Sequence record: PZ379183.1
Strand: one strand, 5' to 3'
Length of the DNA: 46,713 bases
Origin: a phage
In this document: positions 1-46,713 of the stretch, one piece after another
How positions within the stretch are numbered: the stretch's first letter is position 1
Layout: each line of letters begins with the position of its first letter
Made by a program: the position numbers and the translations under genes
The notes under the pieces: model-generated
Told to the model about the DNA's origin: nothing
The model's database searches: none
What the model saw: only the letters and a program-made list of their open reading frames with translations

Positions 1-40
1 TTTCATCTTAACGAAGAGCAACCAATCAGGAGTAACGAAT

Positions 41-562
41 ATGTCAGAACATAAAGAAGCAGTAAGTTTGGGTGAAATCATTCGATACATGGCGAGTCAG
101 GCGCTCAAGTCAGAAGACAAAGTGTGCACAGTCCCTGTGACCATGATTGCTCGTCAATACTTCGGCATGAGTCGTGAGACGTTCGTATCGCTAAGTGGTG
201 AGGAGTTTCTACCTGGTGGTGAATACCACATGCCAAAACTAAAAGCGTCATACGTTTCAAACACCGTAAGCCGAATGCCTGAGATTAAGGCGGCTGACGT
301 GCGCTCAAGGTTCTCACTTAGTTTTACCGACTTTGAGGGCGAGAGTGAGACATACTGCGCATCACTTAGCCTGGTTCCTGGCGCTGTAAAATCCGGCTCA
401 AGAAGCAAAGCAGAGCAAGAGAAGGAGGGGGCTACCATTGAAAGGTTCAAGGCTCGATTGTTGAAACTATCACCAAGCGTCGCTGGTCTTGAAGGTGATG
501 AACTTAAGGGTGCAGTATCAATGATTAACGCATACCAAGAAATGATTAAGGAGACTAAATAG
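41..562 (+). CDS. hypothetical protein (173 aa)
   Basis: Long ORF with GGAG-type RBS a few nt upstream; no recognisable motifs. Confidence 0.5.
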   Translation: MSEHKEAVSLGEIIRYMASQALKSEDKVCTVPVTMIARQYFGMSRETFVSLSGEEFLPGGEYHMPKLKASYVSNTVSRMPEIKAADVRSRFSLSFTDFEGESETYCASLSLVPGAVKSGSRSKAEQEKEGATIERFKARLLKLSPSVAGLEGDELKGAVSMINAYQEMIKETK

Positions 563-564
563 TG

Positions 565-588
565 GGTATGGTAGTCTACTACCATACC
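565..588. repeat. 24-bp near-perfect palindrome (GGTATGGTAGT-CT-ACTACCATACC)
   Basis: Inverted repeat arms of 11 nt read directly from sequence just after the stop of ORF 41..562; no T-tract follows. Confidence 0.6.
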
Positions 589-670
589 ATCCGCGGTACA
601 GTGAGGATGAGGATGAGGTTGGGGTGGCTATGGATTTATATCGGAAAGCTAAATTACTACTGAATGGAAA

Positions 671-687
671 TAGCACTTTTTGCCTAA
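671..687 (+). promoter_or_regulatory. TAGCAC-N5-GCTAA motif copy (variant TAGCACTTTTTGCCTAA)
   Basis: Motif followed by CATAAT-like element and CATCGAAACGA leader before ATG at 751. Confidence 0.5.
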
Positions 688-750
688 CGCAATAATGCCA
701 TGGATGGCATAATTATCTCATCGAAACGAGAGGCACAAAGGAAAACGAAA

Positions 751-939
751 ATGGCTAAGCGCATCACTAAAGAACTTAAAGTCCTGAATAAAGAAAACGT
801 AATCACCATCCTGACAATGTTCGGATACAACGAAGAGTCAGCGATTGCAAAGGTTGAGGCTGGTTACGATGTTGCAGTACGTAGTATGCCGGAAGCAACC
901 TCAAAAGGTATCGCCGACTTCCTGGCTACCTGCTACTGA
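751..939 (+). CDS. hypothetical small protein
   Basis: ORF track 700..939, start moved to internal ATG preceded by AAGGAAAACGAAA RBS-like leader. Confidence 0.4.
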   Translation: MAKRITKELKVLNKENVITILTMFGYNEESAIAKVEAGYDVAVRSMPEATSKGIADFLATCY

Positions 940-994
940 GTTATCTTACAAGGCATCTCGCGGGGTGCCTCAATAAGACAACTGGAGAAACAGC

Positions 995-1180
995 ATGAAA
1001 ACTAAAATGGTACATAAGAGCGAAGTTAAGATTGGCGATACTGTTATCCATCGTGGCTATCTTAGAACTGTAAATGCCAACACTTTTAGTAAGGATGAGT
1101 TTATGGGACTACTTCTTTGGGGCGACTCCTACCGGCTTGGGCAGGAGATGGTTGAAGTCATAATTGATGTTAAGTTTTGA
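995..1180 (+). CDS. hypothetical small protein (61 aa)
   Basis: ORF with GGAG RBS; stop immediately followed by TAGCAC motif. Confidence 0.4.
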   Translation: MKTKMVHKSEVKIGDTVIHRGYLRTVNANTFSKDEFMGLLLWGDSYRLGQEMVEVIIDVKF

Positions 1181-1182
1181 AT

Positions 1183-1198
1183 AGCACGAATTGCTAAA
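1183..1198 (+). promoter_or_regulatory. TAGCAC-N5-GCTAA motif copy (TAGCACGAATTGCTAA)
   Basis: Exact consensus copy directly after stop of 995..1180, followed by TATAGT-like element. Confidence 0.5.
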
Positions 1199-1253
1199 CC
1201 TTCCGCAAGGCCATTTGATATAGTGGCCTTATTGAAGCAAAGCAAAAGAGGAT

Positions 1254-1487
1254 GTGATGGAAAGGAGCAAATATGAAAGAGAGATTATCGGGCTTAATGG
1301 CGAGCGTGCTATTGTTGATGTGTATCGCACGCTATCAGCGTTCAACGTTACAGACCCGGCGTGTCAGCATGCAATTAAAAAGCTTCTATGCATGGGTTTG
1401 CGAGGCCACAAGGACGTAATTACTGACCTTGATGACGCAATAGACTCACTGAACAAGATGAAAACTTACCTGGAACAAACGAAATGA
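1254..1487 (+). CDS. hypothetical protein (77 aa)
   Basis: ORF with AAAGGAG RBS. Confidence 0.5.
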   Translation: MMERSKYEREIIGLNGERAIVDVYRTLSAFNVTDPACQHAIKKLLCMGLRGHKDVITDLDDAIDSLNKMKTYLEQTK

Positions 1488-1717
1488 TTACAATTAACCT
1501 GTCAGAGAAAGATGCAGCAATCCTTAAATCGATCATAATGAAGCCGATGTACTCTACGCTCACCTTTGAGCAGATGCGTGTCGTAAAAGAGACTAGCGCG
1601 CAAATCAACAATCAGCAGTTCGACGTATCAGACTTCGAGTCATCTCGCCAGTACGAAGCTCTAAGCATCCAGAATGCTGGCTACCTCACTAACTGGGATA
1701 AGGCGACAAAGAAATGA
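1484..1717 (+). CDS. hypothetical protein (77 aa)
   Basis: ATGA start/stop overlap with upstream ORF (translational coupling). Confidence 0.5.
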   Translation: MITINLSEKDAAILKSIIMKPMYSTLTFEQMRVVKETSAQINNQQFDVSDFESSRQYEALSIQNAGYLTNWDKATKK

Positions 1718-1866
1718 TTTATTACGTTCACACATACTATACGGGAAAATTCAACAGCGTTAAGCATATTCGGGCTTATGAGTGTTACGAAGATGCAAAA
1801 TCTCAGCTGGACGTTCTTGGAGGGGGTGTTGAGTGTTATGTTCTTCGTGATGAAATCGGTGAATAG
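1714..1866 (+). CDS. hypothetical small protein (~50 aa)
   Basis: ATGA overlap with upstream ORF; stop TAG is the first triplet of the next TAGCAT motif. Confidence 0.35.
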   Translation: MIYYVHTYYTGKFNSVKHIRAYECYEDAKSQLDVLGGGVECYVLRDEIGE

Positions 1867-1879
1867 CATGAATTGCTAA
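1864..1879 (+). promoter_or_regulatory. TAGCAC-N5-GCTAA motif copy (TAGCATGAATTGCTAA) plus ~60-bp conserved leader
   Basis: Motif followed by CCGGAGAAATCCGG hairpin and CATAAT; near-identical 60-bp copy at 40758-40820. Confidence 0.5.
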
Positions 1880-1937
1880 ACAATTGCCGGAGAAATCCGG
1901 CATAATTACCACATCGACAACGAGATGGAGTATAGAT

Positions 1938-2150
1938 ATGAAAATTAAAATTATCGACGTGAACTACATACCAGAAGAAGGCGTTCTGACACTTGAAGAA
2001 TGCGGGTTTAAGGTTGGTGACGTATTAGAAGTAACCGGTCGGTTCGGGTGTGGTAGCTTATCAGCTCGAGCGATTCGTGATACTGAGTTAGTATCAATAG
2101 GACAGATGGTTAGTTTTGAAGAAGGCGAGTACAAGGTGGTCGAAGAATGA
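1938..2150 (+). CDS. hypothetical protein (70 aa)
   Basis: ORF track 1884..2150; start placed at internal ATG with GGAG RBS because 5' part overlaps conserved leader. Confidence 0.45.
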   Translation: MKIKIIDVNYIPEEGVLTLEECGFKVGDVLEVTGRFGCGSLSARAIRDTELVSIGQMVSFEEGEYKVVEE

Positions 2151-2326
2151 AATTACAGCAAAGTAACCCTAAGCTCCAGGCTAACAACTTCGATGGTTAC
2201 ACAACATTTATCATCGCCCAGGCTTTCGGTTTGCATGATGAACCTAAGGTTCATACTATCCACTTAAATGAAGAGCAAGCTCGAGAACTGGCTTTCGAGA
2301 TTCTTGATCAATTGAATAAAATTTAA
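2147..2326 (+). CDS. hypothetical small protein (59 aa)
   Basis: ATGA overlap with upstream ORF; uninterrupted frame read manually. Confidence 0.35.
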   Translation: MKLQQSNPKLQANNFDGYTTFIIAQAFGLHDEPKVHTIHLNEEQARELAFEILDQLNKI

Positions 2327-2336
2327 GGTTTATAAA

Positions 2337-2759
2337 ATGAAATTAAGCAAATCTCAAAGGGAAGAGTTGAAGGGCAAGTTCGGTGGTCGCTGCGCTTATT
2401 GTGGGTGTGAACTACCTGAGAAAGGCTGGCATGCTGACCATGTTGAACCGGTGCTACGTAAATCTGAGGTATGCATGAAGTCAGCGGAGAAAGGAACTTT
2501 CAAGCTGAAGGCGACAGGTGAGTTTAATCGACCACAAGCTGATCGAATGGAAAACCTTTACCCTGCATGTGCTCCATGCAACCTCATGAAAACTTGCTAT
2601 TCCCTTGAAATGTTCAGGGAACAGGTGTCTCTTCAAGTCGCTCGCGGGCGTAAGAGCAGCATGAATTTTCGCACGGCAGAGCGGTTCGGCCTCATCTCCA
2701 TAGTTGAGGATCCAGTTGTTTTCTGGTTTGAGAAGTTTGAGCAAATTAACAAAATCTGA
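2337..2759 (+). CDS. HNH-family endonuclease
   Basis: Cys pairs CAYCGC and CAPCN flanking H-x-D-H-V-E-P and conserved Asn, typical HNH zinc-finger nuclease signature. Confidence 0.6.
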   Translation: MKLSKSQREELKGKFGGRCAYCGCELPEKGWHADHVEPVLRKSEVCMKSAEKGTFKLKATGEFNRPQADRMENLYPACAPCNLMKTCYSLEMFREQVSLQVARGRKSSMNFRTAERFGLISIVEDPVVFWFEKFEQINKI

Positions 2760-2769
2760 GGATAGAGAA

Positions 2770-2904
2770 ATGCATACTGGGTTAGTGATGGGTGAAGTTC
2801 TGGTTGAAGCATTGCCATGGTTACTCTGGTCATTGGGCTTCATGATTATTTACATGATTTCAGCAGCCGTAGATGACGCTAAAAGCGATCCTAACGAACA
2901 ATAA
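2770..2904 (+). CDS. small hydrophobic (membrane) protein
   Basis: Internal ATG of ORF 2704..2904 with GGATAGAGAA RBS; translation dominated by one hydrophobic stretch. Confidence 0.3.
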   Translation: MHTGLVMGEVLVEALPWLLWSLGFMIIYMISAAVDDAKSDPNEQ

Positions 2905-2922
2905 TTTAAAAGAGGTGATTAC

Positions 2923-3084
2923 ATGATTAAGATCGTATTCATTGGTGAGGATGATTATATGGCTTGTTTGAAGCATGGTGACGTATTCTATGCAGAGCCT
3001 AGCGAAGATGGCAATGGGTACTTCATTAAAAACAAGCACGATGAGGAGCTTTACATAGCAAACCACGAGGCTCTTGTTTACTAA
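2923..3084 (+). CDS. hypothetical small protein (53 aa)
   Basis: GAGGTG RBS then ATG; stop overlaps next ATG. Confidence 0.35.
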   Translation: MIKIVFIGEDDYMACLKHGDVFYAEPSEDGNGYFIKNKHDEELYIANHEALVY

Positions 3085-3224
3085 TGGATAACTACGAAAC
3101 ACCAAGCCAGTGGGCTAAACGGATGATGGATGAGGCTAAGACTGGCGAGGTTGCCATGATGTACTTCGAGCTAATGAATCTATGGAAAGAGCGTGAAGAT
3201 AAAATGGATAGCACGAATTGCTAA
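3084..3224 (+). CDS. hypothetical small protein ending in -DSTNC
   Basis: Frame checked manually; last codons are encoded by the TAGCACGAATTGCTAA motif itself. Confidence 0.35.
   Translation: MDNYETPSQWAKRMMDEAKTGEVAMMYFELMNLWKEREDKMDSTNC
3209..3224 (+). promoter_or_regulatory. TAGCAC-N5-GCTAA motif copy
   Basis: Exact consensus copy, followed by CCATATAAT and CATCAAACAACGAAGAG leader before ATG 3284. Confidence 0.5.
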
Positions 3225-3283
3225 ACATGACAGGCATGGATGCCATATAATTAACCCATCAAACAACGAAGAGAGATAGAGAT

Positions 3284-3421
3284 ATGAAACGAATGAGATG
3301 GTTCCCTTACGAATTTGAATTCATTGATGACTTGATTTACTTCCACGAAAAACAAGGTACCGAATTCATTTGCGATGGTGATAATCGCGAAGTCTCATGG
3401 ATGCAGGAGGATGATGAATAA
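3284..3421 (+). CDS. hypothetical small protein (45 aa)
   Basis: ATG after GAGAGATAGAGAT leader; stop overlaps next ATG. Confidence 0.35.
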   Translation: MKRMRWFPYEFEFIDDLIYFHEKQGTEFICDGDNREVSWMQEDDE

Positions 3422-3657
3422 TGTTCGGATTAAACGACGCATACTTTAACGCAGTCAAGCGCCAGGCTGATAAGCTGAATGAAGAGTACGGCAAACTTGG
3501 CGCAAAGAAGAAAGATGATAAGGTAGTGGCAGCGCTGATTACTCAAGTGTGGGGGCCGGTTTCGACACTAATTGCTCGAGACAAATTTGTGTGGATTGCT
3601 GGTTATAGAAAATGTCGCGTAGGCCATGATCAGAATGGGAATAGCCTTTATGAATAA
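3421..3657 (+). CDS. hypothetical protein (78 aa)
   Basis: ORF with GGAGGATGATGAATAATG context. Confidence 0.45.
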   Translation: MFGLNDAYFNAVKRQADKLNEEYGKLGAKKKDDKVVAALITQVWGPVSTLIARDKFVWIAGYRKCRVGHDQNGNSLYE

Positions 3658-3841
3658 TAAAGAAATCAATCACAAGCATCGCTACGTTTACGTGTTCACA
3701 TCAAATATTAACGATTTTGACATTAAAGCGCTAAACGACAAGTACCATGAGTCAACAAAACAAAGTCTATTTGTTGGTGAAAGCTGTTCATTCTACGAGT
3801 GCAAAGATTGTGGCAAGATGCTTATAACTGAGGAGTTTTGA
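3650..3841 (+). CDS. hypothetical small protein with C-x-x-C pair
   Basis: Internal ATG of ORF 3626..3841 overlapping upstream stop; CKDCGK motif near C-terminus. Confidence 0.4.
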   Translation: MNNKEINHKHRYVYVFTSNINDFDIKALNDKYHESTKQSLFVGESCSFYECKDCGKMLITEEF

Positions 3842-4038
3842 TGAATAAAATTATTAAGAAAGGCGATGCTATCAAGTGCACAAAGGCGGTATCTGATGAC
3901 TTCATGGATGGATGCGATTACCAGGTCGAAAAGGTATCGAAGACTGGCCACGTATTCTGCTACAGCGATAATGGCGAATTGGTGAGCATTGACTACCCGT
4001 ATGACCAGAATTATGGGAAATTCGAAAGAGTAAGTTGA
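3838..4038 (+). CDS. hypothetical protein (66 aa)
   Basis: ATGA overlap with upstream ORF. Confidence 0.45.
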   Translation: MMNKIIKKGDAIKCTKAVSDDFMDGCDYQVEKVSKTGHVFCYSDNGELVSIDYPYDQNYGKFERVS

Positions 4039-4226
4039 CACATCTAACCCTGACTGGTACATTAACAACTGTAGACAGACGAGGCCACCAAGTGGCAACG
4101 GCGCACGGAGCGCAACACAAAGTCCATAGCTCACTAAGCAGCGTATATGGCGAAATCGGTCGAGAAACTCGACGCTGGAAGCGTAACCAGCAATCCTTCA
4201 ATAGCGCAATCGCTACTCAAGGATTT

Positions 4227-4299
4227 GTTCTGCTGGCGTAACAGGATAACGCAAAGACCTCCTAAGTCTTAGTTACTGGTTCGAGTCCAGTGCGGAACA
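4227..4299 (+). tRNA. tRNA-Arg (anticodon CCU)
   Basis: Manual cloverleaf fold: 7-bp acceptor stem GTTCTGC/GCGGAAC (one G-U), U8, D-stem GCGT/ACGC with GG in D-loop, anticodon stem AAGAC/GTCTT, loop CUCCUAA (U33, anticodon CCU, A37), T-arm ACTGG-TTCGAGT-CCAGT, discriminator A followed by encoded CCA. Confidence 0.85.
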
Positions 4300-4333
4300 C
4301 CAAATTAAGAAACCAATAATCCTGGGGGATTAA

Positions 4334-4546
4334 ATGAAAAAAGTAACAATCATCGTAAAAGATATTGAAAGCGGCACTTCCCAAAAATTCAACGCAACAC
4401 TTGACCGTGAACATAAATGCTTAAAGGGTGTGATTGGCGGGGTTTCAGTTAGCGCGGATATTAAAGGCTATCTCGAGCTTGAAAGAGAAACTCAAAACTA
4501 TAGCAATCAGAGCGGGAAGATAAAAAATGCAGCTCTGGGATGTTAA
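4334..4546 (+). CDS. hypothetical protein (70 aa)
   Basis: ORF with GGGGGATTAAATG RBS directly after the tRNA. Confidence 0.45.
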   Translation: MKKVTIIVKDIESGTSQKFNATLDREHKCLKGVIGGVSVSADIKGYLELERETQNYSNQSGKIKNAALGC

Positions 4547-4715
4547 GCTTTCAATCCGATTAATGGGTCGTAGTTGCAAAAGTTGCACTCAAGAATTTAT
4601 CGCGTCGGTTACTGCTAAGTCCTCAGAGGAAGCAGTAGCGAAAGTTAAGGTAATGTCTGGTGCCGACCCGGATTACCACAAATTCCTAGTAGCTTACGTT
4701 CGTGAGCGAAAGTAA
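4527..4715 (+). CDS. hypothetical protein (62 aa)
   Basis: ORF overlapping the end of the previous one; start uncertain. Confidence 0.3.
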   Translation: MQLWDVKLSIRLMGRSCKSCTQEFIASVTAKSSEEAVAKVKVMSGADPDYHKFLVAYVRERK

Positions 4716-4768
4716 AAGAAGTTCTACTCTCTGTTTGTTTCATATCTCTCGTTGTTGTTCGATACTTC

Positions 4769-4792
4769 GCCCTCTTCTTGAGGGCTTTTTTT
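4769..4792 (+). terminator. rho-independent terminator
   Basis: GCCCTC-TTCTT-GAGGGC hairpin followed by T7 tract. Confidence 0.7.
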
Positions 4793-4839
4793 CGTTTGCT
4801 ATATGATATAATGCATCTCTAAACAAAGGAGGTAACAAA

Positions 4840-5364
4840 ATGAAAGACGAAAACTTCACCAGTCAGGCGCAAGAAAAGGTCCGCTCTGGCAACTTTAAAG
4901 CCATGTACAATAAAAAGTACTCAGACATTACAACGCTAGCCAAAAACCGAAGCATGACACCCGAACAGCTATTTGAATTCGCCGTGAAATACTTCTCATG
5001 GGCTGAGAACCAGGCAATCAAGGCAATCGAGACAGCCAGCTTCCAGGGTGTGGTAAAAGAGAGCCTGGTGCACAAACCACGAGTCTTCACGCTAACCGGA
5101 TTCTGCCTTTACTGCGGTGTCACCCATAGCGCCATCGAGAAATGGAGGAAGTCGGCTGGTTATGATGAGGTGATTGCGTTCATTGATTCCGTGATTCGCG
5201 AGCAGAAATACCAGCTTGCAGCATCTGGCATCATTAACCCTGGCATGATTTCCAAAGAGCTTGGAATCGACAAGCCGCAGGAGATTACCATCAGCAACAA
5301 CTCTTCAGCTAACGACGTCGATACGATGAAGGAAGCGCTGGAGTCTGTGATTAGTAAGCTGTAA
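4840..5364 (+). CDS. terminase small subunit (putative)
   Basis: AAGGAGG RBS; 174-aa ORF immediately upstream of the large terminase gene; assignment by position. Confidence 0.5.
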   Translation: MKDENFTSQAQEKVRSGNFKAMYNKKYSDITTLAKNRSMTPEQLFEFAVKYFSWAENQAIKAIETASFQGVVKESLVHKPRVFTLTGFCLYCGVTHSAIEKWRKSAGYDEVIAFIDSVIREQKYQLAASGIINPGMISKELGIDKPQEITISNNSSANDVDTMKEALESVISKL

Positions 5365-5380
5365 TAGTTTGGAGAGTAGG

Positions 5381-6952
5381 ATGAGTGAAACATTAGTATG
5401 GGAAGAAATGACGCCAGCAGAAAAGATGGCAGTTAAGGCTATATCCACTCATAGTTTCGAGGGATTCTTGCGGGTGTGGTTCCAACTTACCCAGGGCGAG
5501 CGATACATCCCTAACTGGCATCACAAATACCTGTGTCGAATCATTGACGAGATTATCGCTGGTGAGCGCAAGGACACAATCATTAACATCGCTCCAGGAA
5601 GTGGAAAAACAGAGATAGCTTCAATTCACTTCCCGGCCTACTCGATGGTTAAGCTAAAGAAGGTCAGGAACCTGAACATCTCGTTTGCCGACTCACTTGT
5701 TAAGCGTAACTCCAAGCGAGTTCGGGACCTGATTAAGTCTGTTGAGTTCCAGGAGTTATTCCCATGCAAGTTCGGTACGTGCAAGGATGATGAGCTTCAA
5801 GTTCTGGATGAGTCTGGTAAGGTTCGGTTTGAGTCAATATCTAAGGCTGCTGGAGGCCAAATAACCGGCGCAAGGGGTGGATATATAACGGATTCATATA
5901 GCGGAGCGGTTCTGTTAGATGATTTTGACAAACCAGCCGACATGCTTTCTGCTGTTTTTCGCGCTAACAATCACGTGATGCTAAAGAATACAATACGCTC
6001 TCGTAGGGCGAGCTCCGTAAAAGGAAAGGCGACGCCGATTATCTCTATCCAACAGCGCCTTCATGTGAATGATAGTACGTGGTTCATGATGAATGGCGGT
6101 ATGGGTATTAGCTTCGACTTGATTAAGATACCGGCGCTCGTAACTGAGGATTACGTCGACACGCTTCCTGACTGGATTAAGCGGCAATTCATTGATGACG
6201 TTCTATCAAGCGAATATATTGAGCGTGATGGTGTTAGGTACTATAGCTATTTCCCTGGCAAGGAATCTGTTCACGACCTAGTTGCAATGTGGGATTCTGA
6301 TAGCTATACATTCCTTAGCCAGTATCAGCAAGAACCAGTAGCACTTGGCGGCAACCTGATTAACGTAGACTGGCTTCAACGCATTAGCGACACTCTGCGA
6401 CCGCCAGCTAAGTACGATTACAGGTTTATGGTCCTTGATACTGCGATGACAACCAAAAGTTACAGCGACTTTAGCGTCATGCAGCTATGGGGTTATAAGG
6501 ATGGGAAGATTTATCTGCTTGACCAGCGGCGCGGTAAATTTGAAGCTCCTGAGCTCGAGGCTGAGTTATTGGATTTCGAGAAGATGGCTAGGGCATCCAA
6601 TCAGATAGATGGCATCCTTCGTAAAATCATCATCGAGAAGAAAGCCTCTGGTATTGGCCTGATTCAATCAGCCGGAAGGGTTATGCGAACGCCTATCGAG
6701 CCGTACGTTCCGGATAACGATAAGCTGACTCGCGTAATGAGTGCATTGCCGCAGATTAAAGCTGGTAACGTAATCCTTCCGGAGTCTGCTACTTGGCTTA
6801 ATGGCTTGCTAACGGAGATTGCGGCATTCACGGCAGATGATTCACATGTTCACGATGACCAGATAGACTGTTTGACAATGGCCGTAAACCTGGTACTGAA
6901 CATTGCAGAAGACCCTAAATCGAGGATGATGCGCCTCGCTGGCATCAAATAG
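5381..6952 (+). CDS. terminase large subunit
   Basis: ORF track 5369..6952; start at ATG after GGAGAG; Walker A-like GSGKTE near the N-terminus and C-terminal acidic nuclease-like region; position before portal. Confidence 0.85.
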   Translation: MSETLVWEEMTPAEKMAVKAISTHSFEGFLRVWFQLTQGERYIPNWHHKYLCRIIDEIIAGERKDTIINIAPGSGKTEIASIHFPAYSMVKLKKVRNLNISFADSLVKRNSKRVRDLIKSVEFQELFPCKFGTCKDDELQVLDESGKVRFESISKAAGGQITGARGGYITDSYSGAVLLDDFDKPADMLSAVFRANNHVMLKNTIRSRRASSVKGKATPIISIQQRLHVNDSTWFMMNGGMGISFDLIKIPALVTEDYVDTLPDWIKRQFIDDVLSSEYIERDGVRYYSYFPGKESVHDLVAMWDSDSYTFLSQYQQEPVALGGNLINVDWLQRISDTLRPPAKYDYRFMVLDTAMTTKSYSDFSVMQLWGYKDGKIYLLDQRRGKFEAPELEAELLDFEKMARASNQIDGILRKIIIEKKASGIGLIQSAGRVMRTPIEPYVPDNDKLTRVMSALPQIKAGNVILPESATWLNGLLTEIAAFTADDSHVHDDQIDCLTMAVNLVLNIAEDPKSRMMRLAGIK

Positions 6953-6965
6953 CACGTTTTGCTAA
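6950..6965 (+). promoter_or_regulatory. TAGCAC-N5-GCTAA motif copy (TAGCACGTTTTGCTAA)
   Basis: The TAG is the terminase stop codon; followed by GGATGGCTTATAGT and ACGAGAGGAG leader. Confidence 0.5.
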
Positions 6966-7021
6966 AGACGTGCCGCCAAGGATGGCTTATAGTTACTTCA
7001 CGCAAACGAGAGGAGTAAAAA

Positions 7022-7375
7022 ATGAAAGCAGTATTTAAAGGGTATAAAAAATATGGTTATTTTGAATTTACCGTTGGTAAGATTTATGACTTATCAAGAA
7101 CGTCTGAAAGTAATAATGAATACGTCAAAGTTAAGGATGATAAAGGCTATGTGGGCGTAATTAATCTTAGTGTTTATGATTTCGAAGTTATAGAGCCTAC
7201 CGATTTTGTCGTTAAAGGTGATAATTTTAAAGTTGAAAAGGCTGGGATTAAATACTTCATCAACAAAGACATAGTAACTAAAGAGGCATTTTATGAAGTC
7301 AGAAGGGAGGTTCGCCAGTTAACACTTAATGGAGTGAAAACATCATCAATCAAGTTCGAAGTAAAATTCGAGTAA
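7022..7375 (+). CDS. hypothetical Lys-rich protein (117 aa), moron-like insertion
   Basis: AT-rich ORF with its own upstream motif and downstream terminator, inserted between terminase and portal. Confidence 0.5.
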   Translation: MKAVFKGYKKYGYFEFTVGKIYDLSRTSESNNEYVKVKDDKGYVGVINLSVYDFEVIEPTDFVVKGDNFKVEKAGIKYFINKDIVTKEAFYEVRREVRQLTLNGVKTSSIKFEVKFE

Positions 7376-7397
7376 CCATAAAAGCTATGCTAAACTA

Positions 7398-7418
7398 AGC
7401 CCCTAAATGGGGCTTTTT
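7398..7418 (+). terminator. rho-independent terminator
   Basis: AGCCCC-TAAAT-GGGGCT hairpin followed by T5. Confidence 0.7.
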
Positions 7419-7433
7419 ATTGGAGCAAATAAA

Positions 7434-8711
7434 ATGGTAAAAGCAGATTCATACGCCACGCAATTTCTTGGTGGCTCCAGTGATGGTAGCGAGATTTACG
7501 GGCACTTTGGCAACACGTATCTTACACCTCCTTTCGCTGATTCACTGTACGCATCAAACTCAATTGTACGCCGCATCGTCGACACCATACCGGAGACAGC
7601 AATCGCCGCAGGTTTCCATATCGATGGTATTGATGACGAAGGTGAATTCTGGTCCAGGTGGGATTACCTGAAGGTTAACGAGTCAATCTCTGACGCATGG
7701 TCATGGGCGAGGTTATTTGGCGGCTCTGCAATTGTGGCTATCGCTAAGGACAATCGTGCGCTAACTAGCCCGGTACGTGAAGGCGCGGAACTTGAATCAC
7801 TTCGCGTTTATGAGCGTAGCCAGGTAAGAGTTCAGACTAAGGAGGAAAACCCTCGCAATGTGCGATTCGGTAAGCCATTAACGTACCGCATCACGCCAGA
7901 AGGTGGCGCCATGTTTTATGATGTGCACTACTCGCGAGTTCACATTATGGATGGCGAGAAGATTCCTAGTTCATTGCGTCGCGGTAATGACGGGTGGGGT
8001 GCTAGCGTTCTGGTTCCTGACCTGCTTGAATCAATCAAGGATTATCAGACGTGTGAGAAACTGGCAACTCAGTTATTGCGCCGCAAGCAGCAGGCGGTGT
8101 GGAAGGCTAAAGGCCTTGCTGAACTGTGTGACGACGCGGAAGGTTTTGGTGCGGCCAGGTTGAGGCTTGCCCAGGTTGATGATAACTCTGGCGTTGGTCG
8201 CGCGATTGGTATCGACGCTGAAGCTGAAGAGTACAGCGTTCTTAACTCGGATATTGGTGGGATTGATGGATTCCTCGATAAGAAGTTCGACAGAATTGTT
8301 GCTCTGAGCGGTATCCATGAAATCATTCTCAAAGGTCGTAACGTTGGCGGGTTATCATCTAGCCAAAACACAGCGCTAGAGACATTCCATAAGTTGATTG
8401 ACCGCAAGCGTAACGAAGAGCTACTTCCAGTTCTTGGGTTCTTAATCCCGTTCGTCACAACCGAGCAAGAATGGTCAGTTGAGTTTAACCCTCTAGCTCA
8501 GGAATCGAAGAAAGACCGCGCTGAAGTACTGAAGAATAACGTTGATTCAATTACTGCTCTTATCACTAACGGCGTGATGGATGCAGACGAAGCACGAGAT
8601 ACCTTGCGCGCATTAGCCCCTGAGGTTAAGATTGGTGAAGGTTCAATTGAGACAGAGGTAACAATCAATGAAACCAGTGAAGACCCGCTGGAAGTACCCG
8701 CAGACAATTGA
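7434..8711 (+). CDS. portal protein
   Basis: ORF track 7407..8711, start moved to ATG after GGAG RBS because 7407 lies in the terminator hairpin; size and position after terminase. Confidence 0.75.
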   Translation: MVKADSYATQFLGGSSDGSEIYGHFGNTYLTPPFADSLYASNSIVRRIVDTIPETAIAAGFHIDGIDDEGEFWSRWDYLKVNESISDAWSWARLFGGSAIVAIAKDNRALTSPVREGAELESLRVYERSQVRVQTKEENPRNVRFGKPLTYRITPEGGAMFYDVHYSRVHIMDGEKIPSSLRRGNDGWGASVLVPDLLESIKDYQTCEKLATQLLRRKQQAVWKAKGLAELCDDAEGFGAARLRLAQVDDNSGVGRAIGIDAEAEEYSVLNSDIGGIDGFLDKKFDRIVALSGIHEIILKGRNVGGLSSSQNTALETFHKLIDRKRNEELLPVLGFLIPFVTTEQEWSVEFNPLAQESKKDRAEVLKNNVDSITALITNGVMDADEARDTLRALAPEVKIGEGSIETEVTINETSEDPLEVPADN

Positions 8712-9396
8712 GAATCAGGTAAACCGCAACCTTAGCGTTGCGGTAACTGAGCTAATATCTGCAATGAAAGAATCAGCTACGCGGCTTAAGATTGACACTG
8801 CCGAGGAGCTAGAGCAGGAAGATAATTATCTCGACGCAATCATAGCAGCGCTTATAGCTTCTGTTGTAGCTACACTTCCGGCAATTGGAGCGTCAATATA
8901 CAGGTATAATTCATCGCAGTTTCTTGTGCTGGCAATCAAGACTGGTGGCGGCTCGGTCCAGTCAGTTATGGACTTGAGACTTAACGGTATAAATGGAGAT
9001 GAAGATTGGTATCAGCCGGATTTAAACCAGTGGCTTTACACATCAAATAAGTCCGTTGAAAAGTTACTCAACAATATCAAGGACGACTTTATTCAGTCTG
9101 CATCAATCATACAGAGTGGTGACTACCTTAAGATTAACGAAAGGTACAAGATTTACCGCAAGAGAACTGCTAATATAGCCTCAGGCATCACGTCCAGTAT
9201 TAACTCTACGTTCATGCGCAGGAGGCTAGAGGATGCTGGTGTTACACATTACATTTGGCACGGCATGCTTGATGAAAGGGAGCGAATGACCCATTTCAAG
9301 AAAGAGGGCCTAAGCTTCAGGTTGGGCGGTAACGATCTCTTCCCTGGTCAGGAATACGGCTGTCGTTGTTGGGCTGTGCCGGATTGGGAGTCATAA
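8668..9396 (+). CDS. head morphogenesis / minor capsid protein (putative)
   Basis: Overlaps portal 3' end in another frame with GAGG RBS; position typical of SPP1 gp7/Mu F-like genes. Confidence 0.5.
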   Translation: MKPVKTRWKYPQTIENQVNRNLSVAVTELISAMKESATRLKIDTAEELEQEDNYLDAIIAALIASVVATLPAIGASIYRYNSSQFLVLAIKTGGGSVQSVMDLRLNGINGDEDWYQPDLNQWLYTSNKSVEKLLNNIKDDFIQSASIIQSGDYLKINERYKIYRKRTANIASGITSSINSTFMRRRLEDAGVTHYIWHGMLDERERMTHFKKEGLSFRLGGNDLFPGQEYGCRCWAVPDWES

Positions 9397-9444
9397 CATG
9401 AGGATGAAAGATGAATTCGATGGATTTTAGTGAGGAGAATTGGG

Positions 9445-10551
9445 ATGTATAAGAATCGCTTTGATACAGCAACATTCAAAGCCACCATTGACGAGAATGG
9501 TTTTCTCGTCGATACGCCAGTAGTAGCAAGGGTTGGTGTGCAGGTTTATTTCACAGAGGATGGTTCGACTGTTCGAGAGTTCAGGCCAGCAGAAGAAGTC
9601 TTCAAAGAGGAGTCGCTAGCCAGTTACCAGGGTAAGCCAATGACTCTTGACCACGTCTTTGTAAACTCCGATAACGCTAAAGACGTAGTGGTCGGCTCGG
9701 TAACTGGTAAAGCTGAGGCTCTAGGAAGTACGGTAATTGCGCCAATTGTCGTATACTCTCAAGAAGCTATTGACGAGGCTCGCTCAGGTAACGCTAAGGA
9801 ATTATCTGTAGGTTACTCGGCAGTTCTTGATGAAACTCCAGGTTGGGGCGACCCGGCAACTGGTAAGTACATTCTTAGGACTGACAACACGCAGGGTTTG
9901 GATATACCCCCTGACTGGCAAGAGTTCGACGCAATCCAGAGAGACATTAAGGTAAACCATTTAGCTATGGTCTTCAGGGGTAGGGCTGGAATTGCTAAGC
10001 TAAATATGGACGGGCAGCAAGAAAACCCGTATACTGACAACGTTGATTTAAATACTAAGGAAAACAAAATGACAGTTAAGATTAAGATTGACTCTGTTGA
10101 AGTTGAGGTGTCTAAAGAGGTTGCAGACCACATCTCCAAAATTAACTCCGCTGTTGAAGCACAGAAAGCTAAGGTTGATTCCATCGAAGCTGAGCGTGAC
10201 GCACTGAAAGCCAAAGTAGACGCAATGCCCGCTGAAATCGAGAAAGCAGTCAAAGCTGCCAAAGCTGACGCTGAAGCACTTGCCGCTCTGGTTACTGTAG
10301 CCACTGAAGCTGGTGTTAAGACTGATGGCCTGGATGCTAAAGGCATTAAGGTATTATACGTTAAAGAAGTTTCCGGCCTTGATGTTTCCGAGAAGTCCGA
10401 CGCATACATCGATGCAGCGTTCGACATTGCCAAAGATTCTGATAAAATGGCTGAAGTTCGCAAGGCAACCGCAGCTTCCGACAAATCTGATGCTGCCGAC
10501 GCACCTAAGAAATTAGACCCGCGCGCTCGTTTAGCAAAAATTAAAAAGTAA
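9445..10551 (+). CDS. scaffolding protein, possibly fused to prohead protease domain
   Basis: C-terminal half is Ala/Lys/Glu-rich coiled-coil-like (KAKVDSIEAERDALKAKVDAMPAEIEKAVKAAKADAEALAAL); start at ATG after GAGGAGAA RBS. Confidence 0.5.
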   Translation: MYKNRFDTATFKATIDENGFLVDTPVVARVGVQVYFTEDGSTVREFRPAEEVFKEESLASYQGKPMTLDHVFVNSDNAKDVVVGSVTGKAEALGSTVIAPIVVYSQEAIDEARSGNAKELSVGYSAVLDETPGWGDPATGKYILRTDNTQGLDIPPDWQEFDAIQRDIKVNHLAMVFRGRAGIAKLNMDGQQENPYTDNVDLNTKENKMTVKIKIDSVEVEVSKEVADHISKINSAVEAQKAKVDSIEAERDALKAKVDAMPAEIEKAVKAAKADAEALAALVTVATEAGVKTDGLDAKGIKVLYVKEVSGLDVSEKSDAYIDAAFDIAKDSDKMAEVRKATAASDKSDAADAPKKLDPRARLAKIKK

Positions 10552-10562
10552 GGAGATAGATA

Positions 10563-11093
10563 ATGGCAATTCGTTCTGTAGCACTGGCAGGTATGGTGGC
10601 TGATACTTCCCTGTACAATATCGATGGCGCTTGTGTAGTTGACGGTACTGCCGCCACACGTATCCCTGTTGGCACATTCGTGGGTGTTAGCACCGCTCAG
10701 CCTGTAGATGGTCACAAGGTTGTCGCCCTTCCAGCCGTATCAGGGACTGCAATTAAACCTTACGGTGTTGTTGTTCGTTCTCACTACGAGACTCCGGATG
10801 GTCAGGCTCGCGGCCTTGAAGCAGTTAACATCATGACCTCTGGCCGTATTTGGGTTCGCACCACTCTGTCTGCGGCTCCGGCATTTGGCGATAAAGTTTA
10901 CGTAAATGCTTCTGGTGTTGTGACAGCTAAAGCAGCTACTAAAACTTGGGAAACTGGTTACAAGTTCGCTGGTGGTTTCCTTTCTGGTTACGCTCCCGGA
11001 AGCGACCATATCAAGCAAGGTGAGAGCTACGACGGCGCTCTGGTTGAAGTTCAATTGATTCAATCCGCAGATTCGGTATTAGCTACTGCTTAA
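10563..11093 (+). CDS. capsid-associated protein (decoration or minor capsid, putative)
   Basis: AAGGAGA RBS; Gly/Ala/Val-rich 176-aa ORF between scaffold and major capsid, followed by strong terminator. Confidence 0.35.
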   Translation: MAIRSVALAGMVADTSLYNIDGACVVDGTAATRIPVGTFVGVSTAQPVDGHKVVALPAVSGTAIKPYGVVVRSHYETPDGQARGLEAVNIMTSGRIWVRTTLSAAPAFGDKVYVNASGVVTAKAATKTWETGYKFAGGFLSGYAPGSDHIKQGESYDGALVEVQLIQSADSVLATA

Positions 11094-11115
11094 CAATATT
11101 TGAATGCATGAATAA

Positions 11116-11136
11116 GCCTCCTTCGGGAGGTTTTTT
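11116..11136 (+). terminator. rho-independent terminator
   Basis: GCCTCC-TTCG-GGAGG hairpin followed by T6. Confidence 0.8.
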
Positions 11137-11178
11137 GTGTCTTTTGCCATCCAGATTTAAGCCTCATGTATGATGCTA

Positions 11179-11206
11179 TTGTAACAACCACAAAGTCGTG
11201 TATAAT
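11179..11206 (+). promoter_or_regulatory. sigma70-like promoter with extended -10 (TTGTAA-16-TGTATAAT)
   Basis: TTGTAA, 16-nt spacer ending in TG, then TATAAT, about 40 nt upstream of the major capsid ATG. Confidence 0.55.
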
Positions 11207-11244
11207 TGACTCGTACATACCTAACTGAAAAGGAATAAACAAGA

Positions 11245-12186
11245 ATGGCCATTAAATTTGATGCAGAACAAGCAAAAATCACCGCTCACCTTGAGCAAAT
11301 GGGTGTAGATAAAGCTGATGCTGCTGGTATCTGGACCGTCAAGCAGTTGACCGCCAACCTGGCGCGTGCGTACGAAGCAGAATATCCGGAAAACTCCGTA
11401 GTTAATATCTTCCCAGTAACTAACGAAATCCCGGCCCATGCAAAGTATTTTGAGTACCCTGAGTTTGACGGAACGGCAATCGCACAGATTATCGCTGATT
11501 ACTCTGATGACCTTCCGCTGGTTGATGCGTTCATGACCGAGAAGCAAGGCAAAGTTTTCCGTTTTGGTAACGCGTTCCTGATTTCCACCGACGAAATCAA
11601 AGCTGGCGCAGCAACTGGTCAGTCACTGTCAGCTCGTAAACAGGCTTTGGCTTTTGAAGCTCATGACAACCTGCTCGATAAACTGGTATGGTCTGGCTCT
11701 GCACCGCACGGCATTCCTGGCGTATTCAATGCGCCGAACGTTAACCAGGTTGTTGCTGGTACTTGGAACTCCGCGGCTGCTGCTATGACTGATATCACAG
11801 CGCTTATCGATGCTATCGAAACAGCTACCAATGGTGCTCACACCGCGACTGATATCCTGCTGCCTGCTTCCGCTCGCCGCCTGATGCAAGAACTGGTGCC
11901 GAACACCTCTATCAGCTACGCGCAGTTGTTTGCAACCAATAACTCCGGCATCACTCTGCGTTATCTGCAATTCCTGGATAACTACGACGGTGCTGGTGGC
12001 AAAGCTGCACTGGCATTTGAAAAAAATCCGCTCAACCTGAGTATTGAGATTCCGGAAGTGACGAACGTGCTACCTGGCCAGCCGAAGGATTTGCATTTCA
12101 AGTACCCGGTAACCTCTAAAGCGACGGGCTTGATCATCTATAGGCCGCTAACTGTATCAGTACTGAAGGGCATTACCTACGCCTAA
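11245..12186 (+). CDS. major capsid protein
   Basis: AAGGAATAAACAAGAATG start; 313-aa ORF flanked by a strong promoter and two terminators, typical of the most highly expressed structural gene. Confidence 0.75.
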   Translation: MAIKFDAEQAKITAHLEQMGVDKADAAGIWTVKQLTANLARAYEAEYPENSVVNIFPVTNEIPAHAKYFEYPEFDGTAIAQIIADYSDDLPLVDAFMTEKQGKVFRFGNAFLISTDEIKAGAATGQSLSARKQALAFEAHDNLLDKLVWSGSAPHGIPGVFNAPNVNQVVAGTWNSAAAAMTDITALIDAIETATNGAHTATDILLPASARRLMQELVPNTSISYAQLFATNNSGITLRYLQFLDNYDGAGGKAALAFEKNPLNLSIEIPEVTNVLPGQPKDLHFKYPVTSKATGLIIYRPLTVSVLKGITYA

Positions 12187-12193
12187 TAAATCG

Positions 12194-12215
12194 CCCTCTA
12201 CGGAGGGTTTTTTTT
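12194..12215 (+). terminator. rho-independent terminator
   Basis: CCCTC-TACG-GAGGG hairpin followed by T8. Confidence 0.8.
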
Positions 12216-12279
12216 CGCCTGTACCAAAATGATATGATGGGTTATAATCAACCATCAATTAATAAAAGGAGAGCAATAA

Positions 12280-12525
12280 ATGATTCGTTTAGAACACACT
12301 GGCGCGTGCATGATTACCTTTCGTGGAGTGAATTACATGCCAGGTGAATTCATTGAGGTTGAGGAAATCAACGCTGGACTTAAAAGCCTCATTGCAGAAG
12401 GTCGCTTGCAGGTTGATGGAGACGCGAAGGCAACCAAAGAGATTATCGCAGAGGTTAAATCAAAATCTAAGCGCAAAGAACCGAAGACCATTGACGAAGC
12501 TCAGACTGGTCAGGAATATAAATAA
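12280..12525 (+). CDS. hypothetical protein (81 aa)
   Basis: AAAGGAGAGCAATAAATG RBS; bracketed by terminators on both sides. Confidence 0.45.
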   Translation: MIRLEHTGACMITFRGVNYMPGEFIEVEEINAGLKSLIAEGRLQVDGDAKATKEIIAEVKSKSKRKEPKTIDEAQTGQEYK

Positions 12526-12531
12526 CCAAAT

Positions 12532-12553
12532 GGGCGCTTAGGCGTCCGTTTTT
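12532..12553 (+). terminator. rho-independent terminator
   Basis: GGGCGC-TTAG-GCGTCC hairpin followed by GTTTTT. Confidence 0.6.
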
Positions 12554-12566
12554 GTATGGAGGTTTT

Positions 12567-12962
12567 ATGAACGAACAAGCATTAGCCTTTATGAAGTCGC
12601 TGGTTCCTGCTCTTAAGAATATTCCAGATGAAACGCTGGACGTATGGCTTGAGTTAGCTAAGCTATACATCTGCACCAGTAAGTTTGGTGATGATGCTTA
12701 TAAAGCGCTGTCGCTATACACTCTGCACATTGCCTTTCTTGATGGCGCGCTTAAGCAGAATGAGTCGCTGGATGATTATGGCAAGAAGGTGGCAAGTTAC
12801 TCCCTGAGCGGTGAATTTTCTATCAGCTATGAATCCACCTCGCAAACTCAATCATCATTGACAGCTACGCCGTGGGGCCGACTTTACTGGAATCTCCTGC
12901 GCAAGAAAGGCGGCGGATTTGGCTTGATTACGTCCGCTGGGCGTGAGTGCGGTTGCCAATGA
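12567..12962 (+). CDS. head-tail connector / head completion protein (putative)
   Basis: ORF track 12552..12962, start at ATG after GGAGG; position in head-tail joining block. Confidence 0.45.
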   Translation: MNEQALAFMKSLVPALKNIPDETLDVWLELAKLYICTSKFGDDAYKALSLYTLHIAFLDGALKQNESLDDYGKKVASYSLSGEFSISYESTSQTQSSLTATPWGRLYWNLLRKKGGGFGLITSAGRECGCQ

Positions 12963-13330
12963 ATTACTCCCAAGTAGAATCATTAATGCGCACGGGCATC
13001 AATATCTTTAGTGATGGCGATGGTACATTCACGATGAATACTGGTAAAGGTGGTGTCGAAATTGTTGACGGCGTTGAGGTTCCTGTAGCTGGCGGCACTG
13101 CATTAATCAAGGGGCTGGTGAGGGAGATTAAAACCAGAGATATTGATGGCGAATATATCCAGTTTGGTGACAAGCGTGGAATTTTCACTTCTGAAGTCCC
13201 AATCTTGCAGGGCTACAGGATTATAGTTGAAGATGAAACTTACACTGTAGTCGACCCGAGGCCAGTCAAACCAACAGGAACTATAGTGGCTTACAGACCA
13301 ATTCTAAGGAGGGTTGCTACCTATGGCTAG
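12959..13330 (+). CDS. head-tail joining protein (putative)
   Basis: ATGA overlap with upstream gene; position. Confidence 0.4.
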   Translation: MNYSQVESLMRTGINIFSDGDGTFTMNTGKGGVEIVDGVEVPVAGGTALIKGLVREIKTRDIDGEYIQFGDKRGIFTSEVPILQGYRIIVEDETYTVVDPRPVKPTGTIVAYRPILRRVATYG

Positions 13331-13760
13331 AAATATTGGTGGGTTGGCTACATTTACGAATAGTATTGCTGATTGGATTGATAGAGCTGATGATAACTTC
13401 TCTGATATTGTTTCTGGCACTGTAATTAAGGCTGCTAACGCCATCGTTGATTTATCGCCTGTTGATACTGGTAGGTTTAAGGCTAACTGGCAGATTACAG
13501 CGAACTCCCCAGCCGCTCAGTCTCTGAATGATTACGACAAAACAGGTGGAGATACAAAAAGGTATCTGGCAAGGCAAGCTCGAGCTGTGGCTAATTCACC
13601 AGCGACAAAGGTTATCTACATAACTAACAGGCTTGATTACGCCTCTGACCTTGAGTATGGAGCGTCACGACAAGCTCCAGCAGGTGTCCTTGGCGTTGTG
13701 AATATCAGGTTAGGAAGATACTTCGAAGAGGCAGTTGCCGAAGCAAGGAGTAAAAGATAA
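13323..13760 (+). CDS. neck / tail completion protein (putative)
   Basis: ATG after AAGGAGGG RBS; position. Confidence 0.4.
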   Translation: MARNIGGLATFTNSIADWIDRADDNFSDIVSGTVIKAANAIVDLSPVDTGRFKANWQITANSPAAQSLNDYDKTGGDTKRYLARQARAVANSPATKVIYITNRLDYASDLEYGASRQAPAGVLGVVNIRLGRYFEEAVAEARSKR

Positions 13761-14158
13761 TGCAGTATGAGCTATCCTTAGCAGCAAGGAGGTTTGTGAC
13801 TGATTTGGTTGAAACGTTTCCAGTCAGGTATCCAATTTCCTATGAAAACGTAGCCTTCTCTCCTCCCAATAATGGTGGTATGTGGCTGAAATACGATTAC
13901 ACAGAGGCAGATACCGTAACCTACAGCCTGAGTCGCAAGTGTAAGTACTATGTTGGCATGGTTCAGGTATCCGTCTTTTTCTCACCAGGTGATGGTGTCG
14001 ACAGTGCAAGGAGATTAGCGAATCAATTGGCAGAATCAATGCTTGATGGTACAATGCTTGACACAGGCTACATTTATAAGGGCGGAGTAGTTCACCCAGT
14101 CGTGAAGTCAAAATCTGGCTGGTTTATTCCAGTTCGTTTCTATGTTCGTCTTGACTAA
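13760..14158 (+). CDS. tail terminator / tail-to-head joining protein (putative)
   Basis: AAGGAG RBS; position immediately before major tail region. Confidence 0.4.
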   Translation: MQYELSLAARRFVTDLVETFPVRYPISYENVAFSPPNNGGMWLKYDYTEADTVTYSLSRKCKYYVGMVQVSVFFSPGDGVDSARRLANQLAESMLDGTMLDTGYIYKGGVVHPVVKSKSGWFIPVRFYVRLD

Positions 14159-14168
14159 AAGGTTGCAA

Positions 14169-14651
14169 ATGAAAGAGTTCTTGAATTCTCTTTACGATTA
14201 TCGTGATGGTCAAATCTTTAAAAAAGGAAAAGGCAATCCTGCTGGTTATGGTTCTAGTAACGGATACGTAAAGACTTACGTATCAAAGACTGGTAAGATG
14301 TATATCCACAGGATTGTTTGGACGATGCATAATGGAGATATTCCTGAAGGCATGCAAATTGATCACTTAAACGGAAATCGAAGTGATAATCGCATTGAGA
14401 ATTTAAGGTGTGTTACTGCAACTGAAAATAGAAGGAATCAAGGCACTAGAAAACGTTCATTCCCAGGCGTTAATGGTGTAAACTACAATAATCGTGATAA
14501 CCTTTGGCATGCGATGATATCAGATAATGGCAAGAAAATTAGTCTTGGTCACTATAAGAGTTTCATATCCGCATGCGAAGCAAGAATTGTTGCTGAGGTA
14601 TCACTTGGTTATCACATAAATCACGCAAGCCGAGAAAGGCACGTATCTTAA
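14169..14651 (+). CDS. HNH homing endonuclease
   Basis: YIHRIVW...IDHLNGNRSDNRIENLR signature; paralogous to ORF 33821..34300; inserted inside the tail gene block. Confidence 0.75.
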   Translation: MKEFLNSLYDYRDGQIFKKGKGNPAGYGSSNGYVKTYVSKTGKMYIHRIVWTMHNGDIPEGMQIDHLNGNRSDNRIENLRCVTATENRRNQGTRKRSFPGVNGVNYNNRDNLWHAMISDNGKKISLGHYKSFISACEARIVAEVSLGYHINHASRERHVS

Positions 14652-14655
14652 GTCA

Positions 14656-15333
14656 TTGATTTGGAGGTGTATTATTGCTCATTTATCAAACGGCACTCAG
14701 GTCTTCGTAGAAGGCACTAGGGGAGCTGCTATCGACGTAACTGCAATTTCCAATGCTGTTACTCCTGTTTTAACTTTGTCCAGCGTTGCCGATATTGCAC
14801 GCGGTGATTACCTGCTATTTACCAGCTCAGCTTCGACCCTGCTGGCTGATAAGCAAGTTCGCGTTACCGAGGTATCTGGTTCAACCGTAACTGTTGAAGG
14901 TATTGATACCTCCAACACCACTAAGTTACCAGCTGGCTTAACTGGTGAAGTTGTTAAGATTCTTACTTGGTTTGAAGTTCCTTGTGTTCAGGACGTATCC
15001 ACTGATGGCGGCGAACAGCAGTTCGTTAACTTCCAGTGTTTATCTGATGATCGTGAGCAGCAGATTCCAACTTATAAGTCTGCGGTAACCAACACCTACA
15101 CGTTTGCGCACGAATACACCAACCCGGTATATCCGATTCTGCGTAACTATGACGAAGCTGGTACTGTTGTTGCTATTCGTCTGTTCGTACCTCGAGCTAG
15201 CGAGATGCGTCTCCAGTCTGGCACTATCGCTTTCAACGACACCCCAAGCATTGGTGTTAACGAAATCGAAACGGTATCCATCGCGGTATCTATCCGTGGT
15301 AGGTTGAGTTCTGTAGCTTCTGAACTGTCATAA
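14656..15333 (+). CDS. major tail protein (putative)
   Basis: 225-aa Thr/Val/Ser-rich ORF followed by strong terminator and preceding chaperone genes; start codon uncertain (TTG at 14656 or in-frame ATT after GGAGGTG). Confidence 0.55.
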   Translation: MIWRCIIAHLSNGTQVFVEGTRGAAIDVTAISNAVTPVLTLSSVADIARGDYLLFTSSASTLLADKQVRVTEVSGSTVTVEGIDTSNTTKLPAGLTGEVVKILTWFEVPCVQDVSTDGGEQQFVNFQCLSDDREQQIPTYKSAVTNTYTFAHEYTNPVYPILRNYDEAGTVVAIRLFVPRASEMRLQSGTIAFNDTPSIGVNEIETVSIAVSIRGRLSSVASELS

Positions 15334-15340
15334 ATATAAA

Positions 15341-15360
15341 CCCTCTTCGGAGGGTTTTTT
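15341..15360 (+). terminator. rho-independent terminator
   Basis: CCCTC-TTCG-GAGGG hairpin followed by T6. Confidence 0.8.
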
Positions 15361-15365
15361 ATTGA

Positions 15366-15382
15366 TAGCACTTTTTGTTAAA
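15366..15382 (+). promoter_or_regulatory. TAGCAC-N5-GCTAA motif copy (variant TAGCACTTTTTGTTAAAG)
   Basis: Followed by TGTATAGT and CATTCATCGAAACGAAA leader before ATG 15442. Confidence 0.5.
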
Positions 15383-15441
15383 GACCAAATCGCGGATTGC
15401 TGTATAGTTCATTCATCGAAACGAAATGAGATATTAGTGAA

Positions 15442-15690
15442 ATGAACAACGTTAAAAACATCATCAAACTTGCTGCTGCTCTTGGTGCTTTCTACCTGGC
15501 AATTCAGATTGTTAACCCAACTGGTGGCGAAACCGCAAACTCTGATGCAATAAAGTATGAACATGAATTTAATAGTGCATACTCGCATTGTGAAAAAGTA
15601 GCTGGCGATAAGACAAACCAGATTCTGCACTATGGTCGTGAAGTGTGCACCGAAGTTGCTCACAACATTGTAAAAAACGAATCAAAGTAA
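15442..15690 (+). CDS. small secreted/periplasmic protein (signal peptide, 2 Cys)
   Basis: N-terminal MNNVKNIIKLAAALGAFYLAIQIV hydrophobic signal-like segment; own motif-type promoter; inserted between major tail and chaperone genes. Confidence 0.45.
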   Translation: MNNVKNIIKLAAALGAFYLAIQIVNPTGGETANSDAIKYEHEFNSAYSHCEKVAGDKTNQILHYGREVCTEVAHNIVKNESK

Positions 15691-15725
15691 TATAATCATT
15701 CAACACAAACAAAGGAGATAACGAG

Positions 15726-16040
15726 ATGGCAAAATTTAAACTTTCACTTAAGGCGCTGCCTGACTTTAAACTTCCGGTTAAGTTTCAGTTAGCGAATGGT
15801 GAAGATGCAGAGGTGGTACTAACAGTTAAGCACAAGAAATCATCTGAACTTCAGGAGATTCTTAATCGTGAAAACTTCAGCACTAAAGAATTGATTAACG
15901 AAATCTGCTCTGACTGGGATTTAGAAGAACCATTTACCGATGAGAACGTAGATGAGTTTGCCAACCTTTTCCCTGGTGCCGTTCCATCACTGATGGATAG
16001 CTACATGAAAGCGCTAGCAGGTCAGCGAGTAAAAAACTAA
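15726..16040 (+). CDS. tail assembly chaperone (G-like)
   Basis: GGAGATAACGAGATG start; acidic 104-aa ORF immediately upstream of tape measure; ends at slippery heptamer. Confidence 0.6.
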   Translation: MAKFKLSLKALPDFKLPVKFQLANGEDAEVVLTVKHKKSSELQEILNRENFSTKELINEICSDWDLEEPFTDENVDEFANLFPGAVPSLMDSYMKALAGQRVKN

Positions 16041-16354
16041 AACGCGCAGTATACTTACAATACCAGTCACCGCCAACGGATGCTGAACTCGAAGCTATCG
16101 GAATGAAACGTTCCGATTATGAAGGTGATGAGCCTGAAGAGTTATACTTCGATGAAACAATGATGCAAAGCTGGGATGTGTACTGTGCCATGTCAACTCA
16201 ATGGCGAGTAGGGGCTTGCGGTGCCACAGGCCTTGATTATAATTGCCTTCCATTCTTGTTCAAAGTCTATAAAATAGATGATGACGAAATGGTACTTAAC
16301 GACATCAGAATACTTGAGGGTAAAGCCTTAGATATGATGAACGCCAAGAAATAG
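15726..16354 (+). CDS. tail assembly chaperone GT-like fusion via programmed -1 frameshift
   Basis: Slippery heptamer A-AAA-AAC at 16031-16037 in frame of upstream ORF; -1 frame is open from 16037 through ORF 16103..16354 with no stop (checked codon by codon). Confidence 0.55.
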
Positions 16355-16377
16355 CCATCCTTCGGGGTGGCTTTTTT
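16354..16377 (+). terminator. rho-independent terminator
   Basis: GCCATCC-TTCG-GGGTGGC hairpin followed by T6. Confidence 0.65.
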
Positions 16378-16391
16378 ATTATGGAGACAAC

Positions 16392-19373
16392 ATGGCAACT
16401 AACGAAATTGCTGGTATCACGCTAGCCGTCGACGTAGCTCAGGTCGATAAGGGTACGCAATCCTTACAGAAATTCAGGCAAGCAAACGAGCAAGCTGCAA
16501 CAGGCATTAATAGCTTCGTCAACGCCGAACTTGTAGCCAAGACTCAAGCAAGGGACACTGCAAGGCAGCTTGAGGAGCAGCGCAAATCTTTCGCATCACT
16601 TCAGCAAGCCATAGACCCAACCGCTGCTAAATTCCTGAAGTTGCAGAAAGCAGCAACAGATTTGGACAAAGCATTTGAATCCGGGATAGTTCCTGATGAT
16701 GAATTCTTCAGGCTTGGCTCTGTTATTGAAACTCAAATCAATAAGCTAAACAGGTCTAAAGCCGCTCTTAGCGAAGAAGGCAGGGCTGCACTACAGGCAT
16801 CAATAGATAAAGAGAAAGCAACAACAGCAGCGCAAAAGTTCATTCAATCTCTTGAGAACGAGGCGAATGCAGCAAGCCTGACAAGGACTGAACTTCTTCA
16901 GCTTAAGGCTGCTCAGCTAGGAGTTGGTGACCAGGCTGCACCGATTATCGACAGGATTGGAAAGGCTGCCGAGGCATCTGCGGTACAATTGCAGAAGCAA
17001 AGCTCCGCTTTTGTTAAGTCTGGGCTTAGTGCCGGTCAATACAAGCAAGCAATTCGACAGCTTCCAGCGCAGATTACAGATATCGGAACCTCTCTAGCTG
17101 GTGGTATCCCAATCTGGCTAATTGCAATTCAGCAGGGTGGGCAGATTAAGGATAGCTTTGGTGGTATTGCTAACACCGCAAGGTTCGCACTGGCAGCCAT
17201 TAACCCATTAACGGCAGTTGTTGGGACTTTGGGCTTGGCCCTCGGCGCTCTTGGTGTTGCTGCTTATCAGGCTGACAAGAACACTCGCGGACTAGCATCA
17301 ACGATAACATTGGTTGGCAACTCAACTATCACGTCGACAGCGCAGATAAATCAGGTTGTTGATGGAATTGAGAGTTCAACACTAGCCACGCGCGGACTTA
17401 TCCAGGAGATAGCTAACAGCCTGGTAGCAAACGGTAATCTGACTCTTACGCAGATAGATAAGATAACCAAGGCGACAGCACAATGGGCAACTGTAACATC
17501 AACAGACTCGAAAACTATTCTTGGATACTTTGATCAGATTACAAAGGACCCAATTCAAGGTCTGATTGCACTCGATAAGCAGTTCAACTTCCTTCAGTCT
17601 GGGCAATTGAAATACATTGAGAATATCAGGAAGACGGCTGGAGAAACAGAGGCTGTAACCGCAGCTACTGAGCTATTCGCTAACGTTATGGAAAACAGGC
17701 TAGCAGACGTAGCACTAAGCCTTAACCCTCTTGAGAGCGCATGGAATAGCTTCAGGAAGTTTGTAAGTGAGATTTGGGATGATATAAGCAAAAGGACGCT
17801 TGGGGCGCTTAACTTAATAACTGACGTTGTTGCTGGGACTATTGAGCAGATAAGGTCGTTAATAAACTCCGGTGATATCCTATTGGGCGAGTTTGCAATA
17901 GCAGCAACCAAGACACTTCAGTCAATACCTGGACTTGGCGATTTAGGCAATGAAGCAATCGCTGAGCAGCAAAAGATTGTTGATGCAGCTAAGAAGCAAA
18001 ATGAGGAGTTAGCAAAAAGCATAGCTGAGCGAGATGCGAGAATCAGGAAGGGTGAGCTTGGTTATGTCGAGAACAACAATAACACCAACCTTAGCGGCAA
18101 TAATGCATCAACCGATAAGGAGTTTGCAGCAAGGAAGAAGGCTCTTGCCGATGAGTATGATGCGATAAAGAAAGCAAGGAGTGAGAGGAAAAAGGCTGTA
18201 AAAGAAGAAAGTGATTTAACTTTATCTTATGAATCTGGCGTTCTTGCACTTCAGGCTCAGTTAAAGGTCTTACAAGAGCACAGAACGATAAATGATGTAA
18301 TAAGCAATGAAAGAAAGCAGTTATTCCAGGAAGAAGCGAAGTTTGCAATACTTGAACAAAGACAAGCGGATGGTACGCTTACAAAATCACAGGCTAAGCT
18401 ACTTGCGCAGAAGAATATCATTCTTGAACAGGCTAAACAGAAGGCTGAACTTGGTGACCAGATTGTGCTTCAGGAGAGGTCAAACAAGTTACTTGATGAC
18501 AACCTTAAGAAGACAATACAGATTACCAATGAGGCGAAGAATGTTTCACTTGCTGCGGGTCTATCCGAAAGGGAGCGGCAAAGGGCAGGAGAACTTCAGG
18601 CGCTAGAGTCCAATCAGGTAAACAAGGGTGGCTCTGTAAATGATGTTGATTTCCAAAATCTGCTGGAAGCAAGAAAAGAATACTACAGGCAGGAAGATAA
18701 CCTAAGGTCAGACTGGCAAGCTGGTGTAACTTCAACGCTTGCTGACTTAACTGAGAAGTACACTGACTTCAACCAAATTGCTAAGGATTTGACTGTCGCA
18801 GCTTTTGATGGAATTACCGACCAGATTACAAACCTTGTAACCACTGGAGAGACTAATTTCAGGGAGTTCACGGCAAACATACTGAAAATGATTGCGAAAA
18901 TTGCAACTCAGCTACTTTTGGTAAAGGCTATTGAATCTACAATTAAGAGCTTTGGTGGTGACACTGGAGCAGGTAGTGCCTTTGAGTCAATAAAGTCAGC
19001 AATTGGCTTTGCTGGTGGCGGCTACACTGGAGACGGCGGGAAGTATCAACCTGCTGGAACTGTGCACCGCGGTGAGTTTGTATTCACAAAAGAAGCTACA
19101 AGCAGGATTGGCGTTAAGAACCTGTACAAGCTAATGCGAGGTTATGCAAATGGCGGCGCTGTTGGTGGGCCCTCTGGCTATGCTAATGGTGGAGTTGTTG
19201 GTGGCACGAATGTCAGTGTTGGCGGCGTGACGGTTAACGTAAACTCTGGAATTGGTGGCGGAAATGATGCTAAGGCGATAGAATCTGGAGTCAAGGTTAT
19301 CGTTGCTGAGGAAATCAGCAAGTCATTCCAGCAGGGCGGAAGAGCCTTTGCTTATCTGAGGGGTTACAACTAA
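16392..19373 (+). CDS. tail tape measure protein
   Basis: 993-aa ORF, Ala/Gln/Leu-rich helical repeats with Gly-rich C-terminal region; position after chaperones. Confidence 0.85.
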   Translation: MATNEIAGITLAVDVAQVDKGTQSLQKFRQANEQAATGINSFVNAELVAKTQARDTARQLEEQRKSFASLQQAIDPTAAKFLKLQKAATDLDKAFESGIVPDDEFFRLGSVIETQINKLNRSKAALSEEGRAALQASIDKEKATTAAQKFIQSLENEANAASLTRTELLQLKAAQLGVGDQAAPIIDRIGKAAEASAVQLQKQSSAFVKSGLSAGQYKQAIRQLPAQITDIGTSLAGGIPIWLIAIQQGGQIKDSFGGIANTARFALAAINPLTAVVGTLGLALGALGVAAYQADKNTRGLASTITLVGNSTITSTAQINQVVDGIESSTLATRGLIQEIANSLVANGNLTLTQIDKITKATAQWATVTSTDSKTILGYFDQITKDPIQGLIALDKQFNFLQSGQLKYIENIRKTAGETEAVTAATELFANVMENRLADVALSLNPLESAWNSFRKFVSEIWDDISKRTLGALNLITDVVAGTIEQIRSLINSGDILLGEFAIAATKTLQSIPGLGDLGNEAIAEQQKIVDAAKKQNEELAKSIAERDARIRKGELGYVENNNNTNLSGNNASTDKEFAARKKALADEYDAIKKARSERKKAVKEESDLTLSYESGVLALQAQLKVLQEHRTINDVISNERKQLFQEEAKFAILEQRQADGTLTKSQAKLLAQKNIILEQAKQKAELGDQIVLQERSNKLLDDNLKKTIQITNEAKNVSLAAGLSERERQRAGELQALESNQVNKGGSVNDVDFQNLLEARKEYYRQEDNLRSDWQAGVTSTLADLTEKYTDFNQIAKDLTVAAFDGITDQITNLVTTGETNFREFTANILKMIAKIATQLLLVKAIESTIKSFGGDTGAGSAFESIKSAIGFAGGGYTGDGGKYQPAGTVHRGEFVFTKEATSRIGVKNLYKLMRGYANGGAVGGPSGYANGGVVGGTNVSVGGVTVNVNSGIGGGNDAKAIESGVKVIVAEEISKSFQQGGRAFAYLRGYN

Positions 19374-19404
19374 TTAACGGGGCTTCGGCCCCTAAGGATT
19401 TTAA

Positions 19405-19755
19405 ATGGCATTGCAAACATTTAACTGGTGCTTGAACGTTCTCAACGGTGGATCATTATTTAGTAACAAGAACAACGTTAGAATTGTATCCTTTGGCAAC
19501 GGCTTTGAACAAAGGGGTACTGGAGGATACAGGACAAACAAAAGGACGTATACGGTTAGCTACGTTGGTCGTGAGTGGGAGGCAGTAATGAACTTCTGCT
19601 TTGATCACATTGTAAAACCTTTCGCATGGACTACGCCACAGGGTGAATTAAAGCTGTTTGTTATTCAGCAGGATAGTATCAGCGTCACTCCTAGCACAAA
19701 AGAAGTCCAGACTGTTAGCATGCAATTTACTGAAGTTTTTACTTCAATGAGTTAA
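19405..19755 (+). CDS. minor tail protein (lambda gpM-like, putative)
   Basis: 116-aa ORF directly after tape measure; order M-L-K-I-J as in lambda-like tails. Confidence 0.55.
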   Translation: MALQTFNWCLNVLNGGSLFSNKNNVRIVSFGNGFEQRGTGGYRTNKRTYTVSYVGREWEAVMNFCFDHIVKPFAWTTPQGELKLFVIQQDSISVTPSTKEVQTVSMQFTEVFTSMS

Positions 19756-19759
19756 ACTA

Positions 19760-19782
19760 AGGCCCATAGAGGGCCTTTTTTA
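19760..19782 (+). terminator. rho-independent terminator / attenuator
   Basis: AGGCCC-ATAGA-GGGCCT hairpin followed by T6. Confidence 0.7.
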
Positions 19783-19793
19783 TTGGAGAGAAT

Positions 19794-20549
19794 ATGGCAA
19801 GTTTAAAGTTTGAAAACCAGCTTCAATCACTTTTTCCTGGTGAAGTGGTTACGCTTATTGAGGTTGACGGAAGTAAATTCGGGGCAAGGGTTTACAGGTT
19901 TCATGGGGAGAACATCTCATACACGCCTGAAGAAATCATGCAAGCCCAAGCGTCCGGCCAGCCACTACCATCCAAGACAATCACTTTCCGTGGAGAAGAG
20001 TATGGAGCCAGGCCTTTCGGTATTAGCGGCATTAATCTTACTTCTGACGGCAAAGCAAACAAGCTCACGCTAATTTTATCAAACGTAGACCAGGCTGTTT
20101 CCGCGCTAATACGTCAGTATAATGGCATGGTTAAGGCTAAGGTGACAATTTGGGTTACTATCAGGGATAATATCAATGAGGACGGCAGCATTGCAGATGG
20201 TGATTATCGTAAGATGGTTTACTTTATTGAGCGTCCAAAGCAGGTTGACTACAAAACTGCCTCTTTTGAGTTATCTAGCCCAATTGATATGGATGGCATT
20301 TATATTCCAGCGAGGTTAGTCCAGTCAGTATGCTACTTCGCTTCCCGTGGCTGGTATCGTAGTGGTAACGGTTGTGATTATGCCGGGAATCGATACTTTG
20401 ATAAAGACAATAATCCGGTTGATGACCCTGGCCTGGATTTCTGCGCCGGAACTGTTGATGCATGTAAGTTAAGGTTTGGTGAAAACAACCAGCTATCATT
20501 TGGAGGTTGTGCCTCTGCTAGCTTGCAAGCCAAGAATAACCAGAACTAA
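19794..20549 (+). CDS. minor tail protein (lambda gpL-like)
   Basis: C-terminal cysteine cluster (C-x-Y-F...G-C-D-Y...F-C-A-G-T-V-D-A-C) like the Fe-S cysteines of gpL-family proteins; position. Confidence 0.65.
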   Translation: MASLKFENQLQSLFPGEVVTLIEVDGSKFGARVYRFHGENISYTPEEIMQAQASGQPLPSKTITFRGEEYGARPFGISGINLTSDGKANKLTLILSNVDQAVSALIRQYNGMVKAKVTIWVTIRDNINEDGSIADGDYRKMVYFIERPKQVDYKTASFELSSPIDMDGIYIPARLVQSVCYFASRGWYRSGNGCDYAGNRYFDKDNNPVDDPGLDFCAGTVDACKLRFGENNQLSFGGCASASLQAKNNQN

Positions 20550-20559
20550 GGAGTATAAA

Positions 20560-21318
20560 ATGCTTACACCAAAAGTTAAACTAGAAATCATGCGCCACGC
20601 AAAAGAGGATTACCCAAACGAGTGCTGCGGCGTAGTCACCCAAAAAGGCATGGCACAAAAATACCATAGAATCACCAACGCATCGAAAGACCCTGAAAAT
20701 GAGTTCATTCTTGACGCCAGTGAGTACATGAATATTGTCTTTAATCTTGGCTACAGCGAGTCAATTGTTTACGTAGCTCACTCACACACTGGAGATGGTG
20801 CAACTACAAGGCCTAGCCCGGCAGACATATGCAGTTGCAATGAGTGCGAGATTCCATATGTCATCGTTAGTTACCCGGAAGGAGATCTGCGAATCCTTGA
20901 ACCAGTTGATATGCCGCTAGCAGGAAGACCGTGGGGTTTGGGTAGCTTCGATTGCTGGGGATTGATAATGTCATTCCACGCAAAGCACGGCGTCAAACTG
21001 GCTGACTACCGCGTTAATTACCCATGGTGGAACAAGGAGTATGGAGAAAATATCTATGATGACAACTGGATTAAGGAAGGATTTGAGCTAGTCGAAACTG
21101 ATGATATTCCAGTTGGCTCCATGATTATGATGCAGATTCAAAGTGAGGCCACAAACCACGCAGGAATCTACATTGGAGACAATAAGTTCTTGCACCATCT
21201 TTACGGCAAGATGAGTAAAGTGGATACCTATAGTGATTACTGGCGTGAGCGTACCGTTCGAATCGTTCGCCACAAAGATTTACCAGAAGGAGCAAATTAC
21301 AATGCAGAGACTGATTAA
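20560..21318 (+). CDS. tail assembly protein (lambda gpK-like; MPN/JAB plus NlpC/P60-like domains)
   Basis: ECCGVV...HSHTG JAB/MPN-type metal motif and downstream Cys/His residues; AAGGAG RBS. Confidence 0.7.
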   Translation: MLTPKVKLEIMRHAKEDYPNECCGVVTQKGMAQKYHRITNASKDPENEFILDASEYMNIVFNLGYSESIVYVAHSHTGDGATTRPSPADICSCNECEIPYVIVSYPEGDLRILEPVDMPLAGRPWGLGSFDCWGLIMSFHAKHGVKLADYRVNYPWWNKEYGENIYDDNWIKEGFELVETDDIPVGSMIMMQIQSEATNHAGIYIGDNKFLHHLYGKMSKVDTYSDYWRERTVRIVRHKDLPEGANYNAETD

Positions 21319-21877
21319 GGTTAAGCTGGGCTTGTCACTTGGCAGAAGGTACGGGAAAGTCCATGAGTTGTGCGTGGAGTCTGTACCGGAAGCACTTCGA
21401 GCATTATCGGTAAACATTCCAGCATTTAAAGAGTTCATGCAAAGCCATGCTGGACAAAGGACTAGGTTCGCAATATTTGCTGACGGGAAGAACCTTAATG
21501 AACATCGTATCAAGGATTTTAAGGCAGTTGGTGAGATTCGTATTATGCCAATACCTCAAGGAAGAAAAAGCGGAGGGTTATTCCAGACAGTACTAGGTGC
21601 GGCGCTCATTGGTGCTAGCTTCTTCCTTACTGGTGGTATTGCAACCGCTGTTCTTGGTGCTGGTATCTCACTAGCTGCTGGCGGTGTAGCTCAGTTACTT
21701 TCCCCACAAGCAACTGGATTAAAGACGCAGGAGTCTGCGCAAAACAGGGCTTCATACGCATTCGGGTCGGCTGTTAACACTGTAGCTGCTGGATACCCAA
21801 TATGTTTGCCATACGGTTATCGAAGTGTTGGCGGCTCTGTATTTAGTGCTGGGAGTTACTCAGAAGATATCGCTTAA
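21302..21877 (+). CDS. tail assembly protein (lambda gpI-like, putative)
   Basis: Internal in-frame ATG of ORF 21233..21877; Gly/Ala-rich hydrophobic C-terminal region; position between K-like and J-like genes. Confidence 0.55.
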   Translation: MQRLIKVKLGLSLGRRYGKVHELCVESVPEALRALSVNIPAFKEFMQSHAGQRTRFAIFADGKNLNEHRIKDFKAVGEIRIMPIPQGRKSGGLFQTVLGAALIGASFFLTGGIATAVLGAGISLAAGGVAQLLSPQATGLKTQESAQNRASYAFGSAVNTVAAGYPICLPYGYRSVGGSVFSAGSYSEDIA

Positions 21878-21883
21878 ATTAAG

Positions 21884-21905
21884 ACCCGCCTAGTGCGGGT
21901 TTTTT
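21884..21905 (+). terminator. rho-independent terminator
   Basis: ACCCGC-CTAGT-GCGGGT hairpin followed by T5. Confidence 0.7.
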
Positions 21906-21917
21906 ATTTAGTGTAGA

Positions 21918-24900
21918 ATGGCACAAATGGTCAAAACAAATGCGGAGCTATGTGATATGGCGGAAGAAATTAAGATTTATGGAAGTAAGGGCGGACAGCC
22001 AAAGCAGCACCAACCTGTAGAGCAGCCTGATAACCTGATATCCGTAAACAAGGTTAAGGTTTTGCTAGCTGTTTCTGATGGTGAGGTTGATAGCTCATTC
22101 TCCCTAAAGGACCTTTACCTTGCTGACGTTCCTGTACAGAACCAGAATGGCACATACAACTACGAGGGTGTAACGGCAGAGTTTCGCCCTGGCACACAGA
22201 GTCAGGATTACATTGCCGGGCTAGAGGGTGCTAACTCGGAAGTGCAAGTGAACAGGGAGATTAAAAACTCAACTCCTTACATCATTGCTGTTAATAACAC
22301 CCAGCTATCAGCGATTAGGGTTAAGCTGTTTTGGCCTCGTCTGATTAATCAGGAAAGTAACGGAGATCTTAACGGTACCACTTGCGAGTATGCGATTGAC
22401 CTGTCCGTTGATGGCGCTACATACACTGAGTACACGCGCGGAGTAGCTAATGGCAAGACAACTAGCGGGTACGACAGAAGTATCAGGGTTAACCTTCCTG
22501 CTGAGTTCTCGAGTGCGTTGGTGAGGGTTCGTAAGATCACGGCAGATTCAGAAAGTTCGACGCTGGTTAACAATATGCAAATTACGACCTATCAGGAAGT
22601 AATTGATGCGAAATTCCGCTACCCACTTACAGCGCTGGTTTACGTTGAGTTCAGTTCTGACCTCTTCCCTAACGGAATCCCGACGATTTCAATCAAGAAG
22701 AAGTGGAAGTTGATTCGCGTTCCAACTAACTACAACCCAGAGACAAGGACTTACAGCGGAACCTGGAACGGCACCTTTAAGATGGCGTATTCCAATAACC
22801 CGGCGTGGGTTCTTTACGACTTGGTGACGAATCAGCGTTACGGACTTGACCAGCGAGAGCTTGGCATTACTATTGATAAGTGGGGTCTGTATGAGGCGGC
22901 GCAATTCTGTGACCAGATGGTTCCAGATGGTAAGGGTGGAGTTGAGCCGCGCTACCTGTGTGATGTTGTCATTCAGCAGAAAGTTGAAGCATATCAGGTA
23001 ATCCGTGATATTTGCTCTATCTTCCGTGGGCTGACATTCTATGACGGCGAGCAGATAGGGATTGTTGTCGATAAGCCGCGTCAACCATCGTACGTATTCA
23101 CCAATGACAACGTTGTTGATGGATTGTTCAACCGTACATTTGGTAGCGATAAGTCACTTTACACGGTTGCCAACGTTCAGTTTGATGACGTTGAAAACTC
23201 ATACCAACAGGATGTTGAGCCAGTATTCGAGTTAGAGGCAACAAGGCGTTTTGGTTACAACCCGGTCGACCTTACAGCTATTGGATGTACTCGCAGGAGT
23301 GAGGCAAACCGCCGCGGGCGCTGGTTATTAAAGACGAACATTCGCAGCGAGACTATTAGTTTCACTACTGGTCTGGAAGGTATGATTCCAATGATTGGTG
23401 AGGTTATTGCAGTTAATGACCAGGCATGGTCTAGCAACTACACCCTTAACCTTTCTGGTCGTATCGAGTCAGTAAGTGGGTTGCAAGTTTTTGTGCCATT
23501 TAAGATTGATGCTACTGCTGGCGACAGGATTCTAATAAACAAGCCTGATGGAATGCCGGAGTACAGGACCATTGCATCTGTATCTGAAGATGGTATGACG
23601 CTGCAACTTAATACAGCGTTTAGCTTTACTCCTCAGCCTGACACAGTATTTGCGATTGATAAGGAAAATCTTGCTCTTCAGCAATATGTTGTGACCGGTA
23701 TTCAAAAAGCAGACAGCGATGGAGATGATGCGTTTGGTTACACGATTACCGCAGTTGAGTACGACCCGAACAAATACGACGAGATTGATTACGGCGTAAA
23801 CATTCAGGACAGGCCAACTTCAATCGTGGAGCCAGATACATTACTGGCACCCGAGAATGTTCAGGTTAGCAGTTACAGTAAGGTTGTTCAGGGTTTATCA
23901 GTTGAGACAATGGTAATCACGTGGGACAAGGTTCAGTACGCGAAAACCTACACGGTACAGTGGCGCAAGGAGAACGGAAACTGGATTAACGTGCCGCGCA
24001 CAGCAAGCACAGAGGTTGATATTGAAGGTATCTATGCCGGAATTTACCAGGTTCGCGTAAGGGCCGTTTCTGATACTGAAAACGTATCCGCATGGTCTGA
24101 CATTGTTTCAGTAAGCCTCACAGGCAAGATTGGGACCCCTTCTTCACCTACAGTAATCACCGCTTCAGATGATGAAATATTCGGCATTAGGGTTAAGTGG
24201 GGATTTCCTGAAAACTCAGCCGATACGTCATACACTGAATTGCAGCAAGTAGCCGACAATGGTGATGGTACTTATACACCAGAGAATGCTAGCCTTCTGA
24301 CTCTGGTGCCTTACCCGAGTTACGAGTACTGGCATACTACACTTCCTGCTGGAAAGGTCATCTGGTACAGGGCGCGACTGATTGACAAGATTGGTAACGT
24401 CTCACCATGGACTGATTTTGTAAGGGGTATGGCAAGCGATGATGTGTCGTCAATCATTGGTGATATTAAGGTTGATATAGAAAACTCAGATGGGTTCAAG
24501 TATCTCCAACAGAATGCCATTGAGTCAAACGGAGCTATTCAGGCGCAAGCGGAATCAATAATTGAGAACGCCCTGGCTAATGATGGTGACGTGCGTAGAA
24601 TGACGAAGGAAAACGGCAAGAGGAAGGCCGAATTTGTTCAGGCTGTGAATCTTATCGCCGATGAAGAAAGGGCTCGCGTAGAGGCTCTGACGCAGCTTAA
24701 GGCGCAGATTGATGATGAGATTGTAGCTTCATTGACAAGGATTGATACGGCGCTAGCGGAAGAGACGCAAGCAAGGACCACTGCGGACACTGCTTTATCT
24801 GCAAGGCTAGGTGATAATGAGGCTGCGTTAAATGAGAAGTTGGACACTTACGTTACTGCCGATTCAATTGGTGCTCAGTACGGGATTAAACTTGGCCTCA

Positions 24901-25343
24901 AATACAATGGCGTTGAGTACAGTTCTGGCATGAGTATGGAGCTAACTGGTTCTGATGGCAATGTTCGTAGTCAGGTCATCTTTGATGCTAACAGGTTAGC
25001 AATCAGTAACGGCATTAGCTCTGGATCCGGTCAGTGGTCATTGCCTTTCGTAGTTGAAGGTAATCAGGTATTCATTCAAAGCGCAGTGATTCAGGATGGT
25101 TCAATCACTAACGCGAAGATTGGTAACCGGATTCAATCTAATAACTACGTGGCTGGTTCTCAGGGTTGGGCCATTGATAAGTCAGGCAGTGCGGAACTTA
25201 ACAATGCAACTGTAAGGGGTAGTCTGTACGCAAGTAACGGCAACTTTGCGTTTAACGGAACCAACAACACTGTTCAGATTAACAATAATGGAATTACAGT
25301 TAATTTACCGAATGGTGGAAGGGTTGTAGTTGGAGTGTGGTAA
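21918..25343 (+). CDS. tail tip / central fibre protein (lambda gpJ-like host specificity protein)
   Basis: 1141-aa ORF at the end of the tail module; length and position as for J-family proteins. Confidence 0.8.
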   Translation: MAQMVKTNAELCDMAEEIKIYGSKGGQPKQHQPVEQPDNLISVNKVKVLLAVSDGEVDSSFSLKDLYLADVPVQNQNGTYNYEGVTAEFRPGTQSQDYIAGLEGANSEVQVNREIKNSTPYIIAVNNTQLSAIRVKLFWPRLINQESNGDLNGTTCEYAIDLSVDGATYTEYTRGVANGKTTSGYDRSIRVNLPAEFSSALVRVRKITADSESSTLVNNMQITTYQEVIDAKFRYPLTALVYVEFSSDLFPNGIPTISIKKKWKLIRVPTNYNPETRTYSGTWNGTFKMAYSNNPAWVLYDLVTNQRYGLDQRELGITIDKWGLYEAAQFCDQMVPDGKGGVEPRYLCDVVIQQKVEAYQVIRDICSIFRGLTFYDGEQIGIVVDKPRQPSYVFTNDNVVDGLFNRTFGSDKSLYTVANVQFDDVENSYQQDVEPVFELEATRRFGYNPVDLTAIGCTRRSEANRRGRWLLKTNIRSETISFTTGLEGMIPMIGEVIAVNDQAWSSNYTLNLSGRIESVSGLQVFVPFKIDATAGDRILINKPDGMPEYRTIASVSEDGMTLQLNTAFSFTPQPDTVFAIDKENLALQQYVVTGIQKADSDGDDAFGYTITAVEYDPNKYDEIDYGVNIQDRPTSIVEPDTLLAPENVQVSSYSKVVQGLSVETMVITWDKVQYAKTYTVQWRKENGNWINVPRTASTEVDIEGIYAGIYQVRVRAVSDTENVSAWSDIVSVSLTGKIGTPSSPTVITASDDEIFGIRVKWGFPENSADTSYTELQQVADNGDGTYTPENASLLTLVPYPSYEYWHTTLPAGKVIWYRARLIDKIGNVSPWTDFVRGMASDDVSSIIGDIKVDIENSDGFKYLQQNAIESNGAIQAQAESIIENALANDGDVRRMTKENGKRKAEFVQAVNLIADEERARVEALTQLKAQIDDEIVASLTRIDTALAEETQARTTADTALSARLGDNEAALNEKLDTYVTADSIGAQYGIKLGLKYNGVEYSSGMSMELTGSDGNVRSQVIFDANRLAISNGISSGSGQWSLPFVVEGNQVFIQSAVIQDGSITNAKIGNRIQSNNYVAGSQGWAIDKSGSAELNNATVRGSLYASNGNFAFNGTNNTVQINNNGITVNLPNGGRVVVGVW

Positions 25344-25350
25344 ATGATTA

Positions 25351-25375
25351 GGCCCCTTTCGGGGCCTTTTCTTTT
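25351..25375. terminator. terminator hairpin between convergent genes
   Basis: GGCCCC-TTTC-GGGGCC hairpin followed by TTTTCTTTT. Confidence 0.7.
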
Positions 25376-26345
25376 AGTAGAAGTTTGGTATGAATGGTAG
25401 AGCCATTGATATGTTTGTGTCGAATGGGAATTGGGCCCCCGTCTGCGTTGAGTAGTTCCCTATCACAGTGCCTGGAACTGCCCTTACGGCACCACCAGAC
25501 ATGCATATTCCCTTGTACCTTAAGTTGTTATACCCTCCAGTAACTCTTGTTGTAGCGCCGCACCTGAGCAGTGGGAAGAACCCTCCATTTATTGACTGGA
25601 AACCATTGGTTATTTGTATAAAGCCACCAAGCACGAACGGTCGCCTGACGCTTGAAAAAACAATCTGTCCAGAACTATTAGACATTGTGAGTCCTGGGCC
25701 AGCTACTGGAGGGTCATTCCTGAATATCACTAACTGTACGTAAGTACTTGCTGCAACGTCATCTATGCCGCTGTAGTTTATGTTGCGGCACCAAATTGTA
25801 TTACCGTCGCTCTCCAGAGAAACGTTTGGGTTATCCCATTTACCAAATGGAATCCCACTGACTGGTAGTGAGGCGGCGCCGTTAACCTGTATTCCACCAA
25901 CCCATGCCGCAGACATTAACCGCGAATTGCTTGAAATTGCCAAAAAGTCAGTTGAGTTCTCAACCAGTATTCCTGGGCTTGATGAAGACGAGGCTGGGAG
26001 TATTTCAAAGCAATTTCCAGCAAAGTCAATTATACGACCTCTTGCGCCATTGAAGTCACTAAGCGTTATCCTGCCAGTTCCGTCATTTACCTTCTGGAAC
26101 CCGTTCATATAATAAACTTCAGGTACAACATCATAAGCGTCAACGTGCACAGCCTTTGTTGGAAGGCAGAATGCTGTTGAGCCTGGGGACATGGTTAAAC
26201 CAAAATCCCATGATGATGCTGGCGTCGAAAGTCCATTGGTATTTATTGAGCCAGTCACAGCGGGCGCTCTTAATCCTGCCGTTATTTCCATAGGTGGCCT
26301 TCCATCATTAAGGTCAATCAATATTCCTTGAGGCATTATTTCCAC
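25374..26345 (-). CDS. putative receptor-binding / tail fibre-associated protein
   Basis: 323-aa Gly/Ser/Asn/Thr-rich ORF convergent with the J-like gene and co-oriented with the lipoprotein gene; function inferred from context only. Confidence 0.35.
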
Positions 26346-26581
26346 TCCTTAGACCCATGGTCAGCAACAGAGCCACCGTAACCGCCGCCAGCCTTGCTCT
26401 CAATACCAGCGTATCGCACATCAACTTCACCAGACGGTACAACCACACCATTTTCCCATTTAGCCACGCACACGCCGTTTGCTTGCGTTGCACACCATCC
26501 GTCAGGACGCGGAGCAGAAGAACAACCCACCATCATGATTGCTGCTGCTGCGATGATTGAAAGTTTGATTAAGTTAGTCAT
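26336..26581 (-). CDS. small lipoprotein, Cor/Llp-like superinfection-exclusion candidate
   Basis: N-terminal signal peptide with lipobox-like MVGC, mature part ~60 aa with Cys pair; AAGGAATACGAAAATG start with own motif-type promoter. Confidence 0.55.
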
Positions 26582-26649
26582 TTTCGTATTCCTTAGAAGG
26601 TGTGTTTCGTTTCAATGGAGTAATGATATCTCATCCTTGAGATTTGTCT

Positions 26650-26665
26650 TTAGCAATTGGTGCTA
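26650..26665 (-). promoter_or_regulatory. TAGCAC-N5-GCTAA motif copy (minus strand, TAGCACCAATTGCTAA)
   Basis: Encodes the C-terminal STNC and stop of the methyltransferase; followed on the minus strand by GATATC-type element and CATTGAAACGAAACACA leader. Confidence 0.5.
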
Positions 26666-27339
26666 TTTGCAATGAAGACGGCTTTTGCAAAACCGCGAGG
26701 AGTTAGGCTGCGAATTACCTTTGTCTTATTGCTCTTCCCGCCTAGCTTCTTGTATTGGTCAGAGAATCCACCGTTAACGTCCACTGGAATTGCCTCTGGC
26801 CATTTAAACCCATTGCCATACCAAATGCATGTCTTCTTGGGATATGCGTCTTTTGGCTTTATTAGGTCGCTAAAAAACGGGTGTAAATCATCTTCCGGCA
26901 AATAGCCTCCGTATTCATATGGGTGGAAGGTGTTATCAGGTTTTCGCCAAAGTGATGACAGTACGCTGATTGGGTTCTCGATCATGTATGGTACTCCGTA
27001 TTTTTCAGCAAGATTAAAAGCAATCTTGCACGTCTCCGCAGCTTCAATTTGGAAGTTAGGGTTAGCTATACACTTGCGTTCAAAGTGTCTTGATCCGCTC
27101 ACGGCTAAGTCAGTGCATGGAGGGAACGCCATTATAAAATCAGGTTTCACATCAAAATCGAAGTCAGCATCTATCCATGCGTTAACGTATGTGATGTTCT
27201 CATGCTCAACCTTTGCATTTAAGTCACTGTAGCTGCCGTGGTCAGACTCATCAAAGTTGAAACAGTAGCAAGTGTGGCCAGCTTCAGCCCAATCCTTTAC
27301 CGCCAGACCAGAACCATCAAATAAAGACCAGATAACCAT
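26650..27339 (-). CDS. DNA (cytosine-5) methyltransferase (putative, short)
   Basis: N-terminal SLFDGSG (SAM-binding motif I), FPPC (Pro-Cys catalytic motif) and IENP (ENV-like motif) in C5-MTase order. Confidence 0.55.
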   Translation of the reverse strand: MVIWSLFDGSGLAVKDWAEAGHTCYCFNFDESDHGSYSDLNAKVEHENITYVNAWIDADFDFDVKPDFIMAFPPCTDLAVSGSRHFERKCIANPNFQIEAAETCKIAFNLAEKYGVPYMIENPISVLSSLWRKPDNTFHPYEYGGYLPEDDLHPFFSDLIKPKDAYPKKTCIWYGNGFKWPEAIPVDVNGGFSDQYKKLGGKSNKTKVIRSLTPRGFAKAVFIANSTNC

Positions 27340-27397
27340 TTTAAAATTCTCTCTCGTTGTTTGTGTTGCTAACTATACCCGGTTTTGCGGATCAGTT

Positions 27398-27413
27398 TTA
27401 GCAATTAGTGCTA
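27398..27413 (-). promoter_or_regulatory. TAGCAC-N5-GCTAA motif copy (minus strand)
   Basis: TAGCACTAATTGCTAA on minus strand about 60 nt upstream of the methyltransferase start. Confidence 0.45.
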
Positions 27414-27439
27414 TGTTTACGCGTAACCGATGTAACTCG

Positions 27440-27720
27440 ATGTATGCAATCTCATCCGCGAAAAATGATATACGCAATGTTACGCCAATTTACGCATTGG
27501 TTACATTAAAATATATATATATATCAACCTTTTACTCTTATTATTATTATTATATATATTACTATGTATATCATGTAACTGCTCTTATGGAGTGTTTCGG
27601 TTATAATTTTAATATCATGTGGATTTATACAGTATTGCGCGGTAGCTATACCAATGCACCCTCAGCAATAAATGATATACATGATATACGCACTATTTAC
27701 ATTGAGCTATAGCTTGGCTC
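27440..27720. repeat. AT-rich iteron and microsatellite region
   Basis: TACGC repeated three times at 10-bp spacing (27474-27500), GATATACGCA copies at 27466 and 27681, (AT)n and (TTA)5 tracts; 85-bp segment 27491-27575 duplicated at 46416-46500. Confidence 0.7.
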
Positions 27721-27883
27721 AGGTACCAAAAAACGTAACTAGTTCCAATGTACACACGGAATTACAAGAATTCACGCGTAAACTTAAATCAACGATTGGC
27801 GAAACCAATTGGACTGGGTGCGGCGCTGAATATATAGTTAAACCATCGAAAGCAAGCAAGCAAGCAAACAGAGAGATACAGAA

Positions 27884-28078
27884 ATGACCTACTACATTAT
27901 CAAAGAGAAAAACAACCCACTGTTCGGAGACTGCTACTTTGGTGGCCCAGCTGGATACACTACCAACAAATCTGAAGCCGACCAATTCGAGACAAAGGAA
28001 GAGGCCAAGGAGTTGCTGACCGGGTACTTCACTGAGGAAGATTTGAAAACAGTTAAGATTGTTAAAATTAAGGATTGA
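27884..28078 (+). CDS. hypothetical protein (64 aa)
   Basis: GAGAGATACAGAAATG start; first gene of the recombination operon. Confidence 0.45.
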   Translation: MTYYIIKEKNNPLFGDCYFGGPAGYTTNKSEADQFETKEEAKELLTGYFTEEDLKTVKIVKIKD

Positions 28079-28081
28079 ACC

Positions 28082-29053
28082 ATGACATTTAAAGTTTATA
28101 CGAACGACGAGCTAACAAATGAATCCTATCACGAAGAGCAAGACCATATCTCTGGCTCTTCACTGGCTGAGATTCTTGCTACCTCACCAGCTAAATGGAA
28201 GTTTAAGCAGCGCAATAACTCTAGCGCAGCACTTAAATTTGGCACACTAAGTCACTGCATGATGCTAGAGCGCGAGGTATTTGACTCAACATACATGCGA
28301 GCTACTGACTTTGACGAAGTGGAAGGATTGATTACTAGCCAAACGGCTTTATCCGCAGCGCTTAAAAAAGTTGGAGTTTCAGGCACGTCAGGGAAGGGAT
28401 ATAGCGAGCTCGTGGAGATGATGTATAAATCTGGTGAGGATTGGCCTGTTAAATGGTTAATTGAGCAGCAGGAGAGCGCTGAGGCGTTAATTAGTGGCAA
28501 AGAGCTCGTTACTGCGAAAGATTACGATAAGGTAATCTCAATGCGCGAGGTTCTTACTAATATCCCAGCTTACGATGCGATTATTAACTCACCAACAGCA
28601 CAGAAAGAGCTATCAATCTTTGGTGAGATTCTTGGGTGTGGTGTTAAGGTTAGGCTTGATCACGTGGATGTTGTTGATGGCGTGGTTTTCATTACTGACT
28701 ACAAGACGACGGCGGACGCAAGCCCGAGAGGATTTGGCAAGTCAGCTTATGACCATGGATACCTGTGCAAAATGAGCCTTCAGCGTGACTTGTTCGTGAA
28801 GGCATTTAACGAGAAGCGTAAGGTTGTGGTTCGACTTCTGGCGCAGGAAAAAACGGAGCCTTACTTACCAATGAGCTACACGCTTACAGATGAACAGCTT
28901 CGCATTGGTCGTTTACAATATTGTGAGGCACTAGCAACATACAAACAGTGCAAGGAGCTTGATGTATGGCCTGGGTATAGCAATGGGATTACAGAGCAAG
29001 ATTTGATGATTCCTGAGTGGGTAAGTAAGCAGTATCAAGAACTTCTAAAATAG
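28082..29053 (+). CDS. PD-(D/E)XK exonuclease (YqaJ/RecE/lambda Exo-like)
   Basis: VRLDHVDVVDGVVFITDYKT region resembles the Asp...Asp/Glu-x-Lys nuclease core; adjacent to the annealing protein gene. Confidence 0.6.
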   Translation: MTFKVYTNDELTNESYHEEQDHISGSSLAEILATSPAKWKFKQRNNSSAALKFGTLSHCMMLEREVFDSTYMRATDFDEVEGLITSQTALSAALKKVGVSGTSGKGYSELVEMMYKSGEDWPVKWLIEQQESAEALISGKELVTAKDYDKVISMREVLTNIPAYDAIINSPTAQKELSIFGEILGCGVKVRLDHVDVVDGVVFITDYKTTADASPRGFGKSAYDHGYLCKMSLQRDLFVKAFNEKRKVVVRLLAQEKTEPYLPMSYTLTDEQLRIGRLQYCEALATYKQCKELDVWPGYSNGITEQDLMIPEWVSKQYQELLK

Positions 29054-29066
29054 CACTAATTGCTAA
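29051..29066 (+). promoter_or_regulatory. TAGCAC-N5-GCTAA motif copy (TAGCACTAATTGCTAA)
   Basis: The TAG is the exonuclease stop codon; followed by GGTATGAT and ACGAAAGAGAG leader. Confidence 0.5.
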
Positions 29067-29123
29067 AGACAAAATCAAAAGGTGAGGTATGATTGCCCCA
29101 CTTAAACGAAAGAGAGATAGTTA

Positions 29124-29774
29124 ATGAAAACTTCAGATCAAAACAAGCAAGTATTGAAGGCTTTATTTGAGGCCAAATCAAAGTTTGCAAAGGCTGAAAA
29201 GTCAAAGCAGAACTCGCACCTAAAGAACAGGTACGCCACCCTGGAAGACGTACTGGCGGCTGTAGAGCCTGGCCTTGCAGATAGCGGCCTGGTCATGTTT
29301 CAAGGCATGATTGATGATGAAGCCACAACTAGAATTAAGGTTGAAACAACTGTCTATCATGCAGAATCTGGAGAGTGGGTCAGCTTCCTGACAATCGTCC
29401 CAATCAGCAAGCAAGATGCTCAAGGTTACGGCTCATCACTTACATATGCTCGCCGTTATGCAATTACAGCGGCATTAGGATTGAGCCAGGCAGATGATGA
29501 TGGTCAGCTTGCAGTTAAGGGTATCAACTCATTTAAGAAAGATTTAGCTAAGTGCAACACTCTTGATGACCTGCGTGATGTATACAAAGAAGCCAAGCAG
29601 TCTCTTGATTCAGCTGGTTGGCTGGTGATTGAACCTCACATCATTGAGCGTAAGGCAGAAATTCAGGCTAATGCAACTAACGGCTTCAATCCTGCAAAAC
29701 CTAAACAGGTTGCACAAAAGTCTGTTCAAGAAGAAAAAGTTGAAGTACAATCTCAAGAAATCGACACATTCTAA
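29124..29774 (+). CDS. Erf-like single-strand annealing protein
   Basis: SSLTYARRYAITAALGL segment typical of ERF-superfamily annealing proteins; position between exonuclease and SSB. Confidence 0.7.
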   Translation: MKTSDQNKQVLKALFEAKSKFAKAEKSKQNSHLKNRYATLEDVLAAVEPGLADSGLVMFQGMIDDEATTRIKVETTVYHAESGEWVSFLTIVPISKQDAQGYGSSLTYARRYAITAALGLSQADDDGQLAVKGINSFKKDLAKCNTLDDLRDVYKEAKQSLDSAGWLVIEPHIIERKAEIQANATNGFNPAKPKQVAQKSVQEEKVEVQSQEIDTF

Positions 29775-29814
29775 TTTAACGGGGCTGCGGCCCCAACATT
29801 AAGAGAGAAAGAAA

Positions 29815-30252
29815 ATGAGTCATGTAATCACTGGTGTTATCCGTCGCGCTCCGTTCACTAAAGAAGGTCAGAATGCAAATGGCAGTTGGAAGATGTACGC
29901 GGTTGATTTAAGTGAGCGTTACAAGGATAAAGATGGTCAATCTCAGTATAGCAACTATCGTGCCGTCTTCTTCGCAAAGGAATCAATGCTTACATGGTAT
30001 AACGAAGCGTTTCAGGAAGGGAAGATTGTTAGCGTAAGTTGTGAGACGTTAGCATTAGATGTTCGAGATAAAGATGGCAAGACTTACATAACAATTAACA
30101 TGAACAATCCTCGTCTTGAGTTTAGTCAGCGTGGTGAGGGTGCACAGCAACATAAAAATACAGAGCAACAACAGCGCCATCAACCGCAACATCAACAGCA
30201 ACAACAACAACAACAACAGCAAAACACATTCGACGGAGATATTCCATTCTGA
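29815..30252 (+). CDS. single-stranded DNA-binding protein (SSB) with poly-Gln linker
   Basis: OB-fold-like N-terminal domain, Gln-rich linker, acidic C-terminal tail FDGDIPF matching the canonical SSB D-D-D-I-P-F tip. Confidence 0.8.
   Translation: MSHVITGVIRRAPFTKEGQNANGSWKMYAVDLSERYKDKDGQSQYSNYRAVFFAKESMLTWYNEAFQEGKIVSVSCETLALDVRDKDGKTYITINMNNPRLEFSQRGEGAQQHKNTEQQQRHQPQHQQQQQQQQQQNTFDGDIPF
30163..30225 (+). repeat. CAA/CAG trinucleotide repeat (poly-Gln coding)
   Basis: Runs of CAA and CAG codons inside the SSB linker. Confidence 0.8.
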
Positions 30253-30260
30253 TAAAAGAT

Positions 30261-30285
30261 AAAGCCCCTTTCGGGGCTTTTTTTT
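30261..30285. terminator. bidirectional rho-independent terminator
   Basis: AAAGCCCC-TTTC-GGGGCTTT hairpin flanked by A-tract upstream and T8 downstream, between convergent SSB and tail fibre genes. Confidence 0.8.
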
Positions 30286-32815
30286 ATGCAAGAGAAACTC
30301 TTGAGTTTGCAAATATCAAGGCGTCCCTTTGATTATCAAATTTTACAACAAAATAATCAGCAAGGCTTAATACCATACCAGTTAATCCATTGAGGTTAAT
30401 GTTAAGGTTTGCAACGCCAGAAACCGAAGCCTTACCAACGCCAAATGTATGAACCCACTTACCAGCTTCTGTGAATACAGTTCCTAATGATGCGCTACCA
30501 AAAATGTTTATAATACCATCAGCACCGCCTTGAATCCTGTTTGCAGAAATACCCCAAGCATACCATTTGCCGGAAGTTATATTAAAGCCACCATTTATCA
30601 ATTCGTACTGAGCCGCACCAGCCAATTCGTAGTATCCAGATGATTGCGAGTGTATACCCCTTGTATCAGAACCTTCACTTGCCGACCCTGTTCCACCAAA
30701 GTTGTTCCCACCAGTACCAAAAGGCCTCCTGACTAAAACAGTTCCGGAATCGGGATTAAAAACTCGACCCTTAGTAACATATCCTCTAACAGATAGGTTT
30801 GAAGTGCCAGTTATCTTGGCTGTCTGTGATACCAGCGACTCAACTATAACGTTTGATGTTGAAGATCCATTCAGGTATGCATCCTTAGCAAAAATAATAC
30901 TGTTCGAATCAAGAGAGAAACTTTGGTGCCCATCAGCGTTATCAAACCTGCACCCATAAGTTACAAGGTTTGAATTTGATAACTCAATGTTATTAATATA
31001 AGAATGCTCAGCAAAGAAAACGGACGTATCGATGAGCTTCAAAACCCTTGGGAGTTCAGCTCCCTCACCTACGTTAATTGCCCCACCAGTTGCTATCGCT
31101 TCAAACCATACGTTAGACAATCCGCAAGGTGATGTTGGGCAATCTCCAGGTTTATTCTTTAACCTTATACCGCCGCCAGCAGAGGCCTCCATTATTGAAT
31201 CCCTAATCCACCACCCACCAATTCCTCCAGCACCAGGGTTCGTTGCGCTACTTGTGCTTGTCGCATCTAGCATTACTGAATATTGAGAGATTGTATCTGA
31301 GTGGTATCCGTATAAAGTGTCCGCTCCTATATGCATTTTGTCATGAGCTTTTGCTCTATACCCGTAATTCGCATTTCTAACACTTACGTTTCTGTAGGTA
31401 TTTCCAATGTTGCCAGCGTTTTTACGTATACCAACATCAATGTCGCTGAAGTACAGCCTATCCATCACAATCCTGCCAGCATAAGGGTCATTCGGGAATT
31501 GAAAGCCGTTATTACCTTGTATTGCAGTACCTGTAAACTGCAAATCCGATAAATGCTTTTGCCTCCAGTGAGGAACCGATAGCGTTGAGGTGAGTCCGGT
31601 TTCAAAAGGTTTAACACTTATTACGGTATTATATCCAGAGCCTGATATGTTCCTGCCAGCAAAGGAGTAGTTATTACTCTCATAAGTTCCCGGACTTATA
31701 ACTACCGACCCGCCATCGCCAGCGGCTTTTATTGCTGAAGATATTGAGCCGCTATAGCTTGATGTGCTTTTTGAATCTGTATTTAAAATTGATGACACCT
31801 CACCCTTTGAGTAAACATCAAGGTTGGTTCTTGCCACGGACTTATCTGCAATGTCTGAAAGATTCAATGATTTTTGAAACGTCTCGGATTTTGAATAAAC
31901 ATCAATCAAATCCCTAACCCTTGATGAGCTTGCTCCTCCACTTATACCTCCTGATGGAATTGATAAAATCTCCCTTGTATAAAACGTTCTTACTGAGTTT
32001 GACACTGAGTATCTAATAGATAAGTTATAGTAGTTTGCATTTGATGTTGTTGCTGATGATAAAAGCAACTCTCCAGTTCCTGCTGTAACAATCTTGCACT
32101 CAATTACATAATCAAGACTAGCACCGGCACTTGATATAAGGTCATTTACACTAGAAGGAGTGTTTACCATTGCTGACTTTGACACTAAAACTTTTGAGCC
32201 GTTTTTAAATGCGTAAGTTTGCCAATCAAATGAGGTAGCTCTAATTGCTACTGAGTTTGCTATATTGTAAGATGCAAGCGTTGCTAATGTTCCGGCGTCA
32301 CCAGCATTATTAATTGCGCTAATAGTAGCATCGCGTGCCTCTGTCGTAGCGTCTCTTGCTGAGGCGGCTGCACTCGCACTTTCAGCGGCAGCGATCTGAC
32401 TAGCTAGCGCCTCAGCAGCCCCAGTGGTTGATTGGGTTGCAAGCTGCTCGAAGCGAGGCCAATCGAAAGTATCTTGCCCGATAAATTGCAGTAGACTTTC
32501 AATAGAAGTCTCTTTTGACTGGTAGTAACGCAATGTTTCCGCAACATCCTGCGCCAACCCCTGAACAGTAATTCCATCATGAGCAAGAATTGCGTAACCA
32601 GTACCAGCGGGAACAGTTTCAGAACTTGGATTATAAACATTAACCTGAGTATCGCTGATGATTTCAGAGATGGTGTAAATTTTCAGAGGGCTGGTTTTGA
32701 AAATGATAGTAGCACCTACACGAATCAGTGTAAGAGGTGCTTTCCATGTAGTACCTACGCCAGTAACCTCGCCATTTGAGGCTAGTGATGCTGTTCCTAA
32801 GTCATAAATTGCCAT
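30284..32815 (-). CDS. tail fibre / tailspike protein
   Basis: 843-aa ORF; Ala-rich coiled N-terminal segment then long Ser/Gly/Asn/Thr-rich region consistent with beta-helix fibre; located apart from the J-like gene on the opposite strand. Confidence 0.6.
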   Translation of the reverse strand: MAIYDLGTASLASNGEVTGVGTTWKAPLTLIRVGATIIFKTSPLKIYTISEIISDTQVNVYNPSSETVPAGTGYAILAHDGITVQGLAQDVAETLRYYQSKETSIESLLQFIGQDTFDWPRFEQLATQSTTGAAEALASQIAAAESASAAASARDATTEARDATISAINNAGDAGTLATLASYNIANSVAIRATSFDWQTYAFKNGSKVLVSKSAMVNTPSSVNDLISSAGASLDYVIECKIVTAGTGELLLSSATTSNANYYNLSIRYSVSNSVRTFYTREILSIPSGGISGGASSSRVRDLIDVYSKSETFQKSLNLSDIADKSVARTNLDVYSKGEVSSILNTDSKSTSSYSGSISSAIKAAGDGGSVVISPGTYESNNYSFAGRNISGSGYNTVISVKPFETGLTSTLSVPHWRQKHLSDLQFTGTAIQGNNGFQFPNDPYAGRIVMDRLYFSDIDVGIRKNAGNIGNTYRNVSVRNANYGYRAKAHDKMHIGADTLYGYHSDTISQYSVMLDATSTSSATNPGAGGIGGWWIRDSIMEASAGGGIRLKNKPGDCPTSPCGLSNVWFEAIATGGAINVGEGAELPRVLKLIDTSVFFAEHSYINNIELSNSNLVTYGCRFDNADGHQSFSLDSNSIIFAKDAYLNGSSTSNVIVESLVSQTAKITGTSNLSVRGYVTKGRVFNPDSGTVLVRRPFGTGGNNFGGTGSASEGSDTRGIHSQSSGYYELAGAAQYELINGGFNITSGKWYAWGISANRIQGGADGIINIFGSASLGTVFTEAGKWVHTFGVGKASVSGVANLNINLNGLTGMVLSLADYFVVKFDNQRDALIFANSRVSLA

Positions 32816-32837
32816 TGTAAAGTCTCCATTTGTAAAG

Positions 32838-32853
32838 TAGCACTAATTGCCAA
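32838..32853 (+). promoter_or_regulatory. TAGCAC-N5-GCTAA motif copy (variant TAGCACTAATTGCCAA)
   Basis: Between primase stop and tail fibre start; plus orientation although flanking genes are minus. Confidence 0.4.
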
Positions 32854-32880
32854 AATTCATTCTACCATCTTTCAGGCAAT

Positions 32881-32900
32881 AAAAAACCTCCCGAAGGAGG
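32881..32900 (-). terminator. rho-independent terminator (minus strand)
   Basis: CCTCC-CGAA-GGAGG hairpin preceded on plus strand by A6 (T-tract on minus strand), right after primase stop. Confidence 0.7.
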
Positions 32901-33824
32901 TTAGTTTAGCAAGTCGTTTGCTTTGTACACTTTCTTTCGTATGCCTGTTTTAAATGACTCACCGTCATTAGGAACTACAACATCAACACCCCTATCGTCA
33001 GCAACAGCGAGTATATCGCTATCAGAATCACGGCAAGCAATTCTGAACTTCCTTGACTTGTCGCGGTGGATAACCATCTCCATATTGTAACAGGAGAAAG
33101 CAACAAACACTTCGCGCCCACCAGTAGCAAGGTGAACACGTATGCCATCAATATAATTGTCAACAACATAAGTATAACTATCATCCAGCTTAGAACCAAT
33201 AACGGAAACAGAATCACGAGTGTAATCACCAGCAAGGAACTTAACATTTGAATCCTCATCAATAAACATTACGTTACAGAACTCATCACTAAGCCCATCT
33301 TCATAAACCATCGAACAAGGGATTGCGTGAATCATTGAACAATTTTTAGCTATACCAACATCAAAACCAAACTCGTCATAAATACCCTCGTATGTCGTGA
33401 GTGGACTAGATTCAACTCGCTGAGTCCTCTCCATGACCTCAAGAACTTTCTTGTGGTCTACTTGAGCGCAAATTTTATAACGCTGCGTTCTTGATGCTTG
33501 CTTGTTTGCTTTAACTATAACCTCAATTGGTATTAAGTTCAGCCAGTCACCAAGCAAATTTACTGAATCAGCGAAGGACAATCCAGTGCACTTCATGACC
33601 CATCCTATACCGGAGTCACTTCCGCATTTCGAACAAACTGCCGCGCCATTTCCTTTTTCACTGCCTATTTCGTCGGTAAATCTGAATCTGTCAGTGCCAA
33701 AGCAGTATGGGCATGGTCCGTGCTTCTTACTTAGGTGTCTATCATTCCAACCAAGTTCCTTTGCATAAAATGATTTCCACAATCCGGCCATCTTAGGTAT
33801 AACTTCATTCTTATCGTAATTCAT
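32901..33824 (-). CDS. DNA primase (zinc-finger primase, putative)
   Basis: N-terminal zinc ribbon C-P-Y-C...C-S-K-C followed by acidic catalytic-like region; upstream of helicase in the replication block. Confidence 0.65.
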   Translation of the reverse strand: MNYDKNEVIPKMAGLWKSFYAKELGWNDRHLSKKHGPCPYCFGTDRFRFTDEIGSEKGNGAAVCSKCGSDSGIGWVMKCTGLSFADSVNLLGDWLNLIPIEVIVKANKQASRTQRYKICAQVDHKKVLEVMERTQRVESSPLTTYEGIYDEFGFDVGIAKNCSMIHAIPCSMVYEDGLSDEFCNVMFIDEDSNVKFLAGDYTRDSVSVIGSKLDDSYTYVVDNYIDGIRVHLATGGREVFVAFSCYNMEMVIHRDKSRKFRIACRDSDSDILAVADDRGVDVVVPNDGESFKTGIRKKVYKANDLLN

Positions 33825-34300
33825 TTGCTTAACCCGTGATTTTCGTGAAAGTTGTATTTTCCCTCTGCTTCAATTCTTACTTTATACGCCCGCTCTGGAG
33901 TATCGAAGTTCCCAAGGTGTAGCTGCTTGCCGTCAACCTTGATGTGAGCCTTAAATTTTCCGTGATTTAGCTTTGCCACTCCACAATAACCAGTTGTTGA
34001 TAAAACGCTAAGCTTGCAATTTCTTGAGTTACCTTGATTTGTTGTTACTCTTAGGTTTTCTATTCTGTTATCTAATTTGTTATGGTTTATATGATCAATG
34101 TAGTCGCCATTTTGAAGTTCTCCATTAAACATCTCCCACACAACTCTATGTACATAAGTCCTAAAGCCATTAACAGACACTTTGTAATAGCCAGATGTAG
34201 ATAGTGAGTTGCACTCATCGCCAACCTTAACACGTCTTGCAGTGCTAATCTTCCAATGCAATTTGCCATCTACATAGTAAAAATAATCATGCCAGTTCAT
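33821..34300 (-). CDS. HNH homing endonuclease
   Basis: YVHRVVW...IDHINHNKLDNRIENLR signature; paralogue of 14169..14651. Confidence 0.75.
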   Translation of the reverse strand: MNWHDYFYYVDGKLHWKISTARRVKVGDECNSLSTSGYYKVSVNGFRTYVHRVVWEMFNGELQNGDYIDHINHNKLDNRIENLRVTTNQGNSRNCKLSVLSTTGYCGVAKLNHGKFKAHIKVDGKQLHLGNFDTPERAYKVRIEAEGKYNFHENHGLSK

Positions 34301-34351
34301 TTTCTTCTCTCCAATAAAAAAGGATGTACCGATTATGGCACATCCAATTAT

Positions 34352-34825
34352 TTACTCTTTAGCTTTTCGTGCGGCTTCGTTGGCAATCTTATTCTTGCGC
34401 CACGGTCGACAAGGTGGCTTTGTTGCTAGTTCAGCCTCAGTAACCACGCGTAGCATGTGGCGCTTCTTGCATCTAAGCGTCAGAGGCTTACCGTTACCGT
34501 CAAATTGCAGGTCTGGTCGGCAGAAAGTAGCTCGGAACCCTCCCTTATTTCTCTTGTACGCATTATGTGCTCGCTGGGCGCCTCGAGCCGAAATCATACC
34601 GCGATCAAACCATTGTTCTACAGTCTGGTGAGATACATTTAACTGCTTGGCGATATTGGCCTTCGTGCCGTAGAAGTCAAGAACCATCTCCAGACGAGCT
34701 CTTAGCCCAGCCTTTACTTCATCTTTCAATACGTAGTAGCCTGACGGTCGTTTGCGCTGTTTCTTGTCTTGCGTGCGGATGGTTCCGTTATTGCCGTTGA
34801 TAGTTCGCTTGTCAATTTCACACAT
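34352..34825 (-). CDS. Cro/YdaS-like HTH DNA-binding protein (putative regulator)
   Basis: GTKANIAKQLNVSHQTVEQWF helix-turn-helix segment, basic C-terminal region; first gene of a minus-strand operon from a divergent control region. Confidence 0.4.
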   Translation of the reverse strand: MCEIDKRTINGNNGTIRTQDKKQRKRPSGYYVLKDEVKAGLRARLEMVLDFYGTKANIAKQLNVSHQTVEQWFDRGMISARGAQRAHNAYKRNKGGFRATFCRPDLQFDGNGKPLTLRCKKRHMLRVVTEAELATKPPCRPWRKNKIANEAARKAKE

Positions 34826-34848
34826 CTCATTACCTCAATAGCATTTTT

Positions 34849-34864
34849 TGTTAAACAATAGGGT
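34849..34864 (+). promoter_or_regulatory. TAGCAC-N5-GCTAA motif copy (variant TAGCATTTTTTGTTAA)
   Basis: In the divergent intergenic region between the HTH gene and the helicase gene. Confidence 0.4.
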
Positions 34865-34921
34865 CGATAGTTGTTATTATACAGCAATGCAACGAACTAA
34901 CAAAATGTCGGGATATTTAAA

Positions 34922-36916
34922 ATGCTTCCAGTAGAGCGCTTAGTAGCCAACTTCGATCAAGAGAAGATTAAGCAGATTCAGAGAGATTACCAGTTTGGAG
35001 AAATCACTCCTTACCCATTCCAGTGTGTGACATTTGATGCAATTGGGAAGGCTATTGGAAAGTACGAGGCCCCATTCATCGCAGACCTGTCTGTATCTGC
35101 TGGTAAGACAATTATTCTTGCCATGATTGGAAAGCGCATGGAACAGCTTGGGCTTCCTTACATGGTGCTTTCTCGCCAGTCAGAAATTATCAGCCAGAAC
35201 GCTGAAGAGCTTCGTAACTTCGGCATCCGTAATAGCGTCTATTGCGCTGGCCTTAACGTTAAATCAGTTTACTACCCAACCATAGTGGCTAGTGAGGGCA
35301 CGGCTGCTAACGGCTTGTTTAAGGGCCTTGGTGACTATGTTCCTGCCGTTATTGCGATAGATGAATGTCATATGGTTGACCATATGGATATCGTAGAAGC
35401 TGAAGAGAACGAGGAAACATTCGAGCAGATGAGCACGAAGAAGGGTGAGATGGTTTTCAAGGATGGAGTGAATACCGGATTGCTCGGAACTGGTCGTGCG
35501 CAGTACACGCTAATCATTACTGAGATGAAGAGACGCTGCAAAGAGAAGTATGGTCGCGAACTACGCATCTTCGGTTTGACTGGCAGCCCGTACCGTAACA
35601 ACGACCACATTGTAGTTAGTAACCCAAATGTCCGTGGATTCTGGCGCAAAACTGTAATGCAAGTGCCAACCAGCTACCTTGTTGACTTGGGGTTCGTTGT
35701 TCCTACTGTCTACGGTGAAGTTGGTGATTTGGGCTACGACCTTAGTGAGTTCACTCCTGATGGAAGTGATGGGGTTAAGGACTTCAGCAAGAAAGAAATG
35801 GATGCGATGGCTGCAAAGATTCACGAAAACCAAACGATGACACAAAAGATAATGGGATTTGCTGCTAAGTTTATGGAAACAAGGAATGCTGCATTGGTAA
35901 CTTGCGCTGGCAAACAGCATTGCGAGGAGGCGGCAGCCGCACTTCCAGAAGGTGTTACTTGGGCGATAGTTACCAACTCCACTGGTGAGAAGAAGCGTAG
36001 AGAGATACTTGAGAAGGCAGCCAACGGAGAATATAAGTTCATATTTCAGATTGGTTGCCTCACAACTGGCGTAAACTGCCCCCCGTGGGATACAAGCATT
36101 ATCCTGAGGAAGGTTGGTAGCATTACTCTACTCATTCAGTTGCTTGGTCGTGGTATGCGTATCCTTAAGAAGAAGCACAAAGAAGCTGGAATGGTAAAAG
36201 ATGACCATGTTGTTCTTGATTTTGCTGGAACGCTTGATGATATGGCTGAACTTTACTTCGACCCAATTATAGAAGAGGTACAAGACCAGAAATTTAGGTC
36301 AGCAAGAAAGCGTGGTGATAAGCCAAGAATCTGTCCGGCATGCTCTTATGTGAACTCTCAATTAGCCAGGCGCTGCAATAACGTAATTGACTGGAAGCGC
36401 TGTGAGCACTTCTTTCAGTTTAGACTGTGTGAAGATATAGCGGACCCACAGACCAAAGCTATCATTAAGAAAGGATGCGGTGAGAAGAATGATATTGCAG
36501 CTAAGAATTGCAGATGCTGTGGTGAGATGCTCATAGACCCGAATGCTAAGTTATCAGGAAAAATGTATCGTAAGGGGGACTGGTTGCGAGTTTATGACTT
36601 CAAGATTGGGTTAACAAAGAACCAGTCAGGGATCGTTGCTTCATATGAGGTAATGGCTCATAGTGGAGATAAGTTCCGAGCTTATGAAACATTCTTCCCG
36701 GAGTCAGACCATCGTGTTTGTTCTGTCAAATGGAAGGCGTTTTGCTCAACTCACATCGAGAACAGGACTGAGGCTTTTAGGATTGGCAGATTGCGTAATG
36801 CTAAAATGATTATGACAAATGCACATCTTTTCCGTGCGCCGCTAAGGATTACGCACCGCAAGAATCAGAAGTCGCAAGATATTATCGCCAACAAATCATT
36901 TACGATGGAGGATTGA
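34922..36916 (+). CDS. ATP-dependent DNA helicase (superfamily 2, DEAD/DEAH-like)
   Basis: Walker A-like SAGKT, DECH box (AIDECHMVD), later helicase-type motifs and a C-terminal Cys-rich zinc-finger region. Confidence 0.75.
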   Translation: MLPVERLVANFDQEKIKQIQRDYQFGEITPYPFQCVTFDAIGKAIGKYEAPFIADLSVSAGKTIILAMIGKRMEQLGLPYMVLSRQSEIISQNAEELRNFGIRNSVYCAGLNVKSVYYPTIVASEGTAANGLFKGLGDYVPAVIAIDECHMVDHMDIVEAEENEETFEQMSTKKGEMVFKDGVNTGLLGTGRAQYTLIITEMKRRCKEKYGRELRIFGLTGSPYRNNDHIVVSNPNVRGFWRKTVMQVPTSYLVDLGFVVPTVYGEVGDLGYDLSEFTPDGSDGVKDFSKKEMDAMAAKIHENQTMTQKIMGFAAKFMETRNAALVTCAGKQHCEEAAAALPEGVTWAIVTNSTGEKKRREILEKAANGEYKFIFQIGCLTTGVNCPPWDTSIILRKVGSITLLIQLLGRGMRILKKKHKEAGMVKDDHVVLDFAGTLDDMAELYFDPIIEEVQDQKFRSARKRGDKPRICPACSYVNSQLARRCNNVIDWKRCEHFFQFRLCEDIADPQTKAIIKKGCGEKNDIAAKNCRCCGEMLIDPNAKLSGKMYRKGDWLRVYDFKIGLTKNQSGIVASYEVMAHSGDKFRAYETFFPESDHRVCSVKWKAFCSTHIENRTEAFRIGRLRNAKMIMTNAHLFRAPLRITHRKNQKSQDIIANKSFTMED

Positions 36917-36917
36917 T

Positions 36918-37337
36918 ATGAAAATCACAGACAAAGGTGATTACCTCGAGTTCTATGGCGGACCGGTGAAGTCATGCCCAAAGGAAGACGATGAACAAAT
37001 CTTCTGCTCTGATTGGGTGAAATACAACTATCCGCAGATTGTTTACTGGCACACGATTAACGAAAATAAAAAGAGCATTGGTCAAGCAAGAAAAGACCAA
37101 GCCAAGGGGCTTCTCAAAGGTGTGTCAGACTGCTTATTTCTGATACCTGAGTCATTGCGTGGCGGTTATCCATTTGGCGCCATAGAGTTAAAGAGGGCTG
37201 GTAAAACGCAAGCAAGCCCAGTTAGCAATGAGCAAAAGTCATTCCTAAAAAGCGTAAGGGAATCAGGCGGTTTCGCAGCGGTGGCTTATGGAAGAGAGGG
37301 TTTTCTTGCGGCATTCGCAGAGATGATAAGAAAATAG
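36918..37337 (+). CDS. VRR-NUC-type nuclease (putative)
   Basis: Small PD-(D/E)XK-like core with D...E-L-K (GAIELKRAG); translationally coupled to helicase (stop/start overlap). Confidence 0.5.
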   Translation: MKITDKGDYLEFYGGPVKSCPKEDDEQIFCSDWVKYNYPQIVYWHTINENKKSIGQARKDQAKGLLKGVSDCLFLIPESLRGGYPFGAIELKRAGKTQASPVSNEQKSFLKSVRESGGFAAVAYGREGFLAAFAEMIRK

Positions 37338-37350
37338 CACGAATTGCTAA
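37335..37350 (+). promoter_or_regulatory. TAGCAC-N5-GCTAA motif copy
   Basis: The TAG is the stop codon of 36918..37337; followed by TGTATTAT (extended -10-like) and CATCGAAACGAAACACA leader. Confidence 0.5.
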
Positions 37351-37415
37351 AGACGAATTGGTGAGTTGGTGTATTATCAACTCATCGAAACGAAACACAC
37401 AAAGAGAGAAAGAAA

Positions 37416-37610
37416 ATGGCTACTATCTATACTGGTAAATTCTACGAATCACGCAAGACTGGCTACATCTACGAGATGCAAGTAACTGAAGATGGTTATG
37501 TTTTGGTTGACATTGAAGACTGCACATATGCATTCGAAGTTAGCCCAACTTACAGATATGATCTGGAAACTGTTAAAAACGAATTCGGCGAAAAATTTGA
37601 TGAGGTATAA
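37416..37610 (+). CDS. hypothetical protein (64 aa)
   Basis: GAGAGAAAGAAAATG start after conserved leader. Confidence 0.45.
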   Translation: MATIYTGKFYESRKTGYIYEMQVTEDGYVLVDIEDCTYAFEVSPTYRYDLETVKNEFGEKFDEV

Positions 37611-37615
37611 GAGTA

Positions 37616-37837
37616 ATGGCAATTTTAACATTTGACAAACAATGGGAACTATTTCAGGCAATGGGGGTTCAGGAGCTACACAATGCTGGTTATAAAGGTG
37701 ACTCATGGTTTTTAGCAGGATGCCTTGATTACAGCTTTGAAGAAGATTACTTGCGAACGGACATCGAAACATGGCGCGAACGCATGGTTGCAGACATTGC
37801 GGAAATGAAAAAAGATTGCCCGGAGGATTTTGAATAA
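37616..37837 (+). CDS. hypothetical protein (73 aa)
   Basis: ORF with AAGAGTAATG start. Confidence 0.45.
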   Translation: MAILTFDKQWELFQAMGVQELHNAGYKGDSWFLAGCLDYSFEEDYLRTDIETWRERMVADIAEMKKDCPEDFE

Positions 37838-37958
37838 TGAAAATCGTAGATAAGGAGATGTTTAGGATTGCCCAACATTTTACTGAGTTTGCAGTTGAGT
37901 TTCAATCAGAAGAGCATTGGATGTGTGCGCGTGAATACCTGAAATTGGCATACGGCTT

Positions 37959-38201
37959 ATGATAGTTGAAACAGGACGGGCCGCAGTCTGGGCCCACTGC
38001 GCAGAGGCTGGCATTCAGGACGACATTAAGATGATATCTAAGTACTTCGATATAAAAGATATCAGTGTCATCTTCAACGGTAAGTTTACGTACATGGATG
38101 AAAGGCCGCGCAAGTATGTCAGTGTTAAACCTGGCGTCACGATAAACACGAATGAGTTCCTGAAAGAACAGGGATTCAAATTTAAGATAACGAAGGTTTA
38201 G
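37959..38201 (+). CDS. hypothetical protein (80 aa)
   Basis: ORF in operon context. Confidence 0.4.
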   Translation: MIVETGRAAVWAHCAEAGIQDDIKMISKYFDIKDISVIFNGKFTYMDERPRKYVSVKPGVTINTNEFLKEQGFKFKITKV

Positions 38202-38203
38202 TT

Positions 38204-38455
38204 ATGTTGGGATTAGATTTTCAGCCTGGGCATTATGACTTAGTACATGGTAGTAGTGGGAATAAGTTTAGAGCAATCCCTATTTCTGACTGGTTTCCTC
38301 CTGACTACGTAGATGTTAATGCGAAGACTAAAGATGGCAAGTGGGTACAGATTTATTATTCACCATCATGTGGAAACCTGTGCATGACTGACCTGGACAA
38401 GAAATTAGCAATTTGTGCTACTTTGTTGGACTTTTGGTTGAAAGAGGTTGAATGA
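38204..38455 (+). CDS. hypothetical protein (83 aa)
   Basis: ORF in operon context. Confidence 0.4.
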   Translation: MLGLDFQPGHYDLVHGSSGNKFRAIPISDWFPPDYVDVNAKTKDGKWVQIYYSPSCGNLCMTDLDKKLAICATLLDFWLKEVE

Positions 38456-38536
38456 AATATGTAGCCCTAGTAGCATTAGCACCACTGGTTAGCTTTACTA
38501 TCTTATATTTTATCGTGATGAACTAAGGACTTAAAA

Positions 38537-39670
38537 ATGGCAGCAGCAAAAATTACCACCGAGCAGTTGATCGAAGAACTGAAAAACGGCCTGACTAACA
38601 AGGCGATTGCAGAGAAGTACGGAATGAACATTCGAAACGTTGAGCTTCGTCGTAGCAAGTTGGCTAAGAGTGGGGTTGGGCATGGTAATGAAGGCATCAA
38701 GAAGCTAGTTCCTGATGGCTATCTTGTTAAAGGCACTTCAACAATGATTGATGCGGATGGTAATGAGAAGCTTCGCTGGGTTAAAACTTCCATCGACGAA
38801 CAGAAACAAGAAGAGATGCTTCAGCAGATTGTTCAGGCGCTTACAGATGAGCTCCCTCGAGAGACTCCGAAACCACTCAGTGAATCAAGCTATGAGGACA
38901 CCTTGAGCCTCTACCCCGTGTTTGATATGCATATTGGCGCAATGGCTCACCATGCAGAGTGTGGGGAGAACTACAGTACAGAAATTGCAGAGCGAGTGCT
39001 TAACCAATACTTTGATTATGCAGTTGCTAAGGCCCCGAATTCATCAAAAGCCGTATTACTGATTGGTGGAGACTTCCTTCACTCGGATGGAATGGAAGCT
39101 GTAACTCCAACCAGCAAGCACGTACTTGATCAAGATAGCCGTTATCATAAACTTGTCTACGTAGCTGTTCGTGCAACTCGCCGCGCCGTCAGTAAGATGC
39201 TTGACAAGCATAAAGAGGTTGAGGTTCAGATTATACCAGGCAACCACGACCTTTCTGGGATGATTTGGCTTCGAGCTGCAATGGCTGCCTTCTACATGGA
39301 TGAGCCTCGTGTAAATGTTGATGCCTCACCAGCCGCTCTTCACGTGACGGAGTTTGGTAAAACATTGTTGGGTTACTGCCATGGTCATGAATTGCGAAAG
39401 CCTGACACTCGTCTTTCAACTCTTGCGCGCGACCATCGCAAAGCATTTGGTAATGCTGAATACGTTTATACACATAGTGGCCATTATCATCATCAGACGG
39501 TTACTGAGGGTAATCTTGGAATTGATGAGTCACACGGTCAGTTGGGTGCTAAAGATGCGTACAGCGCAAACGGAGGGTATCGCTCTTATCGTCAGGCCTC
39601 AGTAATTATCTATAGCTCAGAGTACGGTGAAGTTGGTCGATTCACTTGCCGACCTGAAATGTTTAAGTAA
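38537..39670 (+). CDS. calcineurin-like metallophosphoesterase with N-terminal HTH-like domain
   Basis: Ordered motifs D-M-H, GGDFLHSD, GNHD, C-H-G-H, T-H-S-G-H-Y-H-H matching the metallophosphatase signature; N-terminal ~110 aa contain a sigma-region-4-like HTH. Confidence 0.65.
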   Translation: MAAAKITTEQLIEELKNGLTNKAIAEKYGMNIRNVELRRSKLAKSGVGHGNEGIKKLVPDGYLVKGTSTMIDADGNEKLRWVKTSIDEQKQEEMLQQIVQALTDELPRETPKPLSESSYEDTLSLYPVFDMHIGAMAHHAECGENYSTEIAERVLNQYFDYAVAKAPNSSKAVLLIGGDFLHSDGMEAVTPTSKHVLDQDSRYHKLVYVAVRATRRAVSKMLDKHKEVEVQIIPGNHDLSGMIWLRAAMAAFYMDEPRVNVDASPAALHVTEFGKTLLGYCHGHELRKPDTRLSTLARDHRKAFGNAEYVYTHSGHYHHQTVTEGNLGIDESHGQLGAKDAYSANGGYRSYRQASVIIYSSEYGEVGRFTCRPEMFK

Positions 39671-39686
39671 TAGCATTTTTTGTTAA
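39671..39686 (+). promoter_or_regulatory. TAGCAC-N5-GCTAA motif copy (variant TAGCATTTTTTGTTAA) plus hairpin
   Basis: Directly after the phosphoesterase stop; followed by GCCTCAAAGGATTGAGGC hairpin. Confidence 0.4.
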
Positions 39687-39743
39687 TAAAGCCTCAAAGG
39701 ATTGAGGCAAAATGAATAAACGATAACGAGATGAGGAGTTGTA

Positions 39744-40217
39744 ATGATTTACGTGTTTGATATTGATGGAACTATTGCTAACAATGAACATAGAAGCCAC
39801 CTCTTACCATCTAGTGACCTTCACTTGACTTCAAGTTGGAGTGATTACAATAGAGCCTGTTCTGGAGATTCACCGATAATTCCAATGATAAACATGATGA
39901 ATGCGTTAGCTGAGTTATCGCCAGTTTACATCATGACTTCAAGAAGTGACGAAGTCGAATGTATGACGCTTGAATGGCTTCAGTATAATAATATTAATTA
40001 TGATGGAATATATATGAGGAGTAGATTGGATAACAGAAATGACTATATCATTAAAGAGATGTGGCTAAATGATTTGTGTAATGGTGACAAAGCAAGTGTG
40101 ATAATCTTTGAGGATAATCCTAATGTTATCAGTCACCTAAGGAATTGCGGATATACTGTAATGTCAGTTTGTGAATATAAAGAATTACCAAAAGACTGCG
40201 AATCTCACGGAGAATAA
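39744..40217 (+). CDS. HAD-family phosphatase (polynucleotide 3'-phosphatase / nucleotidase-like)
   Basis: N-terminal FDIDGTI motif (DxDGT, nucleophile Asp of HAD phosphatases); AT-rich coding sequence. Confidence 0.55.
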   Translation: MIYVFDIDGTIANNEHRSHLLPSSDLHLTSSWSDYNRACSGDSPIIPMINMMNALAELSPVYIMTSRSDEVECMTLEWLQYNNINYDGIYMRSRLDNRNDYIIKEMWLNDLCNGDKASVIIFEDNPNVISHLRNCGYTVMSVCEYKELPKDCESHGE

Positions 40218-40218
40218 A

Positions 40219-40773
40219 ATGAAAAAGTTAATCATCCTTAATGCACCCCCTGGTGCTGGAAAAGATACAGTTGCAGATATCATTGTTAATCTTGGAATTT
40301 GCAAGGATAAGGTTTCATTCAAGTCACCAATGTTTAATGTTGCAAAAGGAATACTATCAAGCGATGAGTTTGATGAATTTATTAAGAATTACGATGACCG
40401 AGAGTACAAAGAATCACCACATGAATTTCTTGGTGGAATGACGGTTCGTGAATTTATGATTTGGATTAGTGAGTCAGTTATGAAGCCAGTCTTTGGTGAT
40501 GATGTTTTCGGTAAAAGGCTAGCGCAATCACTTGGTGATGGTTGCTATATCTGTGCTGATGGTGGCTTCGCTAGCGAGATTAATACTCTCATTGATTCAG
40601 GGGTTGAAGTTACTTTGATTAGACTTTTTAGGCCTGGCTATACTTTTGATGGAGATAGCCGCTCCTACATTCGCGGTGTCTGCGCAAGAGAAATTGACGT
40701 TCATGTTGTAGATGGTGATATTGATGGAACCTCTGCTTTGGTAATGCACGTAATAAATAGCACGAATTGCTAA
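40219..40773 (+). CDS. P-loop kinase (polynucleotide kinase or dNMP kinase-like)
   Basis: Walker A LNAPPGAGKDT at N-terminus; ATG 2 nt after the HAD stop with GGAG RBS; ends in -INSTNC encoded by motif. Confidence 0.55.
   Translation: MKKLIILNAPPGAGKDTVADIIVNLGICKDKVSFKSPMFNVAKGILSSDEFDEFIKNYDDREYKESPHEFLGGMTVREFMIWISESVMKPVFGDDVFGKRLAQSLGDGCYICADGGFASEINTLIDSGVEVTLIRLFRPGYTFDGDSRSYIRGVCAREIDVHVVDGDIDGTSALVMHVINSTNC
40758..40773 (+). promoter_or_regulatory. TAGCAC-N5-GCTAA motif copy plus ~60-bp conserved leader
   Basis: Exact consensus; following 60 nt nearly identical to 1864-1925, including CCGGAGTAATCCGG hairpin and CATAAT. Confidence 0.5.
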
Positions 40774-40831
40774 ACAATCGCCGGAGTAATCCGGCATAAT
40801 TACTACATCGAAAACAACAGAGGATTCAAAA

Positions 40832-41005
40832 ATGACTAAATTATACTGCGTTAAAAACAACTCAAAGACACTGCCGTTCACCGAAAACCAGCCGTACAGC
40901 GCAGAGTCTCTAGGTGACGGTTACTACAAAGTTTACGGTGACGATATGACTCACATCCTTGCGCCGATTGATGGCTCTTTGGTGGAATTTATTATCGCAG
41001 ATTAA
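40832..41005 (+). CDS. hypothetical small protein (57 aa)
   Basis: ATG after AGAGGATTCAAAA leader; frame read manually; followed by terminator. Confidence 0.35.
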   Translation: MTKLYCVKNNSKTLPFTENQPYSAESLGDGYYKVYGDDMTHILAPIDGSLVEFIIAD

Positions 41006-41031
41006 CACATCAAAAACATAGATTTGCATGC

Positions 41032-41058
41032 GGGGGGCCTTTTGGCTCCCCTTTTTTT
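41032..41058 (+). terminator. rho-independent terminator
   Basis: GGGGGCC-TTTT-GGCTCCC hairpin followed by T7. Confidence 0.75.
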
Positions 41059-41110
41059 GCTTATAATTTGCCACCGCCTAATGTATGATATTTGCACTAT
41101 GTATTGACAA
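41059..41110 (+). promoter_or_regulatory. candidate promoter region of lysis cassette
   Basis: TATAAT at 41062-41067 and TTGACA at 41104-41109 are both present, but no pair with canonical spacing was found. Confidence 0.25.
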
Positions 41111-41132
41111 ATTAGGATTTAAAGGTGATCAC

Positions 41133-41348
41133 ATGAGGGAAGTAATTAACGCCGCCACGGCATCAACCGGCGGAGCCGCTGTAACTGGTGCCGCAACTGG
41201 TCAAATGACTATAGCAATAATCAGCCTTGTGGCTCTTGTTGTTTTCGGGCTGTGGGGAGCATATTGGAAGTTTAAGGACAGTCAGGCAATCAGGAAGGCT
41301 CTAGAGTCGGGTGATTTAAAGACAGCTATCAATATTAGGAGTAAGTAA
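41133..41348 (+). CDS. holin (pinholin-like, putative)
   Basis: Internal ATG of ORF 41085..41348 with AAAGGTGA RBS; Gly/Ala-rich weakly hydrophobic N-terminal segment plus one strong TM segment and charged C-terminus; immediately upstream of endolysin. Confidence 0.55.
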   Translation: MREVINAATASTGGAAVTGAATGQMTIAIISLVALVVFGLWGAYWKFKDSQAIRKALESGDLKTAINIRSK

Positions 41349-41833
41349 TGAAGCAGAAGCTGGTAATTAGTGCAGCGACGGCTGTGGCAATATACATCGC
41401 AGCGCCGATTATTGAGCTAGTAGAAGGTGTGGAATACAAGCCTTACATGGACATTGCAGGCATTCCTACGGTTTGTTCAGGTATCACTGGTCCTGATGTG
41501 GTGTGGGGTAAAAAGTACAGTGCAAGGGAGTGCAGGAACTTACTGGAGAAACACATCCAGATTCATGGAAAGTATGTGCAGGATGCAGTAACTTACCCAA
41601 TCTCTCCACAGACAAGGGCGGCGTTAATCAGCTTTAGCTACAACGTTGGTGGCGCTGCAATGAGGAAGTCAACGGCAGTAAGGCTGATTAATCAGGGCAA
41701 GATTGAAGAGGGTTGTAATGCTCTCGCCTCCTGGAATAAAGCTCGAGTAAATGGCAAGCTAAAAGTTGTTAAAGGCCTCGTCAACAGGCGCAACGAGGAG
41801 ATTAAATTATGCTTAAGTGGGGTGGGTAAATGA
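41348..41833 (+). CDS. endolysin, GH24 lysozyme with SAR-type N-terminal signal-anchor
   Basis: N-terminal Ala/Ile-rich segment (LVISAATAVAIYIAAPI) followed by the catalytic Glu context IIELVEGVEYKPYMD...G-I-P-T, resembling SAR lysozymes such as P1 Lyz. Confidence 0.75.
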   Translation: MKQKLVISAATAVAIYIAAPIIELVEGVEYKPYMDIAGIPTVCSGITGPDVVWGKKYSARECRNLLEKHIQIHGKYVQDAVTYPISPQTRAALISFSYNVGGAAMRKSTAVRLINQGKIEEGCNALASWNKARVNGKLKVVKGLVNRRNEEIKLCLSGVGK

Positions 41834-42216
41834 AGGCTGCGTTAATTGCTGCGGTAATTATACTTTCTGGTTGCTCGGCAACATCTGCGCTGACCGGGTT
41901 GATTGGTAGTAGGCCAGAGATTAGCGCTCAAGCAGGTGCGGAGAATAACAAGGTTGGAGTGGGGATAACTAATAAGGTTGATTCAAGTTCCAGCGCAAAG
42001 GCTGAAGTGAAGAACTCTAAGGTTGACACTCTTGATAGTTCAAGCGGTAAAAAGACTTCTGATAACTCAATCAAGGCATCAACAATCACGGCTGAGAAGA
42101 TTGAAATCACCAACAATGATTCGTCTGCAATCCCGTGGATTGGGAGTGGAATCATGTTTTGCGTCATCATCATTCTGCTCTTAATGATATTCAGGAAAAA
42201 CAAAAAAGCCCCGTAA
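41830..42216 (+). CDS. unimolecular spanin (u-spanin, T1 gp11-like)
   Basis: N-terminal lipoprotein signal with lipobox LSGC and a C-terminal transmembrane segment (IPWIGSGIMFCVIIILLLMIF); immediately after endolysin. Confidence 0.65.
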   Translation: MKAALIAAVIILSGCSATSALTGLIGSRPEISAQAGAENNKVGVGITNKVDSSSSAKAEVKNSKVDTLDSSSGKKTSDNSIKASTITAEKIEITNNDSSAIPWIGSGIMFCVIIILLLMIFRKNKKAP

Positions 42217-42229
42217 TGGGGCTATTTTT
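42202..42229. terminator. bidirectional rho-independent terminator
   Basis: AGCCCC-GTAAT-GGGGCT hairpin flanked by A6 and T5 tracts between convergent operons. Confidence 0.75.
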
Positions 42230-42563
42230 ATGCAAACAATTCGTCATCACTCATGTTGGCTATGTTCATCATCTCACTGACGTAATCACTGGACCTACCT
42301 TCAAGGCTCATGAATTCAAACTGAAATGGTCGCTTAATTGAACCCTTACACCAGTACACTCCATTAACTCCATCAAGATACCCAGCCGTAAGCATTCTCG
42401 CCATAAACTCCTTCGAGCAACTTGAGGCAAAATACCTTTCATCAACCCCGGCAGCCTTGGCCATCCTTGCGCAATCCTTGTGCTTATAGATGAATCTTGC
42501 CAGGTGCTGGCGGTTGAAGTTCTTGTATCCTTCGCAGAAATTATACAGGTCGAGCAGGTACAT
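42228..42563 (-). CDS. hypothetical protein (111 aa)
   Basis: Last gene of the minus-strand right-end operon. Confidence 0.45.
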   Translation of the reverse strand: MYLLDLYNFCEGYKNFNRQHLARFIYKHKDCARMAKAAGVDERYFASSCSKEFMARMLTAGYLDGVNGVYWCKGSIKRPFQFEFMSLEGRSSDYVSEMMNIANMSDDELFA

Positions 42564-42566
42564 AAA

Positions 42567-44165
42567 TTACCCCAGCAATCGTGGATTAATGTAAATTTTA
42601 TCACCAATCAGGCATGTGTAGTTTTTCTCATCAAGCATAGGAATCAAGTGGTCCTTAATGCGAGTCATAATTCCAGCCTGAGCTTCAAAAGGTTTAACCT
42701 TGCGTGCAGCCTCATACAACGAGCGAACACCAACAACACCTTTACCATTCTTGCCCTGCTTAATCAGGATATCAACCAGCTTGTTCATCTCGGCATTGTC
42801 ACCAGCATGACCAGCAGCACTAGCGGATGATAAATAAGTCTTGCTTAGTTCGTTGAAAATCATAACCGCTTCCTGCATTGTATCCAGTTCAATCTCTCTT
42901 GACTTTTGAGGGCTGGATCCGGCTGGTGAGAACCAGTTACGAATTACGTGCAGAACAGAAGCGATGCGGATTGCTTGCTTATCAAACTTACCAAGAGCAC
43001 CGCGCAACATTGTGTGAGAATACTTGCCACCATCACCAAGATGAGGCTCCATCTCTTGACGAGCGCGGTTAAGGTAACGCATTGATGACGCGCTTACAGT
43101 AAGTTTCACTTCAACTTCATTCATAATCTCATGAACAAGACGGAAATAGTCTGCTTTCAGGCCGCCATCAATAGCCTCATAGGTTGAATCACCATTTTCA
43201 TCAACAAATACACGGTCGCCAAGAAATGATTTTTCACGCACCAGAAGGAAACGCTCAGATACACCAATACCACGCGCACCAGCATTCATAATGGCATTGA
43301 TTGTTTCATCCTGAGCAATTACGGAGATGCATCCCATAGCCACAAAGCTCATGTTATTTTCTGCGTTCGCACGGGCAATTGACACATTACCTGCATCCCA
43401 TGCTTTCAGCACGAGCTCGCTGTTCGTTTTCTTCGAGCCATCACCGTAAGTCATGCCTAACAGTGAGTTGACGCTAGTAGCCTCATCAGAGATTACCGCA
43501 AAATTACCCTGGCGATTGTTGATTCGCGCAAGACCTTCCGGAGTAGTATCGGAGACAGGGAATACTATATCGCATAGCTTCTCGAGCTTCTCCTCTAAAT
43601 CCTCCTTCTCCTCAAAAAGTGAAGCCATTTCAGAAGGTGATTTCTCCTGCTTCATCTCTTTAGCCAGAGCGGACAGTTTAGCCATAATCTTTTTTCGATC
43701 ACGTTTACGTACTTCATTCAACCGCTCAGTCTCAGCAATCATCGGCGCAATTGATAGCGAGTTAATGGCTGATTTACCAGTTGAAGGCGGCTGACTTGTT
43801 ACCACGTACAAAGATGTTGGCTGTTGGGTTCCATGATACTCGACAGTAAAACGCCCAAGCATTGCAGCAGAAACACAACCAAGAAAGTGCATGTAAGCTG
43901 ACGACTCAGGGAACTGAACCGAGCGAGCGATATTAGCCGATAGCTTACCAACAACATCAATATCATTACCGAGTGAGATTACTGGATACTTATCATTACC
44001 TGTATCAATCTCGACAGGTGCTTTCCAGAACGATTGAGACTGTCGATAGCCATTGGCATTAATAGCCACGCGAAGCGGTGGTAGGTTGTCATTGGCAGCG
44101 ATCGCCATAACTTGCTCAACAGATAGTTTATCTTCATTGAAATCAAACATTACTTCTCTCCGCAT
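42567..44165 (-). CDS. P-loop NTPase of unknown function (Walker A and B)
   Basis: Walker A SQPPSTGKS and Walker B-like FAVISDEA; 532 aa; early-type operon position. Confidence 0.5.
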   Translation of the reverse strand: MRREVMFDFNEDKLSVEQVMAIAANDNLPPLRVAINANGYRQSQSFWKAPVEIDTGNDKYPVISLGNDIDVVGKLSANIARSVQFPESSAYMHFLGCVSAAMLGRFTVEYHGTQQPTSLYVVTSQPPSTGKSAINSLSIAPMIAETERLNEVRKRDRKKIMAKLSALAKEMKQEKSPSEMASLFEEKEDLEEKLEKLCDIVFPVSDTTPEGLARINNRQGNFAVISDEATSVNSLLGMTYGDGSKKTNSELVLKAWDAGNVSIARANAENNMSFVAMGCISVIAQDETINAIMNAGARGIGVSERFLLVREKSFLGDRVFVDENGDSTYEAIDGGLKADYFRLVHEIMNEVEVKLTVSASSMRYLNRARQEMEPHLGDGGKYSHTMLRGALGKFDKQAIRIASVLHVIRNWFSPAGSSPQKSREIELDTMQEAVMIFNELSKTYLSSASAAGHAGDNAEMNKLVDILIKQGKNGKGVVGVRSLYEAARKVKPFEAQAGIMTRIKDHLIPMLDEKNYTCLIGDKIYINPRLLG

Positions 44166-44210
44166 TGTTTCTGAGCGGCCATTATATCAATAGCCGCTTA
44201 TAATGCATTA

Positions 44211-44223
44211 TCAATTAGTGCTA
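44211..44223 (-). promoter_or_regulatory. TAGCAC-N5 motif copy (minus strand, variant TAGCACTAATTGA)
   Basis: Followed on minus strand by TTGATATAAT (TG-extended -10-like) upstream of the ATPase gene; also encodes the C-terminal STN-stop of the upstream small ORF. Confidence 0.45.
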
Positions 44224-44381
44224 TTTAGTAAGATGCAATCTATCTTGTAGTAGTCAAAGTGATTTTCTGAAGATATTTCTTTGTTATATTTAAACTCCTG
44301 TGCTTTGAATTCTTCATCGAAAGCGGCAATCACTTCGCTTCCATCATAGTGTGTGCAACCACTTACAATGTATAATTTCAT
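44211..44381 (-). CDS. hypothetical small protein (56 aa) ending in -NSTN
   Basis: Manual translation; ATGA overlap with upstream gene. Confidence 0.35.
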   Translation of the reverse strand: MKLYIVSGCTHYDGSEVIAAFDEEFKAQEFKYNKEISSENHFDYYKIDCILLNSTN

Positions 44382-44767
44382 TTGTATTGAGCCTCAAAGT
44401 GGTAAGTTTCACACAACGTATAAAAGCCAACATCTTCGCTGCGATATAGCTGCCAGGCGTTGCCATCTTCATCGTAAATGTATCCAGCTGACTGACCAAG
44501 TCCGCTATGCATGTTGACCTGGTATCGCTTACCTTCTTTGAAGTCTTTCTTAACGCCAGACTTATGGTTAACCTTTGTGCAGTAAAGAGTTTTGGTTTTA
44601 ATGTATTTTCCACGTTCTTCCAGGTTGATCCATTTGCCGTCTTTTTTGATTTGCTCAAATTCAACTTCCTCAGCGACACCGTTAACCCACTGGTGAATCT
44701 TTTTAACGCGAGCTTTAAATAGCTTGTTGTCGTTGCTAATGAAATTTTTGGTTATCGTAGTAGTCAT
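44378..44767 (-). CDS. hypothetical protein (129 aa), Lys-rich
   Basis: AT-rich ORF in minus-strand operon. Confidence 0.45.
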   Translation of the reverse strand: MTTTITKNFISNDNKLFKARVKKIHQWVNGVAEEVEFEQIKKDGKWINLEERGKYIKTKTLYCTKVNHKSGVKKDFKEGKRYQVNMHSGLGQSAGYIYDEDGNAWQLYRSEDVGFYTLCETYHFEAQYK

Positions 44768-44808
44768 TATTTTAATCTCTTAGTTTTCCACATGAATTTG
44801 TTTGGTAC

Positions 44809-44928
44809 TTATTTGCGCACAATACGCACAACAATCTTATCAAACTTCTGAACTAAACCGTAAATCTTACCATCTAGCGACGCCATGAAAACCGCCTCTT
44901 CCATCTCGTCATAAAAGTTGTCGAACAT
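44809..44928 (-). CDS. hypothetical small protein (~39 aa)
   Basis: Internal ATG of ORF 44809..44994; the 5' part of the track ORF overlaps the conserved motif and leader. Confidence 0.3.
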   Translation of the reverse strand: MFDNFYDEMEEAVFMASLDGKIYGLVQKFDKIVVRIVRK

Positions 44929-44987
44929 GATCTCTTGCTCTCTTTCGTTTCGATGGAGTAAATATACGCCATCCGTGGCGGTGAGTT

Positions 44988-45003
44988 TTAGCAATTAGTG
45001 CTA
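44988..45003 (-). promoter_or_regulatory. TAGCAC-N5-GCTAA motif copy (minus strand)
   Basis: Followed on minus strand by GTATATTT and CCATCGAAACGAAAGAGAG leader. Confidence 0.5.
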
Positions 45004-45152
45004 TTTTTTCTGGCCTTCTCAATTGCCTTCAACATAATCTCGTGAGACTCAAGCAGGTCCTCGTTAAACCAGTCCCCGCAAGGCCAACCCTTTCCGCTGT
45101 AAGCACTAATTATTTCCAGATCGAAATAGTTTATATCAGATGGTAAAAGCAT
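44988..45152 (-). CDS. hypothetical small protein (54 aa) ending in -NSTNC
   Basis: Manual translation on minus strand; C-terminal residues encoded by the motif. Confidence 0.35.
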   Translation of the reverse strand: MLLPSDINYFDLEIISAYSGKGWPCGDWFNEDLLESHEIMLKAIEKARKNSTNC

Positions 45153-45355
45153 TATTCAATCACCTTAAAAGTTGCGATGCCGTGGATGATTACGTAATCA
45201 AGGCATTTAAGCGCCTGGAACGTGTCGTGATGCTTGTGTGGACGTTCGCCGGTAACAAGGCACATATCATCTTTAAACTCGGTAGCGTTGTATTCAGAGC
45301 CCTTATTGAAGGCGTCGTTAAAGTCTTTAATTATGTTAGTGCAAAGAAGTTTCAT
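45152..45355 (-). CDS. hypothetical protein (67 aa)
   Basis: GAGGATTAACATG RBS on minus strand; preferred over the overlapping plus-strand ORF 45140..45394. Confidence 0.45.
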   Translation of the reverse strand: MKLLCTNIIKDFNDAFNKGSEYNATEFKDDMCLVTGERPHKHHDTFQALKCLDYVIIHGIATFKVIE

Positions 45356-45356
45356 G

Positions 45357-45548
45357 TTAATCCTCTAAAATTTCAAAAATCAATCGACGCTTAACAGCGG
45401 CAATAACAAGGCCATTTTCAATGTAGCAGTAAACTGGCTTGAAGTTATCACCAACTACGTAACCATAAATTTCATCATAACTGTAATGCTTTCCACTACT
45501 GAATTCCCAGGTTCCATCATTAAGATTATTTAAGCACTTAACTTTCAT
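45357..45548 (-). CDS. hypothetical protein (~63 aa)
   Basis: Internal ATG of ORF 45357..45602 with AAGGAGCCGAATAATG RBS. Confidence 0.4.
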   Translation of the reverse strand: MKVKCLNNLNDGTWEFSSGKHYSYDEIYGYVVGDNFKPVYCYIENGLVIAAVKRRLIFEILED

Positions 45549-45559
45549 TATTCGGCTCC

Positions 45560-45745
45560 TTACCAGGGTAAACATTCGTCGCAGCCAAGGCCATCGCAGC
45601 ACAGATATTCATCATCTGACTGGAATTGCTTAGCAAGGTCGATATCGATGCGTCCGCGTAAAACCATATCAGTATAGTCACTGTTCAATCCAGTCAGCGC
45701 ACATTCCTGCTTTAATTGCTCAAATGCTTCGTCTTTAAGTTTCAT
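45560..45745 (-). CDS. hypothetical protein (~61 aa) with Cys-rich C-terminus
   Basis: Internal ATG with AAGGTGG RBS; C-terminal CCDGLGCDEC cluster. Confidence 0.4.
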   Translation of the reverse strand: MKLKDEAFEQLKQECALTGLNSDYTDMVLRGRIDIDLAKQFQSDDEYLCCDGLGCDECLPW

Positions 45746-45896
45746 TTTTAAACCACCTTTCTTTAAGAACCTGAACCCAAGACTTTGCATCATCTTCTGT
45801 CATGAAGAAACTTAATTTTGGGTACTTGTGAAACCCTTTTAACTCAACAACCCAATGACCATTACTGTAACTGTAACCAACTGTTTTTTCTGTCAT
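45735..45896 (-). CDS. hypothetical small protein
   Basis: Internal ATG of ORF 45735..46034 with GAGAG RBS; upstream part of the track ORF lies in a structured leader. Confidence 0.3.
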   Translation of the reverse strand: MTEKTVGYSYSNGHWVVELKGFHKYPKLSFFMTEDDAKSWVQVLKERWFKNET

Positions 45897-46137
45897 CACT
45901 GTCATCTCTCTATGTTTTCTTGTTATCGAAATCTCTTCAACGTACTCACTACAACTCGGGATTTTAAACCCGGCCCGGCATCCTATCAAAAGGACCCGCA
46001 AGGCGCTTTGGTGGGTAAGGTAACGCTTCCTCACATTGCGCGGTGTCGTTCACTCTTTTTGGTTCCTTTCGGAAGTGACTCAGAGTCCAGCACCGTTTCG
46101 ATGAATACATAGTAGCAACTTACTAATGATTGTGCAT

Positions 46138-46153
46138 TAGCAAAAAGTGCTAT
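46138..46153 (-). promoter_or_regulatory. TAGCAC-N5-GCTAA motif copy (minus strand, variant TAGCACTTTTTGCTAA)
   Basis: Followed on minus strand by CATCGAAACGG leader toward the right-end operon. Confidence 0.45.
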
Positions 46154-46159
46154 TCGTTG

Positions 46160-46270
46160 GATTTATAGATTGTTGCAGCTATTGCAATGATTCATCTCAT
46201 TATTGCACATATAGCAATATTGCATCGAATGCAATGATGTTTTTGATTGTTGCAGAATTTGCAATGATCG
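46160..46270. repeat. array of TTGCAATGAT direct repeats and TTGCA-based palindromes
   Basis: ATTGTTGCAG-N-TTGCAATGAT at 46160-46185 and 46244-46270; ATTGCACATATAGCAAT and TTGCATCGAATGCAA palindromes between them. Confidence 0.65.
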
Positions 46271-46415
46271 ATGTGGGGTGAATGAATGGTGGATGGACTA
46301 CCATACAAGTTGATTTTGATTCTTGCTGAGCCAATTTGGATATACACGTTATCGAAGTTATGGTGTGTATATGAGGTGCGCTTCCGAAGAATCATACACG
46401 CCTACCACGCTAGAT

Positions 46416-46500
46416 TACGCAATGGTTACATAATAATATCTATATATATCAACCTTTTACTATATTATTATTATTATTATATATATGTATGTATATGGTG
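46416..46500. repeat. second copy of the 85-bp AT-rich element with (TTA)n microsatellite
   Basis: TACGCAATGGTTACATAATAATATCTATATATATCAACCTTTTACT...(TTA)6...TATATAT is near-identical to 27491-27575. Confidence 0.7.
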
Positions 46501-46713
46501 TAGATTGGTCGTATGGATGGGTCGATAGTTTTTCTATGAAAACTACTAATTTTATCTATATAGATACATATGCATACCCCCGGCGAATCCGCGTAAAATC
46601 TTACACAGGGTAATTACACCAGCTATAGCTGGGCTGAGAGGTCAAAAAGCGTAACCAATGCAGATATAAACACAACATAACACTTGATAACGCGTATATT
46701 CATGATACCATGG

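Follow-up and report, generated by a model that had tools for sequence, protein, structure and literature searches.

A DUF3987-family, MCM-like AAA+ protein as the probable replicative helicase of a T1-like phage

It was found that the minus-strand gene at 42567..44150 of the phage record PZ379183.1 encodes an ordinary, already catalogued DUF3987-family DNA helicase of T1-like phages. The whole stretch of 46,713 nucleotides, here called the window, was analysed. The protein belongs to the DUF3987 family, has an MCM-like fold, and carries conserved catalytic-type residues. Moreover, its relatives are fused to primases or encoded next to them, and an alternative replicative helicase is absent from the phage. 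The protein is probably the replicative ring helicase of the phage, a T1-type (gp09) DUF3987 MCM-like AAA+ enzyme which unwinds the genome at the fork. A preliminary description, which is partly supported as a whole, had presented a large ATPase of unknown function. The finding mainly mends an annotation gap, since the gene encodes a T1 gp09-type DUF3987 helicase and no orphan ATPase. T1-like phages often contaminate laboratories and fermentations and are also phage-therapy candidates, yet their replication has barely been studied.

The gene, its start codon and its transcription unit

The features of the locus are as follows.

42567..44150, minus strand: coding sequence of the DUF3987-family MCM-like AAA+ helicase, 527 aa (from the ORF, Pfam, PHROG, and the conservation of the Shine-Dalgarno sequence and start codon)
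44156..44161, minus strand: Shine-Dalgarno sequence GGAGAG of the ATG at 44150, invariant except for one GGAGAC
42228..42563, minus strand: co-transcribed gene for the 111-aa orthologue of T1 ST10, a winged-helix protein whose flexible tail is acidic-aromatic (MSDDELF)
44174..44198, minus strand: conserved hairpin enclosing an extended -10 (TGATATAAT, 44181-44189), 24 nt upstream of the start codon
42207..42223, both strands: bidirectional intrinsic terminator, common to the convergent lysis cassette, which ends the helicase transcription unit

The mechanical minus-strand ORF extends over 42567..44165 and carries a Walker A motif (SQPPSTGKS, residues 124-132) and a Walker B motif (FAVISDEA, residues 222-229) in 532 aa. 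Its length and its matches, which include hundreds of homologues at E=0, are far above chance. The long ORF and its motifs agree with the earlier claim of a 532-aa Walker-motif protein, but the length does not. The first ATG (44165) has no Shine-Dalgarno sequence, and the codon is ATA, ACA, or GCA in 8/8 relatives. In contrast, the second ATG (44150) is invariant among the compared relatives and follows a conserved Shine-Dalgarno sequence, and the homologues are 522-528 aa in length. Thus, the coding sequence starts at 44150. In comparison with T1-type orthologues, the extra unconserved in-frame ATG 15 nt upstream belongs to PZ379183.1; apart from it, nothing substantive separates the locus from the Drexlerviridae orthologues.

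The gene order is that of T1-type phages, in which small ORFs are followed by the helicase gene, the ST10-like winged-helix gene, and a terminator facing the lysis cassette. T1 carries an annotated terminator at the equivalent place. The ORF of the 111-aa protein comes 3 nt after the 532-aa ORF, and the ORF map bears out a minus-strand unit of small ORFs with the 111-aa gene next, as had been described. Given the uninterrupted minus-strand ORF array, transcription of the helicase gene from the right-end control region is plausible. The gene may also own a promoter, because a conserved extended -10 lies directly upstream. This TGATATAAT element is invariant in 9 phages, and the leader upstream of the gene shows 87-93% conservation across 80 records. 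The hairpin has an RNA fold of -19.4 kcal/mol (z=-3.0), and its stem is 98% paired with one compensated pair and covariation above 493/500 shuffles. It is a candidate gene-proximal promoter and/or RNA element. A generic sigma-70 promoter scan of the helicase region was not above chance (8 found, 12.5 expected), and the bare pattern TGNTATAAT was not enriched (3 found, 1.8 expected); it is conservation and context that suggest a promoter here.

An array of four conserved TTGCA-N5-TGCAA palindromes (46173-46264) and a stretch of 30% GC were observed about 2 kb upstream of the helicase gene, at the head of the operon. This array could be an operator or an origin.

Family membership and predicted fold

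The protein matches Pfam DUF3987 (PF13148) at residues 86-438 with 139.1 bits against a cut-off of 27 (E=2.7e-40), and the match covers positions 3-352 of the profile (350/364). DUF3987 had been named beforehand among the families to check, and rightly so. The protein also matches PHROG 2373 'DNA helicase' (E=7.8e-255), and RefSeq labels the orthologue in T1 and in IME542 'DNA helicase', while an NCBIfam search returned no family. In total, 923 phage records match the protein, T1 among them, and 903/923 do so near full length. Full-length orthologues include T1 gp09 (ST9; 57% identity), Rtp67, IME542 gp18, and Bas01_0057, with identities of up to 98% (phiA2-1). On the basis of these sequences, the gene is a core gene across Drexlerviridae and beyond, and its catalytic residues are invariant.

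In 2016, DUF3987 proteins were predicted to act as replicative helicases of the SF6/MCM-like kind that carry a wHTH at the C-terminus and are associated with primases, and a member of the family, N4 dns, was noted to be essential for replication (PMC4889955). In 2025, AgaPH, a PriCT-DUF3987 protein, was shown to be a 5'->3' helicase which requires ATP and its Walker A/B motifs and binds its primase-polymerase (PMC11724360). AgaPH is the only characterised DUF3987 helicase and a distant member of the family. The Pfam, PHROG, and RefSeq assignments, together with the 2016 prediction and the 2025 member, contradict the former label of unknown function. Likewise, the protein had been said not to resemble a helicase, which does not hold in view of the PHROG 2373 match and the MCM-like fold. 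On the other hand, domain searches did separate it from the terminase, the primase, and the SF2 helicase of the window, and homology searches placed it in no structural or packaging family.

Conservation was assessed in two sets, one of 26 orthologues and one of 25 distant family members (23-40% identical). Structural features were read from the secondary structure (DSSP) of an AF2 model, and residue numbers are those of the 532-aa ORF.

43770..43796, minus strand: Walker A (P-loop), S124-QPPSTGK131-S132 (conservation in orthologues and distant members)
43578..43733, minus strand: long helical hairpin insertion, residues ~145-196, from the Walker A helix to strand 2 (AF2 helices 131-171 and 177-196)
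43479..43502, minus strand: Walker B, F222-AVISDE228-A229 (strand 221-226 of the AF2 model)
43305..43397, minus strand: beta-hairpin 257-263/272-278 leading into strand 4, with R265 near the tip and VIAQ285DE at the strand end (DSSP)
43248..43259, minus strand: S303-E-R305-F306 before strand 5 (307-310), at the MCM 'SRF' position (conservation and AF2 strand)
42813..43166, minus strand: alpha-helical lid, residues 334-451, with LRG..GK393xDKQ as a sensor-2 candidate (AF2 helices and conservation)
42573..42800, minus strand: C-terminal winged-helix-like domain, residues 456-531

The first description of the protein as a P-loop ATPase stands, since both Walker motifs were located and are conserved. 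Q125, P126, P127, S128, G130, K131, and S132 of Walker A are invariant in the 26 orthologues, and K131 and P126 are so in the 25 distant members. In Walker B, S226 and E228 are invariant even when the distant members are included, whereas D227 is replaced by Ala in 4/26 orthologues. R265 and Q285 are invariant in the 25 distant members; by topology, the hairpin 257-278 would be the pre-sensor-1 hairpin and Q285 would occupy the sensor-1 position of MCM-type AAA+ proteins. S303, E304, R305, and F306 are invariant or nearly so in the 26 orthologues, and R305, which is probably the arginine finger, is also conserved in the distant members. The lid consists of helices 334-348, 359-376, 385-392, 394-410, and 427-451 in the AF2 model; R388, G389, G392, K393, D395, and K396 are invariant in the orthologues, and K393 in the distant members as well. 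Thus, K131, E228, R265, Q285, R305, and K393 are all invariant in members that are only 23-40% identical. The helical insertion is charged, coiled-coil-like, and variable among the distant members. The model shows only helices over residues 1-102, a region with neither a Cys/His cluster for zinc binding nor a Pfam match.

In a structure search, the AAA+ core fold was closest to MCM. At the sequence level, the protein has no match to Pfam MCM (PF00493) at E<=1, and searches of PDB chains with the single protein and with a 26-sequence profile gave nothing meaningful and no MCM. The protein is therefore MCM-like and not an MCM, and the MCM link comes from the fold searches and the published HHsearch result. 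Other ATPase classes were considered and rejected. An SF4 helicase (DnaB/T7 gp4) does not fit, as there is no DnaB_C Pfam match and the top structural neighbours are AAA+ rather than RecA-fold proteins. The SF3 core of viral helicases (D5, P4 alpha, Rep, E1) is not the closest fold or family. As for the DnaC/IstB and Cdc6/ORC loaders, the ORC/Cdc6 matches span about 80-100 residues and score below MCM, and the one Cdc6/Orc1 Foldseek match to the model was at rank 37 (TM 0.15).

In PADLOC, which covers defence and counter-defence, the protein matches only JetC (E=0.028, residues 145-202); this JetC/MukB-type match was rejected as a coiled-coil artefact on the helical insertion. It is highly improbable that the protein is an ATPase for host takeover, superinfection exclusion, or anti-defence, as had been suggested alongside a replication initiator or loader. 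The gene does lie in an early-type minus-strand unit with small ORFs around it and away from the annotated replication module, but there is no real PADLOC match, the fold is that of a helicase, and a universal core gene with invariant catalytic residues is unlike typical accessory or counter-defence genes. The primase fusions and adjacency in relatives (see below) also argue against such a role, and the literature on defence triggers and escape mutants (retron-Eco11, Druantia/Zorya, TR2, Avs) concerns other proteins. Among the roles first proposed, the replication initiator or loader comes closest.

Replication partners and proposed role

Some relatives are directly linked to primases. P0181 is fused to a DnaG-type zinc-finger primase (Zn_ribbon_DnaG; E=1e-141 against the helicase profile), P0266 combines PriCT-2 with DUF3987 (E=1.7e-65 against the same profile), and P0216 is fused to the DnaB N-terminal domain (DnaB_N). 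In phages Avpx2 and C1, the helicase gene adjoins a primase gene. The phage studied here has a primase of its own.

32901..33824, minus strand: standalone T7-gp4-type primase with zinc ribbon and primase core but no helicase half (Pfam, PHROG)

It matches Pfam Zn_Ribbon_Prim (E=3.6e-10) and PHROG 510 'DNA primase' (E=1.4e-89), the latter in the N-terminal half of the profile only (11-345/667). The fusions and adjacency in relatives suggest that this primase is the functional partner of the helicase. A point against the replicative role is that about 9 kb separate the helicase gene, with its small early-type neighbours, from the primase/SF2-helicase module. The other helicase encoded by the phage is SF2, and for T1-like phages a recent specialist annotation took the SF2 gene as 'the' helicase and did not report an origin (PMC11447400). 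Among the genes of the window, there is no DNA polymerase, no DnaB/DnaC-like gene, and no other ring helicase. Since the phage has neither its own DNA polymerase nor another ring helicase, the protein would be teamed with this separately encoded primase, which has no helicase half, with a phage SSB (candidate gene at 29815..30252), and with the Pol III holoenzyme of the host.

I infer that the phage orthologue forms a hexamer and has helicase activity, a role at the fork, and the above partners. The protein would assemble into a ring and, by ATP hydrolysis, translocate on single-stranded DNA, thereby unwinding the phage genome at the replication fork. Catalysis would involve K131 of Walker A, E228 of Walker B, Q285 at sensor 1, and, supplied in trans, the arginine finger R305. 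During loading, DNA or a partner may be bound by the C-terminal winged helix and perhaps also by the 111-aa protein. The fold of the 111-aa protein is a generic winged helix that points to no specific function. It was rejected on comparison as a paralogue of the C-terminal winged helix of the helicase, it has no homology to the small ORF after the helicase gene in phage C1, and its PADLOC match to Csx26 (E=0.016) was weak and was also rejected.

The protein might instead be a motor for recombination, repair, or restart, that is, an MCM8/9- or ComM-like helicase for branch migration or D-loop extension which serves recombination-dependent replication and concatemer formation while the host DnaB drives the forks. 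The phage has a strong recombination module (ERF, PDDEXK exonuclease, and VRR-NUC), and in classical work T1 DNA synthesis reportedly depended on host elongation genes. If the host DnaB is among the required genes, the phage protein is not the sole fork helicase. However, this explanation seems quite improbable. The fusion of close relatives to a primase, or to the N-terminal domain by which DnaB binds primase, is a hallmark of fork helicases, the phage has its own primase in need of a helicase partner, the SF2 helicase and VRR-NUC pair fits fork remodelling better, and the DUF3987 protein of N4 is essential for replication (PMC4889955).

The fork-helicase reading is compatible with a refinement, in which the protein is a self-loading initiator-helicase whose C-terminal winged helix, perhaps with the 111-aa partner, recognises the origin, melts it, and loads the ring. 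SaPI Rep, P4 alpha, and SCCmec Cch recognise their origin, melt it, and load themselves. The window encodes no DnaA-, O/P-, or DnaC-like initiator or loader, the helicase has a C-terminal winged-helix domain, and the gene for the winged-helix partner is always immediately downstream in the compared phages. The palindrome array and the 30%-GC stretch upstream would also suit such an initiator. Nevertheless, this refinement is possible but rather unlikely, as no iterons were found in or beside the helicase gene, the array falls within a region of divergent promoters and could with equal or greater probability serve the Cro-like regulator (gene at 34352..34825) as an operator, and T1-like phages, having ERF and an exonuclease, may initiate replication by recombination.

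An even broader reading joins these parts, and I regard it as speculative and unlikely to hold. The helicase with its C-terminal winged helix would form, together with the 111-aa protein and its acidic tail, a self-loading origin machine recognising the TTGCA-N5-TGCAA array and the AT-rich stretch at the head of its own operon. The machine would then drive a hybrid replisome, in which an MCM-like motor of archaeal/eukaryotic style is combined with a T7-type primase, the bacterial Pol III, and a phage SSB whose DIPF tail mimics that of the host; its movement would perhaps be 5'->3', opposite to that of MCM. If true, this would be a replisome architecture undescribed for any model phage, and the long-missing T1 origin would be found. 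If the fork-helicase role itself is confirmed, T1-like phages would offer a tractable E. coli system for the coupling of an MCM-type motor to a DnaG/T7-type primase and Pol III, and would also suit the question of the translocation polarity of DUF3987 proteins.

Comparison with known systems

The MCM helicases (archaeal MCM, Mcm2-7, and MCM8/9; SF6 AAA+) share only 10-16% identity with the phage protein. An MCM-type SRF(D)-like arginine-finger motif before strand 5 and a sensor 1 ending strand 4 are present in the phage protein, although its sensor 1 is Gln (Q285) instead of the usual Asn. The phage protein lacks the N-terminal OB-fold/zinc-finger domain of MCM. The DSSP string of its model gives helix 209-219 without interruption, so that no helix-2 insert beta-hairpin is evident; the only large insertion of the phage protein is the helical one at 145-196, ahead of strand 2. 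The phage protein is presumably a homo-oligomer working with a bacterial Pol III.

The phage protein would have the job of the SF4 helicases T7 gp4 and DnaB, in which a ring helicase is coupled to a primase of the zinc-ribbon/TOPRIM type. Their fold is RecA/DnaB_C, whereas the phage protein is AAA+, and in the phage primase and helicase are encoded by separate genes. The helicases of staphylococcal mobile elements, SCCmec Cch (DUF927) and the primase-helicases SaPI5 and SaPIbov1 Rep, belong to different Pfam families and are clearly farther than MCM. These self-loading helicases have defined origins beside their genes, while none was found beside the phage helicase gene.

AgaPH, from a pAgo-carrying mobile element, is of the same Pfam family, likewise has Walker A and B motifs and a small domain at the C-terminus, and is an oligomeric, ATP/dATP-dependent helicase (PMC11724360). 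Its PriCT-2 plus DUF3987 architecture recurs in P0266, whereas the phage protein has a short helical N-terminus in place of the PriCT domain. The primase of AgaPH is an AEP, while that of the phage is of the DnaG/T7 type and is encoded 9 kb from the helicase gene. The polarity of AgaPH, 5'->3', is opposite to the 3'->5' polarity of MCM.

The helicase gene and its neighbours

On the minus strand, the preliminary description had reported a 532-aa protein with two ATPase motifs, followed by a 111-aa gene. The motifs (SQPPSTGKS at residues 124-132 and FAVISDEA at 222-229; the 532-aa numbering is used throughout) and the following gene were found as described, but the length has to be corrected.

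Features of the helicase unit
42207-42223, bidirectional intrinsic terminator common to the helicase unit and the convergent holin-endolysin-spanin cassette
42228..42563, minus strand, 111-codon ORF, 3 nt beyond the helicase ORF
42567..44165, minus strand, helicase ORF as opened by the first ATG, 532 codons
42567..44150, minus strand, true helicase CDS, assigned by Shine-Dalgarno sequence and conservation

No ribosome-binding site precedes the ATG at 44165, and in each of the eight relatives examined this codon is ATA, ACA or GCA, whereas the ATG at 44150 and its Shine-Dalgarno sequence GGAGAG do not vary among the relatives compared, apart from one GGAGAC. Since the homologues are also 522-528 aa long, the product is 527 aa.

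Identity of the region is 94% with Escherichia phages ES and AN_ECEAS, and 77-89% with many Braunvirinae (Drexlerviridae, T1-like siphoviruses). By tblastn, the protein was found in 923 phage records, near full length in 903, including T1 (57% identity; locus tag ST9, gp09 in other records). The gene order is constant in AugustePiccard, TR2, IME542 and T1: small ORFs, the helicase gene, a gene for about 111-135 aa and a terminator, facing the lysis cassette.

The 111-aa protein is an orthologue of T1 ST10 (54% identity), and its gene is confined to Drexlerviridae-type contigs. Its model is a winged helix (helices 2-12, 18-27, 31-38 and 42-60; wing 63-72) with a low-confidence tail carrying a conserved acidic-aromatic MSDDELF, of which D106 and F110 are invariant. 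This tail is the extreme C-terminus in the shortest orthologues and has the look of a short linear motif for binding a partner.

Family membership and predicted fold

Pfam DUF3987 matches residues 86-438 with 139 bits (cut-off 27), PHROG 2373 'DNA helicase' matches end to end (E=7.8e-255), and PHROG 7327 matches the C-terminal domain by itself. Depositors have labelled the gene 'hypothetical', 'DUF3987 domain-containing', 'putative ATPase' or 'DNA helicase', the last being the RefSeq label for the T1 and IME542 orthologues. Thus, the 'unknown function' assigned earlier does not hold; the gene is real but ordinary, being the already known and catalogued DUF3987/T1-gp09 helicase. NCBIfam and PADLOC gave no real match, and no PDB chain matched by sequence, even with a profile. 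An exhaustive profile search found 6,069 representatives (clustered at 50% identity), of which 3,652 had E<=1e-10 and 388 had E<=1e-30; the family is large and widespread.

An AlphaFold2 model built with 26 orthologues as input was confident (pLDDT 86.6, pTM 0.85). The best 50 Foldseek matches were nearly all Mcm2-7 or archaeal MCM (lowest E=3e-6). In another structural search, RavA, BchI and ComM ranked ahead of the mobile-element helicases Cch (8.6), SaPI5 (8.0) and SaPIbov1 Rep (7.8).

Elements of the helicase model (residues)
10-46, short helical N-terminus
120-124, strand 1, then the P-loop
131-196, very long helix-hairpin-helix insertion
221-226, Walker B strand
257-263 and 272-284, beta-hairpin into strand 4
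307-310, strand 5
334-451, helical lid
456-531, winged-helix-like C-terminal domain

Walker A, E228, VIAQDE (282-287), SERF (303-306) and LRG..GKxDKQ (387-396) are invariant in the 26 orthologues, four of which have Ala at D227. In 25 members at only 23-40% identity, K131, E228, R265, Q285, R305, K393 and a few structural residues are still invariant. By topology, K131 is the Walker A lysine and E228 the Walker B glutamate. Topology would also place R265 at the tip of a pre-sensor-1-type hairpin, Q285 at the sensor-1 position, R305 as an MCM 'SRF'-type arginine finger and K393 as a lid (sensor-2-like) residue. The host-takeover or anti-defence ATPase proposed in the preliminary description is contradicted by the evidence and is very improbable.

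Expression signals and the palindrome array

The gene had been assigned to an early-type minus-strand operon driven from the right-end region. Eight small minus-strand ORFs, nearly all belonging to PHROGs of unknown function, precede it, which fits such a unit starting in the divergent region at about 46.1-46.7 kb.

Candidate control elements
4770-4842, plus strand, strong intrinsic terminator GCCCTCTTCTTGAGGGC with T-run, then TGATATAAT, before the small-terminase gene
44174-44198, minus strand, hairpin with 11-bp stem, 24 nt upstream of the helicase start
44181-44189, minus strand, perfect extended -10 element TGATATAAT inside the hairpin, directly 5' of the helicase gene
46173-46264, four palindromes TTGCA-N5-(T/A)GCAA starting at 46173, 46203, 46220 and 46250 (spacing 30, 17, 30)
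46420-46580, AT-rich stretch (about 30% GC) after the palindromes, rich in TATA-type direct and inverted repeats

The hairpin (-19.4 kcal/mol, z=-3.0) is conserved together with the nonamer, which is invariant in nine phages. Across these phages one stem pair shows full compensation (C:G to A:U), pairing is retained in 98% of the cells of the stem, compared with 29-60% when its partners are shifted, and the covariation score exceeds that of 493 of 500 shuffles. In 80 records, conservation of the 96-nt leader is 87-93%, which equals or exceeds that of the coding sequence. The same extended -10 recurs at 4804-4812, followed by an AAGGAGG Shine-Dalgarno sequence and the small-terminase gene, and this region is likely to be the start of the late/packaging operon. 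The helicase gene may thus have its own promoter; this is offered only as a hypothesis, because neither a generic promoter scan nor the bare TGATATAAT pattern was enriched over chance.

The four palindromes, the sole perfect matches in the whole window, occupy part of the divergent non-coding region that heads the minus-strand unit. Three perfect copies are present in TR2. Conservation of the region across Braunvirinae is 73-98%, and it is annotated nowhere. The array could be an operator for the Cro-like regulator (34352..34825) or an origin composed of iterons and an unwinding element. In the 2024 re-annotation of the T1-like phage TLS, an origin was looked for and none was found (PMC11447400).

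A probable replicative role

Replication-related genes and their neighbours elsewhere in the window
29815-30252, plus strand, candidate SSB ORF, 3' of the ERF recombinase gene
32901..33824, primase with T7-gp4-type zinc ribbon
33821-34300, minus strand, HNH homing-endonuclease gene between the primase and Cro-like regulator genes
34922..36916, second helicase (SF2), followed by a VRR-NUC nuclease gene

The primase matches only the N-terminal half of a primase-helicase PHROG and therefore is without the helicase half. In relatives, the DUF3987 helicase is linked to primases: one close relative (P0181; E=1e-141, profile positions 10-523) is fused to a DnaG-type CHC2 zinc-finger primase, another (P0266) carries a fused PriCT-2, and the orthologue adjoins the primase gene in Aeromonas phage Avpx2 and E. 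coli phage C1. A further representative, P0216, has a DnaB N-terminal (primase-interaction) domain ahead of an MCM-like AAA+ core and is thus a chimera in which helicase parts of the bacterial and the archaeal/eukaryotic type are joined. An HNH gene adjoins the helicase gene in AN_ECEAS, and another one, ST8, does so in T1; replication genes in T1-like phages of this kind are frequent homing-endonuclease targets.

The ORF at 29815-30252 has no Pfam match. By synteny with TLS Gp53/Gp54 it is predicted to encode the phage SSB. In its product, a poly-Gln linker leads to a terminal NTFDGDIPF that closely mimics DDDIPF, the tip of the C-terminus of E. coli SSB. This tail suggests that the protein may recruit host partners of SSB, Pol III chi for instance.

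In IME542, a relative with full annotation, there is no gene for a DNA polymerase or for a DnaB-like or DnaC-like protein. The protein could instead be a motor for recombination or restart while host DnaB works at the fork, a reading in line with classical reports that T1 depends on host elongation genes; I consider this reading unlikely. Given its family and fold, the conservation of catalytic-type residues, the link to primases in relatives and the lack of any alternative, the DUF3987 protein is probably the replicative ring helicase of the phage. Its MCM-like AAA+ motor would act together with the separately encoded T7-type primase, the phage SSB and host Pol III; I infer hexamer formation, activity, fork role, partners and polarity. 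That it is additionally a self-loading initiator is compatible with this, if rather doubtful.

In the TLS re-annotation, the SF2 gene alone was treated as 'the helicase' (PMC11447400). Phage DUF3987 proteins were, however, described as divergent SF6, MCM-related helicases (98% HHsearch probability to MCM for the Corndog protein), fused or adjacent to AEP or DnaG primases and bearing a C-terminal wHTH; they include the replication-essential N4 dns and were concluded to be replicative helicases (Kazlauskas et al. 2016, PMC4889955). The prediction was repeated in 2018 for primase-fused DUF3987 domains (PMC5862659). The PriCT-DUF3987 protein AgaPH, from a pAgo-carrying mobile element, was purified in 2025; it is oligomeric, acts as a helicase with 5'->3' polarity in dependence on ATP or dATP and on Walker A/B, and binds its own primase-polymerase (PMC11724360). 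An MCM-like motor combined with a primase of the T7 type and with host Pol III merits biochemical study, polarity included.

Follow-up and report, generated by a model that had tools for sequence, protein, structure and literature searches.

What does the dense cluster of TTGC-containing repeats in the right-end control region of PZ379183.1 do for the phage? The window, the whole stretch of DNA analysed, is 46,713 bp long and is the complete genome of an Rtp-like coliphage of the Drexlerviridae (T1/Rtp-like). Its nearest deposited relatives are phages ES and AN_ECEAS, with ~91% identity across 87% of a 16.7-kb query. The two ends of the window adjoin in phage ES, ATACCATGG running directly into TTTCATCTTAACG, so the cluster lies within one ~850-bp non-coding region between divergent early operons. 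The minus-strand early operon on one flank has its first gene starting near 45903 and includes the DUF3987 helicase gene 42567..44165, and the plus-strand early operon on the other flank begins with gene 41..562.

An earlier note had described two direct-repeat units and two palindromes here. Both pairs are present, the ATTGTTGCAG-N4-TTGCAATGAT units at 46169-46191 and 46246-46268 (21/24 identical) and the TTGC-containing palindromes at 46203-46217 and 46220-34. Both direct-repeat units are themselves dyads, and hence the array at 46173-46264 consists of four 15-bp sites of the form TTGCA-N5-TGCAA with the core TTGC-N7-GCAA, starting at 46173, 46203, 46220 and 46250. The sites and the boxes around them are as follows.

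46173..46187, no strand: site 1, TTGCAGCTATTGCAA, an exact TTGCA-N5-TGCAA; TTGC-N7-GCAA kept in 17/19 relatives
46203..46217, no strand: site 2, TTGCACATATAGCAA, ATTGC-N7-GCAAT with one mismatch; core kept in 17/19 relatives
46220..46234, no strand: site 3, TTGCATCGAATGCAA, TTGCAT-CGA-ATGCAA, an exact dyad; core kept in 13/19 relatives
46250..46264, no strand: site 4, TTGCAGAATTTGCAA, an exact dyad with the flanks GATTG...TGAT
46311..46329, + strand: third copy of the direct repeat TGATTTTGATTCTTGCTGA (left-flank box TGATTTTGATTCTTGC), copies 1 and 2 being at 46161-79 and 46238-56
46159..46166, + strand: GGATTTAT box (AGATTTAT in most relatives), resembling the P22 pac core; GATTTAT (46160-66) invariant in 19 relatives

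The dyad centres are spaced by 30/17/30 bp, with half-site centres 10 bp apart inside each dyad, and 46218.5 is the symmetry axis of the array as a whole. Sites 1+2 and 3+4 make a 46-nt direct repeat, 47 bp apart. Copies 1 and 2 of TGATTTTGATTCTTGCTGA overlap the left halves of sites 1 and 4, and the spacings between its copies are 77 and 73 bp.

With one mismatch or fewer, the dyad pattern has 10 matches genome-wide against 3.9 expected, and the array holds 3/3 exact copies and 1/7 one-mismatch copies. The exact dyad is absent from the rest of the genome, and both exact genome copies of TTGCAATGAT are in the array. Within 121 bp there are nine TTGCA/TGCAA pentamers where 0.42 would be expected (Poisson 8e-10), and no 121-bp stretch of the genome has more. 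Thus, the density and symmetry noticed earlier are real, being far above chance by the pentamer statistics and backed by conservation.

Conservation was assessed in 19 distinct relatives from the Braunvirinae, the Rogunavirinae and Nouzillyvirus, across which 46137-46270 aligns without a gap. The mean majority fraction is 0.97 in the TTGC/GCAA columns, 0.80 in the dyad centres and 0.66-0.67 in the DNA to the left and right, and 24/32 half-site columns are invariant. The right half of site 3, ATGCAATGATG, is near-invariant, while at site 4 the left half is invariant and the right half is kept in 10/19 relatives. Conservation in related phages had been put forward as a check of the array, and the half-sites come out well above their flanks.

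Conserved half-sites with variable centres are the signature of protein-binding dyads, and selection acting on the half-sites is supported. The proposal that the array offers sites for a dimeric DNA-binding protein agrees with both this selection and the 10-bp half-site geometry. On such comparative grounds we regard the array as a real, conserved and functional element.

Outside these relatives, the array changes in part. T1 (Tunavirinae) has two such dyads, the pair being the counterpart of sites 3 and 4. The pattern of sites 3+4, TTGC-N7-GCAA then N15/16 then GATTGTTGC-N7-GCAATG followed by a G-rich run, is found in T1 and also in the uncultured lineages L038, L046 and L047. TTGC dyads were not found in the control regions of TLS and NBD2. 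An exact 25-mer scan of IMG/VR returned five contigs only.

The promoter-proximal slot, occupied here by sites 1 and 2, holds different inverted repeats in other subfamilies, NBD2 included. The TLS group has AGACCGATTGGTCT (AGACC-N4-GGTCT) there; T1, at the end of its record, and many other phages have TATTCC/GGAATA. In T1 and numerous Klebsiella phages these repeats read ATTATTCCA...TGGAATA. In TLS, just right of the leftward motif, there are two overlapping copies of TAGACCGATTGGTCTA, an 11/14 match to the E. coli RutR box TTGACCAnnTGGTCAA (PMC2475637).

What, then, would a protein bound here do? Packaging is one answer. The pac site of T1 has been known genetically since the 1980s. In the accessible literature on T1-like phages we found no description of the TTGC dyads, and the T1 pac is still undefined in sequence. 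For SU57 the pac was 'not identified' (PMC7718038), and for TLS it was assigned only by analogy to P22, as a P22-like AGATTT (PMC11447400). An earlier pac proposal for the family, the ATATA repeats, is attributed to the Rtp paper in PMC8421802.

The packaging ends of relatives are informative. The PhageTerm forward packaging start of MSK is at record position 36,862 (PMC8421802), which is 46301 in the window and 38 nt to the right of site 4. For UDF157lw, the record was rotated to open at the PhageTerm start (PMC10838988), a point 32 nt right of that phage's own site 4 and equal to window ~46296. The SU57 end, chosen from the PhageTerm output and a coverage step (PMC7718038), maps to window 46318, ~53 bp right of site 4. 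MSK and UDF157lw belong to two subfamilies and differ in the sequence at the cut (GGACTA/CCATAC versus GGAGGTT/TGGATC, the slash marking the cut), but their distances to site 4 are near-equal. A different cut sequence at a kept distance fits recognition of the array and then cleavage at a measured distance.

Record ends gather in the same place. The annotated terminal repeat 1..2800 of the T1 record begins at the edge of T1's own first TTGCA-N5-TGCAA dyad, and the Rtp record begins inside site 2, at window 46213. The record ends of ESCO41, FP, IMM-001, Rogue1, Rao1 (46292), CEB_EC3a (46336) and ZL19 (~46339) all fall within 46144-46339, and some relatives' termini may have been copied from the T1 or Rtp conventions. 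For a 44,219-bp phage, 3/20 independent assemblies listed break within ~250 bp of the array against ~0.2 expected. The restriction-mapped pac of TLS (PMC11447400) is ~110 bp right of TLS's own palindromes. From the relatives' ends one more feature is placed.

46290..46340, + strand: putative packaging-initiation zone, transferred to PZ379183.1 by homology

In the relatives MSK, UDF157lw, SU57, T1 and Rtp, the virion end or first packaging cut is thus at or beside the element, and on this evidence a role as pac is no less likely than transcriptional control. The dyads, ~35 bp from the relatives' first cut, become a concrete candidate for the undefined pac signal of the family, and not simply a repressor operator. 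Our preferred reading is that the array may be the recognition part of the pac site, where headful packaging starts. We hold it tentatively, at a little under an even chance.

From the observed anatomy, conservation and coincidence with the relatives' packaging starts, we infer which protein may bind and that its binding would direct the cut. Directly left of the relatives' first-cut point are the four conserved dyads, co-oriented GATTG/TGAT boxes and the GATTTAT box. A P22 gp3-like small terminase, alone or with an accessory DNA-binding protein, would assemble on the repeats and position the large terminase, which would cut ~30-55 bp right of site 4 with the cut sequence mattering little. Packaging would run rightwards through window position 1, so that the array would be left on the non-encapsidated side of the first cut, as SPP1 pacL is. 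The third direct-repeat copy is just right of the presumed cut, so the boxes would flank it. The candidate reader is encoded elsewhere in the window.

4840..5364, + strand: small terminase (TerS), PF16677 GP3_package (48.3 bits versus a cut-off of 29.4), phrog_606; candidate pac reader

This TerS is of the gp3 family that goes with a P22-type pac, and P22-like phages are among its distant tblastn matches. The element is also single-copy in cis, as a pac should be, in that the exact dyad and TTGCAATGAT are confined to it. Most of the listed relatives with the array have a TerS sharing 63-68% identity with that of the window (96% in AN_ECEAS), and the half-sites (~97%) are far better kept than the flanks and than TerS in most of these relatives. 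Among the window, T1, TLS and NBD2, the highest TerS identity is between the window and T1, the only pair sharing dyads, at 56.5% versus 46-53%, a small and phylogeny-confounded margin. A tRNA gene (4227-4299, + strand; Rfam RF00005, 58.9 bits) is found among the small early genes that precede those of the terminase.

Several points count against the pac reading. Lying next to the cut is not the same as being recognised. TLS and NBD2 have a homologous TerS (~51% identity) yet no TTGC dyads. The lineage-specific inverted repeats at the promoter-proximal slot look more like operators. Dimeric HTH regulators typically bind short perfect dyads whose half-sites are 10 bp apart, and no ring-shaped TerS of the P22 gp3 family is known to recognise dyads of this kind. 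The 22-bp P22 pac site itself, AAGATTTATCTG, is quoted in PMC11447400. Its match here comprises the GATTTAT core (AGATTTAT in relatives) and about 7-10/22 bases overall.

T1 can also start packaging on lambda DNA, between genes P and Q ('esp'). No strong TTGCA dyad was found in the lambda P-Q interval. What it does have is an 8/10 + 8/10 pair at 41612/41638, along with scattered matches of 11-13 nt to the first dyad of T1. Separately, the 10-mer TTGCATGGTG, the left part of that dyad, occurs three times in lambda (27166, 33458 and 39901) against ~0.09 expected, none with the matching right half. P1-like Dam control through GATC clusters near pac in T1 and TLS was considered and dropped, for GATC is frequent in these genomes. 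The array part of the window has one GATC only, at 46267.

Transcriptional control is the other answer, and it depends on where the promoters are.

46135..46155, - strand: marbox-like 21-nt motif of the family, ATAGCACTTTTTGCTAA, part of the leftward early promoter; near-invariant (16/17 columns) in relatives
46093..46114, - strand: leftward promoter, -10 TACTAT at 46114..46109 and conserved leader CATCGAAACGG at 46103..46093
46684..46711, + strand: rightward sigma-70-type promoter TTGATA-N16-TG-n-TACCAT, driving gene 41..562; in the same place in Rtp, G8 and IME542

The minus-strand motif copy reported next to the array is indeed there, at 46137-46153. In 16 motif copies the -10 hexamer comes 37-39 nt past the motif start and is followed by the common leader CATCGAAACGA. 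This position relative to the motif puts the leftward promoter at -10 46114..46109 with a predicted start near 46100, and the dyads accordingly at about -73 to -165. The array begins 20 bp upstream of this promoter's upstream motif and is ~420 bp from the rightward promoter, and it overlaps neither the -35/-10 of the predicted leftward promoter nor that of the rightward one. The idea of a bidirectional early control region therefore holds for the location, between divergent early operons whose ends are contiguous in ES, but the array is clear of both core promoters.

The dyads may be operators for a dimeric phage regulator that tunes the leftward early promoter, by anti-activation or looping, with no packaging role. 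We judge this unlikely, though it comes second after the pac reading and ahead of an origin and of CytR sites. The 5-N5-5 dyads do have the conserved half-sites and variable centres of operators, they start close upstream of the motif, and other subfamilies have different inverted repeats in the same slot. However, lambdoid operators overlap -35/-10 elements, and these dyads are clear of those of every predicted promoter. This alternative also leaves the coincidence of the packaging ends with the array unexplained.

Two candidate regulators can be named. One is the product of 34352..34825, suggested earlier as a binder, and it is a genuine Cro/YdaS-like HTH protein. Its recognition helix diverges most in TLS and NBD2 (NLKTVWGW and SNSLLTIW), which have no TTGC dyads. 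The helix is an ambiguous guide to the binder, for it also varies (SHQTV, TPQAV, SRQAV and TRQAV) among the phages sharing the array, and Q-type helices occur in L040/L071 and L050-52, where dyads are absent. Nor was the TTGC dyad found in the HTH gene's own promoter region. The other HTH attribution, to the N-terminal domain of 38537..39670, fails, as this plus-strand gene encodes an SbcD-like DNA-repair exonuclease (phrog_704) with no HTH detected. ORF 33821..34300 (- strand), which separates the primase gene from that of the HTH regulator, encodes an HNH endonuclease. The annotations of T1 and TLS show nothing equivalent at this place, and the ORF has probably been inserted as a mobile element.

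The second candidate is the first early protein, 41..562. This plus-strand gene encodes a DUF7174 protein, with a distant homologue at the same position in T1 and TLS (~20-28% identity). Its AF2 model (pLDDT 78) predicts a helix/beta-hairpin domain at the N-terminus and, at the C-terminus, a long helical hairpin, which counts in its favour. Fold searches gave no significant match, with weak winged-helix matches only (Stn1, CtsR and RepE). Moreover, the protein is only 20-28% identical between the window and T1, though both share the dyads.

Returning to the pac reading, the position of the array at about -73 to -165 from the leftward early promoter means that its occupancy may also modulate this promoter. 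A dual use of the array in packaging and transcription control is possible.

The binder may alternatively come from the host. The leftward motif belongs to a 21-nt intergenic repeat, aaATAGCACnnnTTGnTAAAA, with 18 copies genome-wide, such as 1181-1199(+), 3208-3226(+), 40757-40775(+) and 46135-46153(-). The function of this T1-family repeat is listed as an open question in the TLS paper (PMC11447400). The repeat fits the MarA/SoxS/Rob marbox consensus AYnGCACnnWnnRYYAAAY (PMC3709825). With two mismatches or fewer, this consensus has 36 matches versus 14.5+/-3.9 in shuffles, three copies being perfect, and the box is oriented the same way as transcription. A -10 that starts 37-39 nt past the box start is the geometry of class II marbox promoters. 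Both the match and the geometry suggest that the motif-bearing phage promoters may depend on host Rob/MarA/SoxS or a mimic. Most of them also share CATCGAAACGA as the initial transcribed sequence, ~10 nt past the -10, for example at 46103..46093(-).

For the dyads, the most plausible host regulator is CytR, with the half-site GTTGCATT (pentamers TGCAA/TTGCA), and its binding would tie early phage functions to the host nucleoside status. Every half-site is a 6-7/8 match to the CytR octamer GTTGCATT, the first T1 dyad reads GTTGCATG-G-TGTGCAAC, and the Klebsiella-type relatives have ATGTGCAAC-GA-ATTGCATA, near the SELEX optimum. CytR is tolerant of variable spacing and orientation (PMC3454398), and a host factor would account for half-sites that are invariant across mosaic phages. 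The invariant array centre AGCAA-TA-TTGCA (46213-24) fits the CytR form TGCAA-N2-3-TTGCA. It is the only place with the described arrangement, however, for the relative orientation of the octamers in the four main dyads is the reverse of that described for CytR inverted repeats.

Natural CytR action requires CRP sites. By eye, flanking TGTGA-N6-TCACA-like sites were not seen in 46130-46300. The CytR motif is weak and the resemblance to it correspondingly cheap, which counts against CytR, as do the TLS-type E. coli phages that have no TTGC sites. We find CytR binding very improbable.

More broadly, host transcription factors and not phage proteins may govern the whole left-end control region of T1-like phages, a view that we regard as quite improbable. 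The TTGCA dyads would then be CytR-type, the TAGACCGATTGGTCTA of the TLS group RutR-type and the ~18 motif promoters MarA/SoxS/Rob class II-like. If so, a virulent phage that encodes neither RNA polymerase nor sigma factor would read the host nucleoside/pyrimidine and stress status and time its early transcription and packaging initiation by it.

The region holds one more landmark, which raises the matter of replication.

46420..46509, no strand: AT-rich block, GC 15-20%, with TATATA runs; 160 bp from the array

In every family member with an intact region, this block is 310-395 bp from the leftward motif, and the order of leftward promoter motif, repeats and AT-rich block is family-wide. The dyads may thus be origin iterons, four initiator-binding dyads with the block as the unwinding element, like ori-lambda. 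The four dyad repeats at one locus and the AT-rich block (15-20% GC) at its family-wide fixed distance fit this picture, the array is 2 kb upstream of the DUF3987 helicase gene, and DUF7174 has weak, non-significant RepE-like fold matches. Also, the origin of T1-like phages is not located in the literature (PMC7718038, PMC11447400).

We nonetheless consider an origin improbable. The helicase is 84% identical to the window's in NBD2 and 71% in TLS, both lacking dyads, but 58% in T1, which has them. An NBD2 helicase that is so close yet comes with no dyads counts against a helicase-set origin specificity. When TerS, the HTH protein, the helicase and DUF7174 are compared among three or four phages in this way, phylogeny confounds the outcome, so the comparisons argue only against the helicase and name no binder. 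DnaA boxes were not found in the region, the GC skew mirrors the gene orientation only, and the AT-rich block does not adjoin the repeats. An origin would also leave the virion ends unexplained.

Other elements surround the array. An imperfect inverted repeat of ~36 nt, 46337-46372 / 46666-46702, with arms 88% complementary, brackets the AT-rich block, and its right arm overlaps the rightward promoter at the -35 and spacer (TTGATAACGCGTAT). The 11-mers ATACGCGTTAT / ATAACGCGTAT are a perfect inverted pair in Rtp. Looping or autoregulation is a possible role for the repeat. A mosaic insert (45905-46135) separates the leftward promoter from the first minus-strand gene; G8 and T145P1 have it, and ES and IME542 have other sequence in its place. 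The insert has its own sigma-70-like promoter on the minus strand, TTGATA-17-TAAAAT at 45989..45961.

A structured-RNA explanation of the region was dropped on two results. Rfam was searched with gathering thresholds for the whole window and with E-value thresholds for 45850-46713, and gave only the tRNA and one sub-threshold match. The predicted fold of the leader 45904-46100(-) is no better than shuffles (z = -0.7).

How does the array compare with known systems? The SPP1 pac consists of pacL-pacC-pacR and is bound by the small terminase G1P; its left part stays unpackaged and headful packaging is unidirectional. The array resembles it in having repeated boxes that flank the first cut, here a predicted one, in a promoter-containing non-coding region. 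SPP1 boxes, however, are short direct repeats and A-tracts and not 15-bp dyads, and the SPP1 pac adjoins terS, which is ~5 kb away here; the TerS families differ too.

The likeness to P22 pac/gp3 is in the homologous TerS (PF16677), in the GATTTAT box, which matches the P22 pac core, and in the relatives' record ends scattered over ~200 bp like the P22 end-site series. The P22 pac, in contrast, is a single asymmetric 22-bp site inside gene 3, with no dyad array. P1 pac and lambda cosB are repeated terminase-binding elements beside the cut, and in cosB R3 and R2 are inverted relative to each other. The array shares with both the multiple short repeats within ~150 bp of the cleavage site. But P1 uses TGATCA/G hexamers under Dam methylation control, lambda cuts precisely at cosN, and the sequences and terminase families of both differ from those here.

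Among regulatory systems, the lambdoid OR/OL also have several 15-17-bp dyads with conserved half-sites and variable centres between divergent early operons. Those overlap -35/-10 and adjoin repressor genes, whereas the sites here are upstream of the promoter's upstream element. The E. coli CytR operators share the TTGCA/TGCAA pentamers and octamer-like flanks, but the main dyads are reversed in orientation here and no flanking CRP sites are seen by eye. The ori-lambda iterons are likewise four dyad-symmetric repeats with an AT-rich tract nearby; the sites here differ in being outside an initiator gene, with the AT tract 160 bp away and no covariation with the helicase.

The array bears on the biology of the family in several ways. 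Its promoter-proximal slot with the subfamily-specific inverted repeats is a natural system for studying specificity change. A defined pac element would give a handle on the DNA choice by the P22-gp3-type terminase in the Drexlerviridae and on generalized transduction by T1-like phages. These phages are notorious contaminants of laboratories and fermenters, and such an element would also open a route to packageable phagemids or to pac-defective strains of them.
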